Assembly: GCA_963712745.1 (NCBI GenBank)
Contig: CAVQJC010000020.1
Coordinates: 64,001-128,000 of the forward strand
Direction: 5' to 3'
Source of the DNA: an uncultured Chloroflexia bacterium
GTDB lineage: Bacteria > Chloroflexota > Limnocylindria > Limnocylindrales > CSP1-4
Length of the DNA: 64,000 bases
Below are positions 1 to 64,000 of the stretch, in pieces. The position numbers and the translations under genes were made by a program. Numbering within the stretch: the stretch's first letter is position 1; every line of letters begins with the position of its first letter. Under the pieces are notes generated by a model, which ran no database searches, had not been told where the DNA came from, and saw nothing but the letters and a program-made list of their open reading frames with translations.

Positions 1-183
1 CAGGAGGGGTCCGCCAGCCCCGACCAGCTCCGCGACCGGACGAGCGAAGAGCAGGAGTTGTATGAGTAGCCCCGCGACCGCCAGTTGCCACCACACGAGA
101 TGGACGCGCTCGAGGTTGCGGACCCGTCCACCCATCAGCCGACCGAGCAGCAGGCCGGCGGCGATGGCATAGAGCAGCAGCAT
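1..183 (-). CDS. DUF5317-like membrane protein, N-terminal part (runs off left edge)
   Basis: Not in the ORF track; hand-translated as MLLLYAIAAGLLLGRLMGGRVRNLERVHLVWWQLAVAGLLIQLLLFARPVAELVGAGGPLL. SD GGGAGG at 196-201 (minus). The N-terminal GGRxxNL..W.L pattern is as I recall for DUF5317. Confidence 0.7.
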   Translation of the reverse strand, partial: MLLLYAIAAGLLLGRLMGGRVRNLERVHLVWWQLAVAGLLIQLLLFARPVAELVGAGGPLL

Positions 184-210
184 CGAGTCGCGGGGCCTCC
201 CTATGCAAGA

Positions 211-233
211 CGCCGGCGCTGACGGCGCCGGCG
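211..233 (-). terminator. GC hairpin between the peptide gene and DUF5317 (terminator/attenuator-like)
   Basis: Perfect 9-bp stem CGCCGGCGC/GCGCCGGCG with a 5-nt loop, followed by a short TCTT on the minus strand. Confidence 0.45.
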
Positions 234-322
234 AGGATGTCACTCGGTATCGCGCATGTGGGGTGGGATGGGACCGGCGAACGGCGCGAGGGTGGGCGTC
301 GCCGGCCCCGTGAGTTTGTCGT

Positions 323-409
323 CTACCACCAGCGGATGGGCGCCGCCAGCACGAGCACGAACGCAGCGACCGCAGCGAGGCGGAGTGCGAGATCCTTGTA
401 ACGGCTCAT
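323..409 (-). CDS. 28-aa small hydrophobic peptide MSRYKDLALRLAAVAAFVLVLAAPIRWW
   Basis: SD GGGAG 9 nt before the ATG at 409; basic N-terminus, hydrophobic core, C-terminal RWW; stem-loop (about 270-309) just after the stop. Confidence 0.65.
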   Translation of the reverse strand: MSRYKDLALRLAAVAAFVLVLAAPIRWW

Positions 410-659
410 CCTGTGTATCTCCCAGTGAGTCGGGCCTGGGCCCTGGGTCCGCGAGTGCTCGGGTCTCGGTCGAGGGAGGTGGCTCCCTGACGCCTCAGAT
501 ACTCGCGGCCACGGGTAACACCCTCCATGGCGAAGTCGTACTAGGACCGGGTTTGACGGCGCGCACCAGTCCCGACCGCCCAGCACCGGCAACGACCTCA
601 CCCCACGGGAGCGCAAGTGCCGCCGGGAGACCGGCGCCGGCAGCCCGTATGCTCCAGTC

Positions 660-1238
660 ATGACCGACGACCACCTCAGAGAGACCAGCGTGGAGCGGCG
701 CCTGCTTCACCGGGGCCGATTCATCAACTTCCGCATCGACACCATCGAGGACCCACAGGGCAAGCGCCACACGCGCGAGGTCGTGGAGCACCCCGGCGCC
801 ATCTGCGTCATCCCCATCCACGGCGAGGAGGTGCTGATGGTGCGGCAATGGCGCACGCCCGTGGCCAAGGTCGTGCTCGAGCTGCCGGCAGGGACGCTCG
901 ATCGCATGCCCGACGGGTCCGTGGAGGACCCCGACGATGCGGCTCCGCGCGAGCTCGCGGAGGAGACCGGCTTCCGAGCCGGCTCCTGGCGCAAGCTCGG
1001 GCGTTTCTGGACTGCACCGGGTTTCACCGAGGAGCAGATGCACCTGTACCTTGCCACCGACCTCTGGCCGCTCGAGGACTACCGCGGTCCCGATGTCGAC
1101 GAGTACCTCGACCTCGTGCGGCTGCCCTGGCAGGAGGCGGTAGCGATGGCGGCGCGCGGCGAGGTCGAGGACGCCAAGACGCTGGTCGGCCTGCTCTGGC
1201 TGGGCCGGCTGGCCGACGCGGGCGAGCTACCCGGGTAG
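660..1238 (+). CDS. nudF: NUDIX hydrolase (ADP-ribose pyrophosphatase-like)
   Basis: ELPAG..E...AAPRELAEETG Nudix box, HPGA, PGFT, DAKT motifs. Confidence 0.88.
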   Translation: MTDDHLRETSVERRLLHRGRFINFRIDTIEDPQGKRHTREVVEHPGAICVIPIHGEEVLMVRQWRTPVAKVVLELPAGTLDRMPDGSVEDPDDAAPRELAEETGFRAGSWRKLGRFWTAPGFTEEQMHLYLATDLWPLEDYRGPDVDEYLDLVRLPWQEAVAMAARGEVEDAKTLVGLLWLGRLADAGELPG

Positions 1239-2261
1239 CCACTCCCTGAGATCGATGGGCGAGAGACGCGGGCTGGACGTGACGCCCGGGATACGACCGC
1301 GTTTGGCGATCGGCCGTCCGTCGATCTCCTTGAGGTCCCCGGTGAAGTCGATGGGCGAGGCCCCGCTGATGTAGCTGCCGACGGCGAAGAAGTCGACCGG
1401 GGCACCGGCATCCTTGAAGTACCGGATGCGGTCGGGCGTGAGGCCGCCCGAGACGATGACCTTGACCTGTTCGAAGCCGTCGAGGTCGAGCCGGGCCCGA
1501 ACCTCCATGACCAGGTCGGCCGTCACCCGCCCCCGCTCCGAGGGCGTGTCGAGGCGGACGCCGTAGAGCCGCTCACCCAGCGCGTGCGCCACGCGCAGCG
1601 ATTCTTCGGCCTCGTCCTTGAAGGTATCGACGAGGACGATGCGCGGCACGTCCGGCGCCACATGGCGGTCGAAGGCCTCCGCGGCATGGACCGTGTCGCC
1701 GATGACGAGCACGAGCGAGTGCGGCATCGTGCCCGTGGGGGCCAGCCCGGCCAGGCGCGCACCGGCCGGCGTGGAGGCACCCACACAGCCACCCACGATG
1801 GCTGCGTAGTCAAGCGCGTCGGTGATGTGGGGGTGGACGTGACGTGCGCCGAAGCTGATGACCGGCTGGGGCGCGGCTGCGGCCACGCATTCGCGGGCCG
1901 CGTTGGCCCAGCCCGTGGACTGGGCGAGCATGCCCAGGATGGCCGTCTCGTACAGCCCGAACGCACGGTAGCGCGCACGGATGCGCATGACGATCTCCTT
2001 GGCCGAGAACTCGTCCCCATCCGAAAGCGACTCGACCACGTATTCCTCGTCACTCTCGGCGAACACGGAGGCCAGCAGGACCTTGGCCTCGTCGATGCCG
2101 CAGAGGATCCCCTCCGAACGCGAGAAGACCTCCATGACCACGACCGGGTCCAGGCCCTCGCCCTCGAGGATCTCCTCGGCACGCCGGAAGTAGACGTCAG
2201 CCGACTCCCCGCTCAGCACGTCGTGGGAGGGCCGGCGGCGTTCTCGTGTCACTCGGTCCAT
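1227..2261 (-). CDS. pncB: Nicotinate phosphoribosyltransferase
   Basis: ADVYF, SFGARH, GTMPHS, LVDTF, VRLDTP, SGG motifs; start placed at ATG 2261 (the track extends it to 2345). Confidence 0.88.
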   Translation of the reverse strand: MDRVTRERRRPSHDVLSGESADVYFRRAEEILEGEGLDPVVVMEVFSRSEGILCGIDEAKVLLASVFAESDEEYVVESLSDGDEFSAKEIVMRIRARYRAFGLYETAILGMLAQSTGWANAARECVAAAAPQPVISFGARHVHPHITDALDYAAIVGGCVGASTPAGARLAGLAPTGTMPHSLVLVIGDTVHAAEAFDRHVAPDVPRIVLVDTFKDEAEESLRVAHALGERLYGVRLDTPSERGRVTADLVMEVRARLDLDGFEQVKVIVSGGLTPDRIRYFKDAGAPVDFFAVGSYISGASPIDFTGDLKEIDGRPIAKRGRIPGVTSSPRLSPIDLREWLPG

Positions 2262-2498
2262 CAGGTGCGCAAGTGTAGCGACTGGGGCTATCGCTGGCTC
2301 CGGGTTCCACCGTGCATCGACTGGCATCCCGCGCTCTTGAGCCACTGCTGTGCGAGCGCGTATCGCTTCGGTGGCACACGCGCGGGCTCCCCATCATAGG
2401 ATGGAGCCGCACGCCCAGATGGCATGCCCCACCGGCCGCTCGTCCCCCGAGCCCCGGGACGGTGCCACGCGTAGCCGCGGACAGAGGCAGATGTCACC

Positions 2499-3338
2499 AT
2501 GATCGAGCTCGGCGTCTTCGCCAGGGCCTTCCCGTCGGGACCCGCGGCTCAGGTCGCGGGGATGATCAGGGCCGCAGGCTTCACGGCGACCCAGCTCAAC
2601 CTCTCCGCCATCAGGCGGCCAACACTCGATCCGAGCCTCACCGTTCCCGAAGCCGCCACGATCGCCAAGGCGTTCGAGGAGGCTGGCGTTCGGATCTGGG
2701 GCTTGTCCGGCACGTTCAACGCCATCCACCCTGACGAGGCTACGCGCAAGGCAGGCGCCCGTGCCTGCCGCAGCAATATCGCCAGAGCCGCGGTCATGGG
2801 AGCGGAGGTCGTGACTCTTTGCAGCGGTACCCGCGATCGGGAAAGCAAGTGGCGTGCACATCCCGACAACCGCTCGCCCGCGGCATGGCGGGACTTGCGC
2901 ATCACCCTCGATTCGCTGATACCGGCAGCGAGCGAGTCAGGTGTACGACTCGGCATCGAGCCCGAGCCCGGCAACGTCATCCACGATGCCAAGTCTGCGA
3001 TGCGGCTGTTCGCCGAGCTGGGCGATGACGCCCGCTATCTGGCAGTCGTCCTCGACCCTGCGAACCTTCTGACCGTGCGCACGCTGCCGCACCAGCGGGA
3101 GATCCTGACCGAAGCTTTCGACGGGCTCGGGGAACAGACCGCGGCAATGCATGCCAAGGACGTCGTCGCGGCGGGATATGCAGCACCTGGCATGGGCGGG
3201 ATGGACTACGAGCTCGTGATGCGACTTCACGCCTCACTGCCCCGGCCCGTCCCCGTCATCGCGCAGGATCTCACCGCCGACGATGCTGCGCGCGTGGCCT
3301 CCTTTCTGTCCGAGCGCGCAGCTAGCGCCGCGCCGTGA
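2499..3338 (+). CDS. Sugar phosphate isomerase/epimerase (xylose-isomerase-like TIM barrel)
   Basis: LGIEPE, LDPANL and HAKD metal-binding motifs. Confidence 0.85.
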   Translation: MIELGVFARAFPSGPAAQVAGMIRAAGFTATQLNLSAIRRPTLDPSLTVPEAATIAKAFEEAGVRIWGLSGTFNAIHPDEATRKAGARACRSNIARAAVMGAEVVTLCSGTRDRESKWRAHPDNRSPAAWRDLRITLDSLIPAASESGVRLGIEPEPGNVIHDAKSAMRLFAELGDDARYLAVVLDPANLLTVRTLPHQREILTEAFDGLGEQTAAMHAKDVVAAGYAAPGMGGMDYELVMRLHASLPRPVPVIAQDLTADDAARVASFLSERAASAAP

Positions 3339-3438
3339 TCGCATCCCGCCCCAGGGGCGCCGGCGAGTATCTGCCGACGACGACAGAGCCGGTACGGCCA
3401 GGTCGACCGGATCTCGAGCTGCATCGGGAGCCACGCGC

Positions 3439-4196
3439 TTGATCGCCAAGAAGGCACGCGTGCTCGTCATCGGCCGCCAAGCCCGGCAACGGCCGCCCGG
3501 GCTTCCCGAGACGGCCACGGGTGCCAGCTACGTGATGGCCGACGACATCGGGGCCGCTAGGGCCAACCTCGAAGACTGCGACGTCGTGTTCCACTACGGG
3601 CCTCCACTGGAATCGCTCGAGTCGACTTGGCACGCCGCCAGGCGATTGCGTTGGCTGCACATCGGTGCCGTGGGGGTCGAACGGGCGCTCTTTCCTGAAC
3701 TCATCAGGAGCGACGTGACAGTCACCAACAGCCGCGGCGTCTTCGACGCTCCGCTCTCCGAGTACGTACTGGCGCTGATGCTCGCGCTGGTCAAGGACGT
3801 GCCGGGGACTGTTCGGGCTCAGGCCGCACGCCGATGGCACCCTCGCGTCCTCGGGTCGTTGTCTGGCGGACGGGTAGTCATCCTGGGTGCTGGCACGGTG
3901 GCACGGGCAGCGGGATGGCTGCTCCGATCGATCGGCCTCGAGGTCACGCTCGTGGCGCGCTCCGGCCGTGAAGGCGAGCCCGGCGAAGGCTGGATCCATG
4001 CCGCCAGCGACCTGCATCGCCTGCTTCCGGCTGCCGATTGGCTCGTCATCGCCGCGCCCCTCACGGCTGAGACCAGAGGTCTCATCGGTGCCCGTGAGCT
4101 CGAGGCACTGCCTCGCGGAGCACGCCTCGTCAACGTCGGTCGCGGCCCGATCGTCGTCGAGGAGGCCCTCATCAGGGCCGTAGATTCGGGACGAGA
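3439..4196 (+). pseudogene. D-2-hydroxyacid dehydrogenase, C-terminally truncated
   Basis: GAGTVA Rossmann motif, PLTAET and VNVGRG are present. Homology ends at VDSGR where the convergent gene's stop begins; the ALDV/EPL/TPH catalytic segment is absent. TTG start after GGGAG. Confidence 0.75.
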
Positions 4197-5006
4197 TCAG
4201 GCGATGAGCAGGATGTGGTTCGGGTCGATCAGCTCCCGGATGAGGCGGACCTGGTCTGTCGTCGGCGCCTCGGTGGTCGGGCAGTCTTCGGGTATCAGGG
4301 GGCGGAAGCTCATGGCGTCGAGCACCTGCTCCAGTTCGACGCCGGGATGGACCGAGAGAAGCTGCATCTCCTTCGTCTCGGCGTCGAACCCGAACACGGC
4401 CTTGTCGGTGATGACGCGCCAGGGCCCGCCCGGATCCATCCCCAGCTGCTCGCGAGAATCCCCGCCATCGAGGTGCCCCACACTGGTGATGAAGTCGACG
4501 CGCTCCACGAAGGTCCGCTTGCGCAGGTCGGTGATCACGATGGGTCGCTTGACGTAGGCGAAGTGGTCGGTCTGGGCGAGGCATCCCACGAGCCGGACCT
4601 TGGGCTTCCGATAGTCGCCGATGGCGGTGATGTTCAGGTTGCCGAAGCGGTCGATCTGGGGAGCCGAGTCGAACGACACGTCGAACTGACGGCGCGCAAG
4701 CATGTCGCACTTGTCGCCCGTGTGGGCCATCTGGCTCGCACAGGGCCAGGTGGTCACATGGTGCTGCGTCAGTTCTGGAGGGATCCGCGTCAGGTCCGGG
4801 CTGAGGAGGTTGCCCCAGTAGATGGTGATGTCCGGGGCATGTGTCAGCTGCGCCAGCCTGGCTGAGGCGATCGGGATCCCGACCGCCAGCGTGAACGCCC
4901 GTCCAGCAGTGCCGACTCCGACGAACGCGAGGTCGCCATCACGCAGCTCCCGGGAGGCAGCGACGACCAACAACTCGTTGAGGGTGTAATCGTCCGCGTA
5001 GGCCAT
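4197..5006 (-). CDS. Family I CoA-transferase-fold beta subunit (GctB/IpdB-like)
   Basis: AASRELRDG..FVGVG, THAPD, QIDRFGNLN, FVERVDFITS; canonical YESG Glu absent. Confidence 0.85.
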   Translation of the reverse strand: MAYADDYTLNELLVVAASRELRDGDLAFVGVGTAGRAFTLAVGIPIASARLAQLTHAPDITIYWGNLLSPDLTRIPPELTQHHVTTWPCASQMAHTGDKCDMLARRQFDVSFDSAPQIDRFGNLNITAIGDYRKPKVRLVGCLAQTDHFAYVKRPIVITDLRKRTFVERVDFITSVGHLDGGDSREQLGMDPGGPWRVITDKAVFGFDAETKEMQLLSVHPGVELEQVLDAMSFRPLIPEDCPTTEAPTTDQVRLIRELIDPNHILLIA

Positions 5007-5018
5007 CGGATTCGACTC

Positions 5019-5900
5019 CTAATGTACTGAGAGCTCGAAGATGCGCTGGGGAGTCAGCGCCTTTTGCAGGTACTCCCAGTGATCCTCGACGCCGTGGATG
5101 TACTTCTCCGCGTACTCGTCGAAGCGACCGCCCTTGGAGCACTCCTGGTAGTACTCCATGTGTGCGACGTCCTCGTCGTAGTAACCATCACAGCTGAGCG
5201 GATGCGCACCGAATGGCGCCTCGACGATGGCTTCGACCCACAGATGCGGGATGTAGGTCAGGTTGGGCCGTCGCAGGATCTCCTCATGCGGGACGATCTT
5301 CTCCACCGTGACGATCAGCCGGTTCGCCGCCTTGGCCATGATGGGATCGATGTCGTCGCTGTCCCGCTGCACCGGGAACTGCACGTTCCCGTACTCGTCC
5401 CCGACGTAGCCGTGGAGAACGGTGAAGTCGGCGACGGCTGCCTCTACGGCGTGATAGGTCTTGCCGGTGAAGGGGCAGACGATCTCGCGGATCTGCTCCT
5501 TGTTGTAGGCGGCCATCCCGGTGCCCATCAGGACATCGGTGGGCATGAACGAGATGCCCTGTGCAGCCGCGCGGAACCGCGCGATCATCGACGTCTCCGG
5601 GAAGTCACGAATCTCGATCGATCCCTGCTCGACGCCGCGCCGGAAGTTGTAGGCCATCCCGAATTGGAAGAGCCCCTCGTAGACCGCTTCCACCCGCTTC
5701 ACGGCGCCGGCACCGGCGAGCATGTCCATGGTGAAGCCCGCCGGGAAGGCCAGGATCCGAAGATCCGAAACACCCTGACGGATGAGCTCCCTGACGAACG
5801 CGGCCGGCGACCGCCTGATGATGCTGCCACCGACCGCGATCGTGCTGCCGGAAGGCACCAACCGGGCAGCCTCTGCCATCGTCACGAGCTTGCGTTTCAT
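5019..5900 (-). CDS. Family I CoA-transferase-fold alpha subunit (GctA/IpdA-like)
   Basis: IAVGG...RSP, DEYGNV, IVTVEKIV, APFGAHP..C.GYY. Confidence 0.87.
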   Translation of the reverse strand: MKRKLVTMAEAARLVPSGSTIAVGGSIIRRSPAAFVRELIRQGVSDLRILAFPAGFTMDMLAGAGAVKRVEAVYEGLFQFGMAYNFRRGVEQGSIEIRDFPETSMIARFRAAAQGISFMPTDVLMGTGMAAYNKEQIREIVCPFTGKTYHAVEAAVADFTVLHGYVGDEYGNVQFPVQRDSDDIDPIMAKAANRLIVTVEKIVPHEEILRRPNLTYIPHLWVEAIVEAPFGAHPLSCDGYYDEDVAHMEYYQECSKGGRFDEYAEKYIHGVEDHWEYLQKALTPQRIFELSVH

Positions 5901-6003
5901 CTTGGGCTGCCCCTCTCTCGAACCTCGCTCAATGTCTGATGCGTGAAGCCGTCGGAATCTGAGCGGAATGACGTGACGACCAGATTGCCATCAGTACACC
6001 TGC

Positions 6004-7194
6004 TCAGATGACGCCACTGGCCGCCAGCTCTTCCACGGCATCACTGTCGAGGCCCAGCCATTCAGCGTAGACCTCCCCGTTGTGCTGCCCCAGTAGCGGC
6101 GGCGGGCGGCGGATGCTCTGGCGCGATCGAGAGAAGTGGACGTTCAATCCATGCATCGGGAAGCGCCCTACTGTGGGGTGCTCGATCTCGACCAGCATGT
6201 CGCGATGCCTGACCTGGGGATCTTCGACCACTTCGTCGATGCTCGCCACCTTCGCGCATGGAAGTCCGGCCCCGCGAACCAGGTCCACGACCACGTCGGC
6301 GGGTCGTTCGATGACCCAGTCGGACAGCACGGCCTCGCTCGCTTCGACGTTGCGCATGCGAGCCTCGTTGGTCGCGAACCGCGGGTCCTGCAGGATCTCC
6401 GTCCGCCCGATGACCTCGAGCAGTCGCGGGAAGAGCGAATCAGTCGCAGACGCGATGTAGACCCATCGACCGTCCTGGGCCTCGAAGAGGTTCGACGGGG
6501 CAGCGTAACGATCCCGATTCCCTCGCCTGGTCATCTTCTTGCCGAGCAGCAGATACTCGGGGATAGCCGTGACGAGGAACGAGACGGCCGTGTCCAACAG
6601 TGCGACATCCACGTGCTGGCCTTCCCCGGTCTCGTCCCGGGCGCGCAGTGCCCCGAGGATGCCGAACGCGGCATAGATCCCGCTGGCGTAATCGACGAGG
6701 AACGTGCCGGTGGTTACCGGCGGCCTTTCCGGCTCGCCGGTCAGGTCCATGAGGCCGCCCATCGCCTGGGCGATCATGTCGAAGCACGCGTAGTCCGCGT
6801 ACGGCCCGTCCTGACCGAAACCGGAGATGCTTGCCATCACCAGGCTCGGGTTGATCTCCTTGAGTACCTCGTACCCGCAACCCATCTTCTCCATGGTGCC
6901 GGCTCGGAAGTTCTCCACCAGGACGTCGGCTTCCCGCACCAGTGACTTCAGGAGCTCGATACCCCTGGGGTTGCGGAAATCAAGCGTCACCCCACGCTTG
7001 TTCCGGTTCATCATCATGTAGTAGAGACTCTCGCCACCGACCTTGTCGCCCACGCTCCGGACGTCGTCGCCACGCCCGATACGCTCGACTTTGACCACGT
7101 CGGCACCCATGTCACCGAGCAACATGCAGCAGAACGGTCCGGCGAGCACACGGCTGATGTCCAGGACCTTGATACCTTCGAGTGGAGCCTGCAT
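6004..7194 (-). CDS. CaiB/BaiF family III CoA-transferase
   Basis: PLEGIKVLD, LAGPF, GADVVKVE, NRNKR, ENFR, SGFGQDGP, VDYASG, PPLLGQH. Confidence 0.93.
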   Translation of the reverse strand: MQAPLEGIKVLDISRVLAGPFCCMLLGDMGADVVKVERIGRGDDVRSVGDKVGGESLYYMMMNRNKRGVTLDFRNPRGIELLKSLVREADVLVENFRAGTMEKMGCGYEVLKEINPSLVMASISGFGQDGPYADYACFDMIAQAMGGLMDLTGEPERPPVTTGTFLVDYASGIYAAFGILGALRARDETGEGQHVDVALLDTAVSFLVTAIPEYLLLGKKMTRRGNRDRYAAPSNLFEAQDGRWVYIASATDSLFPRLLEVIGRTEILQDPRFATNEARMRNVEASEAVLSDWVIERPADVVVDLVRGAGLPCAKVASIDEVVEDPQVRHRDMLVEIEHPTVGRFPMHGLNVHFSRSRQSIRRPPPLLGQHNGEVYAEWLGLDSDAVEELAASGVI

Positions 7195-7364
7195 CGCGAC
7201 GTTCCTTCCTGTCAGAGCTACCGGCAGACCGGAAGCGCGCTGGCTACACCCGCGCCTTCAGCTCGCATGTCCGACGCGGGCAGCGCCACTCGAGTGGGCG
7301 GTACGGCAGCGCCCGGGTCCAACGCTTCCCCGGCCCTCGCCGCTGCACCACCGAACCGCCCGGT

Positions 7365-7398
7365 TACCATGTAGGTCGAAACGATAGTCGAAACGATT
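7365..7398 (+). promoter_or_regulatory. -10 element (TACCAT) plus tandem LacI-type operator GTCGAAACGATA GTCGAAACGATT
   Basis: 12-bp direct repeat with AAACG core at 7375-7398, immediately after TACCAT. Confidence 0.55.
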
Positions 7399-7444
7399 GG
7401 CCCGTGCACACCATGCCGATCTACGGAGCCTGGCCAGGCGGCGC

Positions 7445-8503
7445 TCACCGGGGGCCGATCTCGACTGTGGCACCGTCTCTCGCGGAACTCTCCGCCGCCG
7501 CTTCGATCAGGCGTAGCGCTTCGATCCCGTCATGAGGCGATGGATCGGTCTCATGACCCTCCAGGATCGAGCGAGCGAAGGACTCAAGCTGACGCTTGAA
7601 CGGGTCGGTGTCCTCGAAGCGCGGGACTGCTGCCGTGCGCTCGTCTTCGAGGTACAGCTCGACCCGACTCCCGAGCCTGGAGAAGACGTACGGCGACCGG
7701 ATGCGGATGTGCCCCAGCTCGCCGTAGATATCCGTCCCTTCTGACCAGTCGCTGTGGACGTTGGTCGTGATCTCGAACGAGGCGAGTCCACTGCCCCTCG
7801 CGATCCCGGCGGTGCCATGCCAGGTATGGTCTCCATCGACCGACGAGTGGCGGGCACTGAGCCAGGCCACGTCCCCCGCCAGATAGCGCAGCCCATCGAA
7901 CAGGTGGGCGCCGTGGGTGAGCAGACGGTAGCGCTCGGCATCACTCTTCGCCTCCTCCTCGACCCGACGCACAGCCTCATCGACCACGACGGGCGGGAAC
8001 AAGGTGCGCTGCAGGCCCGCCCTCGACGCGGCCATGACGCGATACCACGTCTGCACGCTGAGGATCCGGCCGATGCGCGCGACATTGGCTCTTGCGAACT
8101 CGACTGCCGGATCGTGGCGCTTCATGCAACCGGTCTGGAGACGGAGCCCACGATCGCGTGCGGCGTCCGCGAGCCGCTGCGCCTCTGCTGCGGTCATGGC
8201 AAGCGGCTTCTCCATGAGCACGTGTTTGCCTGCTTCCAAGGCATGGAGCCCGAGGGGTAGATGGAACCGGTCGGGCACGGCGATCAGGACCGCATCGAGA
8301 TCCAACGCCAGCAGCTCATCGGTATCAGTGAATGCGTCGACGCCATGGCGCGCACCCACCGCGGTGACAAGCTCCGAGGACGGGTCGCTGATGGCGACGA
8401 GCCGGATACCCGCCGCCTTGGCTGTGGCAGGCAGGTGCGCGACCTGGGCGATGCGCCCGGCGCCGATCACACCAAGACGGATGCGATCGTTCGTGACACT
8501 CAC
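7445..8503 (-). CDS. Gfo/Idh/MocA oxidoreductase
   Basis: GVIGAGRIA, GKHVLMEKP, HLFD. Confidence 0.9.
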   Translation of the reverse strand: MSVTNDRIRLGVIGAGRIAQVAHLPATAKAAGIRLVAISDPSSELVTAVGARHGVDAFTDTDELLALDLDAVLIAVPDRFHLPLGLHALEAGKHVLMEKPLAMTAAEAQRLADAARDRGLRLQTGCMKRHDPAVEFARANVARIGRILSVQTWYRVMAASRAGLQRTLFPPVVVDEAVRRVEEEAKSDAERYRLLTHGAHLFDGLRYLAGDVAWLSARHSSVDGDHTWHGTAGIARGSGLASFEITTNVHSDWSEGTDIYGELGHIRIRSPYVFSRLGSRVELYLEDERTAAVPRFEDTDPFKRQLESFARSILEGHETDPSPHDGIEALRLIEAAAESSARDGATVEIGPR

Positions 8504-9510
8504 GGGTGGCCTCCGTTCTCAGGCTCTGAACTTGCCAGGAGCGCTGCACCGGTGGCCGCTGCGAACGGCCCGATGATGTCCCGACGCAGTGGTGGCAACT
8601 GGCGCTCGCGGGCATAGGGCCAGCGGCTCCGCAATTCCCGTTCAGCGTGCGGCAGGAGCCAAGCGCCCGCGGCGTGCCCGAAGCCACCGGAGATGAGGAC
8701 GATGCCGGGATCAAGCGCCACGCACAACGTGAGGATGGCGCGGCCGAGCATGGCTCCGCCATGCGCCAGCAGGCCCGCGGCCCAGGGGTCACCACCCCCG
8801 GCTGCAGTGACGATCGCACGGGCCGAGTACGGCTGGGATGCACCGATGGCTGTCAGACGGGCCTGCGAGTCCGGCGGGGGCGGCGTCAGCAGCGCCGACT
8901 CGGCTACCCCGCGACCCGACGCGAACTGCTCAACGCAGCCCGTTGCTCCGCACAGGCAGATGCGCTGATCGGCAAAGTCCACCGCCACGTGTCCGAATTC
9001 GGCTGCGTAGCCGTTCTCCCCGAGGACGATCCTGTCGCCCACCATGATCGACCCGCCGATACCGGTTCCGAGCGCAAGCAGTAGCGAAACCCGGGGCTGG
9101 CTTCCGGCACGTTCACCGTCCACTCCGTCGCCCATCCGAGTCACCAGCCGCATGTGACCGTAGAGCGCAGCGTTGGCGTCGTTGACCACGATCACCCTAC
9201 GCCCGAGTCGGGCCGCCAATCGTGGTCCCAGGTCGAGATCGACGGCGCGGAGCGTGGGCGAACGGACCAGTGTGGAACGGTCCCTGCTTACGAGACCCGC
9301 GACCGCGACGCCGAACGCGCTCACGTCGGCAGCATCCAGCGCGTGTTCGGCCAGCAGTGCTCTGGTGGCTGCGAGCACGATGTCCGTCAGTTCATCGGCT
9401 TGCCTGTCGATGTGCTCGGCCCAGGACCGTCCGAGCATCCTGCCAGCCTCGTCGACGAGCGTGACCGCACACTTCGTGCCACCGACATCGACACCCACGA
9501 AGTAGGTCAT
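8500..9510 (-). CDS. ROK family sugar kinase
   Basis: GVDVGGTK, NDANAA, GTGIGG, EFGH, CLCGATGCVE; ATGA overlap with the upstream gene. Confidence 0.9.
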   Translation of the reverse strand: MTYFVGVDVGGTKCAVTLVDEAGRMLGRSWAEHIDRQADELTDIVLAATRALLAEHALDAADVSAFGVAVAGLVSRDRSTLVRSPTLRAVDLDLGPRLAARLGRRVIVVNDANAALYGHMRLVTRMGDGVDGERAGSQPRVSLLLALGTGIGGSIMVGDRIVLGENGYAAEFGHVAVDFADQRICLCGATGCVEQFASGRGVAESALLTPPPPDSQARLTAIGASQPYSARAIVTAAGGGDPWAAGLLAHGGAMLGRAILTLCVALDPGIVLISGGFGHAAGAWLLPHAERELRSRWPYARERQLPPLRRDIIGPFAAATGAALLASSEPENGGHP

Positions 9511-10331
9511 CTGATCGGGACCGCGTCTGCAGCCTGCTGAGCAAGGAACTCCTGGACCGTCGAGCGTGCCAGGGCCGCGTACACGGCCGGGTCGGCGTCG
9601 CGAGACGGCAACTCCGAAAGGCGCGACCCAGATATGCGTCGGTGCCATTCATGAGCCACCGCGCGAGGGTGCAACGGATCGTTCCGCGCCGCGACGATCA
9701 GCGACGCCGGCGGGTGCGGGAAGCTCTCGTCGGGCGTGAAGGCGGTCCAGGTCGCACCCTCGGCGAGCCTCAGGGCGCGTTCGGCGGCCTGAGCGGAGGT
9801 CACCTTGTCGCGGAGACTGGCCGCCGCCCGCGCCGAAGCCGCGGTGACCTCCCGGTACTCGTCACTGGCGAGCAATCGGCTGAGGGCATGCCTCGGATCC
9901 TCACGCAGGTAGGCCGCGATCGACGCATTGACGCGAAGGTGCTGAGCCGGCGCGGATCCGTGGGCGGGACGGATGAAGACGGCTGCCACGATGTCGAGGG
10001 AGGCGTGTCGTACGAGCTCCAGGGCCACGGTCGCCCCAAGCGAGATGCCCAGCACGAGCAGGCGCCTGGAGCCCAGGCCCAACTGCTGGATGAGTGCCTC
10101 CACATCAGCACCGAGCTGAGTCGGCGTGAAGTCCTCCGGTTCTCCGAGGAACTCGGTCTCACCATGGCCGCGCAGGTCGGGAGCGAGCAGGCCGGCCTGA
10201 GGCACGTCGAAGCCTTCGAGATACATGCGTGGCTGGTCCCTGCTGGCGCTGAGACCGTGCAGGGCAACGACCAGTCCGGATCGATCCTCTCCCAGCAGGG
10301 TGAACGCGGCAGCGTCGACGTATCCGGACAC
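9507..10331 (-). CDS. Alpha/beta-fold hydrolase
   Basis: LHG, PDLRGHG, GISLG nucleophile elbow, DPLHP. Confidence 0.8.
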   Translation of the reverse strand: MSGYVDAAAFTLLGEDRSGLVVALHGLSASRDQPRMYLEGFDVPQAGLLAPDLRGHGETEFLGEPEDFTPTQLGADVEALIQQLGLGSRRLLVLGISLGATVALELVRHASLDIVAAVFIRPAHGSAPAQHLRVNASIAAYLREDPRHALSRLLASDEYREVTAASARAAASLRDKVTSAQAAERALRLAEGATWTAFTPDESFPHPPASLIVAARNDPLHPRAVAHEWHRRISGSRLSELPSRDADPAVYAALARSTVQEFLAQQAADAVPIR

Positions 10332-10443
10332 CTAGGACACCGACCGGGTCAGTCGATAGTGCCGGACCACCAGGCACTCCGCGCCGGACACGAGCACCGA
10401 GAGCCCGATCTCGAGGGCGAGGCAAGCGTGACAGCTACGCCGG

Positions 10444-11414
10444 TCATCCACGTCGGTCGCTTCCATCGAGCAAGGACACGACCTCGCTCCGGGTCGGCAT
10501 CGCGGTCGAACAGGCTCGACGAGACGCCACGATGGCGCCAGCTGCGCTGGCGAAACGAAGCATCTCCGTGAGGTCAAGGCCGGAGAGTAGGCCATGACAG
10601 AGCGCGCCGCCGAAACCATCGCCCGCCCCCAGTCCATTGACCACGTCGATCGGTAGCGCAGGCATGGCGACCCGGCGCGTCCGGGTCTTGGCCAGGACCC
10701 CAGCCGGACCCAACTTGATGATCGCGAGCTCGACCCCTGCCGCCAGCAAGGCGTCGGCGGCCCGGTCGGGTTCCGACTCCCCGAGTACCACCTCACACTC
10801 ACCGAGGTTCCCGACCACCACGGTCACCCGACCTAGTGCCCGACGGCCCTCGGCTCGCGCCCGGTTCGGGGAATCCCAGAAGGTCGGGCGATAGTCGAGA
10901 TCGAGCACCGTGAAGCCCGAGCGGCCCCTGGCGCGCCAGGCGGCATGGTGGGCCGCGCGACTTGGATCTCGTGACAACCCCGATAATGTCGCCCAGTACA
11001 CCCCGGCTGCAGCGATCGCATCAAGGTCCAGGTCACTCGCCTCGATCAGCAGGTCGGGAGGATCTGGCTGCGGAAGAAGTAGAGCGGGAACTCGTCTGGA
11101 GGGAAGAGCTCGCAGAAGGCCAGCGTCGTGGTCGTGCCAGGAACCTCGGAGACGAAGTGGTCGAGGACCCCGAGGCGTCGGAGTTCGCGATGGACGAAGG
11201 ACGCGAATGGATCGGTCCCGGTTCGCGTGATGACCGCCGCCCGGTAGCCGAGACGCGCAGCCGCGACAGCAACGTTGGTCGGACTCCCGCCGAGGTACCG
11301 ATGGAATGACTCGACACGGTCCAGCGCGATGCCGTCATGGTCGGGATACAGATCGATGCCGACGCGGCCGATGGCCAGGACATCGAGCGGCGTTCGCGTA
11401 GTGGATCCAGCCAT
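10444..11414 (-). pseudogene. iolC: 5-dehydro-2-deoxygluconokinase (PfkB family), 1-nt frameshift near 11067
   Basis: N-half GRVGIDLYP/LGGSPTNVA/PPDEFPLYF and C-half DLDYRP/NGLGAGDGF lie in different frames; restoring one C gives a continuous RSPDPPDLLIE sequence. Confidence 0.85.
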
Positions 11415-11608
11415 CTATCTACCCCGATTCCGTACCTACGCTCGCTTCGAGCGGAGACCGGGCCTGCCCGTCTGTGACACCATGGAGCGATGCGAAGCGG
11501 GTACTACAAGGCCAATCACGCTGCTCCCATCCCGGGCCGCATCCCCAGGCAGCGGCTGCCCCGGCCGCGGGGATGGGCTGTGCCGTTGCGAGAGACTGTG
11601 GGTATGCG

Positions 11609-12349
11609 ATGAATGACATCGAGCAGATGAATGACATCGCCGCACTGGCCTTCGACACGGGGGGCACGGTCTTCGACTGGCATTCCGCGGTGCATGAAGG
11701 TTTCAAGCGACAGGGTGAGCTTCGCCACGTCGACGCGGATTGGCCTGCGCTGACCAAGACCTGGCGTCGGCTGTCGACCGGCATGGTCCATGCAGGTCTC
11801 CCACAGCAGGGCGGGCGCGCGACCCTGGACATGGATGACGTGCTGGCGGTGACGCTGGGGGCCACGCTCGAAGAACACGCCGTCACGGGCTTCGGGCCTG
11901 ACGATCTTTCGCAGCTCACGCTCGCATGGCGAGCGATGGCGGCGTGGCCAGACGTGATCAACGCGCTGCCCTGCCTGCGGCAGCGTTTCGTCGTCTCCCC
12001 GTTCACTATCCTCACCACGGCGCTGGTGATCGAAGCGTCGCGTCGCTCGGGGCTGACATGGGATGCGGTCATCTCATGCGAGATGATCGGCGTGTACAAG
12101 ACACATCGCACGACCTACGAGACGGTCGCCCGCTGGCTGGATCTGTCGCCCCATGAGATCATGCTGGTCTCGACGCACAACGATGACATCGAGGCCGCGC
12201 GAGCCTCTGGCATGCGCACGGCCTTCGTGTACCGGCCTGACGAGTGGTGGGACATCCCATCGCTCGATCCCGAACCCGGCGACGCGGCCGAGCTGGTGGC
12301 CGCCGACCTGAACGATCTTGCCCGCCAGCTGGGGCTGGATCCACCCTGA
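11609..12349 (+). CDS. Haloacid dehalogenase type II (HAD)
   Basis: FDTGGTVFDW, AWPD, GVYK, H..D..AA..GM.TAFV.RP; start at 11609 or 11627. Confidence 0.87.
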   Translation: MNDIEQMNDIAALAFDTGGTVFDWHSAVHEGFKRQGELRHVDADWPALTKTWRRLSTGMVHAGLPQQGGRATLDMDDVLAVTLGATLEEHAVTGFGPDDLSQLTLAWRAMAAWPDVINALPCLRQRFVVSPFTILTTALVIEASRRSGLTWDAVISCEMIGVYKTHRTTYETVARWLDLSPHEIMLVSTHNDDIEAARASGMRTAFVYRPDEWWDIPSLDPEPGDAAELVAADLNDLARQLGLDPP

Positions 12350-12408
12350 ACTCGGGCTGCGCAGCAAACCCTTGCACGGACCCCTGCTGCGGGGCATCGC
12401 GATGACGG

Positions 12409-13986
12409 TCACGTGGCGCGCCTTGGGCTGACGGCGGCATCGCCGTCCTTCGTCTTGGTCGTGGTGCCGGCCTCCGTGGCGAGTGCGTGCACGACCTTCT
12501 TGGTGTTCGTGTAGAGCGCACGATAGAGCTGATAGTTGGGTTCGTATCGCTCCGACCGCCGTGGGTCCGGCTCGACGCGATCGACGATGCGAACCCATGA
12601 GTGGCCGTCCCCGGAACCCTCATCGAGGAGGCCGACCGCAGTCGCTGCCAGGTACGCATCGCCATAGGCGGCCCCGGTCGAACGATCCGGTATCTCCTGT
12701 ACCAGCCCCGTCACATCAGAGACGATCTCCAGCCAGAGACGGCTGGCGGTGCCGCCACCGACGGCGACCGTTCGCCGAGGAACCGTGCCGCTATCGATCA
12801 TCGTCTCGAGATTGTGGCGGATGCCGAACGCCGTACCCTCGAGGATGGCTCGGTACACGTCCCCACGACGATGCGACAGACTCAAGCCAGCGATGACGCC
12901 GCGGGCCTTGGCGTCGTTGAACGGGCTCCGCTCCCCGCTGAAGTACGGCAGGAGGAGGAGGCCGCGAGCGCCCAGCGTCAATTCCTCGGCTTCGAGCGAC
13001 AGCTGCTCGTACGCCGCACCAGCGTCGAGAGCCCCACCGATGGGGAATTCGCGGGCGAACTGCTCGCGACACCAAGTCGTGATCGAACCGCTCGTCGAGA
13101 GCGCCGCGGTCAGCACGTACTCGTCAGGCCACGAACCGCGTGTGACCCACAATGGCCTGGCGGTCTGAAAGCCGTCGAGCACCAGGACGAGCGCAGACGT
13201 GCTGCCGTAGGAGAGCATCAGGTCGCCCGATCGGATGACGCCGGCGCCGACGGCCTCGGCCGCACCGTCCGTCGTCCCGGCCAGGACTGGCGTCCCGGCT
13301 GGGATGCCAGTGGCAGCGGCTGCGCTGCGCGTCACCGGACCGACCACCTCGCTCGGCCAGCGTAGCGGCGGTAGCAGGTCGGCCCGAACCAAGCCGTCGG
13401 CAAACCTGAGGTCCCAACGGGCTCGGCGCAGATCGTAGAACGGAGCGAAGTACGAGGCGTTGTGATGATCGGTCGAGTATTCGCCTGTCAGCCGCAGAAC
13501 GAGGTACCCGGCCGCCGTCATCAGCCTGGAGGTCCGGCTCATCACATCCGGCTCATTCTCGATCAGCCACATGATCTTCGGTCCAGCCGCCTGACTCGTC
13601 ATGTGCGTGCCGCTCAGACGAGCGATGGCGGCTCTGCGGCCGTGCTCGAGCCTTGTCAACTGGTCGTCGGCCCGGTTGTCAGCGCCGTACAGGATGGCCG
13701 GACGAAGCGGACGGCCGGACCGGTCAACGGGGAGCAGGCACGGACCGATGGCGCTCAGACCCACGGCCGCGATCTTGATCCCGGGGGGCAGGTTCTCCAT
13801 GAGCTGGCGACTGAGTGCCCTGAAGTCATGCCACCAGACAGCATCGGCGTCGTGCTCCAGCCTGCCCGGCCCAGGCATCGAGACACCGTGCTCGACACGC
13901 GCCTCCGCGAGGAGGACACCATCGGGGGTACACGCGACACCCTTTGAGCTGTATGTCCCGATGTCGATGCCGATCACTGCATCCAT
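12409..13986 (-). CDS. FGGY-family carbohydrate kinase
   Basis: GIDIGT, PKIMWL, LPYFSGERSP, RAILEG, VGGG. Confidence 0.92.
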   Translation of the reverse strand: MDAVIGIDIGTYSSKGVACTPDGVLLAEARVEHGVSMPGPGRLEHDADAVWWHDFRALSRQLMENLPPGIKIAAVGLSAIGPCLLPVDRSGRPLRPAILYGADNRADDQLTRLEHGRRAAIARLSGTHMTSQAAGPKIMWLIENEPDVMSRTSRLMTAAGYLVLRLTGEYSTDHHNASYFAPFYDLRRARWDLRFADGLVRADLLPPLRWPSEVVGPVTRSAAAATGIPAGTPVLAGTTDGAAEAVGAGVIRSGDLMLSYGSTSALVLVLDGFQTARPLWVTRGSWPDEYVLTAALSTSGSITTWCREQFAREFPIGGALDAGAAYEQLSLEAEELTLGARGLLLLPYFSGERSPFNDAKARGVIAGLSLSHRRGDVYRAILEGTAFGIRHNLETMIDSGTVPRRTVAVGGGTASRLWLEIVSDVTGLVQEIPDRSTGAAYGDAYLAATAVGLLDEGSGDGHSWVRIVDRVEPDPRRSERYEPNYQLYRALYTNTKKVVHALATEAGTTTKTKDGDAAVSPRRAT

Positions 13987-14014
13987 GTGGCTGCCGCCTC
14001 CCAGGCTTGCAGGA

Positions 14015-15004
14015 CTAGCTCACGGGCTCGCCGAGGGTCCGCAACGCTGCGCGCACGAGGTCCGACTCGCCCGGCAGGTACTCATCGATGAGCACCTCCC
14101 CGAACGGGATCGGCGCCCACGCGCCGCCAAGCCGCTGTATGGGCGCATCGAGGTAGCCGAACGCCTCCTCTGCGACGGATGCGGCGATCTCACCGCCGAT
14201 CCCACCGAAGACCGGCGCCTCGTGAACGACCACGAGGTGGGCCGTCTTCACCACCGACTCGACGATGGTCTTGACGTCGAGCGGCAGGACCGTGCGGATG
14301 TCCACCACCTCCGCGCTGACGCCGCGGTTGGCGAGCGTCTCCGCCGCGCTGAGGGACCGATCGACCATGGCCCCCGAGGCCACGATGGTGACGTCATCTC
14401 CGCGACGCTTGACGTCGGCTCGGCCGATGGGCACGAGGAACTCGGCGTCTGGCACTTCGCCCTTCTTCCCGTAGGTCTGTTTGTGCTCGAGGAAGATGAC
14501 CGGATCGGGCGAGCGGATGGCTGACTTCAGCAATCCCAGGAGGTCATACGGCGTCGAGGCCATCACGATCGTCAGGCCGGGGACATTCGTGAGCCACGAC
14601 TCGACCGACTGCGTGTGCTGCGCTCCCCAACGTGCTCCGGCCCCATAGGTCATGCGGATCGTCAGCGGCGCACTGACCTCGCCGGCGGAAAGGAACCTGG
14701 CCTTCGCCGCCGAATTGACGATGCCGTCCATCGCGATGGTGGTGAAATCCGCGAACATGATCTCGAGGATCGGACGCATGCCCATCATCGCGGCGCCAAC
14801 GGCGATCCCGGCCAGCGCCAATTCGCTGATGGGTGTATCGAAGACCCGCTCGGGCCCGAATTCATCGAGGAGTCCACGCGACACCTTGAAGACTCCGCCC
14901 GGCTCCGCCACGTCCTCGCCGAAGAGGAAGACGCGTTCGTCCCGCTGCATCTCTTCCCGGATCGCGCGCTGCACGGCATCGCGGTTCGTGACCACACCCA
15001 TCAC
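14015..15004 (-). CDS. 2-oxoacid/acetoin dehydrogenase E1 beta subunit
   Basis: GEDV, DTPISE, EIMFADF, AQHTQS, PVIFLEHK, LDAPI; may start at the GTG/ATG overlap. Confidence 0.92.
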   Translation of the reverse strand: MMGVVTNRDAVQRAIREEMQRDERVFLFGEDVAEPGGVFKVSRGLLDEFGPERVFDTPISELALAGIAVGAAMMGMRPILEIMFADFTTIAMDGIVNSAAKARFLSAGEVSAPLTIRMTYGAGARWGAQHTQSVESWLTNVPGLTIVMASTPYDLLGLLKSAIRSPDPVIFLEHKQTYGKKGEVPDAEFLVPIGRADVKRRGDDVTIVASGAMVDRSLSAAETLANRGVSAEVVDIRTVLPLDVKTIVESVVKTAHLVVVHEAPVFGGIGGEIAASVAEEAFGYLDAPIQRLGGAWAPIPFGEVLIDEYLPGESDLVRAALRTLGEPVS

Positions 15005-16035
15005 GTGCCCTCCCGCGTGGCCTCGGCAGGCGCATACACGTCTCGGTAGAGCTCGGCCGGATCAGGTGTCGGACTCTCCTCGGCGAAGCGCACCGCCGCG
15101 GCGATCTCTTCGTCGACTTCACGCCCGATTCGCTCAGCCAGCTCGTCATCGAGCAGCTCGCGTCGCTGGAGTTCTCTCCGCAAGAGCGTGATCGGATCCT
15201 TCGCGAGCCAGGACTCGACCTCGCCCGCGTCGCGGCCTTCGGTCGGCGGATGACTGGATGAATGACCGCGCTGGCGATAGGTGATGCACTCGATGAGGGT
15301 GGGCCCCCCGGCTGATCTCGCGCGAGCGACGGCATCGGCCACCGCGTCATGGACCACCAGCACATCATTGCCATCGATGGTCGATCCCCCGAAGCCGTAG
15401 CCTTCAGCCCGCATCGACAGGCTGGGACCCGCGAAGTGCTTCTCGATGGGAGTGAACTCCGCGTAGCCGTTGTTCTCGATGATGTAGACGATCGGAAGGC
15501 GGAAGACCCCCGCGAAATTGAGGGCCTCATGGAAGTCCCCTCGCTGAGCTGCGCCGTCGCCGAAGAAGCAGACGGCGACACTATCGCGAGCCTGCATCTT
15601 GAACGCGAGCGCGGCTCCGGTCGCTACGGGGATCGAACCGCCCACGATCGCGCTGCCCAGCATCACGCCCGACGAGGGCGCGGCCATGTGGTGAGCAGTC
15701 GCCTTGCCGTTGGCGGCGCCGGTGGCCTTGCCCAGCATGCCTGCCAGGAAGTGGCGCGGCGAGACGCCCCTGACGAAGTAGGCGCTTCGCGTTCGAAGCG
15801 ACGGCAGGATGACGTCGTCGGGTCGCAAGCCATAGCAGGCTCCGACCCCGATGGCCTCCTGTCCCTGGCTACCGTGCAGTGACTCGACAACGACCCCCGT
15901 GGACCACAGTTCCTGCGCTCGATCCTCGTAGGCGCGAGTCAGGACCATCCAGCGGTACATCTTGAGGAGGTCAGCCTCGGTGAGTGCGTCGGATGGCCGC
16001 TGGCCGATCGCCGGAGGTCCTTCGTGTGCCGTCAT
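15001..16035 (-). CDS. 2-oxoacid/acetoin dehydrogenase E1 alpha subunit
   Basis: GQEA, TPP motif FFGDGA...ENN, TYR..GH. Confidence 0.92.
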   Translation of the reverse strand: MTAHEGPPAIGQRPSDALTEADLLKMYRWMVLTRAYEDRAQELWSTGVVVESLHGSQGQEAIGVGACYGLRPDDVILPSLRTRSAYFVRGVSPRHFLAGMLGKATGAANGKATAHHMAAPSSGVMLGSAIVGGSIPVATGAALAFKMQARDSVAVCFFGDGAAQRGDFHEALNFAGVFRLPIVYIIENNGYAEFTPIEKHFAGPSLSMRAEGYGFGGSTIDGNDVLVVHDAVADAVARARSAGGPTLIECITYRQRGHSSSHPPTEGRDAGEVESWLAKDPITLLRRELQRRELLDDELAERIGREVDEEIAAAVRFAEESPTPDPAELYRDVYAPAEATREGT

Positions 16036-17219
16036 CCGCCTTCTTCGCCCATCGCTTCGAGCCGGCGTTTGACGTCAGCAAGGAACGATACGGCGTCCGC
16101 CCCGTCGACCGCCCGATGGTCGTAGCTCAACGAGAGGTACATCAGTGTGCCGACCTCGACGGCCCCCGCGCGGACTACCGGGGCCTCCGCCACGCGACCC
16201 ATGCCCAGGATGGCGACCTCCGGCACGTTCACGATCGGCGTGAAGAACAGCGAGCCGTAGGTTCCCGAGTTGGTCAGCGTGAAGGTCGATCCGGTCAAGT
16301 CCTCGGGCTTGATCTCGTTGCCGCGAGCGGCCGAAGACAGACGCTCGATGGCCGACGCGAGCTCCGCCAGCGAGAGCCGGTCGGCGTCCTGGATGACCGG
16401 GACGACGAGCCCATCATCGCGGGCAACGGCCACTCCCAGGTTGATGTGCTGATGCCGGAAGAGCCGGTCCTCCTGCAGCGTCGCGTTGAGCGCCGGGAAG
16501 GCGACCAGGGCACGCGCCACAGCCCAGGCCACGAAGGCCGTGAAAGGCAGGCGCGAGGCCTGGCGGTGCGTCGCTACGGAGCTCATGTCGACATCGATGA
16601 CCGTGGTCACGTCGGCGACGGTTCGCCGACTCAACGCAAGGCGCTCCGCGATCCGCCTCCGAGTGCCGATGAGGGGAACCTCGGTGACTCCCGCGGCGGG
16701 TACCCCACGGTTCGATCCTGCTCTGGCGGCGGCCCGCACATCCGCTTCGGTGACAAGGCCACCCGCCCCGCTCCCGCCGACCTTGGCGATGTCGATACCG
16801 AGTTCGGTAGCAACCCGTCGAGCGGCCGGTGACGACGGTTGCCGGCGACCGCCGCCAGGCGATCGCGTCGGTGTGCTGTCACTCATGGCCGAGGCACTCT
16901 CCGGGCTCGGCGCGACCGGCGCTGCCTGCGAGTGCGAGCCACCGGTGGCCGCGGCAGGCTCGGTGGCTGGCAGCTCCTCGTCTTCGCCGGCGATGATGGC
17001 CAGGACGCTGCCGACCTCCGCATCGTCCCCGACCTGGGCCAGGACGCGGCGCAACACGCCCGAAGCCGGAGCCTCGACGTCCACGTTGGCCTTGTCGGTC
17101 TCGACGACCAGGATCGGTTCCCCCTCGTCGACCGCATCGCCTTCGTTCTTCAGCCACTCCACGACCTGCCCTGTCTCCATGTCCTGCGACAGACGTGGCA
17201 TCAACACCCGTTGACTCAC
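16032..17219 (-). CDS. Dihydrolipoamide acyltransferase E2
   Basis: Lipoyl ETDKA, E3-binding SPAARR..GSG.GG.V, DHRAVDG; GTG start after GAGGAG. Confidence 0.92.
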   Translation of the reverse strand: MSQRVLMPRLSQDMETGQVVEWLKNEGDAVDEGEPILVVETDKANVDVEAPASGVLRRVLAQVGDDAEVGSVLAIIAGEDEELPATEPAAATGGSHSQAAPVAPSPESASAMSDSTPTRSPGGGRRQPSSPAARRVATELGIDIAKVGGSGAGGLVTEADVRAAARAGSNRGVPAAGVTEVPLIGTRRRIAERLALSRRTVADVTTVIDVDMSSVATHRQASRLPFTAFVAWAVARALVAFPALNATLQEDRLFRHQHINLGVAVARDDGLVVPVIQDADRLSLAELASAIERLSSAARGNEIKPEDLTGSTFTLTNSGTYGSLFFTPIVNVPEVAILGMGRVAEAPVVRAGAVEVGTLMYLSLSYDHRAVDGADAVSFLADVKRRLEAMGEEGG

Positions 17220-17265
17220 CAGATGGACTCCTCGCTGCTCTCCGCCGACGCCATACCGCGCCAGC

Positions 17266-17330
17266 GCGCAAACGGTTCGCGAAACGTTTCTGGAAGTATA
17301 GCCCGAGGCCATTGGATGGTATAGGATGGC
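17266..17330. promoter_or_regulatory. Divergent promoters with tandem LacI-type operator
   Basis: GCGCAAACGGTTCGC plus the perfect palindrome GAAACGTTTC (17281-17290); -10-like TATACT (minus) and TAGGAT (plus). Confidence 0.6.
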
Positions 17331-17384
17331 CGGCGGAGGTTTGGGCATGGGCCCAGTCACTGGCAGTAGCCCAAGGAGGAGAAG

Positions 17385-18620
17385 ATGAGATTCAGGTCAG
17401 GCACATCCATCGCGTTGGCCTCGGTCCTCGCGTTCGCGGGAGCTGTGAGCGCAGCGGACTCCGGCGAAAGCATCGACTACTGGTACTGGCAGGACGACGT
17501 CACGGATACGACCATCCAGGACCTCGCGGACCAGTTCGAGCAGATCAACGGCATCACCGTCAACATCCGCGACTCCGTCGCTCAGCCGCAGTTCTACGAC
17601 AGCCTCGTCAACGCCATCGCGGCCGGCAACGCACCCGATGCGACCCACCTGAACACGAACATGTTCGGCCAGCTGCTCCAGGCCCAGATGCTCGAGCCGC
17701 TCGACGGCTACATCGAGGGATGGGCAGCCAAGGACGACGTCATCCCCAGCATGTGGGACTTCGTGACCAGCCCGGACGGCTCGACGATCTTCGCGATGCC
17801 CAACAAGTTCCTCATGTTCTATCTGTACTACCGTTGCGACCTCTTCGAGGCGGCAGGCGTCGAAGTCCCCACTACGCAGACCGAGTTCGTGGAAGCCGCT
17901 GCGGCGCTCACCGATCCAGAGAACGAAACCTGGGGCTTCGATATCCGAGGCGGGCCCAACGGCCAGGACCAGTGGGCAGCCTTCCTCGTCGCGGGTGGCG
18001 CGCGCTTCCTCGATGAGGACGGGAACGTCGCCTTCGACAGCCCCGAGACCAAGGCCTCGAACGACCTGTACATCTCGACCTATCCGTCCGCGCCGCCAGG
18101 GGCCGTCAACGATGGGTTCGCGCAGATCATCGCCAACTTCCAGTCAGGCACGGCGGCCATGATCATCAATCATCTGGGTGCAGCCAAGACACTGGAAGCC
18201 AGCAACGGCGACCAGGTCTGTGTCGCGCTCATCCCGTCGGCGACCGGCGACCCCAGCCAGACGACGTACATGGGCACCATGAACGCGAACGCGGTGCTGG
18301 CTGACAGCGACTCCAAGGATGCTGCCTTCAAGTGGATCGCATTCCTGGCAGAGCAGCAGCCGCAGCTCGCCATCACGCAGTCCACCAACGGCTACCTGCC
18401 GGTGGTCCAGTCCGTGGCCGGTGATCCCCGGTTCGAGGACGATCGCTTCTTCCAGATCTCTGTCGAGGCCGCGCAGAACGTGGTCACGGCCTGGCCGGCG
18501 ATCCCCGGGACCACCGAGGCCACGCAGAAGACGTGGCAGCCACTATTCCAGGGCGCCTTGCTCGGCGAGAACGACAATAACGCCGTCGTGGAGGGGGTCG
18601 CAGAGACACTGGCGCAGTAA
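17385..18620 (+). CDS. Carbohydrate ABC transporter substrate-binding protein
   Basis: Signal peptide, AGNAPD, YYRCDLF, F.SG.AAM; SD AAGGAG. Confidence 0.9.
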   Translation: MRFRSGTSIALASVLAFAGAVSAADSGESIDYWYWQDDVTDTTIQDLADQFEQINGITVNIRDSVAQPQFYDSLVNAIAAGNAPDATHLNTNMFGQLLQAQMLEPLDGYIEGWAAKDDVIPSMWDFVTSPDGSTIFAMPNKFLMFYLYYRCDLFEAAGVEVPTTQTEFVEAAAALTDPENETWGFDIRGGPNGQDQWAAFLVAGGARFLDEDGNVAFDSPETKASNDLYISTYPSAPPGAVNDGFAQIIANFQSGTAAMIINHLGAAKTLEASNGDQVCVALIPSATGDPSQTTYMGTMNANAVLADSDSKDAAFKWIAFLAEQQPQLAITQSTNGYLPVVQSVAGDPRFEDDRFFQISVEAAQNVVTAWPAIPGTTEATQKTWQPLFQGALLGENDNNAVVEGVAETLAQ

Positions 18621-18670
18621 CCCGACCCTACAAGTGCAAACCTGATCGGGATGACCGATCGTAGCCCTGC

Positions 18671-18703
18671 CGCCCCGCCGCCGGAGTCACCGGAGGCGGG
18701 GCG
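18671..18703 (+). terminator. Intra-operon stem-loop after the substrate-binding protein gene
   Basis: CGCCCCGCC...GGCGGGGCG inverted repeat. Confidence 0.5.
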
Positions 18704-18730
18704 ACTCCCTCTCGATATCCACGATGTGAC

Positions 18731-19678
18731 GTGTCCCGCCCGGTAGATGCGCCGCTCAGACCCGAGCCCGAGACCGGCCGGTCTCGCTTGTCAGGGGTCT
18801 GGCGTGGACGTTCGCTGCCCGTGCACTGGATCATGCTCGCACCGGCGCTGCTGATCATCGGCGGGTTCATCCTCTACCCGGCGTTCAACGCGCTGTGGCT
18901 GTCGCTGACCGAAACGAACCTGCTCAACCTCAGTGCGCAGACGTTCGTCGGTCTCGACAACTTCATCGGGCTCATCGAGTCTTCCGAGTTTCACAAGGCG
19001 CTGCGCAACTCGGCGGTCTGGACCATCGGCAACGTGGCCTTCCAACTCGTCCTGGGCATGATCGGCGCGTTGCTCCTCAATCAGGCAATCAAGGGGCGAG
19101 GGCTCATCCGCGGGCTCGTGCTGCTGCCCTGGGCGACCCCGAGCGTGCTGGTCGCCCTGATGTGGATGTGGATCCTCGACCCGAACCTGGGCATCCTCAA
19201 CGAGATCCTGCAGGCCGTGGGTCTGCAGGACACCCCCATGGCCTGGCTGGCGGACCCGGCGACGGCATTGCCGACCCTCATGTTCATCGATATCTGGCAG
19301 GGCGTCCCCTTCTTCGCGGTGATGCTCCTGGCAGCCCTGCAGGCGGTGCCGTCCGAGCTCATCGAGGCTGCCAGGATCGATGGCGCGAATGCCTGGAAGA
19401 CCTACTGGTACATCACGCTGCGCCTCATCATGCCAACGGTCCTCATCACCACCATCCTGCGGCTGATCTGGACGGCGAACTACTTTGACCTCATCCTCAT
19501 CCTCACCAACGGTGGCCCCGCGAACGCGTCGCTGACGGTCCCGCTGCTCGCGTATCAGACGGCGTACCGCGGGTTCGACTTCGGGACGGCCGCCGCGCTC
19601 GGAGTCACACAGGCAGCCGTGCTGATGATCCTGGTCGTCTTCTACTTCCGTCTGACGAGGAAGGCCGAGATCACATGA
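18731..19678 (+). CDS. Carbohydrate ABC permease
   Basis: FVGLDNF, EAARIDGA, GGP. Confidence 0.93.
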   Translation: MSRPVDAPLRPEPETGRSRLSGVWRGRSLPVHWIMLAPALLIIGGFILYPAFNALWLSLTETNLLNLSAQTFVGLDNFIGLIESSEFHKALRNSAVWTIGNVAFQLVLGMIGALLLNQAIKGRGLIRGLVLLPWATPSVLVALMWMWILDPNLGILNEILQAVGLQDTPMAWLADPATALPTLMFIDIWQGVPFFAVMLLAALQAVPSELIEAARIDGANAWKTYWYITLRLIMPTVLITTILRLIWTANYFDLILILTNGGPANASLTVPLLAYQTAYRGFDFGTAAALGVTQAAVLMILVVFYFRLTRKAEIT

Positions 19679-20556
19679 CCGCGCTGGGGAATGCTGCACG
19701 ATCGGCCTCGGTGGCGACGGCGCGACCTCCGCGCAGCCGCTGGCCATCCTTCATCCGGCCGGTCTACCTGCTCATCGCAGCGTGGATCGTCGGGGTCTTC
19801 GCGCCGTACACGTGGATGTTCATCACCTCCATCACACCTCCGAGCGAGATGTCGACGGGGGGCATCCTGCCCCGGGATCCGACCTTCGACGCGTACACGA
19901 ACCTGCTCACGACAACGCCCTTCTTCCAGTACATGGCCAACAGCTTCATGGTGGCCACGGGTACCGTGATCCTCACGATCTCGAGCGCACTGCTGGCTGG
20001 GACCGCGCTCTCCCGTTATCGGTTCCGCGGTCGCCGGGCGGTCCTGGTCGGCATCCTGCTGGTCCAGCTGTTCCCCACCATGTTGCTGATCGTGCCGCTC
20101 TATATCGAGCTCAAGAACCTGGGCCTCCTCGATAGCAAGATCGGGTTGGTGTTCGTCTACAGCGCGTTCGCGATGTCTTTCAGCACCTGGCTGATGAAGG
20201 GGTTCGTCGACCAGATCCCGATCGAGATCGAGGAGGCTGCCTACATCGACGGGTGCTCGAAGCTCCAGGCTTTCCGGCACGTGATCTTGCCCCTGTCACG
20301 TCCGGGCATCGCCGCCGCCGGGACGTACGCGTTCATCTACTCCTGGAACGAGTTCCTATTCGCCTTGACGTTCACGGCAAGTACCGAGAACAGGACGATC
20401 CCGGTCGGTCTCAATCTGTTCATCGGAGAGAACCTGATCCGCTGGGAGTTCCTCACCGCGGGTGGAGTACTCGCCGCCATACCCATCCTCATCGGTTTCA
20501 TGTATGCCCAGCGGTCGCTGATCTCCGGGCTGGCGTCCGGGGCTGTCAAGGGATGA
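19675..20556 (+). CDS. Carbohydrate ABC permease
   Basis: IEEAAYIDG, SWNEF; ATGA coupling. Confidence 0.93.
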   Translation: MTALGNAARSASVATARPPRSRWPSFIRPVYLLIAAWIVGVFAPYTWMFITSITPPSEMSTGGILPRDPTFDAYTNLLTTTPFFQYMANSFMVATGTVILTISSALLAGTALSRYRFRGRRAVLVGILLVQLFPTMLLIVPLYIELKNLGLLDSKIGLVFVYSAFAMSFSTWLMKGFVDQIPIEIEEAAYIDGCSKLQAFRHVILPLSRPGIAAAGTYAFIYSWNEFLFALTFTASTENRTIPVGLNLFIGENLIRWEFLTAGGVLAAIPILIGFMYAQRSLISGLASGAVKG

Positions 20557-20614
20557 TCAGCTGCTCGCCGCGAGGAACGACCGTCACATCCGATAGCGCC
20601 ATAGGAGCCGCACC

Positions 20615-21703
20615 ATGAAGATCGCCTCCATCGACACGATGGTGACTCGCCTCCCCATCCTCACCGGTGACTGGTACGACACCATCCACCACGTCACGCA
20701 TATCGAGCTGGTGCTGGTCGAGGTCACGTCCGACAGCGGGGTCACCGGGACCGGTGTCAGCCACACCTCGGGCGATGGCGGCAAGACGATCGAAGCGCTT
20801 ATCCGCAACAGCCTCATCCCGTTCGTGGTCGGCAAGGACGCATCGCCGCGCGCGGTGTGGCACGAGGCCTGGCACTTCCTGCATGACCTGGGCGGAGCCG
20901 GATTCACCACCACCGCGCTTGGTGCCCTGGACATCGCACTCTGGGACCTCGTCGCCCGAGAGCAGGGCAAGCCGCTCGTCGACGTCCTGGGCCGGGTGCG
21001 AACGACGATCCCGGTCTATGCGAGTGGGATCAACCTGGGGCTGTCCGAAGATGATCTCGTGGCACAGGTGACACGCTGGCGGGATGCTGGCTATCCGGCC
21101 ATGAAGGTCAAGATCGGCAAACCCGATCCCACGGAGGATGTCGAACGACTCTTAAGGATCCGTGAGGTGATCGGTCCCCGAGCCCTCATGGTCGACGCGA
21201 ACCAGGGCTGGGGTCCCGAGGACGCCGTACGGCGCATCAATGCCCTGCGGGGCCTGGACCTCACCTGGGTCGAGGAGCCGCTCCTCAGCGATGACATCGC
21301 GGGGCACGCGCAACTTCGACGTCAGATAGAGACACCCATCGGCATCGGCGAGAATGTCTACACCATCTATCAGTTCCGCGACTACCTCGTCGCCAATGCT
21401 GTGGACTATGTCCAGGCAGACATCGTGCGCGTAGGAGGCATCACGCCGTACATGGAGATCGCGGCACTCAGCCAGGCGTTCAACCGTCCGATGGCGCCGC
21501 ACTTCATGCTGGAGCTGTCCGCCCAGGTCCTGTGCGCACTCCCCAACGCCTACATCGCCGAGGACACCGAAGGTGGCACGCTCAGTGCTCTCAAGGCCGT
21601 GCGCACGCCGCAACCGGTCGTGGACGGTCACTTCACGGTCCGAGACGTGCCTGGCCACGGTCTGGACTTCGACCGCGACTACATGGAGCAACACCGAGTT
21701 TGA
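20615..21703 (+). CDS. Mandelate racemase/enolase-superfamily (sugar-acid dehydratase-like)
   Basis: DIALWDL, KxK (KVKIG), MVDANQ, EEP, GEN, APH. Confidence 0.9.
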   Translation: MKIASIDTMVTRLPILTGDWYDTIHHVTHIELVLVEVTSDSGVTGTGVSHTSGDGGKTIEALIRNSLIPFVVGKDASPRAVWHEAWHFLHDLGGAGFTTTALGALDIALWDLVAREQGKPLVDVLGRVRTTIPVYASGINLGLSEDDLVAQVTRWRDAGYPAMKVKIGKPDPTEDVERLLRIREVIGPRALMVDANQGWGPEDAVRRINALRGLDLTWVEEPLLSDDIAGHAQLRRQIETPIGIGENVYTIYQFRDYLVANAVDYVQADIVRVGGITPYMEIAALSQAFNRPMAPHFMLELSAQVLCALPNAYIAEDTEGGTLSALKAVRTPQPVVDGHFTVRDVPGHGLDFDRDYMEQHRV

Positions 21704-21725
21704 TGCCGGATCAAGCCGCTTCGCC

Positions 21726-22640
21726 ATGAGCACGATGAGAGGGATCGTCACGCCCTTGTGCACCCCGCTCGACGCGAGGGGCCAGGTCGACGCGCGCAGT
21801 CTCGAGCGCCTGGTGGGCCGTCAACTCGATGCAGGAGTCGATGCCCTCTTCGCGCTCGGATCGAGTGGCGAAGCCATCTATCTCGATGATGCGGCCCGGG
21901 CCACGACGCTGCAGGTCGTGACTTCGGCCGTGAGCGGCGCCGTTCCCGTCCTCGCCGGAGCGCTCGGCGGCTCGACGGCACGAGTCCTTCAGCAGGTTCG
22001 TTGGATCGAGCAGTACCCGGTCGCCGGCGTCGTCGTCACGGCACCGTTCTACGCCGACGTAAGCGCCGTCGAGATGGCCACACACTTCGAGCTGATCGCG
22101 GCCGCCAGCCCGCTGCCGGTGGTCGCCTATGACATCCCCGGGAATGTAGGCCGCAAGCTCCCTTCGGATGTCGTCATCGACCTGCTGCGACGCGATGTGC
22201 TGATCGGGCTGAAGGACACATCCGGTGACATGGCAGCATTCCGGCGGGTGCTGCGCGAGGTTGGCGGTGACGCGCGACGGATGGTGATGATCGGCTCGGA
22301 CAGACTCGCCTCCGAAGCTCTGGCGGCCGGCGCGGACGGCGTCGTCCCCGGTATCGGCAATGTCTGTCCCGACCTCTTCGTCGACCTGCACGCGGCCCAC
22401 CTCGCGGGCGACACGGAGGAGGTCCGGCGCCTCCAGGACCAGATCGATGTCATGTCGGACATCCTGGCAGTAGGCCAGGCGCACGGGCTGGGCCGCCACG
22501 CGTCAGAGCTCGGAGCTCTCAAGTGCCTGCTGCACCGCGATGGAGCCATCGACAGCCCGCTCGTCAGCGTCCCGCTGGCGGCGTTCCCGCCGGCGGCGGC
22601 GGCAGAGGTGCTGTCGATCGCAGAGCGGATCGGTCGGTGA
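21726..22640 (+). CDS. DapA/NAL-family aldolase (2-keto-3-deoxy sugar-acid aldolase-like)
   Basis: GSSGE, YDIP, GLKDTSGD Schiff-base Lys. Confidence 0.88.
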   Translation: MSTMRGIVTPLCTPLDARGQVDARSLERLVGRQLDAGVDALFALGSSGEAIYLDDAARATTLQVVTSAVSGAVPVLAGALGGSTARVLQQVRWIEQYPVAGVVVTAPFYADVSAVEMATHFELIAAASPLPVVAYDIPGNVGRKLPSDVVIDLLRRDVLIGLKDTSGDMAAFRRVLREVGGDARRMVMIGSDRLASEALAAGADGVVPGIGNVCPDLFVDLHAAHLAGDTEEVRRLQDQIDVMSDILAVGQAHGLGRHASELGALKCLLHRDGAIDSPLVSVPLAAFPPAAAAEVLSIAERIGR

Positions 22641-23575
22641 TATCGATCGGACTGGTGGGTACAGGCTATTGGGCCGAGACCATCCACGCTCCAGCCATCG
22701 CCGCCCTCGAGGGGGCAGGTAGGCGTGGCATCTGGGGCCGGAATGCGACCGAGCGCGATCGGATCGCAGCGTCACTCGGACTGCGCGCCTTCAGCAGCTT
22801 CGAGGAGCTTCTTGCCTCGGTCGACGTCGTCGACTTCGCTGTACCGCCAGCAGCACAGGTCGGCATGGCGGTCACAGCGGCACGAGCTGGCAAGCACCTG
22901 CTTCTCGAGAAGCCCATGGCACTGTCCGTGCCGGACGCCCAACGCATCGATGCCGCCGTGTCCGAGGCTGGGGTCGCTGCCGTCGTGTTCCTCACACGAC
23001 TGTTCGACGAGGTGCGCTCCGAATGGCTGCGGGCACAGGCGCGCATGGGCAACACGAGCGGCCACGTGGAGTGGATCTCCGCCGCGCTGGCCCAGGGGAG
23101 CCCGTACGCCAGATCCGCCTGGCGTCGAGAGGGCGGTGCCCTCTGGGATGTCGGGCCGCACATCGTGTCGCAGCTCGTCGCGGTGCTGGGGCCGGTGACC
23201 CGCGTTTCGGTGACCGCCCACGATCCGGTGGGCGAAACGCACCTCTCGCTGCAGCATGAGCGAGGCGCCACCAGCACCGTCAACATGACCATGCACGCCG
23301 ATCCGGCTGACAAGGCCGAGACGTTCGAGTTCTCAGGCTCGTCTGGCCACGCTCGCTCTCCCGACACCCCGCTGGACTTCGCAGCGAGTTTCGATCGCGC
23401 CTTGACGACACTCATCGCTCGGATGGAGGGGCCAGCCGAAGGTGCGGATGCCGGCTACTCGACGCGAGCGAACGTGGGCCTGACCAGCGTGCTTTGCGAG
23501 ATCGAAGCTCTCATCGGCGACGGCACGCTCGACGTCTTCGTCCCGGTCACGGAGGCGATCCCGTCCCCAACGTAG
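22637..23575 (+). CDS. Gfo/Idh/MocA oxidoreductase
   Basis: GLVGTGYWA, GKHLLLEKP, GALWDVGPH; GTGA overlap. Confidence 0.88.
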   Translation: MISIGLVGTGYWAETIHAPAIAALEGAGRRGIWGRNATERDRIAASLGLRAFSSFEELLASVDVVDFAVPPAAQVGMAVTAARAGKHLLLEKPMALSVPDAQRIDAAVSEAGVAAVVFLTRLFDEVRSEWLRAQARMGNTSGHVEWISAALAQGSPYARSAWRREGGALWDVGPHIVSQLVAVLGPVTRVSVTAHDPVGETHLSLQHERGATSTVNMTMHADPADKAETFEFSGSSGHARSPDTPLDFAASFDRALTTLIARMEGPAEGADAGYSTRANVGLTSVLCEIEALIGDGTLDVFVPVTEAIPSPT

Positions 23576-23597
23576 GCCCCGCCAACCCGGCGCGGCA

Positions 23598-24426
23598 TCA
23601 CCAGGCGGTCCAACCTCCGTCTACGACCAGGTTGGCACCGGTCATATAGGCCGAGGCCTCAGAGATCGATGAAGATGACCGCGCCGTTGAACTCGTCGGC
23701 CTGAGCCATGCGGCCGATGGGGATCCGCGCCGTGTAGTTCGCCTGGAAGGTCGCGTCCTGCGTGTCGCGGGCGACCCCGGACGGTGTCAGTGTGTTCACA
23801 CGGATGCCGTGCCGCCCCCAGTACGTGGCACAGTACCTTGTGAGGTTGTAGACGCCCGACTTGGCGGCGCTGTATGCAACAGGCTTCACGAAGGGGACAC
23901 CGGTCTGCTCCTCGCGGTACGCGTAGATGTCCTGGATCGGCGAGACCATCCCGTAGATCGACCCGACGTTCACGATAGCGCCCGGCTTGCCGGCCTGCCT
24001 CATCCGTGCCCCCACCGCCTGCGTCGTGAGGAAGGTCCCGACCAGGTTCACCTCGACGACCTCGCGGAACACCTCCTCAGGGAACTCCTCGAACGGACCT
24101 GAGACGCTTGGAGGTGCACTTGGCTGGGTGTCGAGGCCGGCGTTGTTGATCAGCGCGTCGGGCGTGTCCCAGCGGCCCTCCAACTCGTCGAGCGCCTGCT
24201 CGATCGTCACCCGCTTGGTGATGTCGACGGTGTGCAACGAGATGCGGTCGCCGGCTGCTCTCTCGCCGAGGACGGCTGAGGCGCGCTCGCCGGTCACGTG
24301 CCGCCCGAAGATCGCGACACGGGCACCTCGATCGAGGAGCGCTTTCGCGACCTCCGATCCGATCTGCCCCAGGCCACCGGTGACGATGACGATCTTGTCC
24401 TGCACGCTGAAGAGCGGGTCATGCAT
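23598..24426 (-). pseudogene. SDR oxidoreductase, +1 frameshift near 23668
   Basis: TGGLGQIG, NNAG, YSAAK, IRVN; the missing C-terminus ISEASAYMTGANLVVDGGWTAW* lies in the adjacent frame. Confidence 0.85.
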
Positions 24427-24590
24427 CGCGAGACACTCCTTCTCAGATCCGGGTCGCTTGATGTGCGGCTGAGGCGCTGCCCATGGGTCGGATGCTCCGC
24501 CTCCCGATGGTGGCCGCGGGCAGCCGATGGCGACGCCGGGTGTCCAGGGATCCTTGCTCTTCGCCGTGCTCCAGCCTCGGCATCGAGTCG

Positions 24591-25556
24591 CTACTTGATG
24601 GCGAGGGCATTCGCCGACGAGCCCGATCCACCCGGGTAGTTCATGGGCGCCGCAACGAACAGGCCTTCGTAGACACCGTTCGCCGCGCAATCGTCCGCCA
24701 GACCGTCGAGGTCGAAGAGTTCACCGACCGCCATGCCGAGGAGGGTGATCAGGCGATAGTGGAGGAATCCCTCCACGGTCGAGCGGTCGAATGGCATCGC
24801 TTCGAGCGCGGGGGAATCTGCGGCGATCGCCGCGACACCGTTATCCCACAGCCATTCTGCAGTCTCTTCCGCGGCGTCTAGGCCCGGGGCCGGGATGATC
24901 TCAGTGGCCGCGAGCATCTCCCGCCGGGCGTGCTCGAGCTGCCCGTACCAAGCGATCCAGCCGAAGCGGATGAGGAGGATATCGCCACGTTCGAGCGTCG
25001 TCTGCTGTGATCGCAGGACTTCGTCGAGCTCTGTACTCGAGATCGGGGTCCGCTCGTCGTGACTTAGCGGCGCGCCGCGGACGGCACGATAGCGGTCCAC
25101 GTCGAGCAAGACGAACCTGCCCGCGATGCCGCGCTCGGCCCACTTGTCGATGCCCAGGTGCGAGGACCCCAGCCTACCCGCATCGTCCAAGGGGAGACCG
25201 TTGTAGTAGCCGAGTGTCGGGTGACCGACGTGTCGCAGTGCGTCCCACTGGCTCGAGGCCTGTGGGTAGTAGTTGTCGTAGTAATCATCCGTGCCCGGAT
25301 CGAGGTCCTTCTCGATCCTCCGGACTGCCCCGCGACCAAGGACTGGTGGGTCGGGCAGATCGATGCGCCAGTTGAGTGGAAAGACTGTTCCCCAACGAAC
25401 GAGGGCTGCTGCGCGACGAACGACGTCGGGGGTGATGAGGTTCAGGGTACCGACCTCGTCCAGCTCACCGAACAACCCCCACGCGGACCGCGCCGAGCCG
25501 AGGGTCGACACCTCCGGCAGGTCGCGGTAGCGGGGCAACGGACCCTCAGCACGCAT
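24591..25556 (-). CDS. Cyclase family (kynurenine-formamidase-like) metallohydrolase
   Basis: GTLNL, SSQWDALRH, GDILLIRFG, GELFDL. Confidence 0.88.
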   Translation of the reverse strand: MRAEGPLPRYRDLPEVSTLGSARSAWGLFGELDEVGTLNLITPDVVRRAAALVRWGTVFPLNWRIDLPDPPVLGRGAVRRIEKDLDPGTDDYYDNYYPQASSQWDALRHVGHPTLGYYNGLPLDDAGRLGSSHLGIDKWAERGIAGRFVLLDVDRYRAVRGAPLSHDERTPISSTELDEVLRSQQTTLERGDILLIRFGWIAWYGQLEHARREMLAATEIIPAPGLDAAEETAEWLWDNGVAAIAADSPALEAMPFDRSTVEGFLHYRLITLLGMAVGELFDLDGLADDCAANGVYEGLFVAAPMNYPGGSGSSANALAIK

Positions 25557-26620
25557 CACATCTCCTTCTGCGAAGCATGCTCGGTCTCCGGTGGAAGGAC
25601 GGATGAGGTCGGTCTTACGAGGGGACGACAACCACATGATTCGCGGTGCACGAACGCGGCCCTAAGGCGGACCTCCCGGGGCGCGGCATCCGGCGAAGCG
25701 ATCCGACGCAGGAGTAGGCGCATCGCTTCTCGCCCCATGGAGTAGGCGGGCTGGACGACGGCAGTCAGCGGGGACGTCAGCAGGTGACCGGTAGGCAGGT
25801 CGTCGAGCGATACCACGGCGATGTCATGGGGCACGCGCAGGCCGAGAAGCGCCACCGCCTCGAGCGTCCCGAGGGCCATGTCGTTGTTCCCGGCGACAAG
25901 GGCATCGAAGCGCGCCCCGGAGCCCAGCGCCCCGGTGACTGCGAGCCGAGCGAGCTCGCGGCGCGAACCCCCATCCAGGATGGCGGAATCGTCGATCGGG
26001 AGACCGGCCTGTCCGAGGCCCTCGCGGAAGCCGGAGATGCGATCCTCAGCCGTCGAGATCCCGCGAACGCCAGCGACCATCCCGATGCGCCGGTGACCCG
26101 CGGTGACTAGGTGGTCGACGATGACACGCGTCGCGACGTCATTGGCCACGAGTACTTGGTCGAACTCGGGCGGCCCTGCTCGATCGACGAAGACGACCGG
26201 CGTCTTCGAACGCAGCAGGCTGCGGAACGCCTGCTCTGGCGTGTTCCGCGTCAGGCCGATGACCAGCCCATCGACACGGCGAGAGCGCAGCTCGCGCAGG
26301 GCCACCATCTCCCGGTCGGGGTCCTCACCCGAGTTGACGAAGAGCAGAGTCTGCTGGCTGAAGCGCGCCTCCGTCTCGACACCATCGATGATGCGCGTGA
26401 AGAACGGGTTCCTGATGTCTGGAACGACCAGCCCGATGGTCTCGGAGCGCGTCGATCGCAACGATCGCGCCACGGTGTCAGGCGTGTAGCCAGTCTCTGC
26501 GATCGCTTCAAGCACCTTGCGGCGAGTCTCAGCGCCGACGGGGCGAGCACCCGTGACGACGTATGACGCGGTGGAGACGGAGACTCCGGCGCGTCGCGCC
26601 ACGTCCACGAGCTTCGTCAC
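25556..26620 (-). CDS. LacI-family transcriptional regulator
   Basis: HTH DVARRAGVSVSTAS, NPFF, VPHDIAV; GTG start after GGGAGG. Confidence 0.93.
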   Translation of the reverse strand: MTKLVDVARRAGVSVSTASYVVTGARPVGAETRRKVLEAIAETGYTPDTVARSLRSTRSETIGLVVPDIRNPFFTRIIDGVETEARFSQQTLLFVNSGEDPDREMVALRELRSRRVDGLVIGLTRNTPEQAFRSLLRSKTPVVFVDRAGPPEFDQVLVANDVATRVIVDHLVTAGHRRIGMVAGVRGISTAEDRISGFREGLGQAGLPIDDSAILDGGSRRELARLAVTGALGSGARFDALVAGNNDMALGTLEAVALLGLRVPHDIAVVSLDDLPTGHLLTSPLTAVVQPAYSMGREAMRLLLRRIASPDAAPREVRLRAAFVHRESCGCRPLVRPTSSVLPPETEHASQKEM

Positions 26621-26881
26621 GCAGGATGCCTCCCAGAGCGAAGTCTGACGCCGATCACCTTGACGAATCAATTCGGCAACATTGTAGGAGACCCGCCGTC
26701 CGGCGGCGCGGCGCAGGCAACCCAGGACCGACTCCTCAGGCCTGCGCGGCGTCCATGAGGTCGCGGCGAGGGCCCGGACGCTCGCATCATTCAGACCCGC
26801 TCCCCCTCGATGAGCCACGCGGTATCGCCTCGGCCGGGGTGCCCGACGTGGGTCGGATACAGGCGCCGGTGGACCGGTCTC

Positions 26882-27421
26882 TCAGGTGAGCTCGGTCTCG
26901 CTGACGTCGAGCCTCGTCTCGAGCAACTCGGCCAGCTCCTCGCCATAACGTTCGAAGAGCCCTGCCTGCCGCGATGGCCGGGTCATGGGGGGCGGCTGCT
27001 TCTGACCTGGATACAACCACACGACCGCCCGGTCGAGCGTCAGGTCGCAGACCGCCAGCAACCGCCCGATGGCCACGCCGAGCGCGTCGCGGTCGAGCGC
27101 GGACGCCGGCAGCTCGGACGTCAGCATCGGCCGGTCGTCGGCTGAGAGGGCGAACTTGATGAAGGGCAGTTCGTCGTTCCAGCGCAGGAACTGGCGGTAC
27201 GAGACACGGAAGGAGTCGCTCAGCGGCGGCGCATAGTGCACCCACAGCAGCAGCACTGCGCCAGGGTCGAGGATGAGCGTGAGACGGATGTCAGCTCGCC
27301 GTCGCCCGTCGAGCCGCAGATCCCAGCTCGTGATGCCGTCGCGCTCGCCCCGGTCCATAGGCTCGAGTCCGAGCGCGGCCAGCCATGAGTCCACGGTGGC
27401 CGCGTCGACGGCCGGGTGCAT
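26882..27421 (-). CDS. YbjN-like (T3SS-chaperone-fold) protein
   Basis: WDLRLDG, YRQFLRWN..LPFIKF pattern. Confidence 0.55.
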   Translation of the reverse strand: MHPAVDAATVDSWLAALGLEPMDRGERDGITSWDLRLDGRRRADIRLTLILDPGAVLLLWVHYAPPLSDSFRVSYRQFLRWNDELPFIKFALSADDRPMLTSELPASALDRDALGVAIGRLLAVCDLTLDRAVVWLYPGQKQPPPMTRPSRQAGLFERYGEELAELLETRLDVSETELT

Positions 27422-27432
27422 TGTCCCGTCGG

Positions 27433-28722
27433 TCAGGACTTCCTGGCCTTCCGCTTGCGCGCACGGGCGGTCTTGACTTCGATGCTGCTGCCACTGGCGA
27501 CCCGCTTGGAGCGGAAGTCCGCCGGGCGCACGTCACCGGCGATGCGCACGTTGCGGCCGATGCGCGCCGAGGCTGGGATCTGCGCACGCTTGCCCACGAC
27601 GGTGATGCCCGAGTTCAGTCGCTCGGGTTCGTCGACGTTGGCGACCTCGAAGTCGTTGCCCGTCCCCACGATGGCGTTCGGCCCGACGTTGACCTCCTTG
27701 TCCAGGATGGCCCGGTCGACCACGGCCCCCGCGCGGATGTGGGTATCGAACATGATCACGCTGTCACGTACGATGGCGCCCGGGTCGACTCGTACGCCCG
27801 GGGACAACACCGAGTGCTCGACGGTGCCGCTGACGATGCAGCCGTGACTGATGAGGCTACGGTGGACGTTGGCGGTGGAACCGATGCGCGCGGGAGCCCG
27901 CTCCTCTGACCGGGTGTGCACCACCCAGTCCCGGTCGTACAGGTCCAGCGGCGGATGGTCGTCGAGCAACTCCATCTGGGTCTCCCAGTATGCGTGCACG
28001 GTGCCCACGTCCTGCCAGTAGCCGTCGAAACGGTGGCCGAAGACACGGGCGCCAGCGTCGAGCATGGCTGGGATGATGTTCTTGCCGAAGTCGTTGCGCC
28101 CCTCGCCAAGCCATTTCTCGAGGGCCCTGGGGTTGAAGACGTAGATGCCCAGGCTGGCGAGGTTCGACTCGGGCTGGCGAGGCTTCTCCTGCCACTCAGT
28201 CACCGCGTCGCTGTCGTCGAGCGTGAGTATGCCGAAGCGACGGGCATCCTCGATCGGTACTGGCTTGACCGCGATGGTCACATCAGCGCGCTTGCGGCGG
28301 TGCTGCTGGATGAACGGCCCGTAGTCCATCTTGTAGATGTGATCACCCGCGAGCACGAGAATCACGTCCGCGCCAGACTGCCGGATCGGATCGAGGTTGG
28401 CCTCGACCGCATCGGCGGTGCCCAGGTACCACTCGCGTGGTCGGCCCCTTGCGAGGAACGGCTGGAAGATGCGGATGCCGCCACTGTTGCGGTCGAGGTC
28501 CCAGGGCCTGCCCGCGCCGATGTGATCGTTCAGCGAGAGGGGTGCGTACTGTGTCAGCACCATCACGTTGGTCAACCCGGAGTTGACGCAGTTGGACAGC
28601 GTGAAGTCGATGATGCGGAACTTGCCCGCGAAGGGCACGGCGGGCTTGGCGCGTTCACCCGACAGCAGCGATAGACGTTCGCCCTCGCCCCCGGCAAGGA
28701 TGACCGCAAGCGTTCGACTCAC
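27433..28722 (-). CDS. glgC: Glucose-1-phosphate adenylyltransferase
   Basis: [42 protein letters not shown]. Confidence 0.95.
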
Positions 28723-28952
28723 GCCGGGATGCTACACCCGCGGCGCCGTCTCTCGTGGGCACGTTCAGCACACGCCGCCGTTCGCCGCGATGCGTCCGAC
28801 CCTCCCGAAGGTCCTGTGCCCCAGCGGACGGATGCACCAGATCGAAGCCCGTGGGCTCTCCATAGCATCGATTGGCGGCCGCCCAGCGGACGGGACCCAG
28901 CCCGTCGAGCTCGCCAGCGGTGCGGCCGCTTTCAGCACGGGAGAGCCCGCAG

Positions 28953-30176
28953 ATGCCTGCCACCGCGATACTCGAGCGAACCTCGCGCGAGCGCAGCCCG
29001 CGCGCCCTCGTCACGGTGCTGGCATTGGTGATCCTGGCCACGGCCGGTGCAGCCTGGCCTTCGGCTAGCGAGGCTCGCGACCTGACCCCGCAGATCGTGG
29101 CCATCCGTAGGAGCCAGCTCTACTACGAGTCGGTCATGCGGGCCGCCGACCGCGATGTGCACGCCTACAAGCGCGCGCACAAGCAAGCCAAACGCAAGCT
29201 CAAGGCCGCCAAACAGCGGCTGCGCAAGGCCGCTGCGCGCCGGCGCGAGGCCGCAGCGACCCTGGCTGCGACCCGCAGCACGCTGCGGTCTGCCCGATCG
29301 GCCGTCGTAGCCTCGACGACCGAGGCCCCGCCGCCGCCCGACACCGCCACCGCCATCCTCGTGCTTCAGGCAGCCGCAGCAGAGCCCTCGACCGATGACG
29401 AGCCCGCCCTGGCGACCGACCCCCAGCTGGGCTTCCTCGCCTTCGACCCCGCCCAGCCCAGTGCAGGCGTGGCTGCGACCACCATCCGCTCGCCCTCTGC
29501 CGAGGTCACGCTCAAGGACGTCGTGCGGTTGGAGAAGAAGTTCAAGCGACAGAAACGCCAGCTGCGCTCGGTCAAGCGCCTGACGGCACGCGCTGGTCGC
29601 AACGTGCGTGCCAAAGGGAGGAACGTCTCGGCGTCCAGGGCCCGGTACCGCTACGCCATCGCCCGACGCGAGAGCGCGGAAGCGGCGCTCGGCGGGCGCA
29701 TCCTGGCCATGGCCAAGCTGGCCCAGCGGCGGGCGGTCAAGCAGGCCCGCTTCAAGAAGATCAGGACGTCCGGGTTCGTGTGGCCGGCTCGTGGCCGCAT
29801 CAGCCAGTCCTACGGCTGCACCGGCTACCCGCTCAACCCCGCGCGGGGCGGCTGCCGCCACTTCCACGACGGGCTCGACATCGTCTCGTACCGTGGAGCG
29901 CCCATCCGCGCATCCGCCATGGGGGTGGTCTCCTACATCGGTTGGAACCCCTGGGACCAGCACGGACGGGCCTTCATGATCGTGGTCGCCCACGCCAATG
30001 GCCTGGAGACGCTCTACGGCCACGTCCTGCCCACCCGCCGCGTCCGTGTCGGCGAGCTCGTGCGACAGGGCCACGTCATCGGCTACATGGGCAGCACCGG
30101 ACGCAGCACCGGCGTCCACCTCCACTTCGAGTTGCGCCGGGGACGTTCCACCATCAACCCGCTGGGGCATCTCTAG
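28953..30176 (+). CDS. M23 metallopeptidase with Arg/Lys-rich coiled coil
   Basis: Signal/TM segment, HDGLD (HxxxD), [14 protein letters not shown]. Confidence 0.88.
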
Positions 30177-30269
30177 ACGCACGCGAAGCGCGCTCGGCAG
30201 GGCGCCCGATGGTACCCCGGGGGTCCCCCCGACAGGTGGTGCCGTCCAGCACCGCCGCTGCCCAGCATC

Positions 30270-31340
30270 GTGTCCATGTTCCGAGCACGCCGCGCCCTCT
30301 CGCCCGTCGACCTCGCGTGGCGACTGCTGGCCCCGCTGCTGGTGGCGTCGCTGGCGCTCTCGACGGCCGCCGTGGAGCCGGCTCCGGTCGCGGCCGGTAG
30401 CTCCGGCAGCATCGCCACGCTCCGGCAGCGTCAGGTGCAAGCCGAGACAGCCATGCGACGCGCCGACAAGCAGATCGAGCGTCTCCTGGAGCAGCGCCGG
30501 AAGGGGCCCAAGCTGATCAAGGCCTCGAAGCGCAGGCTGCGCGCGGCCGTGCAGCAGCGAGATGCGATCGGTCAGAAGGCAGACAAGGCCCACGCGCGCC
30601 TCGACCGGCTCACGGTCGAGCTGGGCAGGTCCACGCGGGTGCGTCCCGACCCTCGCGGCAAGCAGGTGGTGGACAAGCCGGCGCTGCGCAAGCGCGTGCG
30701 CAAGGCGAAGGCCAAGGTTGCGGTGCTCGACCGCAGGGTGCAGCGCGCCGAGCGTCGCACCTCCCAGATGCGCAAGCTCAAGCGGCTCTACACCCACAAG
30801 GTCACCAAGGTCCGTATCCGTGCACGGCGGCTCGAGCGTGAGCGGGCGGAGCAGAAGCTCGGGGCTGCCATCGAGCGGATGACGGCGCTGGCCAAGGGCC
30901 GGGCTGACAACGCGCACATCGCGAGCGCCAGGGGGTTCCGCAAGCCGGTGGCCGGCAAGATCTCGCAGCCGTACGGCTGCACCGGATACCACACCAACGG
31001 TCGACGCGGCTCGTGTCGCTACTTCCACGACGGCGTGGACATCGCTGCCAGGCGAGGAACCAGGATCCGCGCCTCAGCCGACGGGTACGTGGCCTATGCG
31101 GGGTTCAGCCCCTGGGATGCCGGCGCGCGTGCCTTCGTGGTCATCATCGGCCACGCTCGGGGCTACTCGACGGTCTACGCTCACCTCCAGCCGACGAGGA
31201 TGGTGCGGACTGGTCAGCGCGTGGAGCGGGGTGACGTGATCGGCGCCATCGGTCTCACCGGTCTCACCAGCGGCCCCCATGTCCACTGGGAGGCCCACCG
31301 CGGCTCGAGGACGGTGGACCCTCGACGGGCTGGGCGCTGA
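30270..31340 (+). CDS. M23 metallopeptidase with Arg/Lys-rich coiled coil
   Basis: Signal peptide, HDGVD, TVYAH, SGPHVHWE. Confidence 0.88.
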   Translation: MSMFRARRALSPVDLAWRLLAPLLVASLALSTAAVEPAPVAAGSSGSIATLRQRQVQAETAMRRADKQIERLLEQRRKGPKLIKASKRRLRAAVQQRDAIGQKADKAHARLDRLTVELGRSTRVRPDPRGKQVVDKPALRKRVRKAKAKVAVLDRRVQRAERRTSQMRKLKRLYTHKVTKVRIRARRLERERAEQKLGAAIERMTALAKGRADNAHIASARGFRKPVAGKISQPYGCTGYHTNGRRGSCRYFHDGVDIAARRGTRIRASADGYVAYAGFSPWDAGARAFVVIIGHARGYSTVYAHLQPTRMVRTGQRVERGDVIGAIGLTGLTSGPHVHWEAHRGSRTVDPRRAGR

Positions 31341-31358
31341 CCGAGCGTCCGCCTCGAG

Positions 31359-32726
31359 CTAGGGCAGGTAGGCGTAGGGGTTCACCGGCGTCCAGTCGCC
31401 GGACCACACCTCGAAGTGGAGATGGCTGCCGAAGCTCCGGCCGGTGTTGCCCATGCTACCGATGCGCTGGCCCTTCCTGACCGACTGTCCGGAACTGACG
31501 GGGTAGGTCGGCAGCATATGCGCGTACAGGGTCGAGAGGCCTCCGCCGTGGGCGATGACCACGATGAAGGCGGGGCTGTACTCGTACGGGTTCCAGCCGA
31601 TGAAGGCGACCACCCCATCCGCGGCCGCGTAGATAGGTGTGCCCGAGCTGTTGGCGATGTCGATGCCGTCGTGGAAGTGAGGGCAGCTGCCGCGCGCCGG
31701 TTCATAGCCGGAGCCGGTGCAGCCGTAGCCCTGGGTGATGGCGCCACGGGTGGGCCAGTCGAAGCGACCGCTGCCGCCGGTGGGCGCGACACCACCGAAC
31801 TGGGCGCTGGCCCGAGCCTGCATGGCCGCGACCTTGTTACGGATGCTGCTCATGAGCTTGGACCGCGCGGCCTGCTGCTTCTTGACGATGGCCAGCGCCT
31901 GCTTCTTGTTGGCCGCGATGCGGGCGATGGCGGCCTTCTGTGCGTCGCGCGCCTTCTCGGTCCTCTTCTCGAGCTGCTTGAGGCGGCGCTCGGCCTGGTG
32001 CAGTTGCTGCTTGAGCTCCCTCACCTTCTCCCAGGTCTCGAGCGTCTCGCGCCGCAGCTGGTCGGTGCGCAGGCGCGTGGATGTGGTCAGCAGTCGCAGC
32101 GAGTCCAGCGCCTGCTGGTCCTGGGTGATCTGCTGCGCGAGCTGCGCGTCCTGCTCGCCGTAGGCCAGGTAGGCCGAGGTGTCGGTGAGCACATCGGAGA
32201 ACGACTCGGCTGTGAAGACCTGCTCGATGAGGGTGGTGTTCTCCGCCCGATAGGCTTCGGCCAGCCGCAGCCCCAGCGCTTCGCGGCGGGCCTTCAGGTC
32301 GGCCTCACCGTTGGCCAGCTCCTGCTCCAGGAGCCCCAGCGTGTAGTCGGTCTGCCGCTGCTCCTCGACGAGCTCGGTGTGGCGGTCCTTGATCCGGTCG
32401 AGCCGGGCGCGCACCTTCTTGATCCGAGCCCGCACCGCGTCCTGGTCGGCACGGATGTCTTTGAGCTTGTCGATCGTCTGGGCCAGGTCCGTGCGAGTGT
32501 CCTGCTCGTCCGCCTTGAGCTGCTCGACCAGCTTCTGGGACTTGCTGATGGAACGGGTAAGAGACGCCTGTCGCTTCTTGGCGGCGGCGATCTGGTCCTT
32601 GAGGCTGGCAGCCTCGGTTGCGGGTGCTGGCATGGCCGGCACCGCGAGGACAACGGCGAAGAGGAGCACGAACAGGCGAAGCCAAGGCACGGCGGCTCCG
32701 TGTGCTCGCGCATTCACGCTAGACAC
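31359..32726 (-). CDS. M23 metallopeptidase with long coiled coil (EnvC/CwlO-like architecture)
   Basis: Signal peptide, heptad-rich region, HDGID, TLYAH, GSHLHFE. Confidence 0.9.
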   Translation of the reverse strand: MSSVNARAHGAAVPWLRLFVLLFAVVLAVPAMPAPATEAASLKDQIAAAKKRQASLTRSISKSQKLVEQLKADEQDTRTDLAQTIDKLKDIRADQDAVRARIKKVRARLDRIKDRHTELVEEQRQTDYTLGLLEQELANGEADLKARREALGLRLAEAYRAENTTLIEQVFTAESFSDVLTDTSAYLAYGEQDAQLAQQITQDQQALDSLRLLTTSTRLRTDQLRRETLETWEKVRELKQQLHQAERRLKQLEKRTEKARDAQKAAIARIAANKKQALAIVKKQQAARSKLMSSIRNKVAAMQARASAQFGGVAPTGGSGRFDWPTRGAITQGYGCTGSGYEPARGSCPHFHDGIDIANSSGTPIYAAADGVVAFIGWNPYEYSPAFIVVIAHGGGLSTLYAHMLPTYPVSSGQSVRKGQRIGSMGNTGRSFGSHLHFEVWSGDWTPVNPYAYLP

Positions 32727-32970
32727 GTCTGGCTATGTAACTCCCACTGCTGCCGTACGCAGCACCCCGGGCACGGGGGATGACCGAACACGGCACTCGG
32801 TCGCTGTGACCCATGCTACTCCTCCATGACAGGCCCCGCAAACGCTTGCCGCGCTCGTTCGCGGCTAGTACGTTCGAGCCGGTGCGCCCGGACACCACGC
32901 CGGGCACCATCGATGGCATGCATATCGGTGAGCCGCGTGGCTGCCTGCACTCGGCCCGACGGGTTCGACC

Positions 32971-33624
32971 ATGACGGCCATCGTCATGGTCGCCGCCGTC
33001 ATCGGCGGCCTATTCGGGCTGGGCGCCGATCGCCTAGCCGCCCGCTGGCCGGTGCACGTCGATGGCGCCGTGCGCGGCGTCGACTGGCGCACTCCGGCGG
33101 TCGTGCTCGGAGGCGCGGCCTCCTTCGGGCTGCTCCTCGCGCGCTGGTCCGATCCGATCGACATCGTCGTGCTGGGCCTGTACATCGCCGCGCTCATCGT
33201 GCTCCTCGCGACCGACCTCGATCAGCGGCTGCTGCCCGACCTCATCACGCTGCCGCTCATCGTGTACGGCGCGGTGGTCATGCTGCTCGGGCTTAACCCG
33301 GTCCTGGCCGGCAAATCGCAGATACTCATCGCCGACGGCGACCTCACCGCGCTTGCGGCGGCGCTGCTGGCTCCCGCCCTGCTGGCACTGACCGACCGCA
33401 TCTTCAAGGGCGCCCTGGGCATGGGCGACCTCAAGCTGGCCGTGAGCCTGGGCCTGATGTACGGCCTCTCCCAGCTATTCGTGGGCTTCCTCTTCGGCAC
33501 GGTCGCTTTCGCGGCCATCGTGCTCGTGCTGGTCCTGACACGCAGGCTGACGATGAAGACAGCCATCCCCTTCGGACCCGCCCTCATCGCGGCCGGCGTC
33601 TTCGCTTCCGTCGTCGGGGTCTGA
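32971..33624 (+). CDS. Prepilin peptidase (A24 family)
   Basis: TDL..RLLPD, GMGDLKL, IPFGPAL. Confidence 0.88.
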   Translation: MTAIVMVAAVIGGLFGLGADRLAARWPVHVDGAVRGVDWRTPAVVLGGAASFGLLLARWSDPIDIVVLGLYIAALIVLLATDLDQRLLPDLITLPLIVYGAVVMLLGLNPVLAGKSQILIADGDLTALAAALLAPALLALTDRIFKGALGMGDLKLAVSLGLMYGLSQLFVGFLFGTVAFAAIVLVLVLTRRLTMKTAIPFGPALIAAGVFASVVGV

Positions 33625-33692
33625 CGCACACGACAGACGGTTGCGGTCCCTCCTGGCCCCCGGGCCGAGGGCAGATCCGCGGGGCCGAGTGC

Positions 33693-35219
33693 CTATCCAC
33701 CTTGGGAGGGCGGCGCCGCGGTGTCCGCCACCGCGAGTTCGACGAGCGTCGCGTGCATGACGCCGGTGGAGCCCTTGGTGGAGAACGCGTCCGTCTTGCT
33801 CAGGTAGGCCGTGCCCGCTATGTCGAGATGCGCCCAGGGCAGGGTCACGAACTCCCTCAGGAACAGCGCCGCGGTGATGGCACCGCCCTCCGCCGATCCG
33901 ACGTTGGACATGTCGGCGAACGGTGAGTCGAGGTCCTTGCGCAGATCATCGATGAGGGGCATGCGCCACAGGGGCTCACCCTGGCGCGCGGCGGCGGCGG
34001 CCACTTCCGACCACCACCCGTCGTCGCTGCCGAAACCGCCGGTCACGTATCGGCCGAGCGCGCGGGACATGGCGCCCGTAAGCGTGGCCACGTCGACGAT
34101 GTGAGTGGCGCCCTGGCGCTCGGCCCAGGTCAGCGCATCACCCAGGATCAGGCGGCCCTCGGCATCGGTGTTGTTGATCTCGACGGTCTTGCCGTTCATG
34201 GCGCGCACGACGTCGCCGGGACGCGTCGAGTGCGGGCCGGGCATGTTCTCGACAGCCGGCGCCACCGCCAGCATGGGCACGTCAGGTGCCAGCTGGACGG
34301 CCGTGGCGATGGCGTTCAGGACCGTGCAGGCGCCGGTCTTGTCCGTCTTCATCTCGCCCATGTGGGGCGACGGCTTGAGGCTGATGCCGCCGGTGTCGAA
34401 GGTGACGCCTTTGCCTACCATGGCCAGCAGGCGTCCGCGCCCGTCGCGCTCGAGCTCCGGCTTGCTGCGCAGGGCGATGAATCTGGGAGGGTTGTCCGAG
34501 CCGCGCCCCACGGCCAGGAACATGCCCATGCCCAAGCGCTCGGCCTCCTCGGGCCCGAAGACCGTCAGTTCGAGGCCGTACGCCTTGGCCAGGTCGGCGG
34601 CCTCATCGGCCAGGACCGCGGGCGAGACGTCGTTGGCAGCCCGTTGCGCCAGGCGGCGAGTGCGGTTGCCGCCCTCACCGATGATGCGACCGCGCTCGGC
34701 GCCGGCCAGCAGGACCGCGGGCTGGCCCGACTCCACCACCAATGTGACATCGTCGAGTTCGGGCACCAGGTCGTCGGCCCGCTCGTTGTAGATGGCGGAC
34801 GGCTCGGCCGCACCTTCGACCAGCCCGCGGGTGGCCAGCTCGACCACGACCTCGAGCGTGTCGCTGCCCGAGACCAGCTGGTCGGGCAGGTGCAGCGCCA
34901 GCGTGGAGACCTGGAGGCCGGCCAGGCGGCGCACGATGACCGACCCCAGGCGACGGGCCCCGAGCCGGTCGATGGCGCGGCCGTCGCCGATGCCCACCGT
35001 GAGCACGAAGCGCACTCCGAGCTCGCGGGCCGGCAGCAGCCTCGCTTCCCAGAGCTTGCCCTTCATGGCCCCGACGGCCCGCAGCTCGGTGATGGCGCCG
35101 CCGAGCCGGCGATCGACCTCGGCGAGGTACTCGGGCAGCTCGTCGGTGGCAGGCACCGTCACGGCCAGGACGTCGGCTTCGACATCCCAGGGCTGGCGGC
35201 GTTCGACGTTCAGGCGCAT
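33693..35219 (-). CDS. pepA: Leucyl aminopeptidase (M17)
   Basis: VGKGVTFDTGG, NTDAEGRL, ATLTG, HLDIAG. Confidence 0.93.
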   Translation of the reverse strand: MRLNVERRQPWDVEADVLAVTVPATDELPEYLAEVDRRLGGAITELRAVGAMKGKLWEARLLPARELGVRFVLTVGIGDGRAIDRLGARRLGSVIVRRLAGLQVSTLALHLPDQLVSGSDTLEVVVELATRGLVEGAAEPSAIYNERADDLVPELDDVTLVVESGQPAVLLAGAERGRIIGEGGNRTRRLAQRAANDVSPAVLADEAADLAKAYGLELTVFGPEEAERLGMGMFLAVGRGSDNPPRFIALRSKPELERDGRGRLLAMVGKGVTFDTGGISLKPSPHMGEMKTDKTGACTVLNAIATAVQLAPDVPMLAVAPAVENMPGPHSTRPGDVVRAMNGKTVEINNTDAEGRLILGDALTWAERQGATHIVDVATLTGAMSRALGRYVTGGFGSDDGWWSEVAAAAARQGEPLWRMPLIDDLRKDLDSPFADMSNVGSAEGGAITAALFLREFVTLPWAHLDIAGTAYLSKTDAFSTKGSTGVMHATLVELAVADTAAPPSQGG

Positions 35220-35410
35220 CGCGTGGTCGTCCTCTTTCGTGCGTTCACTGGCCGCTGAAGGCCAATGGTCGGTCGGCGTCGGGGGCAGTCCTCCGAGTCT
35301 ATCGCGTCGCCCGGCCCGGACCATCCGCCACACCTCCCACCTGCCTCGGGCCGGCGGTCACCTTCTGGCGAGGGCGTTCCTGTCGGTCCGCGGGTGGCTA
35401 GCATGGGGGG

Positions 35411-36490
35411 ATGGCGACCCGATCGATGGACCTGCATGCCTGGTTGACGTCGATGCCCAAGGCAGAGCTGCATCTCCACCTGGATGGATCGCTCCGGCCC
35501 GCCTCGGCGCTGGAGCTGGCCGGACAGCGCGACCACGGCCTGCCGGACATGCCGCTCGACGTGGACGCCATGCGAGACCGCCTGGTGGCTCCCGAGCGCT
35601 GCGCCGACCAGGCGGAGCTGCTGCGTGCCTTCGACCTGCCCATCGCGCTGCTGCAGGACGCGCAGGCACTCGAACGCGTGGCTGCCGAGCTGGTCGAGGA
35701 CGTGGCCGGGGAGGGCACGGCCTATGCCGAGATCCGCTGGGCTCCGTCGCTACACCTCGAGCGCGGGATGAGCCTGGCCGACGGCATCGCGGCGGTCGTT
35801 CGTGGCGCTCGGAGCGCGGCCCAGCGGGCCGCCATCGAGGTGCGCCTCATCACGGTGGCCCTGCGCACGCACGATGCAGACACCGCGCGGCGCGTGGCGG
35901 AGGCCTCGCTCGACTTCCTGGGTGAGGGCCTGACCGGCTTCGACATCGCCGGCATCGAGCGGGACGCGCCCGACCCGCGGGTCTTCAGCGAGGCCATCGC
36001 GGTGGCGCGGCAGGGAGGCCTGGGCATCACTTGCCACGCCGGCGAGTGGGGCGGTGCGGCTCAGGTGTGGCGAGCCCTCGAGGTCGATCCCTGGCGCATC
36101 GCCCACGGCGCCCCGGCGGCCGACGACCGAGCGCTGATGACCGAGCTGACCGAACGGGGCGTCACGCTGGACATCTGCCCCACCAGCAACCGCCAGGCCG
36201 GCATCGGCACCGATGACCGGCACGCTCCCCTGCCCCGGCTCATCCGCGCCGGCGTGCCGGTCACCATCAACACCGACGACCGCACCGTCTCCGACTTGTC
36301 GCTCGTCCGCGAGCTCGAGGGAGCCGTGCTCCAGCTGGGCGTGACACCCGGCGAGGTCGTGCGCACCATGCGACAGGCCTACGCTTCCGCGTTCCTGCAC
36401 CATGACGAGGAACTGCGGGCCCAGCTGCAACAGGCCCTCGACGCCTGGCTGGCAGCGCACCCGGCCCCGGCCGCGCCAGCCGCGCCATAG
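35411..36490 (+). CDS. add: Adenosine deaminase
   Basis: PKAELHLHLDG, HAGE, RIAHG, CPTSN, INTDD. Confidence 0.92.
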   Translation: MATRSMDLHAWLTSMPKAELHLHLDGSLRPASALELAGQRDHGLPDMPLDVDAMRDRLVAPERCADQAELLRAFDLPIALLQDAQALERVAAELVEDVAGEGTAYAEIRWAPSLHLERGMSLADGIAAVVRGARSAAQRAAIEVRLITVALRTHDADTARRVAEASLDFLGEGLTGFDIAGIERDAPDPRVFSEAIAVARQGGLGITCHAGEWGGAAQVWRALEVDPWRIAHGAPAADDRALMTELTERGVTLDICPTSNRQAGIGTDDRHAPLPRLIRAGVPVTINTDDRTVSDLSLVRELEGAVLQLGVTPGEVVRTMRQAYASAFLHHDEELRAQLQQALDAWLAAHPAPAAPAAP

Positions 36491-36506
36491 GTGACACGTC
36501 GTGCGC

Positions 36507-37322
36507 TCAGCCCTGGGTGGCCGCCAGCTGGTCGAGTACATGCCCAAGATCCTGTGGGCCAGTGGCGATCGCCGTCGGGCGTCCGTCGGGGGGCAGCGCC
36601 TCAGCCTGCTCGGCCGTAGTCACGCCCGTGAGCACGAGCACGCTGCGGGCACCCACTGCCCGGGCTGCAGCGATGTCGGTGACCAGCCCATCGCCGATGA
36701 CCACCGCCTCCTCCACGCGCATACCCACCACCGCGGCCGCCTCACGCATGAGCCCGGGCTCGGGTTTGCCGATGACCAGGTCCGGCTCCCGCCCACTGGC
36801 CGTCACTATGGCCTGGATCATCGAGCCTGCGCCGGCCTTGAGACCGTCGGGCATGGGGAAGACGGGATCGAGGTTGGTGGCGGCGAAGAACGCGCCTTCG
36901 CGAACGGCTGCAGCCGCGGCCGAGAGCCGATCGAACGAGAGGTCGAAGTCGACCCCGCAGGCGACTGCATCGGGCTGCCGTGCCAGGCCGGTGTACGAGC
37001 ACTCGACGGTGGCCAGCCCGACGTCGTCGAGCTCGCGCTGGAGCCCGCGGCCACCGAAGACCATCGTCAGCCGCGGTGGGCTGGCCATGGCGGCCAGGGC
37101 CAGGGCGGTGCCGCGGGCCGAGGTCAGGATGCGCTCCGGGGCGGCCGGGGCGCCCATGTCCGCGAGCCGGGCCTGGTACTCGCTGCGGTGCCAGCGCGAG
37201 TTGTTGGTGACATAGACGATGATGTCGCCGTCTGCCTCGCGCTGCGACAGCAGCTCGGGCATGCCGGGGATCTTCTCCGTACCCCGGTACACGACACCGT
37301 CAAGATCGACAAGAAGGAGCAT
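36507..37322 (-). CDS. HAD-IIA phosphatase (NagD-like)
   Basis: DLDGV, TNNS, GKP, IGD.L.TDI, VLTGV. Confidence 0.92.
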   Translation of the reverse strand: MLLLVDLDGVVYRGTEKIPGMPELLSQREADGDIIVYVTNNSRWHRSEYQARLADMGAPAAPERILTSARGTALALAAMASPPRLTMVFGGRGLQRELDDVGLATVECSYTGLARQPDAVACGVDFDLSFDRLSAAAAAVREGAFFAATNLDPVFPMPDGLKAGAGSMIQAIVTASGREPDLVIGKPEPGLMREAAAVVGMRVEEAVVIGDGLVTDIAAARAVGARSVLVLTGVTTAEQAEALPPDGRPTAIATGPQDLGHVLDQLAATQG

Positions 37323-37368
37323 GCCCCGATGGTAGCCGCCGGGACCGGCCGCGGTTGAAGGAGCTCAA

Positions 37369-37971
37369 GTGACCCGACCCGATGGCGTCGAGGAGTTCGA
37401 CCTGCTCCTCATCGACGGCGACAATCTGCTCCACGACGTGCGTGGCAGCCGCGATGAGGGCGGCGTGGCCTGGCTGCTCCCGCGCCTCTCGGGCTGGCGC
37501 CCGAAGCATCTGCGCATCATCGTCGGTCTCGATGGTCACGCGGCACCGGGCGAAGCCAGCCGCAACCGGGCCACGCGCGGCATCGAGTTCCACCACTCGG
37601 GCTCGCGCAGCGCCGACGACCTGCTCGTCAGCATCCTGCGGTCACAGCCCTATGCCGGTCGCAGCCGGACCATCGTCGTCACCCGCGACCGCGGCCTGCA
37701 GGCCCGCGCCAACCGCACCGGGGGCGTGACGCGCTCGGTCGATTGGCTCATGGCCCAGGTGGCCGGGACCGGGCGACGGTCGGTCCACCGCGGCAGGGGC
37801 GGCAGCGGAACCAAGCCCATCGGCATCGGCCAGGGCAAGCCACCGCCAAAACGCCATTTCGACGCGCCCGACCCCGCAGAAGCGGAACAGGAGGGCTGGG
37901 GGCCGGGACGCGGAGCGACGAAGAAGAAGGGCAACCCCAAGCGCGCCCCGAAACAATCACGCCGGCGCTAG
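37369..37971 (+). CDS. NYN/PIN-like (YacP-like) nuclease-domain protein
   Basis: LIDGDN, SADD, VVTRD acidic motifs; basic tail. Confidence 0.65.
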   Translation: MTRPDGVEEFDLLLIDGDNLLHDVRGSRDEGGVAWLLPRLSGWRPKHLRIIVGLDGHAAPGEASRNRATRGIEFHHSGSRSADDLLVSILRSQPYAGRSRTIVVTRDRGLQARANRTGGVTRSVDWLMAQVAGTGRRSVHRGRGGSGTKPIGIGQGKPPPKRHFDAPDPAEAEQEGWGPGRGATKKKGNPKRAPKQSRRR

Positions 37972-37980
37972 TATCTCGCC

Positions 37981-38457
37981 ATGGCGACCGACCCCTGGAC
38001 CTCGTTCCTGGACTGGCTTACCACCGTGCTCGTGCCCGCCTGGGGCGAGCTCATCGGCCTGCTGCCCTACGTGCTGACCGCCACCATCGCGGGCCCCATC
38101 GTGACCATCATCGTGCTCATGTGGGGCTGGTATCTGCTCAAACGCCGGCGCGGCAAGGTGCGGCGGGGCGAAGCACAGGCCGTGCCCGCGCCGGTGGACG
38201 CTGAGGGCAGCCCGGTCTTCCCACCGAATGTGCCCTACTGCGAGGACCACGCGCTCATCTATCCCCCGCGCGCCAAGGCCTGCGCCATGAACGGCGACCC
38301 GTTGAGCGTGGCCTGCCCCGTCGACGGCACGGTGCGCAGTGCGGAGATCGACACCTGCTCCGCCTGCGGCACGAAGTACAAGCTGGGAGCCAAGACGAGC
38401 TCATCGGTCATCCTCTCGTCGGACGGACCGCCGGAGGGTGGCGCCGCCATCGCCTAG
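37981..38457 (+). CDS. Hypothetical membrane-anchored protein with Cys-rich zinc-ribbon-like domain
   Basis: N-terminal TM segment; CEDH, C, CPVD, CSAC. Confidence 0.7.
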   Translation: MATDPWTSFLDWLTTVLVPAWGELIGLLPYVLTATIAGPIVTIIVLMWGWYLLKRRRGKVRRGEAQAVPAPVDAEGSPVFPPNVPYCEDHALIYPPRAKACAMNGDPLSVACPVDGTVRSAEIDTCSACGTKYKLGAKTSSSVILSSDGPPEGGAAIA

Positions 38458-38502
38458 GCGGCTCTACCCGGCGCTGGACATGGATCATCGGTAACGGCTG
38501 AC

Positions 38503-39432
38503 GTGGCGACCCTGTCCCAGTACCTGTTCGTGGTCGGCGCCTTGCTGCTCTCGTTCGCCTTCGTGGGCAGCGTGGCCTACACCACGCTCCTGGCGGTCGG
38601 CCGCAGGACGGCCGGCCTCACGGTCACCGCAGCCGTCGGTCCGCGCCTGGCGACCGCCGGCCCTGTGGACCTCGCTCCCCCGCTGGGACCCGCGGAGACA
38701 TCGCCGCGTGGCTCGGCCACCGTGGCGGCCATCGCGTTGGGGCTCACTGGGGCTGCCTTCCTGGTGCTGGCGGGCTCGCTGCTGACGCGCGCCGTCGTGG
38801 TCGAGCGCGGTCCCTGGGGCAACATGTACGAGTTCTCCATCGCCTTCGCGGTGGGCATCCTGGGCGGCTACCTCTTCCTTTCCCGGCGCTACCCGATCCG
38901 CTCGATCGCCTTTCTGCCGTTGGGCGTGGCACTCTTCCTCGCGGGCTACGCGGCCACGCTTCCGGCCGCCATCGAGCCGCTGGTGCCAGCCCTGGACAAC
39001 CCGCCGCTGCTGACCATCCACGTGGCCATGGCCATGATCGCCTACGGGGTGCTGGCGGTCTCCTTCGGCGCCGCCGTCGGCTATCTCGCACAGGGCGAAG
39101 AGGACCGCTTCTCGTGGCTGCCCAGCCACGAGGTACTGGACGAGGTCGCCTATCGCTCGGTCGTCATCGGCTTCCCCATCTTCGCCACCATGATCATCCT
39201 GGGTTCCTACTGGGCCTCGATCGCCTGGGGCCGCTACTGGGGCTGGGATCCCAAGGAGACCTCGGCCCTGGTTACCTGGCTCATCTATGCGGTCTACCTG
39301 CACGCGCGCAGCCAGGCATCATGGCGAGGCCGGCCGGCAGCGCTGATCCTGGTCCTCGGCTTCGCGGCTGTGCTCTTCACCTACTTCGGCAACCTCTTCT
39401 TCAGCGGCCTGCACTCCTACTCCGGCCTCTAG
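38503..39432 (+). CDS. ccsA: Cytochrome c biogenesis protein CcsA/ResC
   Basis: PWGNMYE, WGRYWGWDPKET (WWD motif), GLHSY. Confidence 0.93.
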   Translation: MATLSQYLFVVGALLLSFAFVGSVAYTTLLAVGRRTAGLTVTAAVGPRLATAGPVDLAPPLGPAETSPRGSATVAAIALGLTGAAFLVLAGSLLTRAVVVERGPWGNMYEFSIAFAVGILGGYLFLSRRYPIRSIAFLPLGVALFLAGYAATLPAAIEPLVPALDNPPLLTIHVAMAMIAYGVLAVSFGAAVGYLAQGEEDRFSWLPSHEVLDEVAYRSVVIGFPIFATMIILGSYWASIAWGRYWGWDPKETSALVTWLIYAVYLHARSQASWRGRPAALILVLGFAAVLFTYFGNLFFSGLHSYSGL

Positions 39433-39555
39433 CGGCAGCCGGTTCATGACGGTCCTTCAGCCGCCCATCCAGCCGCCGTCGCGAAACCAGCGCTGGCCCT
39501 GGGCCTGACGGCCCTGCTGCCCGCGGCGGTGCCGTCGGGGATCAGGAACGCCCGT

Positions 39556-40574
<1,019 letters not shown>

Positions 40575-40578
<4 letters not shown>

Positions 40579-42185
40579 GCCGCCACCCCCGAGGCCCCAC
40601 CCACGCGCGCGGACGCTGCGGCCGGATCAAGGTAGTTCTTGTAGGCCAGCTCGAGCACGGCCTTCTCGCTGAACTCGTCACGCTGCAGCTCGCCCACGAC
40701 CGCGCCCTTGCTGAAGACCATGATGCGATGGCAGATGCCCAGCAGCTCGAGCAGGTCGGACGACACCACGATGAGCCCCTTGCCCTCCTCGGCGAGGTCC
40801 CAGATCAGGTTGTAGATCTCGAACTTGGCTCCGACGTCGATGCCGCGCGTGGGCTCGTCGAAGATCAGGACGTCCGACTCGGCGAAGAGCCACTTGGCGA
40901 CGACGACCTTCTGCTGGTTGCCGCCCGACAAGAAGCGGACGACCTGCGTGGGCGACTGGGCCTTGATGCTGAGGGCATCGATCAGTCGCTGCGTCTCGGA
41001 GTCCTCCTTGCCGGTCTGCATCAGGCCTCGTCGCACCACCGCGTCGAGCCTGGTGATCGTGGTGTTCTGCGCTAGCGTCATGTCGAGGATGAGGCCCTGG
41101 GACTTGCGGTCCTCGGTGAGCAGGCAGATACCCGCTTTCACCGCGTCCTTGGGCCCGCCCACGTGGATCTCCTCCCCACGGACGCGGATGGTGCCCGCGG
41201 TCGCCTTGTCGGCGCCGAAGATGGCGCGCATCGCCTCGGTCCGTCCCGAGCCGACGAGGCCGGCCACCCCGACGATCTCGCCCTCGCGCACACTCAAGGA
41301 GACGGGCTCGACGTTCCCGCGATAGGTCAGGCCCTCGACCGAGAGCAGCTCATCGCCGCGCTCGACCGCCGCACGGAAGGGGAAGCCCTCGGTCATGGCT
41401 CGCCCGACCATGAGCTCGATGACCTCGGACACGGTGACGTCGGCGACGTCTTCGGTGGCCACCCACTGGCCGTTGCGAAGCACCGTGACACGGTCGCCGA
41501 TCTCCTTCATCTCGTCGAGATGATGGGAGATGAAGAGCACGCCGATGCCCTGCCCCGTGAGCTTGCGGATGATCGAGAAGAGCTGGTCGACTTCGCGAGG
41601 CGTCAACGTCGCGGTGGGCTCGTCGAGGATCAGGACTCGCGCGTCGGTGAGGAGCGCGCGGCCGATCTCGACCAACTGCATCTGGGCGATGCCCAGGTCC
41701 TCGACCGGCGTGTCGGGCGAGGCGTCGAGGCCCACTTCCTTCAGCAGGCGTTCGGCCCGTCGCCGCAGCTCGCCGCGATCGACGAGGCCGCGACGCGACG
41801 GCAACGACTCGAAGGAGAGGTTCTCCTCGATCGTGAGGTAGGTGAGCAGATTCAGTTCCTGGTAGACGACGCGGATGCCGGCCTCGATGGCCTCCTGCGG
41901 GTCGTGGGCCAGGTACGGCGAGCCATCGAGGAACATCTCGCCGCCGTCCGGCTGCTCGACGCCGGAGAGCACCTTCACGAGGGTGGACTTGCCGGCGCCG
42001 TTCTCGCCCACCAAGGCGTGCACCTCGCCCCGCAGGATGGTCAGGCTGACGCTGTCGAGCGCTCGCACACCCGGGAACTCCTTGGTCAGGGAGCGCACCT
42101 CGACGATCGGCTCCCGGTCAGGTGACGCGGCGGTCGCGGTCGCGGATGCGGCCGTGTTCGTGGCGTCGCTTGACGGCAAGGTCAT
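40575..42185 (-). CDS. rbsA: Ribose-type ABC ATPase (double domain)
   Basis: GENGAGKST, DEPT, LSGGNQQK, DEPTRGIDVG. Confidence 0.92.
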
Positions 42186-42273
42186 CGAGTCCTCGCTCAG
42201 AGCTCCTGGGCAGATGATACAGAAGGTCGGCCGCCGGGGGAGGCCAACGACCGACCCTTCTCGCTACTGCTGG

Positions 42274-43305
42274 TTACTCGACGACGACGTTCTCCGCCGT
42301 GACGAGCTCGATGGGGGTCGTCTGCCAGCCGCAGAAGGACTCGCCGGCCATCTCGCGCAGGCCGAACTCGATGCCGAAGACGGCCATGTTGGCGCCGAAC
42401 TGCTCGATCGTGGCCAGCATGCTGCCGTCAGCGACGAGCGGGCGGACGCCGGGGATGTTGTCGAAGCCCACGACCGCGATCTCGCCGACCTTGCCGGCGG
42501 CCTCGAGCGCGGACACGACGCCGAGGGCCATGGAGTCGTTGGCTGCCATGACGCCCTGGACGTCCGGGTACTTGGTGAGGAAGTCCGTCATCACGCCGTT
42601 GGCGAGCTCCTGCTCCCAGTTGGCGGTGCGTGATTCGAGCAGGTCGAGGCCGTACTCGGCCACCGAGTCATCGAACCCGAGCTTGCGCTGGACGGCGTTG
42701 TCGGCCTCGGGGTTGCCCTCGAGGATGACGACCTTGCCACCCTCGCCGAGGAGCTTGCCGAGCTCGTCGCCGGCCAGCTTGGCTCCGGCGCGGTTGTCGG
42801 GACCGAAGAAGGCCAGATTGACACCAGCTTCTTCCTTGGCGGTTTCGTCAAGGGCGACGTCGATGTTGACGACGACGATGCCAGCATCGATGGCCTGGGC
42901 CAGCGGCTCGACCATGGCCCTGGAGTCGGCCGGGGCGACGACGATGACGTCGAACTGGCTGGTGATGTAGTTCTCGATGGCCTCGAACTGGGCGTTGAAG
43001 TCTCGCTCGTCCTGCATGCCCACGGTCTCGAAGTCGAAGAGGTCAGCGTTCTCGGCAGCGAACGCCTTGGCACCGGCGTCCATCTGCATGAAGAACTCGT
43101 TGGCCAGCGACTTCATGACCAGACCGACCTTGGGCTTGCGGCCAAGCTCCCCGGTGAGGTCTGGGATCTCGCCGGTGACTACTGCCACCGGGCATTCCTC
43201 TTCATCCTGGGCGAAGGCGACCGCGCCCGATCCGACGACCAGCCCGGCCGCCATGAGCGTGCTGAGGCCGGTGGCGAGCCAGCGGCTCTTGGTGATTCCA
43301 ACCAT
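42274..43305 (-). CDS. rbsB: Ribose-type ABC substrate-binding protein
   Basis: Signal peptide, KSLANEFF, AANDSMALG, VGFD. Confidence 0.85.
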   Translation of the reverse strand: MVGITKSRWLATGLSTLMAAGLVVGSGAVAFAQDEEECPVAVVTGEIPDLTGELGRKPKVGLVMKSLANEFFMQMDAGAKAFAAENADLFDFETVGMQDERDFNAQFEAIENYITSQFDVIVVAPADSRAMVEPLAQAIDAGIVVVNIDVALDETAKEEAGVNLAFFGPDNRAGAKLAGDELGKLLGEGGKVVILEGNPEADNAVQRKLGFDDSVAEYGLDLLESRTANWEQELANGVMTDFLTKYPDVQGVMAANDSMALGVVSALEAAGKVGEIAVVGFDNIPGVRPLVADGSMLATIEQFGANMAVFGIEFGLREMAGESFCGWQTTPIELVTAENVVVE

Positions 43306-43385
43306 TTCGGTGGATCCTCCTTGTGGCCCCCTCGGGGCCTGTCCTCTGCCGCGGCGAGCCGACCCATGTCAGCCCCCACGCTCGG

Positions 43386-43447
43386 TGCGCAACCGTTTGC
43401 GCAACCGTTTACGTCGCGAGTCTACGGTGCCCGTCTGTCGACGTCAA
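43386..43447 (-). promoter_or_regulatory. rbsB promoter TTGACG-17-TAGACT with tandem RbsR operator
   Basis: (TGCGCAACCGTT)x2 at 43386-43409 directly downstream of the -10. Confidence 0.75.
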
Positions 43448-43553
43448 GCAGATTCCTGGGAATCGCGACGTGACAGAGGGTTGCCGACCTCGGACGCCGG
43501 CCGCCCTCTGTCGATCGATGCCCCCGCGGTCGGGGCCTAGGGTCTGCCTGCTG

Positions 43554-44798
43554 CTACTTCTCGGGGTCCATCGAGAGCGGCACTACCAATTCGTTCCAGA
43601 ACTTGTCTTCGTCGATGAAGTTCTGGATGGCAGCCTTCTGCGTCCCGACCGGGCCGACCTCCTCGCGGAAGGCGAGGCTGCGCCCGTAGTCGAGACCGTC
43701 GTTGGTGTCGACGTCGACATGCACGCCGTAGATGGGCTGTGCCACGTCATCCTCGGGACGTGGATCGTCGTTCCAGGACAGGACGATCGAGGGATCGATC
43801 ACGTAGCCTGCAGCAAAGAGATCCCAGATGTTACCGATGGTGACGGGTCGGCCCTGGGCCTCGCGGGCTTCCTCGCGCGCGAGGAACAACTCCTGGATCC
43901 CGGGGAACGTGCCCTCGACCATCTGGTGGTAGAGGTCCTCGGGCATAGCGCCGGTGTTGGCGTTGGCCTCCAGCCCGGCGATCATCTGGTTGCCATACGA
44001 CGCATAGGACTCCGACATGGGATCGCCCCATTGCTGCCGCACAGCGACCTTGGCCGCCTCTGGATCGGCCCACCAGTTGAACTCCGCCGATGCCGACGAG
44101 TTGCCCGGCAGGTAGAACGAGCCGCCCATGTAGGCGATCTCCTTCACCTTCGACGGGAAGGTCGGATCCTTCATGATCGCGCGGGCGATGTTGGTGACCG
44201 GGCCGATGACCACCAGCGTCACCTCACCGGGATACTTGTTGACCGAATCCACCAGGAAGTCGACAGCCTCGTCGTTGCCGTCAGCGTCCGGCTTGCCCTG
44301 CTCGTAGACGTTCTCGTAGGACGGCGCCTCGCCGTACTTGCTCTGGTAGACCTCGACCCAATCGGCCATGGGGTCCCCGCCGATGGTGTCGTCGTAGTGG
44401 CCCAGGTAGCCAGGCCAGGAGACGACCGGGCTGATCACTTGCTCGGCCGCGAGGATCTCCGGGTCGAAGCGCCAGTTACGGATGCCGTAGCGGCTACCCG
44501 CGTAGATGGGTGTGTCCGAGCGCAGCGCTTCGAGCTGGCGGACACCGGTGGCCATGCCGGCCGGCATGGGCGTGTTGCCCGACACGACGGTCACACCGAG
44601 CAGGTCGATATTCTCGGCCCGGTCGAGCATGAGCATGGCCATGCCGTCATCGAACAGTTCCACCATGTCGGTGTCCAGGATGACCTTCTTGGCATCCATC
44701 CCCGGGTCGTCCTGGGCCGTGGCGACACCTGCCATCACGAGCACCATGGCGGCGCCCATGCCGATAGCAACCGCGCGGCCCATTCGTGAGCGTTTCAT
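43554..44798 (-). CDS. Secreted nucleoside hydrolase
   Basis: Signal peptide ending ATA-Q, ILDTD...DD, GPVTN, MGG, AEFNWWADPEAA, WD; SD GGGAGG. Confidence 0.88.
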   Translation of the reverse strand: MKRSRMGRAVAIGMGAAMVLVMAGVATAQDDPGMDAKKVILDTDMVELFDDGMAMLMLDRAENIDLLGVTVVSGNTPMPAGMATGVRQLEALRSDTPIYAGSRYGIRNWRFDPEILAAEQVISPVVSWPGYLGHYDDTIGGDPMADWVEVYQSKYGEAPSYENVYEQGKPDADGNDEAVDFLVDSVNKYPGEVTLVVIGPVTNIARAIMKDPTFPSKVKEIAYMGGSFYLPGNSSASAEFNWWADPEAAKVAVRQQWGDPMSESYASYGNQMIAGLEANANTGAMPEDLYHQMVEGTFPGIQELFLAREEAREAQGRPVTIGNIWDLFAAGYVIDPSIVLSWNDDPRPEDDVAQPIYGVHVDVDTNDGLDYGRSLAFREEVGPVGTQKAAIQNFIDEDKFWNELVVPLSMDPEK

Positions 44799-44876
44799 CG
44801 ATCCAAACCTCCCGTAGCTCTCCCGGACTCCCTGACTTGGCCGCGCGGCCGTGCTTGCGGCGTCTTCCAAGGGACA

Positions 44877-44937
44877 TGCAATCGGTTGCGCAACCGTTTA
44901 CGTGGGCATGCTAGGCCGACGCTGGCATCCATGTCAA
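44877..44937 (-). promoter_or_regulatory. Nucleoside hydrolase promoter TTGACA-18-TAGCAT with tandem operator
   Basis: TGCAATCGGTTGCGCAACCGTTTACG downstream of the -10. Confidence 0.72.
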
Positions 44938-45020
44938 CGACGTACCGTCAACGACGTACCGAACCGACAGCCATGGTGTCAGCCACGTGTCACAAGTCAT
45001 GGTGTCCGCCACCTGTCACA
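44933..45020. repeat. Two short tandem repeats
   Basis: GTCAACGACGTACC x2 (44933-44960); CATGGTGTCaGCCACgTGTCACA x2 with 26-bp period (44972-45020). Confidence 0.85.
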
Positions 45021-45237
45021 GCGCCCTACGACCCGGCGTGGTCACACCGCGAAACCTGAGCCGTGGTGCCGCGCGAACGACGCCGGACGGGCCTCGCTTG
45101 CACGGCACGCCCCCCCGGCATGGCTTGAACGTGAACACCTACGGCCTCGTGCCCGCGAACGGGCCTGCCGACGTGAGGCCGCTCGCTCGGATCGTCTCCT
45201 CGCGCCACGCGACCATGAGCAGTGAGCGAATCGGAAG

Positions 45238-45756
45238 CTACTCGCCGCTTGCGGCTGCCTTCCAGCCCAGCGTGCCCCGGTATAGGCCGGGCCACGAGCC
45301 CGGGATGACGATGCCCCCGATGAAGCGCTGGTAGAACTCGATGGGGCCGGCCGCGCCGATGATGGCGTAGGCGTAGCCCTGCTCACGCATGGCGTGGAGC
45401 GTGGCCAGGAGCAGCGCTGACCCTACGCCCTGGCCGCGGGCCGACTCGGACACGCCGGTGGGGCCCCAGATCCCCAGTGCGGGGGCGTCCCAACAGGCGA
45501 ATCCCAGCACCTCCCGGCCCTGCGTGGCGATGAACAGGCTGAGGGGCTGGTTGGCGAAGCAGCGCTCGGCCTCGCTCTGCCAGGCCGGCTCGAAGTGCTC
45601 GCCGATCCAGTCGATGACGACATGCTTCTCGGGCGCGATCGGCCGGCGGATGTCGACGCCCGCAGCATCGGTACGCGAGAGGTCCAGCGGTGGCAGATCG
45701 TAGAGCTTGACCAGGATGTCCGAGGGCTCGCGATCGCCGGCACCTGGCACGGGCAT
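45238..45756 (-). CDS. GNAT N-acetyltransferase
   Basis: GPTGV...RGQGVG acetyl-CoA motif, GYAYAIIG, FY. Confidence 0.88.
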   Translation of the reverse strand: MPVPGAGDREPSDILVKLYDLPPLDLSRTDAAGVDIRRPIAPEKHVVIDWIGEHFEPAWQSEAERCFANQPLSLFIATQGREVLGFACWDAPALGIWGPTGVSESARGQGVGSALLLATLHAMREQGYAYAIIGAAGPIEFYQRFIGGIVIPGSWPGLYRGTLGWKAAASGE

Positions 45757-45779
45757 GTGGGTCTCTCCTCCAGCTGGGC

Positions 45780-46706
45780 TCAGGCCAGGTGTCGGGCGAT
45801 GTCCTCCCGGGTGGGCAGGCCCGCCTGCGCGCCGGCCTTCGTCGTCTTCAGTGCCGCTCCCACCATGGCCCAGCGCAGGGCCTCACGCAACTCCGCCCCA
45901 CGAGCGAGCTCGGCAGCGAGGATGCCGTTGAGCGCATCTCCAGCACCGGTGGTGTCGACCGGCTCGACCGGCAGCGCGGGAAGTCGTTCGAGCCCGGTCT
46001 CGTCGAGCAGCAGCGCACCTTCTGCTCCGAGGGTGACGATGACCGGAGCTCCGCTGCGTGCCGACAGCGCCCTCGCCGCAGCTTCAGGGTCGGCCTCGCC
46101 GGTCAGCATCTCCGCCTCGGTCTGGTTGGGCGTGAGGATGGGATGGAAGTCCAGGAGTTCTTCGAGGATAGGACGGGCCGGGGCCGGGTTGAGCACGATA
46201 CGCAAGGCGCGGGCGGCGGCCCAGCGCGCAGCGGCCAGGACGGCCTCGTCGTAGACCTCGAACCCGAGCAGGCAGACCGTCCCGACTTCCGGCCACAACT
46301 GGGCGACCTCCGCCTCGATCATGGGTCCGTCGAGCCGGCCGTTGGCGCCGGAGGCGACGGCGATCTGGTTCTCGCCGGCATCGTCGACGACGATGAGCGC
46401 GAGGCCGGTATAGGTGTCCTCTACCACCCGGCAGGCCCTGACGTCGACGCCGGCTTCGGCCAGGCCAGCCAGGGCGCTTCGTCCAAGATCGTCCCCGCCG
46501 ACGGCCCCCAGCATCGTGACCGCCGCCCCGACGCGGGCCGCGGCGACCGCCTGGTTGGCACTCTTGCCGCCGTTCTGCTGGATGAAGCGGCTGCCGAGCA
46601 CCGTCTCCCCCGCCCCCGGCAGGACTGGCACCCCCACGATGAGGTCAACGTTGATGGAGCCCGCGACGATCACCGCGGCGTTGGTATCGCTCATGGACAT
46701 GAGCAT
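45780..46706 (-). CDS. rbsK: Ribokinase
   Basis: GSINVD, GGKSANQA, NPAP, PN.TE, DTTGAGD. Confidence 0.93.
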   Translation of the reverse strand: MLMSMSDTNAAVIVAGSINVDLIVGVPVLPGAGETVLGSRFIQQNGGKSANQAVAAARVGAAVTMLGAVGGDDLGRSALAGLAEAGVDVRACRVVEDTYTGLALIVVDDAGENQIAVASGANGRLDGPMIEAEVAQLWPEVGTVCLLGFEVYDEAVLAAARWAAARALRIVLNPAPARPILEELLDFHPILTPNQTEAEMLTGEADPEAAARALSARSGAPVIVTLGAEGALLLDETGLERLPALPVEPVDTTGAGDALNGILAAELARGAELREALRWAMVGAALKTTKAGAQAGLPTREDIARHLA

Positions 46707-46759
46707 GGCGCACCCCTTGGGTCGGACGGACCGTCTTGGTTCGAGCGGTCAGCGGACAG

Positions 46760-46830
46760 GCAAAACCGATTGCGAAACCGATTGCGCAACCGTTTGCGTG
46801 AGCGTATAGTGCGCGCGATGGTCATGTCAA
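46760..46830 (-). promoter_or_regulatory. rbsK promoter TTGACA-18-TACGCT with triple tandem operator
   Basis: GCAAAACCGATT GCGAAACCGATT GCGCAACCGTTT at 46760-46795, divergent from LacI. Confidence 0.75.
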
Positions 46831-46864
46831 TGCCGCACCAGTCGCCTACCCTCGGGGGCCGACC

Positions 46865-47872
46865 ATGACCACCATCCGAGATGTGGCCGAGCGCGCCGGT
46901 GTCTCCACCACGACCGTCTCGCACGTCATCAACCACACGCGCAGGGTGGATCCGGGCACCGCAGCCCGGGTCGAAGCGGCCGTCGATGAGCTGGGCTATC
47001 GGCCCAATGCGCTGGCTCGCAGCATGCGCCGGGGCCGCACCCACACCGTGGGCGTGGTCGTCCCGGATATCGCCAACCCCTTCTTCGGCGACCTCGCCCG
47101 CAGCCTCGAAGACCATATGTTCGAGCGCGGCTACAGCGCCATCATCTGCAACTCCGACGGTGATCCGGCCAAGGAAGCGCGCTACCTCGACGTGCTGTTG
47201 TCGAAGAAGGTCGACGGGCTCGTACTCATCGCCGCCAGCCAGCCCTCGGAGGGCTTCGTGCATCTGATCGAGCGCGGACCACCGACCATCCTGGTCGATC
47301 GCGAACTCGGGGATGTACCGGTGTCCCAGGTCATGGTCGAGAACCGGCGCGGTGGCTATCTGGCCGGGCGCCACCTGATCGAGCTGGGCCACCGGGACAT
47401 CGCCGTCATCGCCGGCCCTGGCGGGCTGGGCACCAGCGCCCGGCGCCTTCAGGGGTTCCAGGCCGCCCTCGATGAGGCCGGCATCGACCTGCCGGAGAGC
47501 CGCATCTATCGGGGGGACTTCCGGGCCGCCAGTGGCCGGGTGGCCATGGAGGCCTGGCTCGCGGCCGTCGACCCGCCCACGGCGGTCTTCGCTGAGAACG
47601 ACCTCATGGCCGTAGGCGCGCTCAGCGCGGCCCACGCTGCCGACGTCGACGTGCCCGGCCAGCTGTCCGTGGTCGGCTTCGATGGCATCGCCTTCGGGGC
47701 CGATGTGACGCCGCCGTTGACCACTGTCGCCCAGTCCATCAACGACGTCGCGGCGGCCGCCATCGAGCTGCTCTTCGAACGGCTGCGCGACCAGGACGCC
47801 GCGCCGCGACTGGTGGAGCTGCCAGTGATGCTGCAGGTCCGGGGCACCTCCGGCCCGCCACCGGCGCGCTGA
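46865..47872 (+). CDS. rbsR: LacI-family regulator (RbsR/PurR-like)
   Basis: TIRDVAERAGVSTTTVSHV, NPFF, VGFD, PPLTTV; divergent from rbsK. Confidence 0.88.
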   Translation: MTTIRDVAERAGVSTTTVSHVINHTRRVDPGTAARVEAAVDELGYRPNALARSMRRGRTHTVGVVVPDIANPFFGDLARSLEDHMFERGYSAIICNSDGDPAKEARYLDVLLSKKVDGLVLIAASQPSEGFVHLIERGPPTILVDRELGDVPVSQVMVENRRGGYLAGRHLIELGHRDIAVIAGPGGLGTSARRLQGFQAALDEAGIDLPESRIYRGDFRAASGRVAMEAWLAAVDPPTAVFAENDLMAVGALSAAHAADVDVPGQLSVVGFDGIAFGADVTPPLTTVAQSINDVAAAAIELLFERLRDQDAAPRLVELPVMLQVRGTSGPPPAR

Positions 47873-47961
47873 TCCGGACCGCGGCCGCCCGCCGCTTGGC
47901 GCTGGCTCGCCCCCGCCGGCGTCAGCGCCGAGTGCGCCACCTCCCTGCCACTGGACGAGAG

Positions 47962-47975
47962 CGAACGTCTGTTCT
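47962..47975. promoter_or_regulatory. LexA/SOS box (GAAC-N4-GTTC)
   Basis: CGAACGTCTGTTCT upstream of nrdJ. Confidence 0.5.
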
Positions 47976-48055
47976 ATCCTAGTCATCCTGTCCGCAGGCT
48001 ATCCACGCAGGCCGTTCACAGTCCTTCCACAACGTCCGCACGCTCGGAGGCAGGA

Positions 48056-48104
48056 CCGCAACATGTTGTGTATGCATGGTGACTCGAACCCCAACATGTA
48101 GTGG
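48056..48104. promoter_or_regulatory. Two NrdR boxes
   Basis: ccgCAAcATgTTGtgt (48056-48071) and cccCAAcATgTAGtgg (48089-48104), 33-bp spacing, upstream of a ribonucleotide reductase. Confidence 0.85.
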
Positions 48105-48112
48105 TTTCGGTC

Positions 48113-48142
48113 TTGACAGCGACGGTGGCCACGGTCCACAAT
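48113..48142 (+). promoter_or_regulatory. Housekeeping sigma promoter of nrdJ
   Basis: TTGACA-18-CACAAT. Confidence 0.6.
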
Positions 48143-48327
48143 CTGCCGACCGCCGCTGGGTTCGGGGAGTGCCCTCCCGAGCGATCCCAGGGAGGGGAAC
48201 AAGGGTCGGTGCCCACCCACAGAGCCGACCGCCCGGCGACGGGTCCGAGCCGCGCGAGCGGCCCGTCACGCAAGTATCCGAGCGCGCCGATGTCGTCGTT
48301 GGCGCCACACGTTCGAGAGGAGAGGTC

Positions 48328-51300
48328 ATGGCTGAGGCTGTCGCCAAGGTCCGCAGTGCTAGCCGAGGCAGGGAGGCGACAGCACGTCCAGGGACACGCA
48401 ACGGTCGGAGCAAGCGCTCCAGCAGCCGAGCTGCCATGGACGAGGACTTTCGCTTCACCGGCGCCACCTCTTCGGGCCTGACCTTCGAACGCCGCTGGAC
48501 CACTCCCGGCGTGCACCCCTACGACGAGGTCAAGTGGGAGCGGCGCGACGCGAGCATCGCCAACGAATCGGGCAAGTCTGTCTTCGAGCAGAAGGACGTC
48601 GAGGTCCCAGACTTCTGGAGCCAGCTTGCTACCAACGTCGTCGTCAGCAAGTACTTTCGCGGCCACATCGGCACGCCCGGTCGCGAGTACAGCGTGAAGC
48701 AGCTCATCGATCGTGTCGTCAACACCATCACCAGCTGGGCCGCCACCCAGCGCTACTTCGCCACCGACGAGGACCTGGCCACGTTCAAGGCGGAGCTGAC
48801 CCACCTGCTGCTGCACCAGAAGATGGCCTTCAACAGCCCGGTCTGGTTCAACGTCGGTGTGGAGCCCCGGCCTCAGTGCTCGGCCTGCTTCATCAACTCG
48901 GTACAGGACTCGATGTCCTCGATCATGGACCTGGCCAAGACCGAAGCCATGCTCTTCAAGTACGGCTCGGGCGCGGGCGTCAACCTCTCCCCCATCCGCG
49001 GCTCCAAAGAGAAGATGTCAGGCGGTGGTATCGCCTCGGGTCCGGTCAGCTTCATGAAGGGCTTCGACGCCTTCGCGGGCGTGGTCAAGTCCGGCGGCAA
49101 GACCCGCCGCGCGGCCAAGATGGTCATCCTCAACTCGGGACATCCCGACATCCTCGACTTCGTCGATTCCAAGGCCAGTGAGGAGCGGAAGGCCTGGGCC
49201 TTGATCGAGGCGGGCTATGACCCCTCCTTCACGGGCGAGGCCTACGGCTCGGTCTTCTTCCAGAACGCCAACCACAGCGTGCGCGCGTCCGACCAGTTCA
49301 TGACTGCGGTCGAGAACGACGAGGACTGGACCACCTACGAGGTCACCACCGGCGAACCGGCCGGCACGCACAAGGCGCGCACCATCTTTCGCCACATGGC
49401 CGAGGCGGCCTGGGTCTGCGGGGACCCCGGCATCCAGTACGACACCACCATCAATGACTGGAATCCGGTCGCCAACACCGACCGGCAGCACGCCACCAAC
49501 CCCTGCTCGGAGTTCTCGTTCCTCAACGACACCTCCTGCAACCTGGCCTCGCTGAACCTCATGAAGTTCGTGGACGGCAGCGGGGAGTTCGATATCGAGG
49601 CCTTCCGCTATGCCTCGCGCCTGACCATCACGGCGCAGGAGATCCTCGTCGACAACGCCTCCTATCCGACCGACCAGATCGAAGAGAACTCCCACCGCTT
49701 CCGTCCGCTGGGCCTGGGCTACGCCAACCTCGGCGCCCTGCTCATGAGCCGCGGCCTGGCCTACGACTCCGATGAGGGTCGCACCTACGCCGGCGCCATC
49801 ACCGCCATCATGACCGGCGAGGCCTACCGGCAGTCGGCCATCATCGCTCGCGATCACGGTGGTCCCTTCAACGACTACGCCGTCAACGAGGGCCCGTTCC
49901 TGCGCGTCATCGCCAAGCACCGTGACGCGGCCCATGAGCTGGCCCAGGAGCGGGCCCCCGGGCAGCTGGTGGCCGAGGCGCGCAATACCTGGGATGAGGC
50001 CCTGGAGCTGGGCCGGGAGCACGGCTATCGCAATGCCCAGGTGAGCGTGCTCGCGCCCACCGGCACCATCGCTTTCATGATGGACTGCGACACCACCGGC
50101 ATCGAGCCTGACATCGCCCTCATCAAGTACAAGAAGCTGGTGGGCGAGGGCTTCCTCAAGATCGTCAACCAGACGGTGCCACTGGCCCTCCAGCGGCTTG
50201 GCTACTCGCCCGACGAGGTCGAGTCCATCATCGAATACATCGATGATTTCGAGACCATCGAAGGGGCCTCCGAGCTGAAGCCCGAGCACCTGTCGGTCTT
50301 CGACTGCGCCTTCAAGCCGGTCAACGGCGAGCGCTCCATCCACCACCTGGGTCACCTGCGCATGATGAGCGCTGCGCAGCCGTTCCTCTCCGGCGCCATC
50401 AGCAAGACCGTGAACATGCCCGAGAGCGCCACGGCGGAGGACATCGAGGACGTCTACCTCCAGGGCTGGAAGCTGGGCCTGAAAGCCATCGCCATCTACC
50501 GCGACGGCTCCAAGCGCAGCCAACCGCTCTCGACGGGCAAGAAGAAGGAAACAGCCGCTGAAGCGACTTCTCCCACGGCAGGCGAGGCGACGGGGCTTGA
50601 GCTCACTGGGGAGCCCAAGCCATACCGTCGCCGCCTGCCGGACGAAAGGCGTGCGATCACGCACAAGTACCAGGTCGCCGGACACGAGGGCTACATCACC
50701 GTGGGCCTCTATCCCGACGGCCAGCCGGGAGAGATCTTCCTGAAGATGGCCAAGGAAGGCTCCACGGTCAGCGGCCTCATGGACACGCTGGCCACGATGA
50801 CCTCGCTGGCCCTCCAGTACGGCGTGCCGCTGCGCGACCTCGTGGGCAAGTTCACGCACGTCCGCTTCGAACCGTCGGGCTTCACCGGCAATCCGGAGGT
50901 CCCGATCGCCAAGTCCATCGTCGACTACATCTTCCGCTGGATGGGTTCCCGCTTCCTTTCCAAGGACGACCGCGACGCCCTCGGCATCATCGGGGGCGAG
51001 GTCGTGGCCGAGCCGCCTGGCGACCCATCCCCGCAGCTGGGCGCGTTCGACCCGGCTGATGGTCCGGCCGACTCCACCTCGGCCGAGACCCCGCCCGCCC
51101 CGTCGTCCTCCTCCGATGGCGCGGGCGGGGCCCGGCCGCTCGGCCTGGGGGTGGGATCCGAGCCCGGCTCCGCCAAGGCCAGCGCGTCCCGCGGTACCAG
51201 CTCGAATGGACACGTGGCTTCGCTCGGCGCCGGCCAGCGCATCGCCTTCTCGGTCAGCGCCGACTCGCCGTCGTGCATGGACTGCGGCAGCATCATGGTC

Positions 51301-51357
51301 CGCAACGGCAGTTGCTACAAGTGCCTCAACTGCGGCGCTACCAGCGGTTGCAGCTGA
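48328..51357 (+). CDS. nrdJ: Class II (B12-dependent) ribonucleotide reductase
   Basis: FNSPVWFN, CSACFI, GGKTRRAA, TNPCSE, CNLAS, APTGT, C-terminal CxxC..CxxC..GCS; SD GAGGAG. Confidence 0.96.
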   Translation: MAEAVAKVRSASRGREATARPGTRNGRSKRSSSRAAMDEDFRFTGATSSGLTFERRWTTPGVHPYDEVKWERRDASIANESGKSVFEQKDVEVPDFWSQLATNVVVSKYFRGHIGTPGREYSVKQLIDRVVNTITSWAATQRYFATDEDLATFKAELTHLLLHQKMAFNSPVWFNVGVEPRPQCSACFINSVQDSMSSIMDLAKTEAMLFKYGSGAGVNLSPIRGSKEKMSGGGIASGPVSFMKGFDAFAGVVKSGGKTRRAAKMVILNSGHPDILDFVDSKASEERKAWALIEAGYDPSFTGEAYGSVFFQNANHSVRASDQFMTAVENDEDWTTYEVTTGEPAGTHKARTIFRHMAEAAWVCGDPGIQYDTTINDWNPVANTDRQHATNPCSEFSFLNDTSCNLASLNLMKFVDGSGEFDIEAFRYASRLTITAQEILVDNASYPTDQIEENSHRFRPLGLGYANLGALLMSRGLAYDSDEGRTYAGAITAIMTGEAYRQSAIIARDHGGPFNDYAVNEGPFLRVIAKHRDAAHELAQERAPGQLVAEARNTWDEALELGREHGYRNAQVSVLAPTGTIAFMMDCDTTGIEPDIALIKYKKLVGEGFLKIVNQTVPLALQRLGYSPDEVESIIEYIDDFETIEGASELKPEHLSVFDCAFKPVNGERSIHHLGHLRMMSAAQPFLSGAISKTVNMPESATAEDIEDVYLQGWKLGLKAIAIYRDGSKRSQPLSTGKKKETAAEATSPTAGEATGLELTGEPKPYRRRLPDERRAITHKYQVAGHEGYITVGLYPDGQPGEIFLKMAKEGSTVSGLMDTLATMTSLALQYGVPLRDLVGKFTHVRFEPSGFTGNPEVPIAKSIVDYIFRWMGSRFLSKDDRDALGIIGGEVVAEPPGDPSPQLGAFDPADGPADSTSAETPPAPSSSSDGAGGARPLGLGVGSEPGSAKASASRGTSSNGHVASLGAGQRIAFSVSADSPSCMDCGSIMVRNGSCYKCLNCGATSGCS

Positions 51358-51468
51358 CAGCCGCTGCGCCGCGTCGGCTCGCTGATGACCAGGGCCGCTC
51401 GGCCATCGAGCGGCCCTGTCGTGTAGCCGATACTCGCCGGCGCCGGTGACCGGCTACCCTGCTCTTCG

Positions 51469-52362
51469 ATGCGCATCGCCACCTGGAACGTCAACTCGCT
51501 CAAGGCCCGGCTGGAGGCTGTCGAGCAGTGGCTGGAACGCGCCGCACCGGACATCCTGCTGCTGCAGGAAACCAAGCTCGCGGATGACGACGTGCCGGAG
51601 ATGCCCTTCCGCATGGCCGGCTACGAGCTGCTGCACCACGGCGAGGGACGCTGGAACGGCGTGGCCATCGCCAGCAAGGTCGGCATCGACGCCCCGGTCA
51701 CCAACTTCGGCGACGGGCCCGTGCGCGAGAGCCGCAGCACGAAGGACGCGCCCAGCGCGGACGACTTCGACCCGCTCACGGAAGCCCGCATGGTCAGCGC
51801 TGTGTGTGGCGGCATCCGCGTGGCCAGCCTCTATGCCCCCAACGGCCGCGAACTGGGGTCTCCCTGGTACGCGGGCAAGCTGCACTGGTTCGATCGGCTC
51901 ACACAGTGGCTCGGGGAGACCGCCGACCCGTCCCAGCCGGTGCTCCTCGGTGGCGACCTCAACGTGACCCCTACCGACGACGACGTCTGGGATGCCGCCG
52001 CGGCACATGGCGCCACCCACGTCTCGGGGCCGGAGCGGGCCAAGCTGTCCGCCCTGCGCGAATGGGGCCTGGTCGACACCTACCGCGCCTATCAGCCCGC
52101 CACCGACCGCTTCAGCTGGTACGACTATCGCGCGGGCATGTTCCACAAGAACATGGGCATGCGCATCGACCTGCTCTACGGCACCCAGCCGGTGGCCGAC
52201 CGCGTCATCTGGGCGGAGATCGACCGCGAGGCACGCAAGGGCCCACCAACACCGTCGGATCACGCCCCGGTCCTCATCGACCTCGACGAACCTGGTAGCC
52301 CGCTCGATGCCGGCTGGGAGGAGGCGCTGGCGCGGGTGCGGAAGCGCAGCAAGCCCGGCTAG
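51469..52362 (+). CDS. xth: Exodeoxyribonuclease III
   Basis: ATWNVNS, LQETK, YAPNG, GDLN, RID, SDHAP. Confidence 0.95.
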   Translation: MRIATWNVNSLKARLEAVEQWLERAAPDILLLQETKLADDDVPEMPFRMAGYELLHHGEGRWNGVAIASKVGIDAPVTNFGDGPVRESRSTKDAPSADDFDPLTEARMVSAVCGGIRVASLYAPNGRELGSPWYAGKLHWFDRLTQWLGETADPSQPVLLGGDLNVTPTDDDVWDAAAAHGATHVSGPERAKLSALREWGLVDTYRAYQPATDRFSWYDYRAGMFHKNMGMRIDLLYGTQPVADRVIWAEIDREARKGPPTPSDHAPVLIDLDEPGSPLDAGWEEALARVRKRSKPG

Positions 52363-52395
52363 GGATGAGACCCCGTTAGGGAGGCCACAGACCCC

Positions 52396-52510
52396 ATGCG
52401 CCGGGCACTCCCCACCTGCCTGGTGACGCTCCTCTTCACCGACATCGGAGGCGAGCCGCATCCGGCTCCGGCGCTGGGCTGACCGACCGATGGGACCTGC
52501 ACCGCATCGG
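52396..52510 (+). pseudogene. Relic of a class III adenylate/guanylate cyclase N-terminus
   Basis: SD GGGAGG, then MRRALPTCLVTLLFTDIGG (cf. LP.G.VT.LFTDIEGST); stop after 28 codons. Confidence 0.6.
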
Positions 52511-52511
52511 C

Positions 52512-53291
52512 CTAACCGATGGCCAGTGCGTGAGCCACCCCGATGGGCACGGCCGCGCGATGGCGCTGATAGGCCAGGCAGGCGACGAGTCCCACACCCG
52601 ATTGGAAGATGACCGCATTCGCCGCCGCCGCCAGCAGGTCACCCTCGTTGGACTCGACCAGCAGCGGTACATGAACGGCGGCGAACACGAGTGCGGCCAG
52701 GACCGCGGCCAGCGCCGGCCGCCGGCTCAGGGCCTCGAGCGGTGCGTACAGTCCAAGCAGGTACAACGACTGCTGGCCGACCCCGCTGGGCAGCGCCAGC
52801 ACGGCACCCACCAGGTACGGCGGCCCGCCCGCGATCAGCCGTGGCAGGCCGATGAGGAGCAGCAGCGGAACGAAGGGCCGAGGGTCGCGCGTGAGGCGCG
52901 CGACCAGGCCTTCGAACCCGCCGGCCCGCCAGGCAGCCCACAGCCATCCGCCGAGCGCGCATGCGACGAGCACGAAGCCGATCTCCGCGTCCAGGCCGAA
53001 GCCCAACAGCGTCATCCCCAGAGCACCCAGGAGCGCGAAGGCGGCGCGCGGTCCGGCGGCGGGGACTCGGTCTGGCTGGGGATGTGCCAGGCGGTGGCGA
53101 CCGGCCCACCAGGCTACGAAGGCGAGTACCAGCAAACCCAGCCAGATGAGCAGCACCATCGAGAGCGTAGGGGTGCCGCGCCGCCACACGAAGACGGCTC
53201 CGGCCACCAACTGCAGCAGCAGGTAGAGGCGGATGGGCCACGATTCCCACGCTCGTGCAGCATCGGCGAGGAGCGCGCGGTCCAGTCGCAT
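52512..53291 (-). CDS. CPBP/Abi (CAAX-protease-like) membrane protein with degenerate catalytic motif
   Basis: Multiple TM segments; FAAVH and C-terminal AH; QQ at the expected EE position. Confidence 0.6.
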   Translation of the reverse strand: MRLDRALLADAARAWESWPIRLYLLLQLVAGAVFVWRRGTPTLSMVLLIWLGLLVLAFVAWWAGRHRLAHPQPDRVPAAGPRAAFALLGALGMTLLGFGLDAEIGFVLVACALGGWLWAAWRAGGFEGLVARLTRDPRPFVPLLLLIGLPRLIAGGPPYLVGAVLALPSGVGQQSLYLLGLYAPLEALSRRPALAAVLAALVFAAVHVPLLVESNEGDLLAAAANAVIFQSGVGLVACLAYQRHRAAVPIGVAHALAIG

Positions 53292-53322
53292 CGGGCGGAG
53301 TCTACGCCTGCGGACCGGCGGT

Positions 53323-53353
53323 GCTGCCCATATGCTGGGCTGCCCATATGCTG
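53323..53353. repeat. Tandem duplication GCTGCCCATATGCTG x2 (16-bp period)
   Basis: Exact copies at 53323-53337 and 53339-53353, each containing TATGCT. Confidence 0.9.
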
Positions 53354-53358
53354 TAGCG

Positions 53359-54213
53359 GTGACGCTCTACCGATTGCTCGACCACCCGGCGCTCGACGAC
53401 CCGCTCATGATCGTCGCCTTCGACGCCTGGGTCGATGCCGGCTCCGCCGCAACCTCCGCCGCCGCCATGCTGGCCGAGGACGGCCAGGTCGTGGCCGACA
53501 TCGACGCCGACGGCCTGTATGACTACCGTGCGCGGCGCCCCACGCTCCATATAGATGACGGACGACTGCGCGCAGCTGACTGGCCACAGCTGACCATCAG
53601 GCACAAGCGCTATGCCGGTCGCGATGTGCTGGTGCTGGCCGGGCCCGAGCCCGACTACCGATGGCAGGAGCTCTCGCGGGAGCTGGTGCGGCTGGCCCAT
53701 GAGCTGTCCGTCAGCGAGTGGATGACTCTGGGCTCGATCCCGGCCGCGGTGCCCCATACGCGACCGGTCACCATCCTGGGCGTCTCCTCGATGGACGGTC
53801 TGCTGCGGGGTGGCGTCGAGGCGGGCCCGATCGGCTCGATGCAGGTGCCGTCAGCGGCCGTCTCGGTCATCGACCTCGCCGTGGCGGAAGCCGGCATCCC
53901 TACGCTCGGCTACTTCGCGCAGGTCCCCCACTACGTCAGCGGCGATTACCCGGCTGCCGCAGTGGCCCTGGTCCGCGCGGTGGAGCATCACCTCGGGGAC
54001 ACGGTCCCGACATCGGTACTCGAGCTCGCGGCGACCACGATGGCCGCCAAGCTGGACACCGCCGCGGCCTCCGACGACTCCACCAGCTCCTACGTGGCAC
54101 GCCTGGAGGAGATGTCCGACGAAGCTCGGCTGCCATCGGGCGACGAGCTGATCGGAGAGATCGAGCGGTTCCTGCGCGATAACGACCCCGGCGACGGCGA
54201 CCTGCCGCGCTGA
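53359..54213 (+). CDS. PAC2 (proteasome assembly chaperone-like) family protein
   Basis: W.DAG.AA, DYRARRP, GPEPD..W, VPHTRP, VPHY. Confidence 0.88.
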   Translation: MTLYRLLDHPALDDPLMIVAFDAWVDAGSAATSAAAMLAEDGQVVADIDADGLYDYRARRPTLHIDDGRLRAADWPQLTIRHKRYAGRDVLVLAGPEPDYRWQELSRELVRLAHELSVSEWMTLGSIPAAVPHTRPVTILGVSSMDGLLRGGVEAGPIGSMQVPSAAVSVIDLAVAEAGIPTLGYFAQVPHYVSGDYPAAAVALVRAVEHHLGDTVPTSVLELAATTMAAKLDTAAASDDSTSSYVARLEEMSDEARLPSGDELIGEIERFLRDNDPGDGDLPR

Positions 54214-54252
54214 CCGACCGCCATCCCGGGCCGTAGCCGCTACCCTCGCCCG

Positions 54253-54358
54253 ATGCGGCTCTCGTGACGCCGGCTCAACCGCGCCACGCCATCGTTCATC
54301 GCCGAGCGGGAACCCCGAGGTCTACCGCCGGTACCGCCATACCCGCCGGCGCGACTGA
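54253..54358 (+). pseudogene. Internally deleted relic of a winged-helix/AlkZ-like (HTH_42) gene
   Basis: MRLS*RRLNRAT joined to SFIAEREP/EVYRRYRH...*; leaderless TACCCT-N6-ATG retained. Confidence 0.5.
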
Positions 54359-54397
54359 CCCGCTCGGAACCCGCTCGCGTCGGTAGACTCGGGCTCC

Positions 54398-55705
54398 GTG
54401 GAGTCCCAGCCTAGCCCCGAGATCGCGTTCGGCCTCATCGCCCTGGCCGTCGCCGCATATGCCCTGGTCGCGGCGCGCCTCGCCAAGTCGTCGGTCTCGG
54501 CCGCCTTTTCCTTCCTCGTCATCGGCACGCTCATCGGGGGCGCCGGCCTGGGTGTCCTGGCCACCGACCTGCCGGACGCGGACACCCTCGGCCAGCTCGC
54601 GGAGCTGACGCTGGCGCTGGTCCTCTTCAGTGCGGCGTCGACCGTGCGGCTCAAGCGGCTCGAGGTCGACTCGGTCATCGTGTTCAGGCTGCTGGCCATC
54701 GGGTTGCCGCTGACCATCACCTTCGGCACGCTCCTTGCCCTGGGCCTGTTCCCCGGCGTCTCGATCGGCCTGGCCCTGCTCATCGCTACCGTGCTCGCGC
54801 CCACCGATGCCGATCTCGGCCAGCAGGTCATCACCGACACCTCCGTGCCGGCACGGATCCGCCGTGTGCTCAACGTCGAGAGCGGGCTGAACGACGGCAT
54901 CGCGGCGCCGGTGGTGACCATCGCCATCGCCCTGGCCACCGTCGGCGACGTCAGCGGCATGAACCCCGTCCTCGATGCAGTGCTGGAGCTGGGAACGGCG
55001 ATCGTCGTGGGCGTGGTCATCGGCGGGGCCGGCCGCTGGCTGCTCGTCCGGGCCGACCAGCGCAAGACGGCTACCCCCAGCTCGCGCCAGCTGGCCACCC
55101 TGGCCCTGGCCGTGGCTGCATACGCCGTCGCCACCGGGCTCGACGGCAGCGGCTTCATCGCAGCCTTCGCCGCGGGCCTCGCCTTCGGCAGGGGGCAGAA
55201 GGAACGGGTGGAGTCTGCGGTGGCCTTCACCGAGGCGCAGTCCTTGCTGCTCTCGATCATCGTATGGCTGGTCTTCGGCCTGATCATCGTGGGGGACCAT
55301 GTGCTCGACATGACCGACCCGGCGGTGGTGCTCTATGCCGTGCTCGCGCTGACCGCTCTGCGCATGATCCCGGTGGGCCTGGCCCTGCTCGGCACCGGCT
55401 TCGCCCGCAGGACGGTCGCATTCATGGGCTGGTTCGGTCCCCGCGGCCTGGCCTCGATCGTGTTCGCCCTGCTGGGCCTCGAAGCCCTCGAGCAGGCGGG
55501 CGTGCCGACCGACCCCCTGGGGCCGGTGGTGGCCTGGACGGTGATCCTCTCGGTCATCTTCCACGGCTTCAGCGCGTCTCCCCTGGCGGCTCGTTATGGC
55601 CGCTTCGCGGCCGGCCTGCCCGAGGATGCGCCCGAACACGTCGGCGAGGGCGAACCGCGCCGGGCAGCCTGGCGGTTCCACGACCACCACGACCCGCGGA
55701 CCTGA
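54398..55705 (+). CDS. Cation:proton antiporter (CPA1, NhaP-like)
   Basis: LAPTDA, ESGLNDG, SGFIAAF, GWFGPRGLAS. Confidence 0.92.
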   Translation: MESQPSPEIAFGLIALAVAAYALVAARLAKSSVSAAFSFLVIGTLIGGAGLGVLATDLPDADTLGQLAELTLALVLFSAASTVRLKRLEVDSVIVFRLLAIGLPLTITFGTLLALGLFPGVSIGLALLIATVLAPTDADLGQQVITDTSVPARIRRVLNVESGLNDGIAAPVVTIAIALATVGDVSGMNPVLDAVLELGTAIVVGVVIGGAGRWLLVRADQRKTATPSSRQLATLALAVAAYAVATGLDGSGFIAAFAAGLAFGRGQKERVESAVAFTEAQSLLLSIIVWLVFGLIIVGDHVLDMTDPAVVLYAVLALTALRMIPVGLALLGTGFARRTVAFMGWFGPRGLASIVFALLGLEALEQAGVPTDPLGPVVAWTVILSVIFHGFSASPLAARYGRFAAGLPEDAPEHVGEGEPRRAAWRFHDHHDPRT

Positions 55706-55745
55706 GCATCTGACGAACGGGCCGAGCACGACTATCCTCGGCCCC

Positions 55746-56330
55746 ATGAAACGAACTCGCTCTGCGGCTACGCCGCTCCTCGTGCTGCTCATGCTCCTCT
55801 CGCTCGGCGCCGCGGCCCATGCACAGGTGGCCACGCTGCGGACGCCCGACCCGCAAGCTGCCGCCAGCGAAGCCCCGGCTGACGAGGTCGACGGCGAGGA
55901 GGCCATCCTCGGGTTCGTGGCCTGCCTGCGCGACAACGGGCTGGACCTGCCCGATCCACAGTTCGGTCCCGAAGGAGTGCGTTTCGCCGATCCATCGGTG
56001 ATGGCCAGCATCGACTTCCGAAGCCCCGAGTTCCTCGACGCCATGGAGGCCTGCGGGGACCTGCTTGCGGCACTGCAGCCCGAGATCGACCCGGCCCAGC
56101 AGGCGGAGCAGACCGAGCAGCTGCTCTCGTTCGCGGAGTGCATGCGGGGCGAGGGCATCGACTTCCCCGACCCTGACCCGGTGCGTGGGCTCACCATCAG
56201 CTCCATGCGTGGACCCGACGGCGAGCTCGTCGTCGACCCGTTCTCGCCCGAATTCCAGCGAGCCTCGACGGCCTGCGCGGCGGAGCTCGACCTGGAGATT
56301 CCCGGCGCTCCTGGCGCCGACGCGTCCTGA
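55746..56330 (+). CDS. Secreted CMRxNG-repeat protein, paralog 1
   Basis: Signal peptide AHA-QVATL; ACLRDNG.D.PDP..AMEAC and ECMRGEG.D.PDP..ASTAC. Confidence 0.8.
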   Translation: MKRTRSAATPLLVLLMLLSLGAAAHAQVATLRTPDPQAAASEAPADEVDGEEAILGFVACLRDNGLDLPDPQFGPEGVRFADPSVMASIDFRSPEFLDAMEACGDLLAALQPEIDPAQQAEQTEQLLSFAECMRGEGIDFPDPDPVRGLTISSMRGPDGELVVDPFSPEFQRASTACAAELDLEIPGAPGADAS

Positions 56331-56438
56331 CCCGGGCCCGGCCATTACACCAGCCTTACAGGGAGCCGTCGCGAGACTGACCACCGGCGCTCACGCTACG
56401 TGACCGAAGAGCACGCATACCCGCGTCACGGAGGTCCC

Positions 56439-57029
56439 ATGAGACTCATCGTTCCGCACACCGGCATCGCCTCTCTGGCAGGCGCGACACTCCTCACCGT
56501 CTCGGCCTGGAGTGGCGCCATAGCGCAGGTCGCCACCCTGGCCGAGCCTGGCACCGAGGCTGAAGCCACGCCGCCCGCCATCGCCCAGGAAGTCGATGCT
56601 GAGGAGGCCCTGCTCGAGTTCGCGGCCTGCATGCGCGAGAACGGCGTGGACATGGACGACCCCGGGTTCGGCGTGGACGGCGGCCGTTTGGGCTTTGGCC
56701 GTGGAGATGGAGAGACGACGTTCGATCAGCAAAGCAGCGAGTTCGTGTCGGCCATGGAGGCCTGTGGCGACATGCTCGAGTCGCTGCGTCCCGAGCTCGA
56801 CCCGGCGGAGCAGGCGGAGCGCGCCGAGCAGCGACTCGAGATGGCGCGATGCCTGCGCGAATCGGGCTGGGACGTGGCCGACCCTGATCCCGACCAGGGC
56901 GCGGGTGGGCCGCTGCGTGGCGGCGGCCTTGACGTCAGCGACCCCCGGTTGCGTGAGGACGTCAGCGCCTGCCAGGCCGACCTGGGCATCGAACTCCCCG
57001 CTGGGCCCGGTGGTGCCCCGCCCGCTTGA
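56439..57029 (+). CDS. Secreted CMRxNG-repeat protein, paralog 2
   Basis: SD GGAGG; AIA-QVATL; ACMRENG.D.DDP..AMEAC and RCLRESG.D..DP..VSAC. Confidence 0.8.
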   Translation: MRLIVPHTGIASLAGATLLTVSAWSGAIAQVATLAEPGTEAEATPPAIAQEVDAEEALLEFAACMRENGVDMDDPGFGVDGGRLGFGRGDGETTFDQQSSEFVSAMEACGDMLESLRPELDPAEQAERAEQRLEMARCLRESGWDVADPDPDQGAGGPLRGGGLDVSDPRLREDVSACQADLGIELPAGPGGAPPA

Positions 57030-57078
57030 CCCACTCCCGGCGATATCCCAGCGTGTGCTGTACCAAGGAGACTGACGC

Positions 57079-57714
57079 ATGAACCTCATCCCCAGATCCG
57101 TGCTCACCGCGACCCCCGTCGCAGCCGTGCTCACGCTGGCCGTCGCCGTCGGCGCCAGCGCCCAAGTGGCCTCGCTCGCGGGTCCCGACGAGACGCCTGT
57201 GCCTGAGGCAGAGACCTCAGAGACTGTCCTTGAGTTCGAGGATCGCGAAGAGGCCCTACTGGCCTACGCGCAGTGCATGCGTGACAACGGAGTCGAAATG
57301 GACGACCCGGATACGGGCGCCGGAGGCGGGCGCTTCCTGCGCCTGGGCGGCGGCGACGGGCGGCGCCAGATCGATCGCTTCGGCGAGGGATTCCTGGTGG
57401 CCCAGGCAGCCTGTGGCTCGATCCTCGAGGCGGCCCGCCCGGAGGTCGATCCCGCGGCCGAGCAGGAACGCCTCGAGGAGCAGTTGCTGCTGGCCCAGTG
57501 CATCCGCGACGCTGGCTACCCCGAGTACCCTGACCCCACCATCGGCGAGGACGGACGGCTCCAGCGCAGCGGCGGTCGGAGCATGAACGAACTCGGTATC
57601 GACCCCCGCTCGGAGGAGTTCCGTGGCCTGATGCAGACATGCCGCGATGAGATCGGACTGGAGCAACCGCCCGGTGGCCCCGGCGGCTTCGGCGGCGGCC
57701 GAGGAGGCGGCTGA
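57079..57714 (+). CDS. Secreted CMRxNG-repeat protein, paralog 3
   Basis: SD AAGGAG; ASA-QVASL; QCMRDNG...DDP..AQAAC and QCIRDAG...PDP..MQTC. Confidence 0.8.
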   Translation: MNLIPRSVLTATPVAAVLTLAVAVGASAQVASLAGPDETPVPEAETSETVLEFEDREEALLAYAQCMRDNGVEMDDPDTGAGGGRFLRLGGGDGRRQIDRFGEGFLVAQAACGSILEAARPEVDPAAEQERLEEQLLLAQCIRDAGYPEYPDPTIGEDGRLQRSGGRSMNELGIDPRSEEFRGLMQTCRDEIGLEQPPGGPGGFGGGRGGG

Positions 57715-58775
57715 TGATGAGGCTTCTGGCATTCGCAACGCTCGTCGTCCTGGTGGTTGGAGCGGTCTTCGTCGGCGCCAACCTGCCCGTGCTGACCTCC
57801 GAAGACCAGGCTACCGCGGCCACCCCCATCGTGCCCGTCTCCACGGCCACCATCACGCAACGCACGATGGAATCGACCGAGGAGTTCGACGGCACGCTTG
57901 GCTACGCGGGCGAGGGAGTCATCCTCTCGGGCATGAACGGGACCTTCACCAAGCTCCCCGAGGCGGGCGACATCATCGAACTTGGCGACAAGGTCTACGA
58001 AGTCGACGGCACCAAGGCGTCCTACCTGATGTACGGCAGCCGGCCGGCCTATCGCCCGCTCAACACCGACAGCGACAACGGGCCTGACGTCAAACAGCTC
58101 GAGGCCAGCCTCAAGGAGCTGGGCTATCTGGGCAAGAACGTCAACCCGCGCTGGAACTTCCGTGCCCGCACCGAGTCGGCCGTCAAGAAGTGGCAGAAGA
58201 AGACGAGCCAGGAGAAGGACGGGCGCGTGGAGATGGGCGAAGTCACGTTCATGCCCGATGACGTCCGCATCACCGAGGTCATCCCGGAGCTGGGCTCGCG
58301 CGCGCAGGTCGGCCAACCGGTGGCCTACACCAGCGGCACCGACCTGGTCGTGAGCCTTGACCTCGAGGCCGACCGACGCGACATCCTCAAGGCTGGTGAC
58401 GCGCTCACCGTCGAGCTCCCGGACGGCATCCAGGCCGCCGGAACGGTCAGCCAGATCTCGAGCGTGGCCCAGACGTTGCAGGGCGCCAGCGAGCCAACGG
58501 TCGAGGTGACCATCGAGCTCGAGGACACCGCCGTGGTCGGCGACCTCGACGGCGCCGAGGTGACGGTCAGCATCGTGCGGGAGACGCGCCCGGACGTGCT
58601 CACGGTCCCGGTCGACGCGCTGCTCGCGCTACGCGAGGGTGGCTACGCCCTGGAGATGGTGGCCGACGACGGCAGCACCTACCTGGTAGCCGCTGACGTT
58701 GGGCTCTTCGATGACGCAGGGGTCGAGGTCAGCGGCAGCTTCGGCGCGGGCGACACGGTCGTGGTGCCGGCATGA
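57714..58775 (+). CDS. Membrane fusion/adaptor protein with peptidoglycan-binding domain
   Basis: N-terminal TM; GPDVKQLE..L..LGY..T..AVKKWQ PG-binding motif; VLTVPV.AL, G.F..G.VEV. Confidence 0.85.
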   Translation: MMRLLAFATLVVLVVGAVFVGANLPVLTSEDQATAATPIVPVSTATITQRTMESTEEFDGTLGYAGEGVILSGMNGTFTKLPEAGDIIELGDKVYEVDGTKASYLMYGSRPAYRPLNTDSDNGPDVKQLEASLKELGYLGKNVNPRWNFRARTESAVKKWQKKTSQEKDGRVEMGEVTFMPDDVRITEVIPELGSRAQVGQPVAYTSGTDLVVSLDLEADRRDILKAGDALTVELPDGIQAAGTVSQISSVAQTLQGASEPTVEVTIELEDTAVVGDLDGAEVTVSIVRETRPDVLTVPVDALLALREGGYALEMVADDGSTYLVAADVGLFDDAGVEVSGSFGAGDTVVVPA

Positions 58776-59836
58776 CGGACGCTCAGCGCCCTGCGCCCGG
58801 GCCGGGTAGCCCGTTGCCGGCCCGGCCCGGCAACGACTTCGGCAGCGAGTGGCTGACCGACAACGTGGAGACGCCCGCCGTCGAGGTTCCCTCGGTCCGC
58901 CGGCCCGGCGCGATGCCCCAGCCGCCCTCGAGGCCGGCCGCGCCGGCACGACCGCCGGGACCCCCAGGTCCTCCCATCTTCGCCCCGCTGCCTGCTCGGC
59001 CTCGATCCGCTCCACGGCCAGCATTCATGATGGGACCGGCTTCCCAAGGACCACGACCAGCGCCACCGCCCATGCCCCAGCGACCTCCGATGGCCCAGGT
59101 CACGGTGACACCGGCTCCGACCGCTCCGCGACCGCCTCTGGGCCCGGTCGTGCTGGACCTGCAGGACGCCGTCCGCACCTACCCTGGTGATCCGCCCGTC
59201 GAGGCGCTGCGTGGCGTGAACCTGCGTGTTCGCCAGGGCGAGCTGGTGGCCATCGTGGGTCCGTCAGGGTCGGGCAAGTCGACCCTGCTCCACGTGCTGG
59301 GCACACTGGACAAGCCCACCAGCGGGATCGTGAAGGTCGCCGGCTTCGACATCGGCAAGCTGTCGGACAAGGACCTCTCGGGCCTGCGCAGCCAGCACGT
59401 CGGCTTCATCTTCCAGCAGTTCTTCCTGCTCGAGGGCATGACCGCCCAGGACAACGTGGGCAACGGCCTGCTCTACCGCGGTGTGAGCCCGGCGGAGCGA
59501 CGCAAGCTGGCGGGCGAAGCGCTCGAGCGAGTGGGCCTCACGCATCGCGCCGGCCATCGCCCGAGCAAGCTCTCCGGCGGTGAGCGCCAGCGCGTGGCCA
59601 TCGCCAGGGCCATCGTGGGCCGGCCCAGCGTGGTCCTCGCCGACGAGCCCACCGGCAACCTCGACAGCAAGACCGGCAAGGTCATCCTCGACCTGCTCGA
59701 CGAACTCAACCGCCGCGACGGCACGACCATCGTGGTCATCACCCACGACCATTCGGTCGCGACACGCATGCCGCGCCAGCTCGAGATCCTCGATGGACGC
59801 ATGGTCCGCGACAGCGCCATGCGGGTGGCTGCATGA
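58772..59836 (+). CDS. MacB/LolD-type ABC ATPase with Pro-rich N-terminal extension
   Basis: GPSGSGKST, LSGGERQR, ADEPTGNLD, ITHD. Confidence 0.93.
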   Translation: MTDAQRPAPGPGSPLPARPGNDFGSEWLTDNVETPAVEVPSVRRPGAMPQPPSRPAAPARPPGPPGPPIFAPLPARPRSAPRPAFMMGPASQGPRPAPPPMPQRPPMAQVTVTPAPTAPRPPLGPVVLDLQDAVRTYPGDPPVEALRGVNLRVRQGELVAIVGPSGSGKSTLLHVLGTLDKPTSGIVKVAGFDIGKLSDKDLSGLRSQHVGFIFQQFFLLEGMTAQDNVGNGLLYRGVSPAERRKLAGEALERVGLTHRAGHRPSKLSGGERQRVAIARAIVGRPSVVLADEPTGNLDSKTGKVILDLLDELNRRDGTTIVVITHDHSVATRMPRQLEILDGRMVRDSAMRVAA

Positions 59837-61086
59837 GCACCGTGGCCAAGCCCATCGAGGGCAAGGCACCGCCGCCCGTGGCGCAGACCAGGCCGAAGAA
59901 GCCCGACTCCAGCAAGCTCCACCCCACCGACCTGGTCAGTCTCGGGGCCATCGGCCTGCGGGCCAGCCGCGTCCGGGCCGCGCTGACCATGATCGGCATC
60001 GCCATCGGTATCGCGGCCATGGTCGGCGTACTCGTCATCAGCGAGTCCAGTCGCTCCGACCTGCTCTCGCAGCTGGACCGCCTGGGCACGAACATGCTGC
60101 GCGTCACGGCCGGCCAGACGCTGTTCGGTGGCGAGGCTGAGCTGGCTCCGGAAGCACGCGCGATGATCCAACGCGTGGGCCCGGTCGAGGGCGCCTCGAG
60201 CGTGGCCACGGTCGAGGCCACGGTGCGCCGCACCGACTACATCGACGAGGGCCGCACCGGCGGCATCAGCGTGACGGCCGCGGACCTCGATCTGCTCGAC
60301 ACGCTGCGTGCCGAGATCGCGGCTGGCGTTTGGCTGGACGAGGCCTCATCGACCCTGCCCACGACCGTGCTCGGGAACACCGCCGCGCGTCGCCTGGGCA
60401 TCGACGAGACCGGCGTGCGCGTGTGGATGGACGATCGCTGGTTCACGGTCATCGGCATCCTCGCTCCGGTCGAGCTCGCGTCAGAACTCGATTCGTCCGC
60501 GTTCGTGGGCATCCCCCTCGCCGAGGACCTCTATGAACACGACGGCAGCCCCTCCACCATCTACGTGCGCAGCGACGTCGACTACATCGAGGACGTCCGC
60601 GCGGTCATGGGCCGTACCGCCAATCCGGAGGATCCCAGCGAGGTCGAGGTCACCCGGCCCTCTGACGTGCTCGAGGCCAAGGCTGCTGCCGCGGTCGCCT
60701 TCACCGACCTGTTCCTCGGCCTTGGCGCCGTGGCTCTTATCGTGGGTGGCTTCGGTATCGCCAACGTCATGCTCATGTCGGTCATGGAGCGCCGCGGCGA
60801 GATCGGCCTGCGTCGTGCCCTCGGCGCGACGCGGCGCCACATCGCCCTGCAGTTCGTGAGCGAAGCGCTGGCATTGGCGGTCGTGGGTGGCGTGCTGGGC
60901 GTCCTGCTCGGCGCCGGCCTGGCGGTGACCTACGCGTTGTCGCAGGAGTGGATGCCCATCATCCCGGCCGTGGCCGTGGTCGGTGGCATCGCGGCGGCCG
61001 TGGCTATCGGTGCCGTGGCCGGCTTCTACCCGGCCATGCGGGCGGCTCGGCTATCGCCGACCGATGCGCTACGCGGAGCCGAATGA
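59833..61086 (+). CDS. MacB/FtsX-type ABC permease
   Basis: LT..GIAIG, GIANVM..SV.ER..EIGLRRALGA, YPA.RAA.L.P..AL. Confidence 0.93.
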   Translation: MSTVAKPIEGKAPPPVAQTRPKKPDSSKLHPTDLVSLGAIGLRASRVRAALTMIGIAIGIAAMVGVLVISESSRSDLLSQLDRLGTNMLRVTAGQTLFGGEAELAPEARAMIQRVGPVEGASSVATVEATVRRTDYIDEGRTGGISVTAADLDLLDTLRAEIAAGVWLDEASSTLPTTVLGNTAARRLGIDETGVRVWMDDRWFTVIGILAPVELASELDSSAFVGIPLAEDLYEHDGSPSTIYVRSDVDYIEDVRAVMGRTANPEDPSEVEVTRPSDVLEAKAAAAVAFTDLFLGLGAVALIVGGFGIANVMLMSVMERRGEIGLRRALGATRRHIALQFVSEALALAVVGGVLGVLLGAGLAVTYALSQEWMPIIPAVAVVGGIAAAVAIGAVAGFYPAMRAARLSPTDALRGAE

Positions 61087-61185
61087 GCCGACCCTGAACG
61101 AGCCAGCCACGTCTCGTTCGCACAGCAGGCCGCGCACGTGGCACGCCACCGTCAGGCGGTCAGCGCCGGACGCGCCGGAGCCACC

Positions 61186-61848
61186 TCAGTCACGGACGCG
61201 GACGAGCGAGATCCCGTCACGCACCGTGAGCATCACGGTATCGACCCGCGGGTCGGCCGCCGCCCTGTCGTTGAAGGCGCGCATGCCGCTGATACTGGGG
61301 TCGGGCGACTCGGCGTCCAGGATCCGCCCATGGCGCAGCACGTTGTCGGCCACGATCAGCCCGCCGCGGCGCATCAGCGGCAGGATGCGGTCGTAATAGT
61401 CGGGATAGGCGGACTTGTCAGCGTCGATGAAGGCCATGTCATAGGGGCCCTTCAGGCGGTCGAGTGCATCGAGCGCGATGCCGGTGTGGATGGTGATGCG
61501 GGCGCCCTCCCCGGCGGCCTCGATGTGCTCGGCCGCCTTGGCTGCGTGCTCTGGGCTGAGTTCGAGCGTGTCGATGTGTCCATCGGGGGGCAGGGCCTCA
61601 GCCAGGGCCAGCGCGGAGTACCCACTGAAGGTGCCGACCTCGAGGATGCGCCGGGCGCCCAGCAGGCCAGCCAGCATCTTCAACAGCTGGCCCTCCGACG
61701 AGTCGATCATCATGGCCCCGGCCGCCTCGCTCCAGGCGCGCGTGGAGGCAGCGACCGCGTCAAGCCGCTGGGATGAGGGAGTCGAGTGCCGCGCCGCGTA
61801 GGCGTTCAGTTCCTGGTCGACGATGGGGCGCGGCGAGCGGCCGCTCAC
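61186..61848 (-). CDS. O-methyltransferase (caffeoyl-CoA OMT family)
   Basis: LEVGTFSGYS, FIDADK, ADNVL, RDG; GTGA overlap. Confidence 0.92.
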   Translation of the reverse strand: MSGRSPRPIVDQELNAYAARHSTPSSQRLDAVAASTRAWSEAAGAMMIDSSEGQLLKMLAGLLGARRILEVGTFSGYSALALAEALPPDGHIDTLELSPEHAAKAAEHIEAAGEGARITIHTGIALDALDRLKGPYDMAFIDADKSAYPDYYDRILPLMRRGGLIVADNVLRHGRILDAESPDPSISGMRAFNDRAAADPRVDTVMLTVRDGISLVRVRD

Positions 61849-62249
61849 GAGGCGCGCAGTCTGGTCGGCTGGATGTGGATGCGTACGGGATAGTCGGCAG
61901 AGAATGTCAGGGGCGTCATGCCCAGGTCTGACATGGGCACTTCGTACTTGGCCGCGTAGCGCGCGTCCTCCAAGGCCGGTCTGCCGTCCTCGACGATCTC
62001 GGCAAGGCCCTCGATGATCACCACCTCGCCACCCGACGGCGTGCTGTTGAGGTTGAGGCAGACGCGCGGATTGGCCGCGATGTTGCGCGTGCGTGGCGTG
62101 CGCGCCAGCGAGTAGACCACGATGACCTCGTCCTGTACCAGGAACCACACCGGCGAGGTCTGGGGCTGACCGGCGGCATCGACCGTGGTCATCCAGGCAA
62201 CGAGCTCGCCGTCCAATCGCTCCTGGATGTCGGGACGTTCCTCGAACAT
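61845..62249 (-). CDS. PPOX-class (putative F420-dependent) oxidoreductase
   Basis: WMTTV..G.PQTSPVWF, RNIAANPRV, Y.AKY. Confidence 0.85.
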   Translation of the reverse strand: MFEERPDIQERLDGELVAWMTTVDAAGQPQTSPVWFLVQDEVIVVYSLARTPRTRNIAANPRVCLNLNSTPSGGEVVIIEGLAEIVEDGRPALEDARYAAKYEVPMSDLGMTPLTFSADYPVRIHIQPTRLRAS

Positions 62250-62348
62250 GGCTCCAGCATAATCGGCTGGACGCTGCTCGTGGCGCGAGCGTCCGCACGG
62301 GCCACCCCGACCCGACCGCGCGGGCGCGCTTGGGCCTACCATGGGCCG

Positions 62349-62633
62349 ATGCTGCAGCAGGATGGATCGATACGTATCGCCTGGCAGGCCGACGGCTTCG
62401 AGGCCATCTTCGTGCGTGCACGCTTCCGGCCGGCGCCCGAGCTGGCGGACTTCGCCAGGGGCGTGGCCGACGTGGCCTTGCTGGAACGCTCGTTGCCGGA
62501 CCTGCGCACCGCCCTGCGCAAGCGATACCCGGGCGCATTCGATCTCCTCACCGACGAACCGGCCTCGGCCCCATGGCGCGTGATCGTCAGCTTCCATCCA
62601 CCACGCGGGGAGCCCAACCCGGACCCATGGTGA
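62349..62633 (+). CDS. Hypothetical protein (94 aa)
   Basis: TACCAT-N6-ATG start, GC-rich third positions, stop overlaps the pabB start. Confidence 0.6.
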   Translation: MLQQDGSIRIAWQADGFEAIFVRARFRPAPELADFARGVADVALLERSLPDLRTALRKRYPGAFDLLTDEPASAPWRVIVSFHPPRGEPNPDPW

Positions 62634-63724
62634 GCACGCCAAGGATGCTTGAGATCACCGAGCCGACAGGCGCCTTCGAGCGCATCGAGTCCTACCTGCG
62701 CGAGGCCGGCTTCTTCGTGACCGGCACCGCTGGTCTGCCCGCGGGCCGCGACGCTCGCTGGGCCGATGTCTACCTCGGTTATGCCCTGTCCGAGCCCATG
62801 CGGCGGTCCGGGCGAGCCCGACGGCCGGAGCCAGCCGAGCTGCCGGTGGCGGCCGTGCAGCTGTACGAGGCTGGGGAAGCGCCCGCGACAGTGGGCCCGT
62901 TCGAAGTGGGCGCCTGGGAACCGACCTGGCCGGCTGCCGACTACGCGCGGGCGGTGTCTGCCGCACGCGAGGCCATCGCCGCCGGCGAGGTCTACCAGGT
63001 CAATCTGGTGCAGCATCTCTCGGCTCCGTTCGGCGGTGATGCGGCGGGCCTCGCGGTCGCCCTGGCGCCCCTCGCTCCGCTCCACCCACGGATGCTGTCC
63101 GGCGACGGCTGGTCGATCGTGTCAGCCTCCCCGGAGCTCTTCCTGGCACGCCGTGGCGATCGTCTCCGCACGATGCCCATCAAGGGCACCCGGCCCAGCG
63201 GTGACGCAGCGGGCCTGCGCGACTCGGTCAAGGACGCCGCGGAGCACGTCATGATCGTCGACCTCGAGCGCAACGACCTGGGGCGCATCTGCCTGCCCGG
63301 TAGCGTCGCCTGGCCGGAGCTGATGCAGGCGCGGCAGATGGCCGGCGTCGAGCACCTCGTCTCGTGCGTCGAGGGCACCATCCGCCACGGGATCGGCTGG
63401 GCCGACGCCATGGCCGCCCTGTTCCCCGGTGGCTCGGTCACCGGCGCTCCCAAGATCGCCGCGCTCGACCACATCAACGCGCTCGAACCGGTCGGCCGCG
63501 GGGCGTCCATGGGCGCGCTCGGCAGGGTCTGGCCGAACGGCGACTTCGAGCTGGCCTTGACCATCCGCACCTTCGCGGTCGCGGGCGACCGTATCCACCT
63601 CTGGGTCGGTGGCGGCGTGGTCTGGGACTCGGACCCCGGCGCCGAGGTCGAGGAGTCGTGGGTCAAGGCTCGCCCGCTGCTGGAGGCCATCCGCACGGCC
63701 TCGCCCGCCCCTCTCGCCGCATGA
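62627..63724 (+). CDS. pabB: Aminodeoxychorismate/anthranilate synthase component I family
   Basis: GEVYQVNL, SPELFL, PIKGT, EHVMIVDLERNDL, FPGGSVTGAPK, IRT; followed by a class IV aminotransferase. Confidence 0.85.
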   Translation: MVSTPRMLEITEPTGAFERIESYLREAGFFVTGTAGLPAGRDARWADVYLGYALSEPMRRSGRARRPEPAELPVAAVQLYEAGEAPATVGPFEVGAWEPTWPAADYARAVSAAREAIAAGEVYQVNLVQHLSAPFGGDAAGLAVALAPLAPLHPRMLSGDGWSIVSASPELFLARRGDRLRTMPIKGTRPSGDAAGLRDSVKDAAEHVMIVDLERNDLGRICLPGSVAWPELMQARQMAGVEHLVSCVEGTIRHGIGWADAMAALFPGGSVTGAPKIAALDHINALEPVGRGASMGALGRVWPNGDFELALTIRTFAVAGDRIHLWVGGGVVWDSDPGAEVEESWVKARPLLEAIRTASPAPLAA

Positions 63725-64000
63725 AACCCGACCTGACGCCGCTCGCGGTCGGCGTGCTCGGACGCGGCGTGGTGGACCCCGAGGTTCCGGTCATCCACGC
63801 CGACGATGCCGGTCTCCTGCGAGGGCTGGCGGCCTTCGAGACCGTGCGCGTCTACGGCGGTCGACCGTTCGCCATGTCGGAGCACCTCGATCGACTCCGC
63901 CAGTCGGCCCTGCGGATGCAGCTCGAGGCACCCGACACCGCCGGTCTCGAACGGCTTGCCGGCGAGGTCATCGAGGCCGCGGGTGCCACCGACTGCGCCA
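63721..64000 (+). CDS. Aminotransferase class IV / aminodeoxychorismate lyase (partial, runs off right edge)
   Basis: Hand-translated as MKPDL...DDAGLLRGLAAFETVRVYGGRPF...HLDRLRQSA; ATGA coupling with pabB. Confidence 0.85.
   Translation, partial: MKPDLTPLAVGVLGRGVVDPEVPVIHADDAGLLRGLAAFETVRVYGGRPFAMSEHLDRLRQSALRMQLEAPDTAGLERLAGEVIEAAGATDCA

Follow-up and report, generated by a model that had tools for sequence, protein, structure and literature searches.

The locus studied here is best explained as the head of a three-gene c-di-GMP signaling operon in an uncultured member of the Limnocylindria (Chloroflexota), and this operon, consisting of a micropeptide gene, a DUF5317 gene and a cyclase gene, suggests that a peptide feeds into second-messenger signaling in a way not described so far. 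The window, i.e., the whole stretch of 64,000 nucleotides that was analyzed, corresponds to G000:C20:64001-128000, and all the features under study are located on its minus strand. The short ORF MSRYKDLALRLAAVAAFVLVLAAPIRWW has 28 codons (409..326, stop codon TAG at 325..323) and is led by a Shine-Dalgarno-like GGGAGA (423..418), which ends 8 nt ahead of the ATG and the GGAG core of which occupies the same position in the listed orthologous loci. Two hairpins follow: hairpin 1 (309..270) has a stem of 11-12 bp (11 bp here, one of them G-U) and an 18-nt loop, and hairpin 2 (233..211) consists of CGCCGGCGC, a 5-nt loop and GCGCCGGCG, giving nine perfect G/C pairs. The end of hairpin 2 is separated by 27 nt from the start codon of the DUF5317 gene (ATG at 183..181), ahead of which a second Shine-Dalgarno-like element, GGGAGG, is present at 201..196. 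The first 61 codons of this gene (183..1) lie inside the window, which it leaves at the left edge; the whole gene encodes 194 aa and ends at G000:C20:63599. The GAF-GAF-GGDEF gene (657 aa, G000:C20:63593..61620, minus strand) starts 5 nt after the DUF5317 stop codon. The arrangement described in the initial annotation, which combined an SD-led short ORF, two hairpins and an SD-led DUF5317 gene in a single orientation, was therefore found where it had been placed. The neighboring genes gave Pfam matches to GAF/GGDEF, NUDIX and ROK.

The short ORF is a real conserved gene under purifying selection. Over 25 loci, the entropy at codon positions 1, 2, and 3 amounts to 0.52, 0.41, and 0.95, respectively, and pN/pS is 0.43 in frame, while the two shifted frames give 1.35 and 2.13. 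Judging from this conservation, the ORF is probably translated. The predicted products are 27-29 residues long across the orthologs; a basic N-terminus is followed by a hydrophobic core that spans about 15 residues (interrupted by R10 in this genus) and by the tail AAP-x-R-W. Residues M1, A23, P24, R26, and W27 are invariant; the C-terminal 11 residues form the most conserved part, the N-terminal charge and the hydrophobic core being kept as well. The tandem WW to which the initial annotation drew attention proved to be a variable trait: 15 of the 28 distinct peptides stop at the first W, the W-W ending occurs in five of the 28, and the residue following the first W in the non-terminating peptides can be W, F, Y, N, D, C, V, T, S, or A. 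The micropeptide has the features by which small membrane proteins are recognized (fewer than 50 aa, one hydrophobic segment and purifying selection), its insertion into the membrane being predicted.

Using tblastn, the micropeptide was detected in 28 of the 30 loci surrounding DUF5317 matches in 24 genomes of the same genus, and the two loci missed (L023 and L029) contain weaker, paralogous matches. A profile of the micropeptide gave matches in 47 of the 301 genomes of the family (E <= 1.4e-5), at one place per genome and in five genera of Limnocylindria: the carriers include all 19 genomes of its own genus (this genome included), 19/19 in g18, seven in g19, and one each in g59 and g61, these counts, like those on linkage given below, being based on related genomes and not on independent samples. 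Tandem or twin peptide genes occur in some of the relatives (L047, L058, and L137). No family matching the micropeptide was found in Pfam or NCBIfam, and on an exact look-up the micropeptide of this window had no entry among the 15 billion proteins of a large collection. Among the four peptides looked up in this way, only a 29-aa ortholog from another genus was recorded, as a "hypothetical protein".

In all the 46 distinct loci, a DUF5317 gene is present downstream of the micropeptide gene, at a distance of 70-304 nt, and a GAF/GGDEF match comes next in 41 of them, some of the five misses being short loci. At class level, 30 DUF5317 loci were sampled and searched with a regular expression for hydrophobic mini-ORFs ending in R or K followed by W plus 0-3 residues. 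Such RW mini-ORFs were found on the DUF5317 strand in 24 loci and on the opposite strand in none, which leaves six loci where they are lacking; seven of the 24 are located upstream of DUF5317 and 17 downstream, 200-450 nt away. The fact that RW mini-ORFs occur downstream of DUF5317 in sister lineages suggests that the peptide is a partner of DUF5317 and not just a leader. In other families of Chloroflexota, RW mini-ORFs were present at 4/20 DUF5317 loci, with none on the other strand. With the queries used, 14 of the 30 class-level loci showed no c-di-GMP domain within 1.5 kb. The micropeptide type co-diversifies with DUF5317 and tracks its tree: the LAAP peptide label changes once on a quick tree and twice on a careful one, as compared with a mean of 19.9 changes after shuffling, and none of the 500 shuffles of the label gave a count as low as that observed. 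The link between the short ORF and DUF5317, which the initial annotation had proposed to check by surveying the regions upstream of DUF5317 homologs, is upheld by the 46 loci and by the class-level mini-ORFs, and its statement that DUF5317 genes are associated with HD-GYP/sensor genes and with peptides ending in K/R-W agrees with the c-di-GMP genes found here (the GAF-GAF-GGDEF neighbor) and with the RW mini-ORFs. It had also called for a leftward extension in search of an HD-GYP or kinase gene: a signaling enzyme does adjoin, which is the GAF-GAF-GGDEF cyclase, whereas an HD-GYP-type gene occurs at the second DUF5317 locus of the genome instead.

The membrane protein matches Pfam DUF5317 (PF17248) with 88.4 bits (cut-off 25, E 6.3e-25) over model positions 2-150 of 151. 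The 657-aa GAF-GAF-GGDEF protein is a predicted cytosolic diguanylate cyclase, the GGDEF domain of which is recognized by PF00990 (E 6e-46) and TIGR00254 (E 1.2e-47); its translation keeps the RYGGDEF motif and, ahead of it, the RTSD inhibitory site. In the homologs P0123 (DUF5317-GAF-GGDEF) and P0237 (DUF5317-PAS-GAF-GGDEF), the two genes of the operon occur as a single fusion. Fusions of DUF5317 with MFS transporters of the efflux type exist as well, both in this genome and in other genomes. The second DUF5317 copy of the genome is one of these MFS fusions and is located behind an HD-GYP-type gene with a tiny ORF of its own, which lies directly before the HD-GYP gene without a spacer of the micropeptide-DUF5317 type. 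No Rfam match, and hence no c-di-GMP riboswitch, was found at this second locus. One contig from an RNA library spans the DUF5317/GGDEF junction, which is weak evidence for an input-module role of DUF5317 since DNA carry-over is not excluded. In three estuary metatranscriptomes, short contigs of low depth cover the cyclase gene and the DUF5317 gene, and none covers the short ORF; being contigs, they are uninformative about RNA levels and ends.

The predicted model of DUF5317 has a pLDDT of 93 and five helices. Its invariant polar residues include N99, D141, S156, and D159, and the two aspartates, both of which are part of GD motifs, are invariant in 74 DUF5317 sequences. The lysine and arginine residues cluster in the loops 15-28, 75-78, and 176-177, while residues 99-156 include none of them and three acidic residues. 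In view of this pattern and the positive-inside rule, the invariant residues, including D141 and D159, would face the outside, and would therefore be on the side of the peptide tail. Foldseek returned no PDB entry at E <= 0.001 for the model, the sequence-profile search of the PDB gave only chance matches (E >= 0.17), and the ESM Atlas contained no usable match. In the library searched, no paper mentioning DUF5317 was found. The prediction of a DUF5317-micropeptide complex scored 0.30 against a mark of 0.32, without control runs, and is evidence neither way.

DUF5317 and signal peptidase II (LspA) were compared in several ways. Both are small polytopic membrane proteins that have a pair of invariant aspartates, located near the outer face in LspA and predicted to be so in DUF5317, and the proposed partner of DUF5317 is signal-peptide-like. 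The DUF5317 motif F-S-x-G-D-x-x-I-x-x-G locally resembles the second catalytic motif of LspA, and the sole match obtained on aligning DUF5317 with the LspA profile using hhalign covers the helix carrying that second catalytic-Asp motif, with a probability of 5.8%. No secondary Pfam family is matched by more of the 74 DUF5317 members than Peptidase_A8 (PF01252, cut-off 25 bits), but only four of them match it (best E 0.35) and DUF5317 is not a member of this family. An LspA profile built from relatives gave 7 bits or less in hmmsearch. In the structure list, the LspA entries 6ryp_A (Z 4.9, 16% identity, rmsd 3.5, 97 residues aligned) and 5dir_A (Z 4.7, 19% identity) are the highest in identity, but unrelated helical bundles reach Z 6.1 in the same list. 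The likeness comes down to one local motif and does not rise above noise. The helix count and the order of the motifs differ between the two proteins, and the micropeptide has a proline where a lipobox has a cysteine. The genome also encodes an ordinary lspA of its own.

Alignments of 18 loci of the same genus showed that the region before the short ORF (410..580) is conserved. It contains invariant blocks, including GTCCTAGTAC at 547..538, which probably includes a -10 element; a leader of some 125 nt comes after it. The GTCCTAGTAC motif recurs in four loci belonging to other clades (L016, L028, L071, and L072), and in L028 and L071, TTGAT/TTGAC is present 15 nt upstream of TAGTAC. Elsewhere in the genome it occurs at two further sites, both apparently within coding sequence, and a genome-wide motif search gave no sign of a regulon. 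RNAalifold found one compensatory pair in the 5' region of the 18 loci, and the search of L001 9000-11000 against Rfam 15 at E <= 1 gave only a chance-level match to veev_FSE (21 bits vs a gathering score of 55). This region is a candidate promoter, operator or RNA element.

The spacer between the short ORF and DUF5317 carries an uninterrupted stem of at least 9 bp in 45 of the 46 loci, as compared with 18.5% of 1500 random 140-nt windows of the genome; the value for 920 shuffled spacers was 13%. Since the folding energy of the whole spacer is no better than that of shuffles (z -0.91), the case for structure is based on conservation and covariation. In hairpin 1, six of the 12 pairs have changed on both sides, and 90% of the cells are paired in 19 sequences; its distance from the stop codon ranges from 0 to about 25 nt across the loci. 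Its loop contains the conserved CTCGCGCC (290..283), and GCGCGA at 250..255 is, by complementarity, a candidate pseudoknot partner. The pseudoknot is suggestive only: 83% of the cells are paired over eight pairs, but with only one compensatory change. The stem of hairpin 2 is invariant in 19/19 core-genus spacers, while in other clades a different, equally strong stem (AACGGCGCG..CGCGCCGTT) takes its place, a strong stem being present in all 46 spacers. The T fraction in the 10-nt tail of hairpin 2 is 0.32 vs 0.15 across the spacer (n = 46), with at least four T in 22/46, and 19-91 nt (median 30.5) separate the end of this hairpin from the DUF5317 start. Transcription may terminate at hairpin 2. 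The idea put forward in the initial annotation that the hairpins raise the level of the peptide message above that of the downstream message holds in so far as both hairpins are conserved and suitably placed. A hairpin-plus-U-tract scan of the window detected no canonical terminator, hairpin 2 failing the simple 5-of-8 T rule. The arms of the spacer are GC-rich, and alternative pairings are possible by eye, although for a classical 1:2 / 2:3 / 3:4 attenuator these involve short GC runs and variable distances.

The mechanism we prefer, to which we give somewhat less than an even chance, is that the peptide is a bound regulatory subunit or ligand of DUF5317, itself the input module of a split cyclase, with a peptide-to-downstream mRNA ratio set by the hairpin. 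On insertion, the N-terminus of the micropeptide would stay in the cytoplasm and the tail would lie outside, where A-A-P-x-R-W would engage the acidic face that DUF5317 turns outward. DUF5317 would be the membrane input module of the cyclase, split here and fused in relatives, and the bound micropeptide would set the output of the cyclase. Hairpin 2 might be either a partial terminator or an RNA-stabilizing stop, keeping the peptide message above the downstream message or conditionally uncoupled from it. We infer here the topology of the micropeptide, its contact with DUF5317 and the direction of its effect on the cyclase.

Small single-pass membrane proteins that bind membrane sensors and tune them are known: in a 2025 review (PMC12648545), MgrB, SafA, and UgtL are described as acting on PhoQ and YoaI on EnvZ, and the terms "c-di-GMP" and "diguanylate" do not occur in it. 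The micropeptide resembles these proteins in having fewer than 50 residues and one hydrophobic helix, in being encoded with or near its proposed target signaling system, and in the proposed contact with the membrane and outer-face parts of the sensor. It differs from them in its target, which is an uncharacterized five-helix domain, DUF5317, feeding a diguanylate cyclase and not a histidine kinase, in its shorter length (27-29 aa) and in its conserved C-terminal A-A-P-x-R-W tail, and there is no sequence relation. The membrane input domains of c-di-GMP enzymes include MASE and 7TMR-DISM. Like these, DUF5317 can form the polytopic membrane module at the N-terminus of a PAS/GAF-GGDEF protein, as in P0123 and P0237; unlike these, it is encoded here by a separate gene, is MFS-fused elsewhere, and is accompanied by a dedicated micropeptide gene, which to our knowledge is not a known feature of MASE or 7TMR-DISM domains.

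The peptide might alternatively be a processed or exported signal, which we regard as possible but on balance unlikely. DUF5317 would in this case cleave a cargo-less signal peptide or pass it to an exporter, and an RW-ending fragment would be freed; the two outward-facing aspartates would do the cutting, and the fragment could feed back on the DUF5317-linked cyclase. The peptide is built accordingly: its basic n-region leads into an h-region about 15 residues long and then the small A-A-P, and its best conserved part is C-terminal; the fact that the core is short for a stable anchor and more like the h-region of a signal peptide favors this reading. So do the DUF5317-MFS efflux fusions, the two invariant aspartates in GD motifs, and the combination of duplicated peptide genes in relatives with a hairpin after the peptide gene, which is typical of secreted-peptide precursor loci and could raise the level of the precursor message. 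A proline right after small residues disfavors cleavage by ordinary signal peptidases, however, and the LspA signals that could be quoted in its support (the Peptidase_A8 matches, the hhalign match and the two structures) are all at noise level, with 7 bits at most and Z below 5. Foldseek found no relative of DUF5317, and a fusion with GAF-GGDEF is unexpected in a dedicated maturation peptidase; given these fusions, a role as a sensor or input module fits at least as well as that of a peptidase. As to the role of processor or exporter assigned to DUF5317 in the initial annotation, and the protease site to be looked for by modeling, the confident model showed no significant structural relative and matched no fold, and the LspA-like motif that emerged is weak. 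Still more doubtful is the wider proposal that DUF5317 is a new outward-facing peptide-handling domain which links an RW-tailed signal peptide to c-di-GMP. DUF5317, which might be an aspartyl peptidase that arose by convergence with LspA, would then recognize and perhaps cleave a self-encoded, cargo-less signal peptide with a conserved (small residue)-x-R-W tail; with GAF-GGDEF the peptide would be a direct input to c-di-GMP synthesis, with an MFS pump it would be exported, and a structured RNA, possibly responsive to a ligand or a protein, would gate the peptide:receptor ratio. If true, this would be a peptide-to-second-messenger circuit unlike the Agr, RRNPP or two-component pheromone systems.

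Other explanations dispense with a peptide acting on DUF5317. Translation of the short ORF, as a leader or ribosome-arrest peptide, might steer hairpins 1 and 2 and in this way control read-through into DUF5317-GGDEF or its translation, the peptide itself having no function. In this lineage the ORF does lie upstream of the operon, with two conserved hairpins after it, the second of which is terminator-like and close to the DUF5317 start; it is best conserved at the C-terminal end, a trait it shares with known arrest peptides, and the GC-rich arms could pair alternatively. We nevertheless consider this improbable: the RW mini-ORF is downstream of DUF5317 in 17/24 class-level loci, the distance between the stop codon and hairpin 1 is variable, the peptide also keeps its positive charge at the N-terminus and its hydrophobic core, and the paralogous operon has a tiny ORF before its HD-GYP gene without an equivalent spacer. 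A type I toxin-like hydrophobic peptide, with an mRNA silenced by the long 5' leader and a function unrelated to DUF5317, would account for the small size and hydrophobicity of the product and for the 5' region of about 125 nt, which is strongly conserved and might be structured, but is very improbable given the linkage to DUF5317 in 46/46 loci and the persistence of this pairing across sister lineages, the presence of a single copy per genome, and the fact that neither antisense RNA nor repeat copies were seen. The last candidate, which the initial annotation offered as its alternative, is a Trp-sensing attenuator of the trp-leader type based on tandem Trp codons and a terminator. The peptide of this genome indeed ends in W-W and the hairpins come next; since the second Trp is not invariant (W27 being the only Trp that is), we rejected this candidate as scarcely credible. 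The genes downstream are DUF5317 and a cyclase and not trp genes, RW peptides occur downstream of DUF5317 in the sister lineages, and the arguments against a leader apply equally here.

Firmicutes pheromone precursors such as SHP/Rgg, PrgQ/iCF10, and iAD1, which are matured by Eep and exported by PptAB, are encoded by ORFs 20-35 residues long that carry no cargo and have a basic start, a hydrophobic body and an active, conserved C-terminal stretch of 7-9 residues. The micropeptide shares the short cargo-less ORF, the basic start, the hydrophobic body and the conserved C-terminus; unlike the SHP/PrgQ systems, the locus shows no Eep, PptAB, Rgg or RRNPP component, and the partner is DUF5317 with a c-di-GMP enzyme. 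As in the case of AgrD/AgrB, a small precursor gene is located beside a polytopic membrane protein, but the peptide has no Cys or Ser for a thiolactone ring and its tail extends only 3-6 residues past the hydrophobic core. The initial annotation had suggested a system that is Agr-like but unrelated, and the locus shows neither an AgrB-family match nor an AgrC/AgrA pair, DUF5317 being the only Pfam family matched by the membrane protein.

If the peptide does bind DUF5317 and tune the cyclase, c-di-GMP enzymes would be added to the few systems that small membrane proteins are known to tune. Genes of 27-29 codons are mostly missed by gene callers, and can be core parts of signaling operons. We know of no signal for most of the membrane input domains of c-di-GMP enzymes, and the co-diversifying micropeptide is a concrete, testable candidate ligand for a common one: PF17248 was identified in 237 of the 301 Limnocylindria genomes sampled, in 77 of the 251 Chloroflexota genomes sampled, and in the control genomes of Thermus thermophilus and Thermotoga maritima.

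The elements described in the initial annotation, namely a small ORF preceded by a Shine-Dalgarno sequence, two hairpins and a downstream gene, are all present at the start of the window, on the minus strand. The 28-codon ORF (409..326, with a TAG stop codon at 325..323) is preceded by the Shine-Dalgarno-like GGGAGA (423..418) and followed by hairpin 1 (309..270) and hairpin 2 (233..211); the next ORF, preceded by GGGAGG (201..196), starts at 183 and leaves the window. Read leftward in the genome (an assembly of 4.2 Mb in 20 contigs), it encodes a 194-aa protein which clearly belongs, as proposed, to the DUF5317 family (PF17248, E 6.3e-25) and the close homologues of which carry the NCBI organism name 'Candidatus Limnocylindrales bacterium', so that the source is taken to be an uncultured bacterium of the class Limnocylindria (phylum Chloroflexota). 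An HD-GYP or kinase gene was sought further to the left, and a diguanylate cyclase was found there instead: a 657-aa protein carrying GAF domains as well as a GGDEF domain (E 6e-46; TIGR00254, E 1.2e-47), which begins five bases past the DUF5317 stop codon and the translation of which shows intact RYGGDEF and RTSD inhibitory site sequences. In three estuary metatranscriptome libraries, short contigs matching exactly cover the cyclase and DUF5317 genes at a depth of 2-4, and one of them bridges the junction between these genes (9522-9672 of L001, the locus of the window extended leftward). The contigs, none of which covers the small ORF in the three libraries, say nothing about RNA ends or levels, and give at most a weak hint that DUF5317 and the cyclase are co-transcribed.

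As far as comparative data can show, the small ORF is a gene. Of 30 loci taken from 24 same-genus genomes, 28 have it, as shown by tblastn, ahead of their DUF5317 orthologue; the other two are weaker paralogous matches. The third codon position is about twice as variable as the first two in 25 non-redundant loci; the pN/pS ratio is 0.43 in frame versus 1.35 and 2.13 in the other two frames, and a GGAG core precedes each copy. A profile based on 28 distinct peptides, searched in 301 genomes of the family, gave matches at E <= 1.4e-5 in 47 genomes (including the unpublished genome G439), at one place per genome: in all 19 genomes of the window's own genus, its own genome included, all 19 of genus g18, seven of g19, and one each of g59 and g61. 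Nothing was obtained from the remaining genera in these 301 genomes; eight extra matches (E 7.6e-4 to 8.4e-3) look like chance. M1, A23, P24, R26, and W27 are invariant in the 28 peptides, and L11, F17, L19, L21, and A22 are nearly so. The window's exact peptide is absent from a collection of 15 billion proteins, which contains one 29-aa orthologue labelled 'hypothetical protein'.

In all 46 distinct peptide-bearing loci, the DUF5317 gene lies downstream of the peptide gene, with a gap of 70-304 nt (mostly 115-150 nt), and a GAF/GGDEF match comes next after DUF5317 in 41 of them, so that the three form a conserved unit. Across the class, 30 DUF5317 loci were surveyed for hydrophobic mini-ORFs ending in [RK]W plus 0-3 residues. 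The aromatic-tailed ORFs predicted upstream of DUF5317 homologues were indeed found on the same strand in 24 loci (the rule gave none when applied to the opposite strand), but only seven of them, of the LAAPFRW type, are located upstream; the other seventeen lie 200-450 nt downstream of DUF5317 and have tails such as ..GAGMRW.. or ..LEAGxRW.., both kinds occurring in tandem in loci L047 and L058. Since the gene order flips in this way, the peptide is, judging from these comparisons, a partner of DUF5317 and not merely its leader. The sister-lineage loci with downstream RW mini-ORFs include L036, L045, L047, L051, L057, and L058. A GGDEF-domain gene lies upstream and not downstream of DUF5317 in eight loci, namely seven of the GAG type (alone or beside the LEAG type) and L034. 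A GGDEF/GAF or HD_5 match is present within 1.5 kb in 16 of the 30 class-level loci and absent in 14. In other Chloroflexota families, mini-ORFs were detected in 4 of 20 loci (duplicated in one) and in none on the opposite strand, the tally for the phylum including the unpublished genome G689, which entered the count only. In L137 (G591:C28:38300-42800), a locus from a distant Chloroflexota family, the DUF5317 strand carries a mini-ORF (..LVMAAGADSRWA) in two identical copies separated by about 150 nt.

When 67 DUF5317 proteins were placed in a maximum-likelihood tree, the sequences clustered by peptide type. One change of the LAAP label is needed in the quick tree, where the branch support is 100, and two in the careful tree, the extra one being due to a single aberrant frameshifted row, L026; the mean after shuffling is 19.9, and none of 500 shuffles gave so low a value. 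This clustering is supportive but not proof, since kinship alone gives some clustering. In five metagenome-assembled loci (L022, L024, L025, L028, and L073), the DUF5317 frame is interrupted: tblastn matches it in two or three pieces, or the ORF is short. The cause may be errors of assembly or decay of the copies; all five have an intact peptide ORF.

A HMMER search yielded 2521 representative DUF5317 homologues at E <= 0.001, and residues N76, G88, N92, G101, M103, P104, L139, D141, S156, G158, and D159 are invariant in 74 full-length sequences. The AlphaFold2 model (pLDDT 93, pTM 0.86) comprises five long helices together with a small region (99-156) which contains strands. Lys and Arg residues are clustered in loops 15-28, 75-78, and 176-177, and there are none in 99-156. 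The positive-inside rule predicts that the N-terminus and region 99-156, with its invariant Asn and Asp residues, face outward. Using this model, Foldseek gave nothing at E <= 0.001 (best row E 4.2), and an all-against-all structure aligner found no solved structure alike, the top Z score of 6.1 being that of a designed helical barrel. The model had been suggested as a means of finding a protease active site, and no significant relationship with peptidases emerged. The F-S-x-G-D-x-x-I-x-x-G sequence resembles the second catalytic motif of signal peptidase II, and an LspA profile from this genome and its relatives aligns to exactly that F-S-x-G-D helix, with a probability of only 5.8%. Peptidase_A8 is the commonest secondary Pfam family (4 of 74 members, E >= 0.35), LspA hmmsearch scores are 7 bits or less, and two LspA structures give Z scores of 4.9 and 4.7. 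In view of these values, membership of the LspA family was rejected; a convergent Asp pair is possible. The domain fusions are more telling. P0123 is a DUF5317-GAF-GGDEF fusion, the DUF5317 part of which is 54% identical to that of the window, P0237 is a DUF5317-PAS-GAF-GGDEF fusion, and other proteins are DUF5317-MFS or MFS-DUF5317 fusions. The existence of P0123 and P0237 suggests that the DUF5317 and cyclase genes of this operon encode, in split form, a membrane-anchored cyclase, the input module of which is DUF5317.

The same genome carries a second DUF5317, fused to an MFS transporter, in locus L092 (G000:C6:282001-290000), where a tiny ORF, an HD-GYP gene and the fusion gene follow one another on the plus strand (2208-5904). 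The fusion gene (3913-5904) is preceded by an HD_5 (HD-GYP-type) membrane-sensor gene, the frame of which is broken in the assembly (ORFs 2415-2969 and 3062-3823), the orthologues being single frames of 450-530 aa. The tiny hydrophobic ORF heading the operon (2208..2339) has the tail ..AGSAGIRPI. In 30 loci sampled across the family, a pattern search detected a second, matching micropeptide family (M-K-x-R-L-x-R-L ... L-A-G-G-A-S-[LF]-[RK]-G-F) at the same position in 21. Both DUF5317 loci of this genome are thus equipped with a separate micropeptide and a separate c-di-GMP enzyme.

All 46 spacers have a strong hairpin with a short loop, the end of which lies 19-91 nt (median 30.5) from the start of DUF5317. 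The best stem without interruptions measures 9 bp or more in 45 of them; the corresponding figures are 18.5% for random windows of the genome and 13% for shuffled sequences. The 19 core-genus spacers all share the stem CGCCGGCGC/GCGCCGGCG, with loops of variable length, and the stem of other clades is AACGGCGCG../..CGCGCCGTT. The T fraction of the hairpin-2 tail is 0.32 versus 0.15, the tail not being a canonical U-tract in the window. Since hairpin 2 and DUF5317 are too close to accommodate a promoter between them, the DUF5317 and cyclase genes would most simply be expressed by read-through of hairpin 2. Hairpin 1 shows genuine covariation, with double changes in 6 of 12 pairs and 90% of cells paired. 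Its loop CTCGCGCC is complementary to the conserved GGCGCGAG located 30 nt downstream, between the hairpins (283-290 with 250-255, minus strand; 8 pairs, only one compensatory change among 19 sequences, 83% paired); this pairing is put forward as a candidate pseudoknot of the H type, situated before the terminator-like hairpin. The covariation score of the whole structure is 0.115 versus 0.074 in shuffles, none of 500 reaching it. Between the stop codon and hairpin 1 there are from 0 to about 25 nt, depending on the locus, a variability which speaks against an attenuation tightly coupled to the ribosome. On the minus strand, the stretch of about 170 nt preceding the small ORF (410-580) also contains conserved blocks in 18 species of the genus, the invariant blocks being GGTGCG, GTCCTAGTAC, CCATGGAGGGTG, GTCAGGG..CCCTCGACCGAG, CGAGCACTCG, and CAGGGC..GCCCG. 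In two loci from other clades (L028 and L071), GTCCTAGTAC occurs 15 nt past TTGAT/TTGAC. This region has no match in Rfam and shows almost no covariation; it probably comprises a promoter element and a conserved leader, either an operator-bearing promoter or a leader RNA not yet described being conceivable.

Our tentative reading, which we hold with somewhat less than even confidence, is that the micropeptide is a bound partner of DUF5317 acting on the GAF-GAF-GGDEF cyclase, the spacer setting the message ratio. The N-terminus of the inserted peptide would be cytoplasmic, and the invariant A-A-P-x-R-W tail, R26 above all, would contact the acidic invariant outer face of DUF5317, which would relay this contact to the cyclase encoded 5 nt downstream. 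The structured spacer would keep the peptide message above the downstream message, or uncouple the two conditionally. The main rival is the view initially put forward, that of a cargo-less signal peptide cleaved by DUF5317 or handed to an exporter, which seems doubtful to us: the short hydrophobic core, the duplicated peptide genes of relatives, the MFS fusions and the Asp pair speak for it, and the GGDEF fusions speak against it, as does the fact that no significant relationship to a peptidase was found. That a self-peptide provides an input to c-di-GMP through a new peptide-handling domain strikes us as rather improbable.

The remaining readings fare worse. A pure leader or arrest peptide is very unlikely in view of the flip in gene order between sister subfamilies and the variable distance to hairpin 1, and the constant linkage with DUF5317 makes a type I toxin scarcely credible. 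We practically discard the Trp attenuator initially offered as an alternative: W27 is the last residue in 15 of the 28 peptides and is followed in the others by W, F, Y, N, D, C, V, T, S or A, so that there is no fixed second Trp.

Neither 'DUF5317' nor 'PF17248' was found in any paper in the literature searched, and the available part of a 2025 review of bacterial small membrane proteins contains no occurrence of c-di-GMP or diguanylate. The window's micropeptide may be likened to small membrane proteins acting on signalling modules, which are of a known kind; what is new here is the LAAPxRW peptide subfamily, the split GAF-GGDEF arrangement, the covarying RNA between the genes and the gene-order flip between sister subfamilies, which would exclude a leader-only role.

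On the plus strand, a divergent NUDIX gene begins with the ATG at 660. TATGCTG is conserved a few bases before its start in all the aligned relatives (650-672), which suggests that it is a -10 box and that the mRNA has little or no leader. Beyond the cyclase gene, outside the window, lies a ROK-family regulator with an N-terminal MarR-like HTH (L001 6282-7529, minus strand), followed by sugar ABC-transporter-like ORFs.

Follow-up and report, generated by a model that had tools for sequence, protein, structure and literature searches.

The window analyzed here, by which we mean the whole stretch of 64,000 nucleotides, encodes three co-directional genes on its minus strand, namely, a CaiB-like family III CoA-transferase followed by the alpha and beta subunits of a CoA-transferase-fold pair. 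Their coordinates, along with those of neighboring genes and of two sites of interest, are provided in Table 1; the numbering of Trp64 (beta) and Glu102 (alpha) was derived arithmetically from the gene starts. A ribosome-binding site, AGGAG, lies 8 to 12 nt 5' of the beta ATG and overlaps the alpha stop codon. The two sequence strings quoted in the first-pass annotation both occur in the window.

Table 1. Coordinates of the alpha/beta pair, its partner transferase, and neighboring genes in the window
Feature	Position	Strand	Length, domains, and remarks
Beta subunit without class I catalytic Glu	4197..5006	-	269 aa; PF01144, E 1.8e-14
Beta Trp64-Gly65 codons, place of GctB Glu54	4812..4817	-	Trp64 codon at 4815-4817
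Alpha subunit of the Glu-swapped GctAB-fold pair	5019..5900	-	293 aa; PF01144, E 2.7e-29
Alpha Glu102 codon, proposed catalytic base	5595..5597	-	IpdA Glu105 alignment column
Family III (CaiB/Frc/SUGCT-like) CoA-transferase	6004..7194	-	396 aa; PF02515, E 5.7e-133, full length
GFO/IDH/MocA oxidoreductase, directly upstream of CaiB	7445..8503	-	PF01408, E 8.1e-27
PfkB sugar kinase, two ORFs	10444..11414	-	two PF00294 halves
FGGY carbohydrate kinase	12409..13986	-	PF00370 and PF02782
Thiamine-dependent E1 beta	14015..15004	-	PF02779/PF02780
Thiamine-dependent E1 alpha	15001..16035	-	PF00676
Lipoyl E2 acyltransferase	16032..17360	-	PF00198 with PF00364

The pair has the class I architecture of two CoA_trans-fold subunits encoded in the order alpha then beta. 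In phmmer searches of the PDB, the alpha subunit matched GctA (8.6e-37), AibA (2.6e-29), and IpdA (5.9e-26), and the beta subunit matched GctB (5.1e-30), IpdB (3.3e-18), and AibB (2e-11). Profile E values also favored GctAB over IpdAB, both for alpha (1.1e-55 versus 1.2e-41) and for beta (7.8e-43 versus 2e-26). The AlphaFold2 (AF2) models of alpha and beta had pLDDT values of 85.6 and 79.5, and Foldseek comparison gave TMq values of 0.88 (1poi_A), 0.84 (6coj_A), and 0.78 (5mzw_C) for alpha and of 0.78 (1poi_B) and 0.70 (6con_B) for beta. These data show that the window pair is a member of the GctAB fold family. GctAB of Acidaminococcus fermentans (1poi), its best match in sequence and structure for both subunits, also has the same subunit lengths and gene order but lacks an insertion of about 11 residues found near positions 30 to 41 of the window beta subunit. 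No curated family covering the pair was found; in databases, its homologues go under the name "CoA transferase subunit A," and all members seen were annotated as "CoA transferase subunit A/B."

In class I CoA-transferases, a glutamate of the beta subunit carries the acyl/CoA intermediate. In GctB this is Glu54 of the "ESG" motif, which is absent from the window beta subunit. A pairwise HMMER alignment places the E of "ivESG" in GctB (1poi_B) opposite a gap between Tyr63 and Trp64, and a family-profile alignment places it on Gly65. Whichever alignment is used, the segment DITIYWGNLLSP contains no Asp or Glu, and residues 59 to 70 are likewise devoid of acids. The first-pass annotation had claimed that a Trp replaces the catalytic Glu: the site is indeed free of acids, with no other Glu at the canonical position, but the residue standing in for Glu54 depends on the alignment and is Gly65 or a gap rather than strictly Trp64. 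In these alignments, the class I catalytic Glu of beta has thus been lost from the window pair. In the wider family, 109 beta ORFs lack an E[SN]G motif, and all but one of these (108) are free of Asp and Glu in window columns 60 to 68. In a search for a compensating acid among conserved beta positions, none proved to take the place of Glu54 throughout the class. All three beta classes retain Glu11 and Asp119 and, for the most part, Asp261, which suggests structural roles for these residues; Asp171 is characteristic of the no-Glu and IpdB-like classes (0.30 in ESG betas), and Asp109 is invariant solely in the clade of the window pair.

The alpha subunit has a Glu at position 102 that aligns with the E of the IpdA motif "MDEG" (6con_A and 6co6_A), whereas the same column is occupied by Gln in GctA and by Gly in AibA. 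The sequences of 6coj_A and 6co6_A differ by an E-to-A change exactly at this column, and the PDB title of 6coj reads "IpdAB E105A COCHEA-CoA complex." The alignments show that Glu102 occupies the column of IpdA Glu105, as the first-pass annotation had proposed; the IpdA motif that it cites agrees with the 6con_A alignment. Glu105 is the catalytic residue of IpdAB. Among diverse orthologues with identities as low as 51%, all 20 of 20 contain Glu102, and in the AF2 model it is located at the start of a helix (102 to 114) that follows a strand (96 to 100). Its position and conservation suggest that Glu102 is catalytic.

The family comparison covered 78 related loci from eight phyla, with 130 alpha-like ORFs. 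Glu was present at the alpha column in 105 of these ORFs, and all 105 adjoin a beta subunit without the canonical Glu. Another type of alpha subunit has His at this column, in a motif (EDYSHF) that resembles MEDYSQD of GctA, and in the 16 cases with an adjacent beta subunit, the latter invariably retained F-E-S-G. A sample of Actinomycetes genomes gave the same picture: all 12 His-type alphas were paired with a beta containing E[SAG]G, which was lacking in the betas of 10 of 10 IpdA-like pairs and of 1 other Glu-type pair. The positions separating Glu-type from His-type pairs are partly common to IpdA/B-like proteins, namely, Arg87, Glu102, and Asp185 in alpha and Gln117 and Asp171 in beta. 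Given the invariance of Glu102 and a co-variation without exception, the combination of Glu102 with a beta lacking Glu is more than chance, and Glu102 is part of a family-wide switch. This co-variation coincides with clade membership, the His-type forming one clade on the tree, and it may therefore reflect one or a few evolutionary events. The tree, with its open backbone and with the IpdA-like sequences on a long branch that joins another long branch, speaks neither for nor against a single origin of the alpha Glu.

In alignments of 20 sequences drawn from several phyla, mean column identity amounted to 68 to 69%, and numerous polar residues, Glu102 among them, did not vary. Carriers include members of the Chloroflexota, NC10, Actinomycetota, Spirochaetota, Bacillota, Planctomycetota, Acidobacteriota, and Alpha-, Beta-, and Gammaproteobacteria and come from soil, groundwater, and the gut or live in association with plants; examples of carriers in culture are Azospirillum, Microvirga, Pantoea, Cupriavidus pinatubonensis, Pedococcus, and Subtercola. 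The Glu-swapped family is thus large, widespread, strongly conserved, and uncharacterized.

To our knowledge, the characterized GctAB-fold enzymes that no longer transfer CoA number only two, namely, the hydrolase IpdAB and the decarboxylase AibAB, and both are narrow in distribution and pathway. IpdAB, or ScdL1L2, the COCHEA-CoA ring-C hydrolase (6co6, 6co9, 6coj, and 6con), resembles the window pair in its two-subunit GctAB fold (TMq of 0.82 to 0.84 for alpha and 0.70 for beta), in a beta subunit without the transferase Glu, and in an alpha Glu (E105) at the same column; IpdAB-like proteins and the window pair also have alpha Arg87 and Asp185 and beta Gln117 and Asp171 in common. PMC5380842 reports that IpdAB of R. 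jostii did not transfer CoA in vitro and that IpdB has Gly57 and no transferase Glu. However, the window alpha subunit is just 25 to 27% identical to the IpdA chains, and the beta motif reads "IYWGN" in the window and "TDGE" in IpdB. The genes for steroid rings C and D, which include the crotonase EchA20, IpdC, IpdF, the thiolase FadA6, and acyl-CoA dehydrogenases (Table 1 of PMC5380842), form a context that was not found around the window pair, whose neighbors instead encode a family III transferase, enzymes dependent on thiamine, and sugar kinases. The tree, whose backbone is open, contains two distinct clades, one with the window pair (18 rows; SH-aLRT, 99) and one of IpdA-like sequences (3 rows; SH-aLRT, 100) on a long branch. 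The window pair has its own clade and a sequence more similar to that of GctAB, and genes of steroid degradation or beta-oxidation are missing from its surroundings; on this evidence, it is not an orthologue of IpdAB. The IpdAB-like character assigned to it in the first-pass annotation therefore holds for the loss of the beta Glu and the position of the alpha Glu but not as orthology, and the AF2/Foldseek comparison likewise revealed a fold shared with both GctAB and IpdAB, of which GctAB is nearer.

AibAB is the 3-methylglutaconyl-CoA decarboxylase of Myxococcus xanthus, according to PMC7756340. AibA and AibB (5mzw and others) share the GctAB fold and the absence of the beta Glu with the window pair, and AibAB has given up CoA transfer. 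Unlike the window pair with its alpha Glu102, AibAB has no catalytic Glu on either subunit, AibA having Gly at this column. AibAB is also shorter (263 and 248 aa), scores lower (beta, 2e-11), and appears to differ in gene context. The residue studied in AibB is Cys56, judging from PDB titles, and position 56 of 5n01_D seems, by eye, to lie opposite window Asn66. The His-type canonical pairs (alpha "EDYSHF" and beta "FESG") belong to the same family as the Glu-type pairs, have the same gene order, and are often directly adjacent to them; they differ in retaining the beta Glu, in the alpha-column His, and in forming their own clade.

The window CaiB covers positions 1 to 366 of the 366 positions of PF02515 (444 bits). 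Its best solved relatives are SUGCT (9br6_A; 1.2e-87), YfdE, and formyl-CoA transferases, the top one being of the SUGCT type, i.e., a succinate-hydroxymethylglutarate CoA-transferase. No NCBIfam equivalog reached its cutoff for this protein, and the succinate-glutarate transferase model scored below it. Asp168 in the motif "VDYASG" is at least 97% conserved (76 rows) and may correspond to the catalytic Asp of formyl-CoA transferase, Asp169. A CaiB-like gene was found in 63 of the 78 loci, at a distance of 300 bp or less in 44, which bears out the partnership with the upstream CaiB put forward in the first-pass annotation. Since the 4.2-Mb genome of the organism contains just four PF02515 (family III) genes, the adjacency is not due to chance. 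In 9 of the 15 loci without CaiB, a canonical ESG pair adjoins the Glu-type pair, so that His-type canonical pairs appear to take the place of CaiB there. A competent CoA-transferase hence accompanies the swapped pair in 72 of the 78 loci (63 of the CaiB type and 9 with a canonical class I pair alone), and this partnership is conserved. Of the six loci with neither, three either match CaiB in part or reach the end of a contig, and in the other three (L010, L061, and L065), no transferase was found within 9 kb. The identities of the adjacent CaiB and of alpha to the window proteins were uncorrelated (rho 0.19, p 0.23, n 44); strict co-evolution of the module is thus unsupported. Several loci encode two or three swapped pairs beside one CaiB, which is easier to reconcile with separate catalytic steps than with redundancy among transferases. 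The window CaiB is the presumed supplier of the acyl-CoA substrate.

The gene neighborhood provides further indications. The oxidoreductase upstream of CaiB, which keeps its place in the four relatives closest to the window (L001, L002, L050, and L053), probably belongs to the same pathway as CaiB; oxidoreductases (GFO, SDR, and others) occur in 27 of the 78 loci. FGGY kinases recur in 15 loci, and the PfkB gene of the window shows a frame change near 11055 to 11070 relative to whole homologues in L002 and L053. Thiamine enzymes of the E1 or transketolase-like type were present in 12 of the 78 loci and of the acetolactate synthase (ALS)-like type in 31. A minimal operon, alpha-beta-CaiB-TPP-Dak1-Dak2, was found in L032, L041, L044, L045, and L048, and the loci from Lachnospiraceae continue with genes for crotonyl-CoA formation (AbfD-like and AbfT-like). 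Overall, the neighbors of the pair are thiamine-dependent enzymes, sugar kinases, sugar and acid transporters, and sugar regulators, a context that points to carbohydrate- or sugar-acid-derived substrates and that the first-pass annotation had missed. Its observation that steroid genes are lacking nearby was confirmed by a domain scan of the window ORFs. Crotonase, thiolase, and acyl-CoA dehydrogenase domains were absent from the 29 window ORFs scanned (660 to 28722), did not recur among the neighbors in the 78 loci, and were absent among the 25 families listed for 103 unclassified neighbor ORFs, no family being present in more than 3 of these. NCBIfam and PDB matches assign only a generic acetolactate synthase or pyruvate oxidase likeness to the thiamine enzyme. 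A pathway recycling formyl-CoA through a 2-hydroxyacyl-CoA lyase (HACL) was considered and is without support, because matches to 2-hydroxyacyl-CoA lyase and oxalyl-CoA decarboxylase scored far lower (2e-43 versus 2.4e-65). In the literature search, IpdAB appeared in steroid papers only, and no paper on the module of transferase and swapped pair was found; a paper on sugar acids and ApnO (PMC13753588) and one on deoxyribonate (PMC6365646) concern other genes.

Several reactions would be compatible with a GctAB-fold pair of this kind. The pair could be a retro-Claisen C-C hydrolase of the IpdAB type, as the first-pass annotation proposed; CaiB and a dehydrogenase would supply a beta-keto or enoyl acyl-CoA, which the pair would hydrate and cleave to yield an acid and a shorter acyl-CoA. 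The identical arrangement of the Glu residues, the common alpha Arg87, Asp185, and beta Asp171, and the oxidoreductases of the loci, with one directly upstream of the window CaiB, are consistent with this reaction, for which the splitting of 3-keto sugar-acid CoA esters in deoxyribonate catabolism, as described in PMC6365646, offers a precedent. We nevertheless consider it rather unlikely in this specific form, given the separate clades and low identity to IpdA, the minimal operons without a constant dehydrogenase, and the lack of any recurring crotonase, thiolase, or acyl-CoA dehydrogenase among the neighbors (25 families listed). The dicarboxylate specificity suggested by the SUGCT-like CaiB, together with the crotonyl-CoA genes of the Lachnospiraceae and the fact that AibAB is also a GctAB-fold pair without the beta Glu, could instead indicate a biotin-independent decarboxylase acting on the mono-CoA ester of a dicarboxylate, although the succinate-glutarate model remained below its cutoff. 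AibAB lacks an equivalent of the invariant alpha Glu, and Asn66 seems to stand opposite the AibB cysteine, which makes such a decarboxylase quite improbable.

That GctAB is the nearest neighbor in sequence and fold speaks against a non-transferase reading. Together with the database names of the homologues, it would suit an enzyme that has moved its nucleophile to alpha, where Glu102 would form the acyl-anhydride and the CoA-thioester and catalyze a second CoA transfer in the pathway; L010, L061, and L065 would then be self-sufficient. But IpdAB has the same arrangement without transferase activity (PMC5380842), a competent transferase already adjoins the pair in nearly all loci, a canonical ESG pair rather than nothing substitutes where CaiB is absent, and up to three pairs are found per locus, so that we regard a relocated transferase as improbable. 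A catalytically dead pair that binds CoA esters as a carrier, regulator, or scaffold would account for the lost nucleophile, but it is highly improbable in view of the strong purifying conservation, the invariant Glu102, and the tight, operon-like arrangement.

The reading that we prefer, with confidence that is evenly balanced, is that the pair, rather than transferring CoA, converts the acyl-CoA product of CaiB with alpha Glu102 as the base. The adjacent family III transferase (CaiB-like, Asp168) would load an organic acid onto CoA, and the alpha/beta pair would bind the resulting acyl-CoA in its inherited CoA site. Glu102 would then serve as a general base on the thioester-activated acyl part, most likely adding or removing water, either by hydration/dehydration or by retro-Claisen C-C hydrolysis as in IpdAB. 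The products may pass to the thiamine-dependent enzyme, which would cleave C-C bonds or decarboxylate, and to the sugar kinase encoded nearby. We infer the lack of transferase activity, this order of the steps, and an acid substrate that originates from a sugar, a polyol, or a sugar acid. Besides C-C hydrolysis, a relocated base would also allow hydration/dehydration, isomerization, and decarboxylation; in any case, the pair probably carries out an uncharacterized reaction on a CoA-bound acid.

The either/or rule, by which Glu is found on alpha or on beta, provides a simple sequence test to distinguish true transferases from non-transferases within PF01144. The conserved module of transferase, swapped pair, thiamine enzyme, and sugar kinase points to a carbohydrate-related CoA pathway without a described counterpart. 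We tentatively propose, while leaning somewhat toward doubt, that the Glu-swapped pairs constitute a new enzyme class that processes acyl-CoA, as a hydratase, C-C hydrolase, or lyase, in at least eight bacterial phyla and that, with a CoA-transferase (family III or canonical class I), a thiamine enzyme, and a ketose kinase, they make up a CoA-dependent route, not described so far, for the breakdown of carboxylates derived from sugars, polyols, or sugar acids. If this is true, IpdAB would be merely a steroid-specialized offshoot of a far larger enzyme class.

The genes for the family III CoA-transferase (CaiB) and for the alpha and beta subunits, a pair with the fold of glutaconate CoA-transferase (GctAB), run in the same direction, and no NCBIfam model matched any of the three at its cut-off. 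Alpha and beta are separated by 12 bases, with an AGGAG site overlapping the alpha stop codon, and CaiB and alpha by 103 bases. Upstream, the stop codon of a ROK gene overlaps the start of a GFO oxidoreductase gene by 4 bases, which suggests that ROK, GFO, and possibly CaiB-alpha-beta form one transcript.

Features at and around the CaiB-alpha-beta genes (window coordinates)
Feature	Position	Strand	Pfam match
Family III CoA-transferase (CaiB), 396 aa	6004-7194	-	PF02515, E 5.7e-133
Alpha subunit, 293 aa	5019-5900	-	PF01144 (CoA_trans), E 2.7e-29
Beta subunit, 269 aa	4197-5006	-	PF01144 (CoA_trans), E 1.8e-14
D-2-hydroxyacid dehydrogenase, truncated	3448-4155	+	
ROK stop/GFO start overlap	8500-8503		
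PfkB sugar kinase, two ORFs	10444-11414	-	
E1 beta, E1 alpha, lipoyl E2 acyltransferase	14015-17360	-	

Among solved structures, alpha matched GctA best (1poi_A, 8.6e-37), followed by AibA of 3-methylglutaconyl-CoA decarboxylase (2.6e-29) and IpdA of the steroid-ring hydrolase IpdAB (5.9e-26); beta matched GctB best (5.1e-30), followed by IpdB (3.3e-18) and AibB (2e-11). GctA/B was also the best structural match of the AlphaFold2 models (pLDDT of 85.6 for alpha and 79.5 for beta), with TMq values of 0.88 (alpha) and 0.78 (beta), compared with 0.82-0.84 and 0.70 for IpdA/B. The first-pass annotation had proposed that a Trp (codon 4815-4817) replaces the catalytic Glu of beta and that an alpha Glu (codon 5595-5597) occupies the position of the MDEG Glu of IpdA; arithmetic from the gene starts identifies these residues as beta Trp64 and alpha Glu102. 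The loss of the beta Glu stands, as the motif DITIYWGNLLSP contains no acidic residue, but its stand-in varies with the alignment and is not strictly Trp64: the E of GctB "ivESG" falls opposite a gap between Tyr63 and Trp64 in the pairwise alignment and opposite Gly65 when a profile of 20 family sequences is aligned, the latter agreeing with the correspondence of GctB Glu54 to IpdB Gly57 in the excerpt of PMC5380842. Glu102 indeed aligned with the E of IpdA "MDEG," a column holding Gln in GctA and Gly in AibA, and it is at exactly this column that 6coj_A (PDB title "IpdAB E105A COCHEA-CoA complex") has Ala in place of the Glu of 6co6_A. The pair has the GctAB fold without the class I nucleophile, and at the column of IpdA Glu105 its alpha subunit carries a Glu that does not vary.

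A protein search retrieved 407 alpha relatives at an E value of ≤1e-10, which, where named, were all "CoA transferase subunit A" or "glutaconate CoA-transferase subunit A"; Glu102 was kept in 20/20 alpha sequences, down to 51% identity. Scanning one genome per species yielded 78 related loci (L numbers below), assigned by record titles to Chloroflexota, NC10/Methylomirabilota, Actinomycetota, Spirochaetota, Bacillota, Planctomycetota, Acidobacteriota, and Alpha-, Beta-, and Gammaproteobacteria, the nearest being Chloroflexota (90-92% identity). From these loci, 130 alpha-like and 127 beta-like ORFs were taken. The Glu102 column held Glu in 105 alpha-like ORFs (Glu-type), His in 18 (His-type), and other residues in 7, the last being additional or divergent copies for which the same distance criterion gave no neighboring beta. 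All 105 Glu-type alphas adjoin a beta lacking the canonical Glu (motifs ..IYW-GN.., ..MM-GP.., ..LLAGW.., and ..QY-GV..), and F-E-S-G is present in the adjacent beta of every His-type alpha that has one (16/16); the remaining 2 of the 18 had none inside the distance limit used. No Asp or Glu occurs at columns 60-68 (window numbering) in 108 of the 109 betas without E[SN]G. The same either/or rule emerged from a sample of 101 Actinomycetes genomes, 57 of which contained a match (a tally including five unpublished genomes, which enter into nothing else stated here). With the loci of three unpublished genomes excluded from the counts, an E[SAG]G beta was found with 12/12 His-type alphas, and a "TD-GEA" or "SD-GEA" beta with 10/10 IpdA-like alphas ("REMDEGM," "LELDEGM," "TEVDEAM"); the beta Glu was absent from one further Glu-type pair. 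An alpha Glu or a beta Glu is the rule across the family.

Glu-type alphas show a conservation of at least 93% at Tyr74, Gly76, Asn85, Arg87, Arg88, Glu102, and Asp185, positions at which the His type differs. IpdA-like alphas have Arg87 (0.8), Glu102 (1.0), and Asp185 (1.0) in common with them, and IpdB-like betas share Gln117 and Asp171 with this class, whereas beta Ser114 and His148 are specific to it. In a tree of 70 alpha sequences (IQ-TREE quick, LG+C20), the window's alpha belongs to a clade of 18 rows, all with Glu (SH-aLRT 99), separate from the long-branched IpdA-like clade (3 rows, support 100), so that the pair is not an IpdAB orthologue. A second Glu clade (25 rows, support 84) contains two secondary losses (Asp and Lys), and the His type forms a single clade (16 rows, support 92). 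Because of this single His clade, the perfect alpha/beta covariation may represent only a few evolutionary events; the backbone is open, and the alpha Glu may have arisen once or several times. A small separate clade comprises extra alpha-like ORFs (L025 4918-5811, L031 2228-2965, L043 11959-12819, L056 4259-5140, and L057 6020-6856) of 26-31% identity, which carry a residue other than Glu or His at column 102 and lack a beta of their own. They are found next to canonical pairs of the His type and could represent a third subunit.

A CaiB-like gene is present in 63/78 loci, in 44 of which no more than 300 bp separate it from the Glu-type pair, and Asp168 of CaiB shows a conservation of at least 97% (76 rows). 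In 9 of the 15 CaiB-less loci, a canonical His/ESG pair adjoins the Glu-type pair (e.g., L055, L058, L060, L064, and L073). Neither is found in six loci: a partial CaiB match is seen in L001 and partial matches at a contig end in L006 and L076, and L010, L061, and L065 have no transferase within 9 kb. The partnership of the Glu-type pair with a competent CoA-transferase is conserved, and in many loci a single CaiB is accompanied by two or three pairs. Within its 4.2 Mb, the own genome (G000) has just 4 family III genes and five PF01144 matches, namely, this pair, a His-type pair ~390 kb off, and a fused form located on a different contig. Elsewhere in this genome (contig C5, 333887-337962), ~2 kb separate a fused class I CoA_trans gene from another family III CoA-transferase gene. 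Among close relatives, only partial matches, without an intact ORF, were seen for alpha near 9001-9880 in L050 and L053 and for CaiB near 8249 in L001; frameshifts or errors in the assembly of these MAGs may be the cause.

Of 29 window ORFs scanned with Pfam between 660 and 28722, none encodes a crotonase, thiolase, or acyl-CoA dehydrogenase, bearing out the earlier remark that no steroid genes are nearby. Upstream on the same strand are a GFO/IDH/MocA oxidoreductase, a ROK protein, an alpha/beta hydrolase, and the split PfkB kinase, whose frame changes near 11055-11070, which is whole in L002 and L053, and whose split is either a real frameshift or an assembly indel. Beyond it lie an opposite-strand HAD hydrolase, an FGGY kinase, and, directly upstream of the latter, the E1-E2 genes, which resemble a set of the acetoin- or 2-oxoacid-dehydrogenase type placed within a sugar cluster. 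Divergent genes on the plus strand, starting at 17385, encode a sugar ABC transporter, an MR_MLE enzyme of the enolase superfamily, and another GFO oxidoreductase; an SDR and a LacI regulator come next, both on the minus strand. Converging from downstream are a xylose-isomerase-like TIM barrel and the 2-hydroxyacid dehydrogenase, which is ~88 C-terminal residues short of its L050 homologue, absent from L002 and L053, and probably a decaying remnant.

Across the 78 loci, we found (i) thiamine enzymes in 43 (31 ALS-like, 12 E1/transketolase-like), for which no closer name was obtained; (ii) an FGGY, PfkB, or Dak kinase in 38, together with a thiamine enzyme in 30; (iii) TRAP transporters in 16 and ABC or MFS transporters in 35; (iv) LacI, GntR, DeoR, or RpiR regulators in 42; and (v) MaoC in 12 and dehydrogenases in 27. 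No Pfam family recurred in more than 3 of the 103 otherwise unclassified neighbor ORFs. Compact operons read alpha-beta-CaiB-TPP-Dak1-Dak2 in Rhizobiales (L032, L041, L044, L045, L048) and TRAP-E1alpha-E1beta-CaiB-alpha-beta-PfkB in Lachnospiraceae (L013, L015, L017, L019); that of L071 contains TPP, a second pair, alpha-beta, FGGY, CaiB, and TRAP genes. The context is carbohydrate-type, not steroid. In Lachnospiraceae L013, L014, L015, and L017 (~10900-16100), the genes after CaiB-alpha-beta encode an HpaB-fold protein resembling 4-hydroxybutyryl-CoA dehydratase, a member of the acetyl-CoA hydrolase/transferase family, and an iron alcohol dehydrogenase, plus a NifU-like protein in the last three loci, which hints at a connection with the formation of crotonyl-CoA and butyrate.

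A 2018 PNAS paper is said to assign Glu105 of IpdAB the role of base in hydration or retro-Claisen cleavage. Glu102 would be the base acting on the acyl-CoA that CaiB supplies. The main reason to regard the Glu-type pair as fed by a transferase, and not as one itself, is the replacement of CaiB by a non-orthologous His/ESG pair. By analogy with IpdAB, which lacked transferase activity in vitro according to the excerpt of PMC5380842, we infer that the pair does not transfer CoA. Its reaction may be C-C hydrolysis, (de)hydration, isomerization, or decarboxylation, the last also being within reach of this fold in AibAB (PMC7756340, in excerpt). As substrate, a hydroxylated acid that stems from a sugar, polyol, or sugar acid is probable; deoxyribonate catabolism offers a precedent for CoA esters of sugar acids (PMC6365646, in excerpt). 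Searches of one literature collection returned only steroid papers for IpdAB and no paper for the CaiB-alpha/beta module, and no curated NCBIfam family covers the pair. Glutamate relocation is already known from IpdAB; the large Glu-type clade, its partnership with family III transferases, and its sugar-type context are undescribed.
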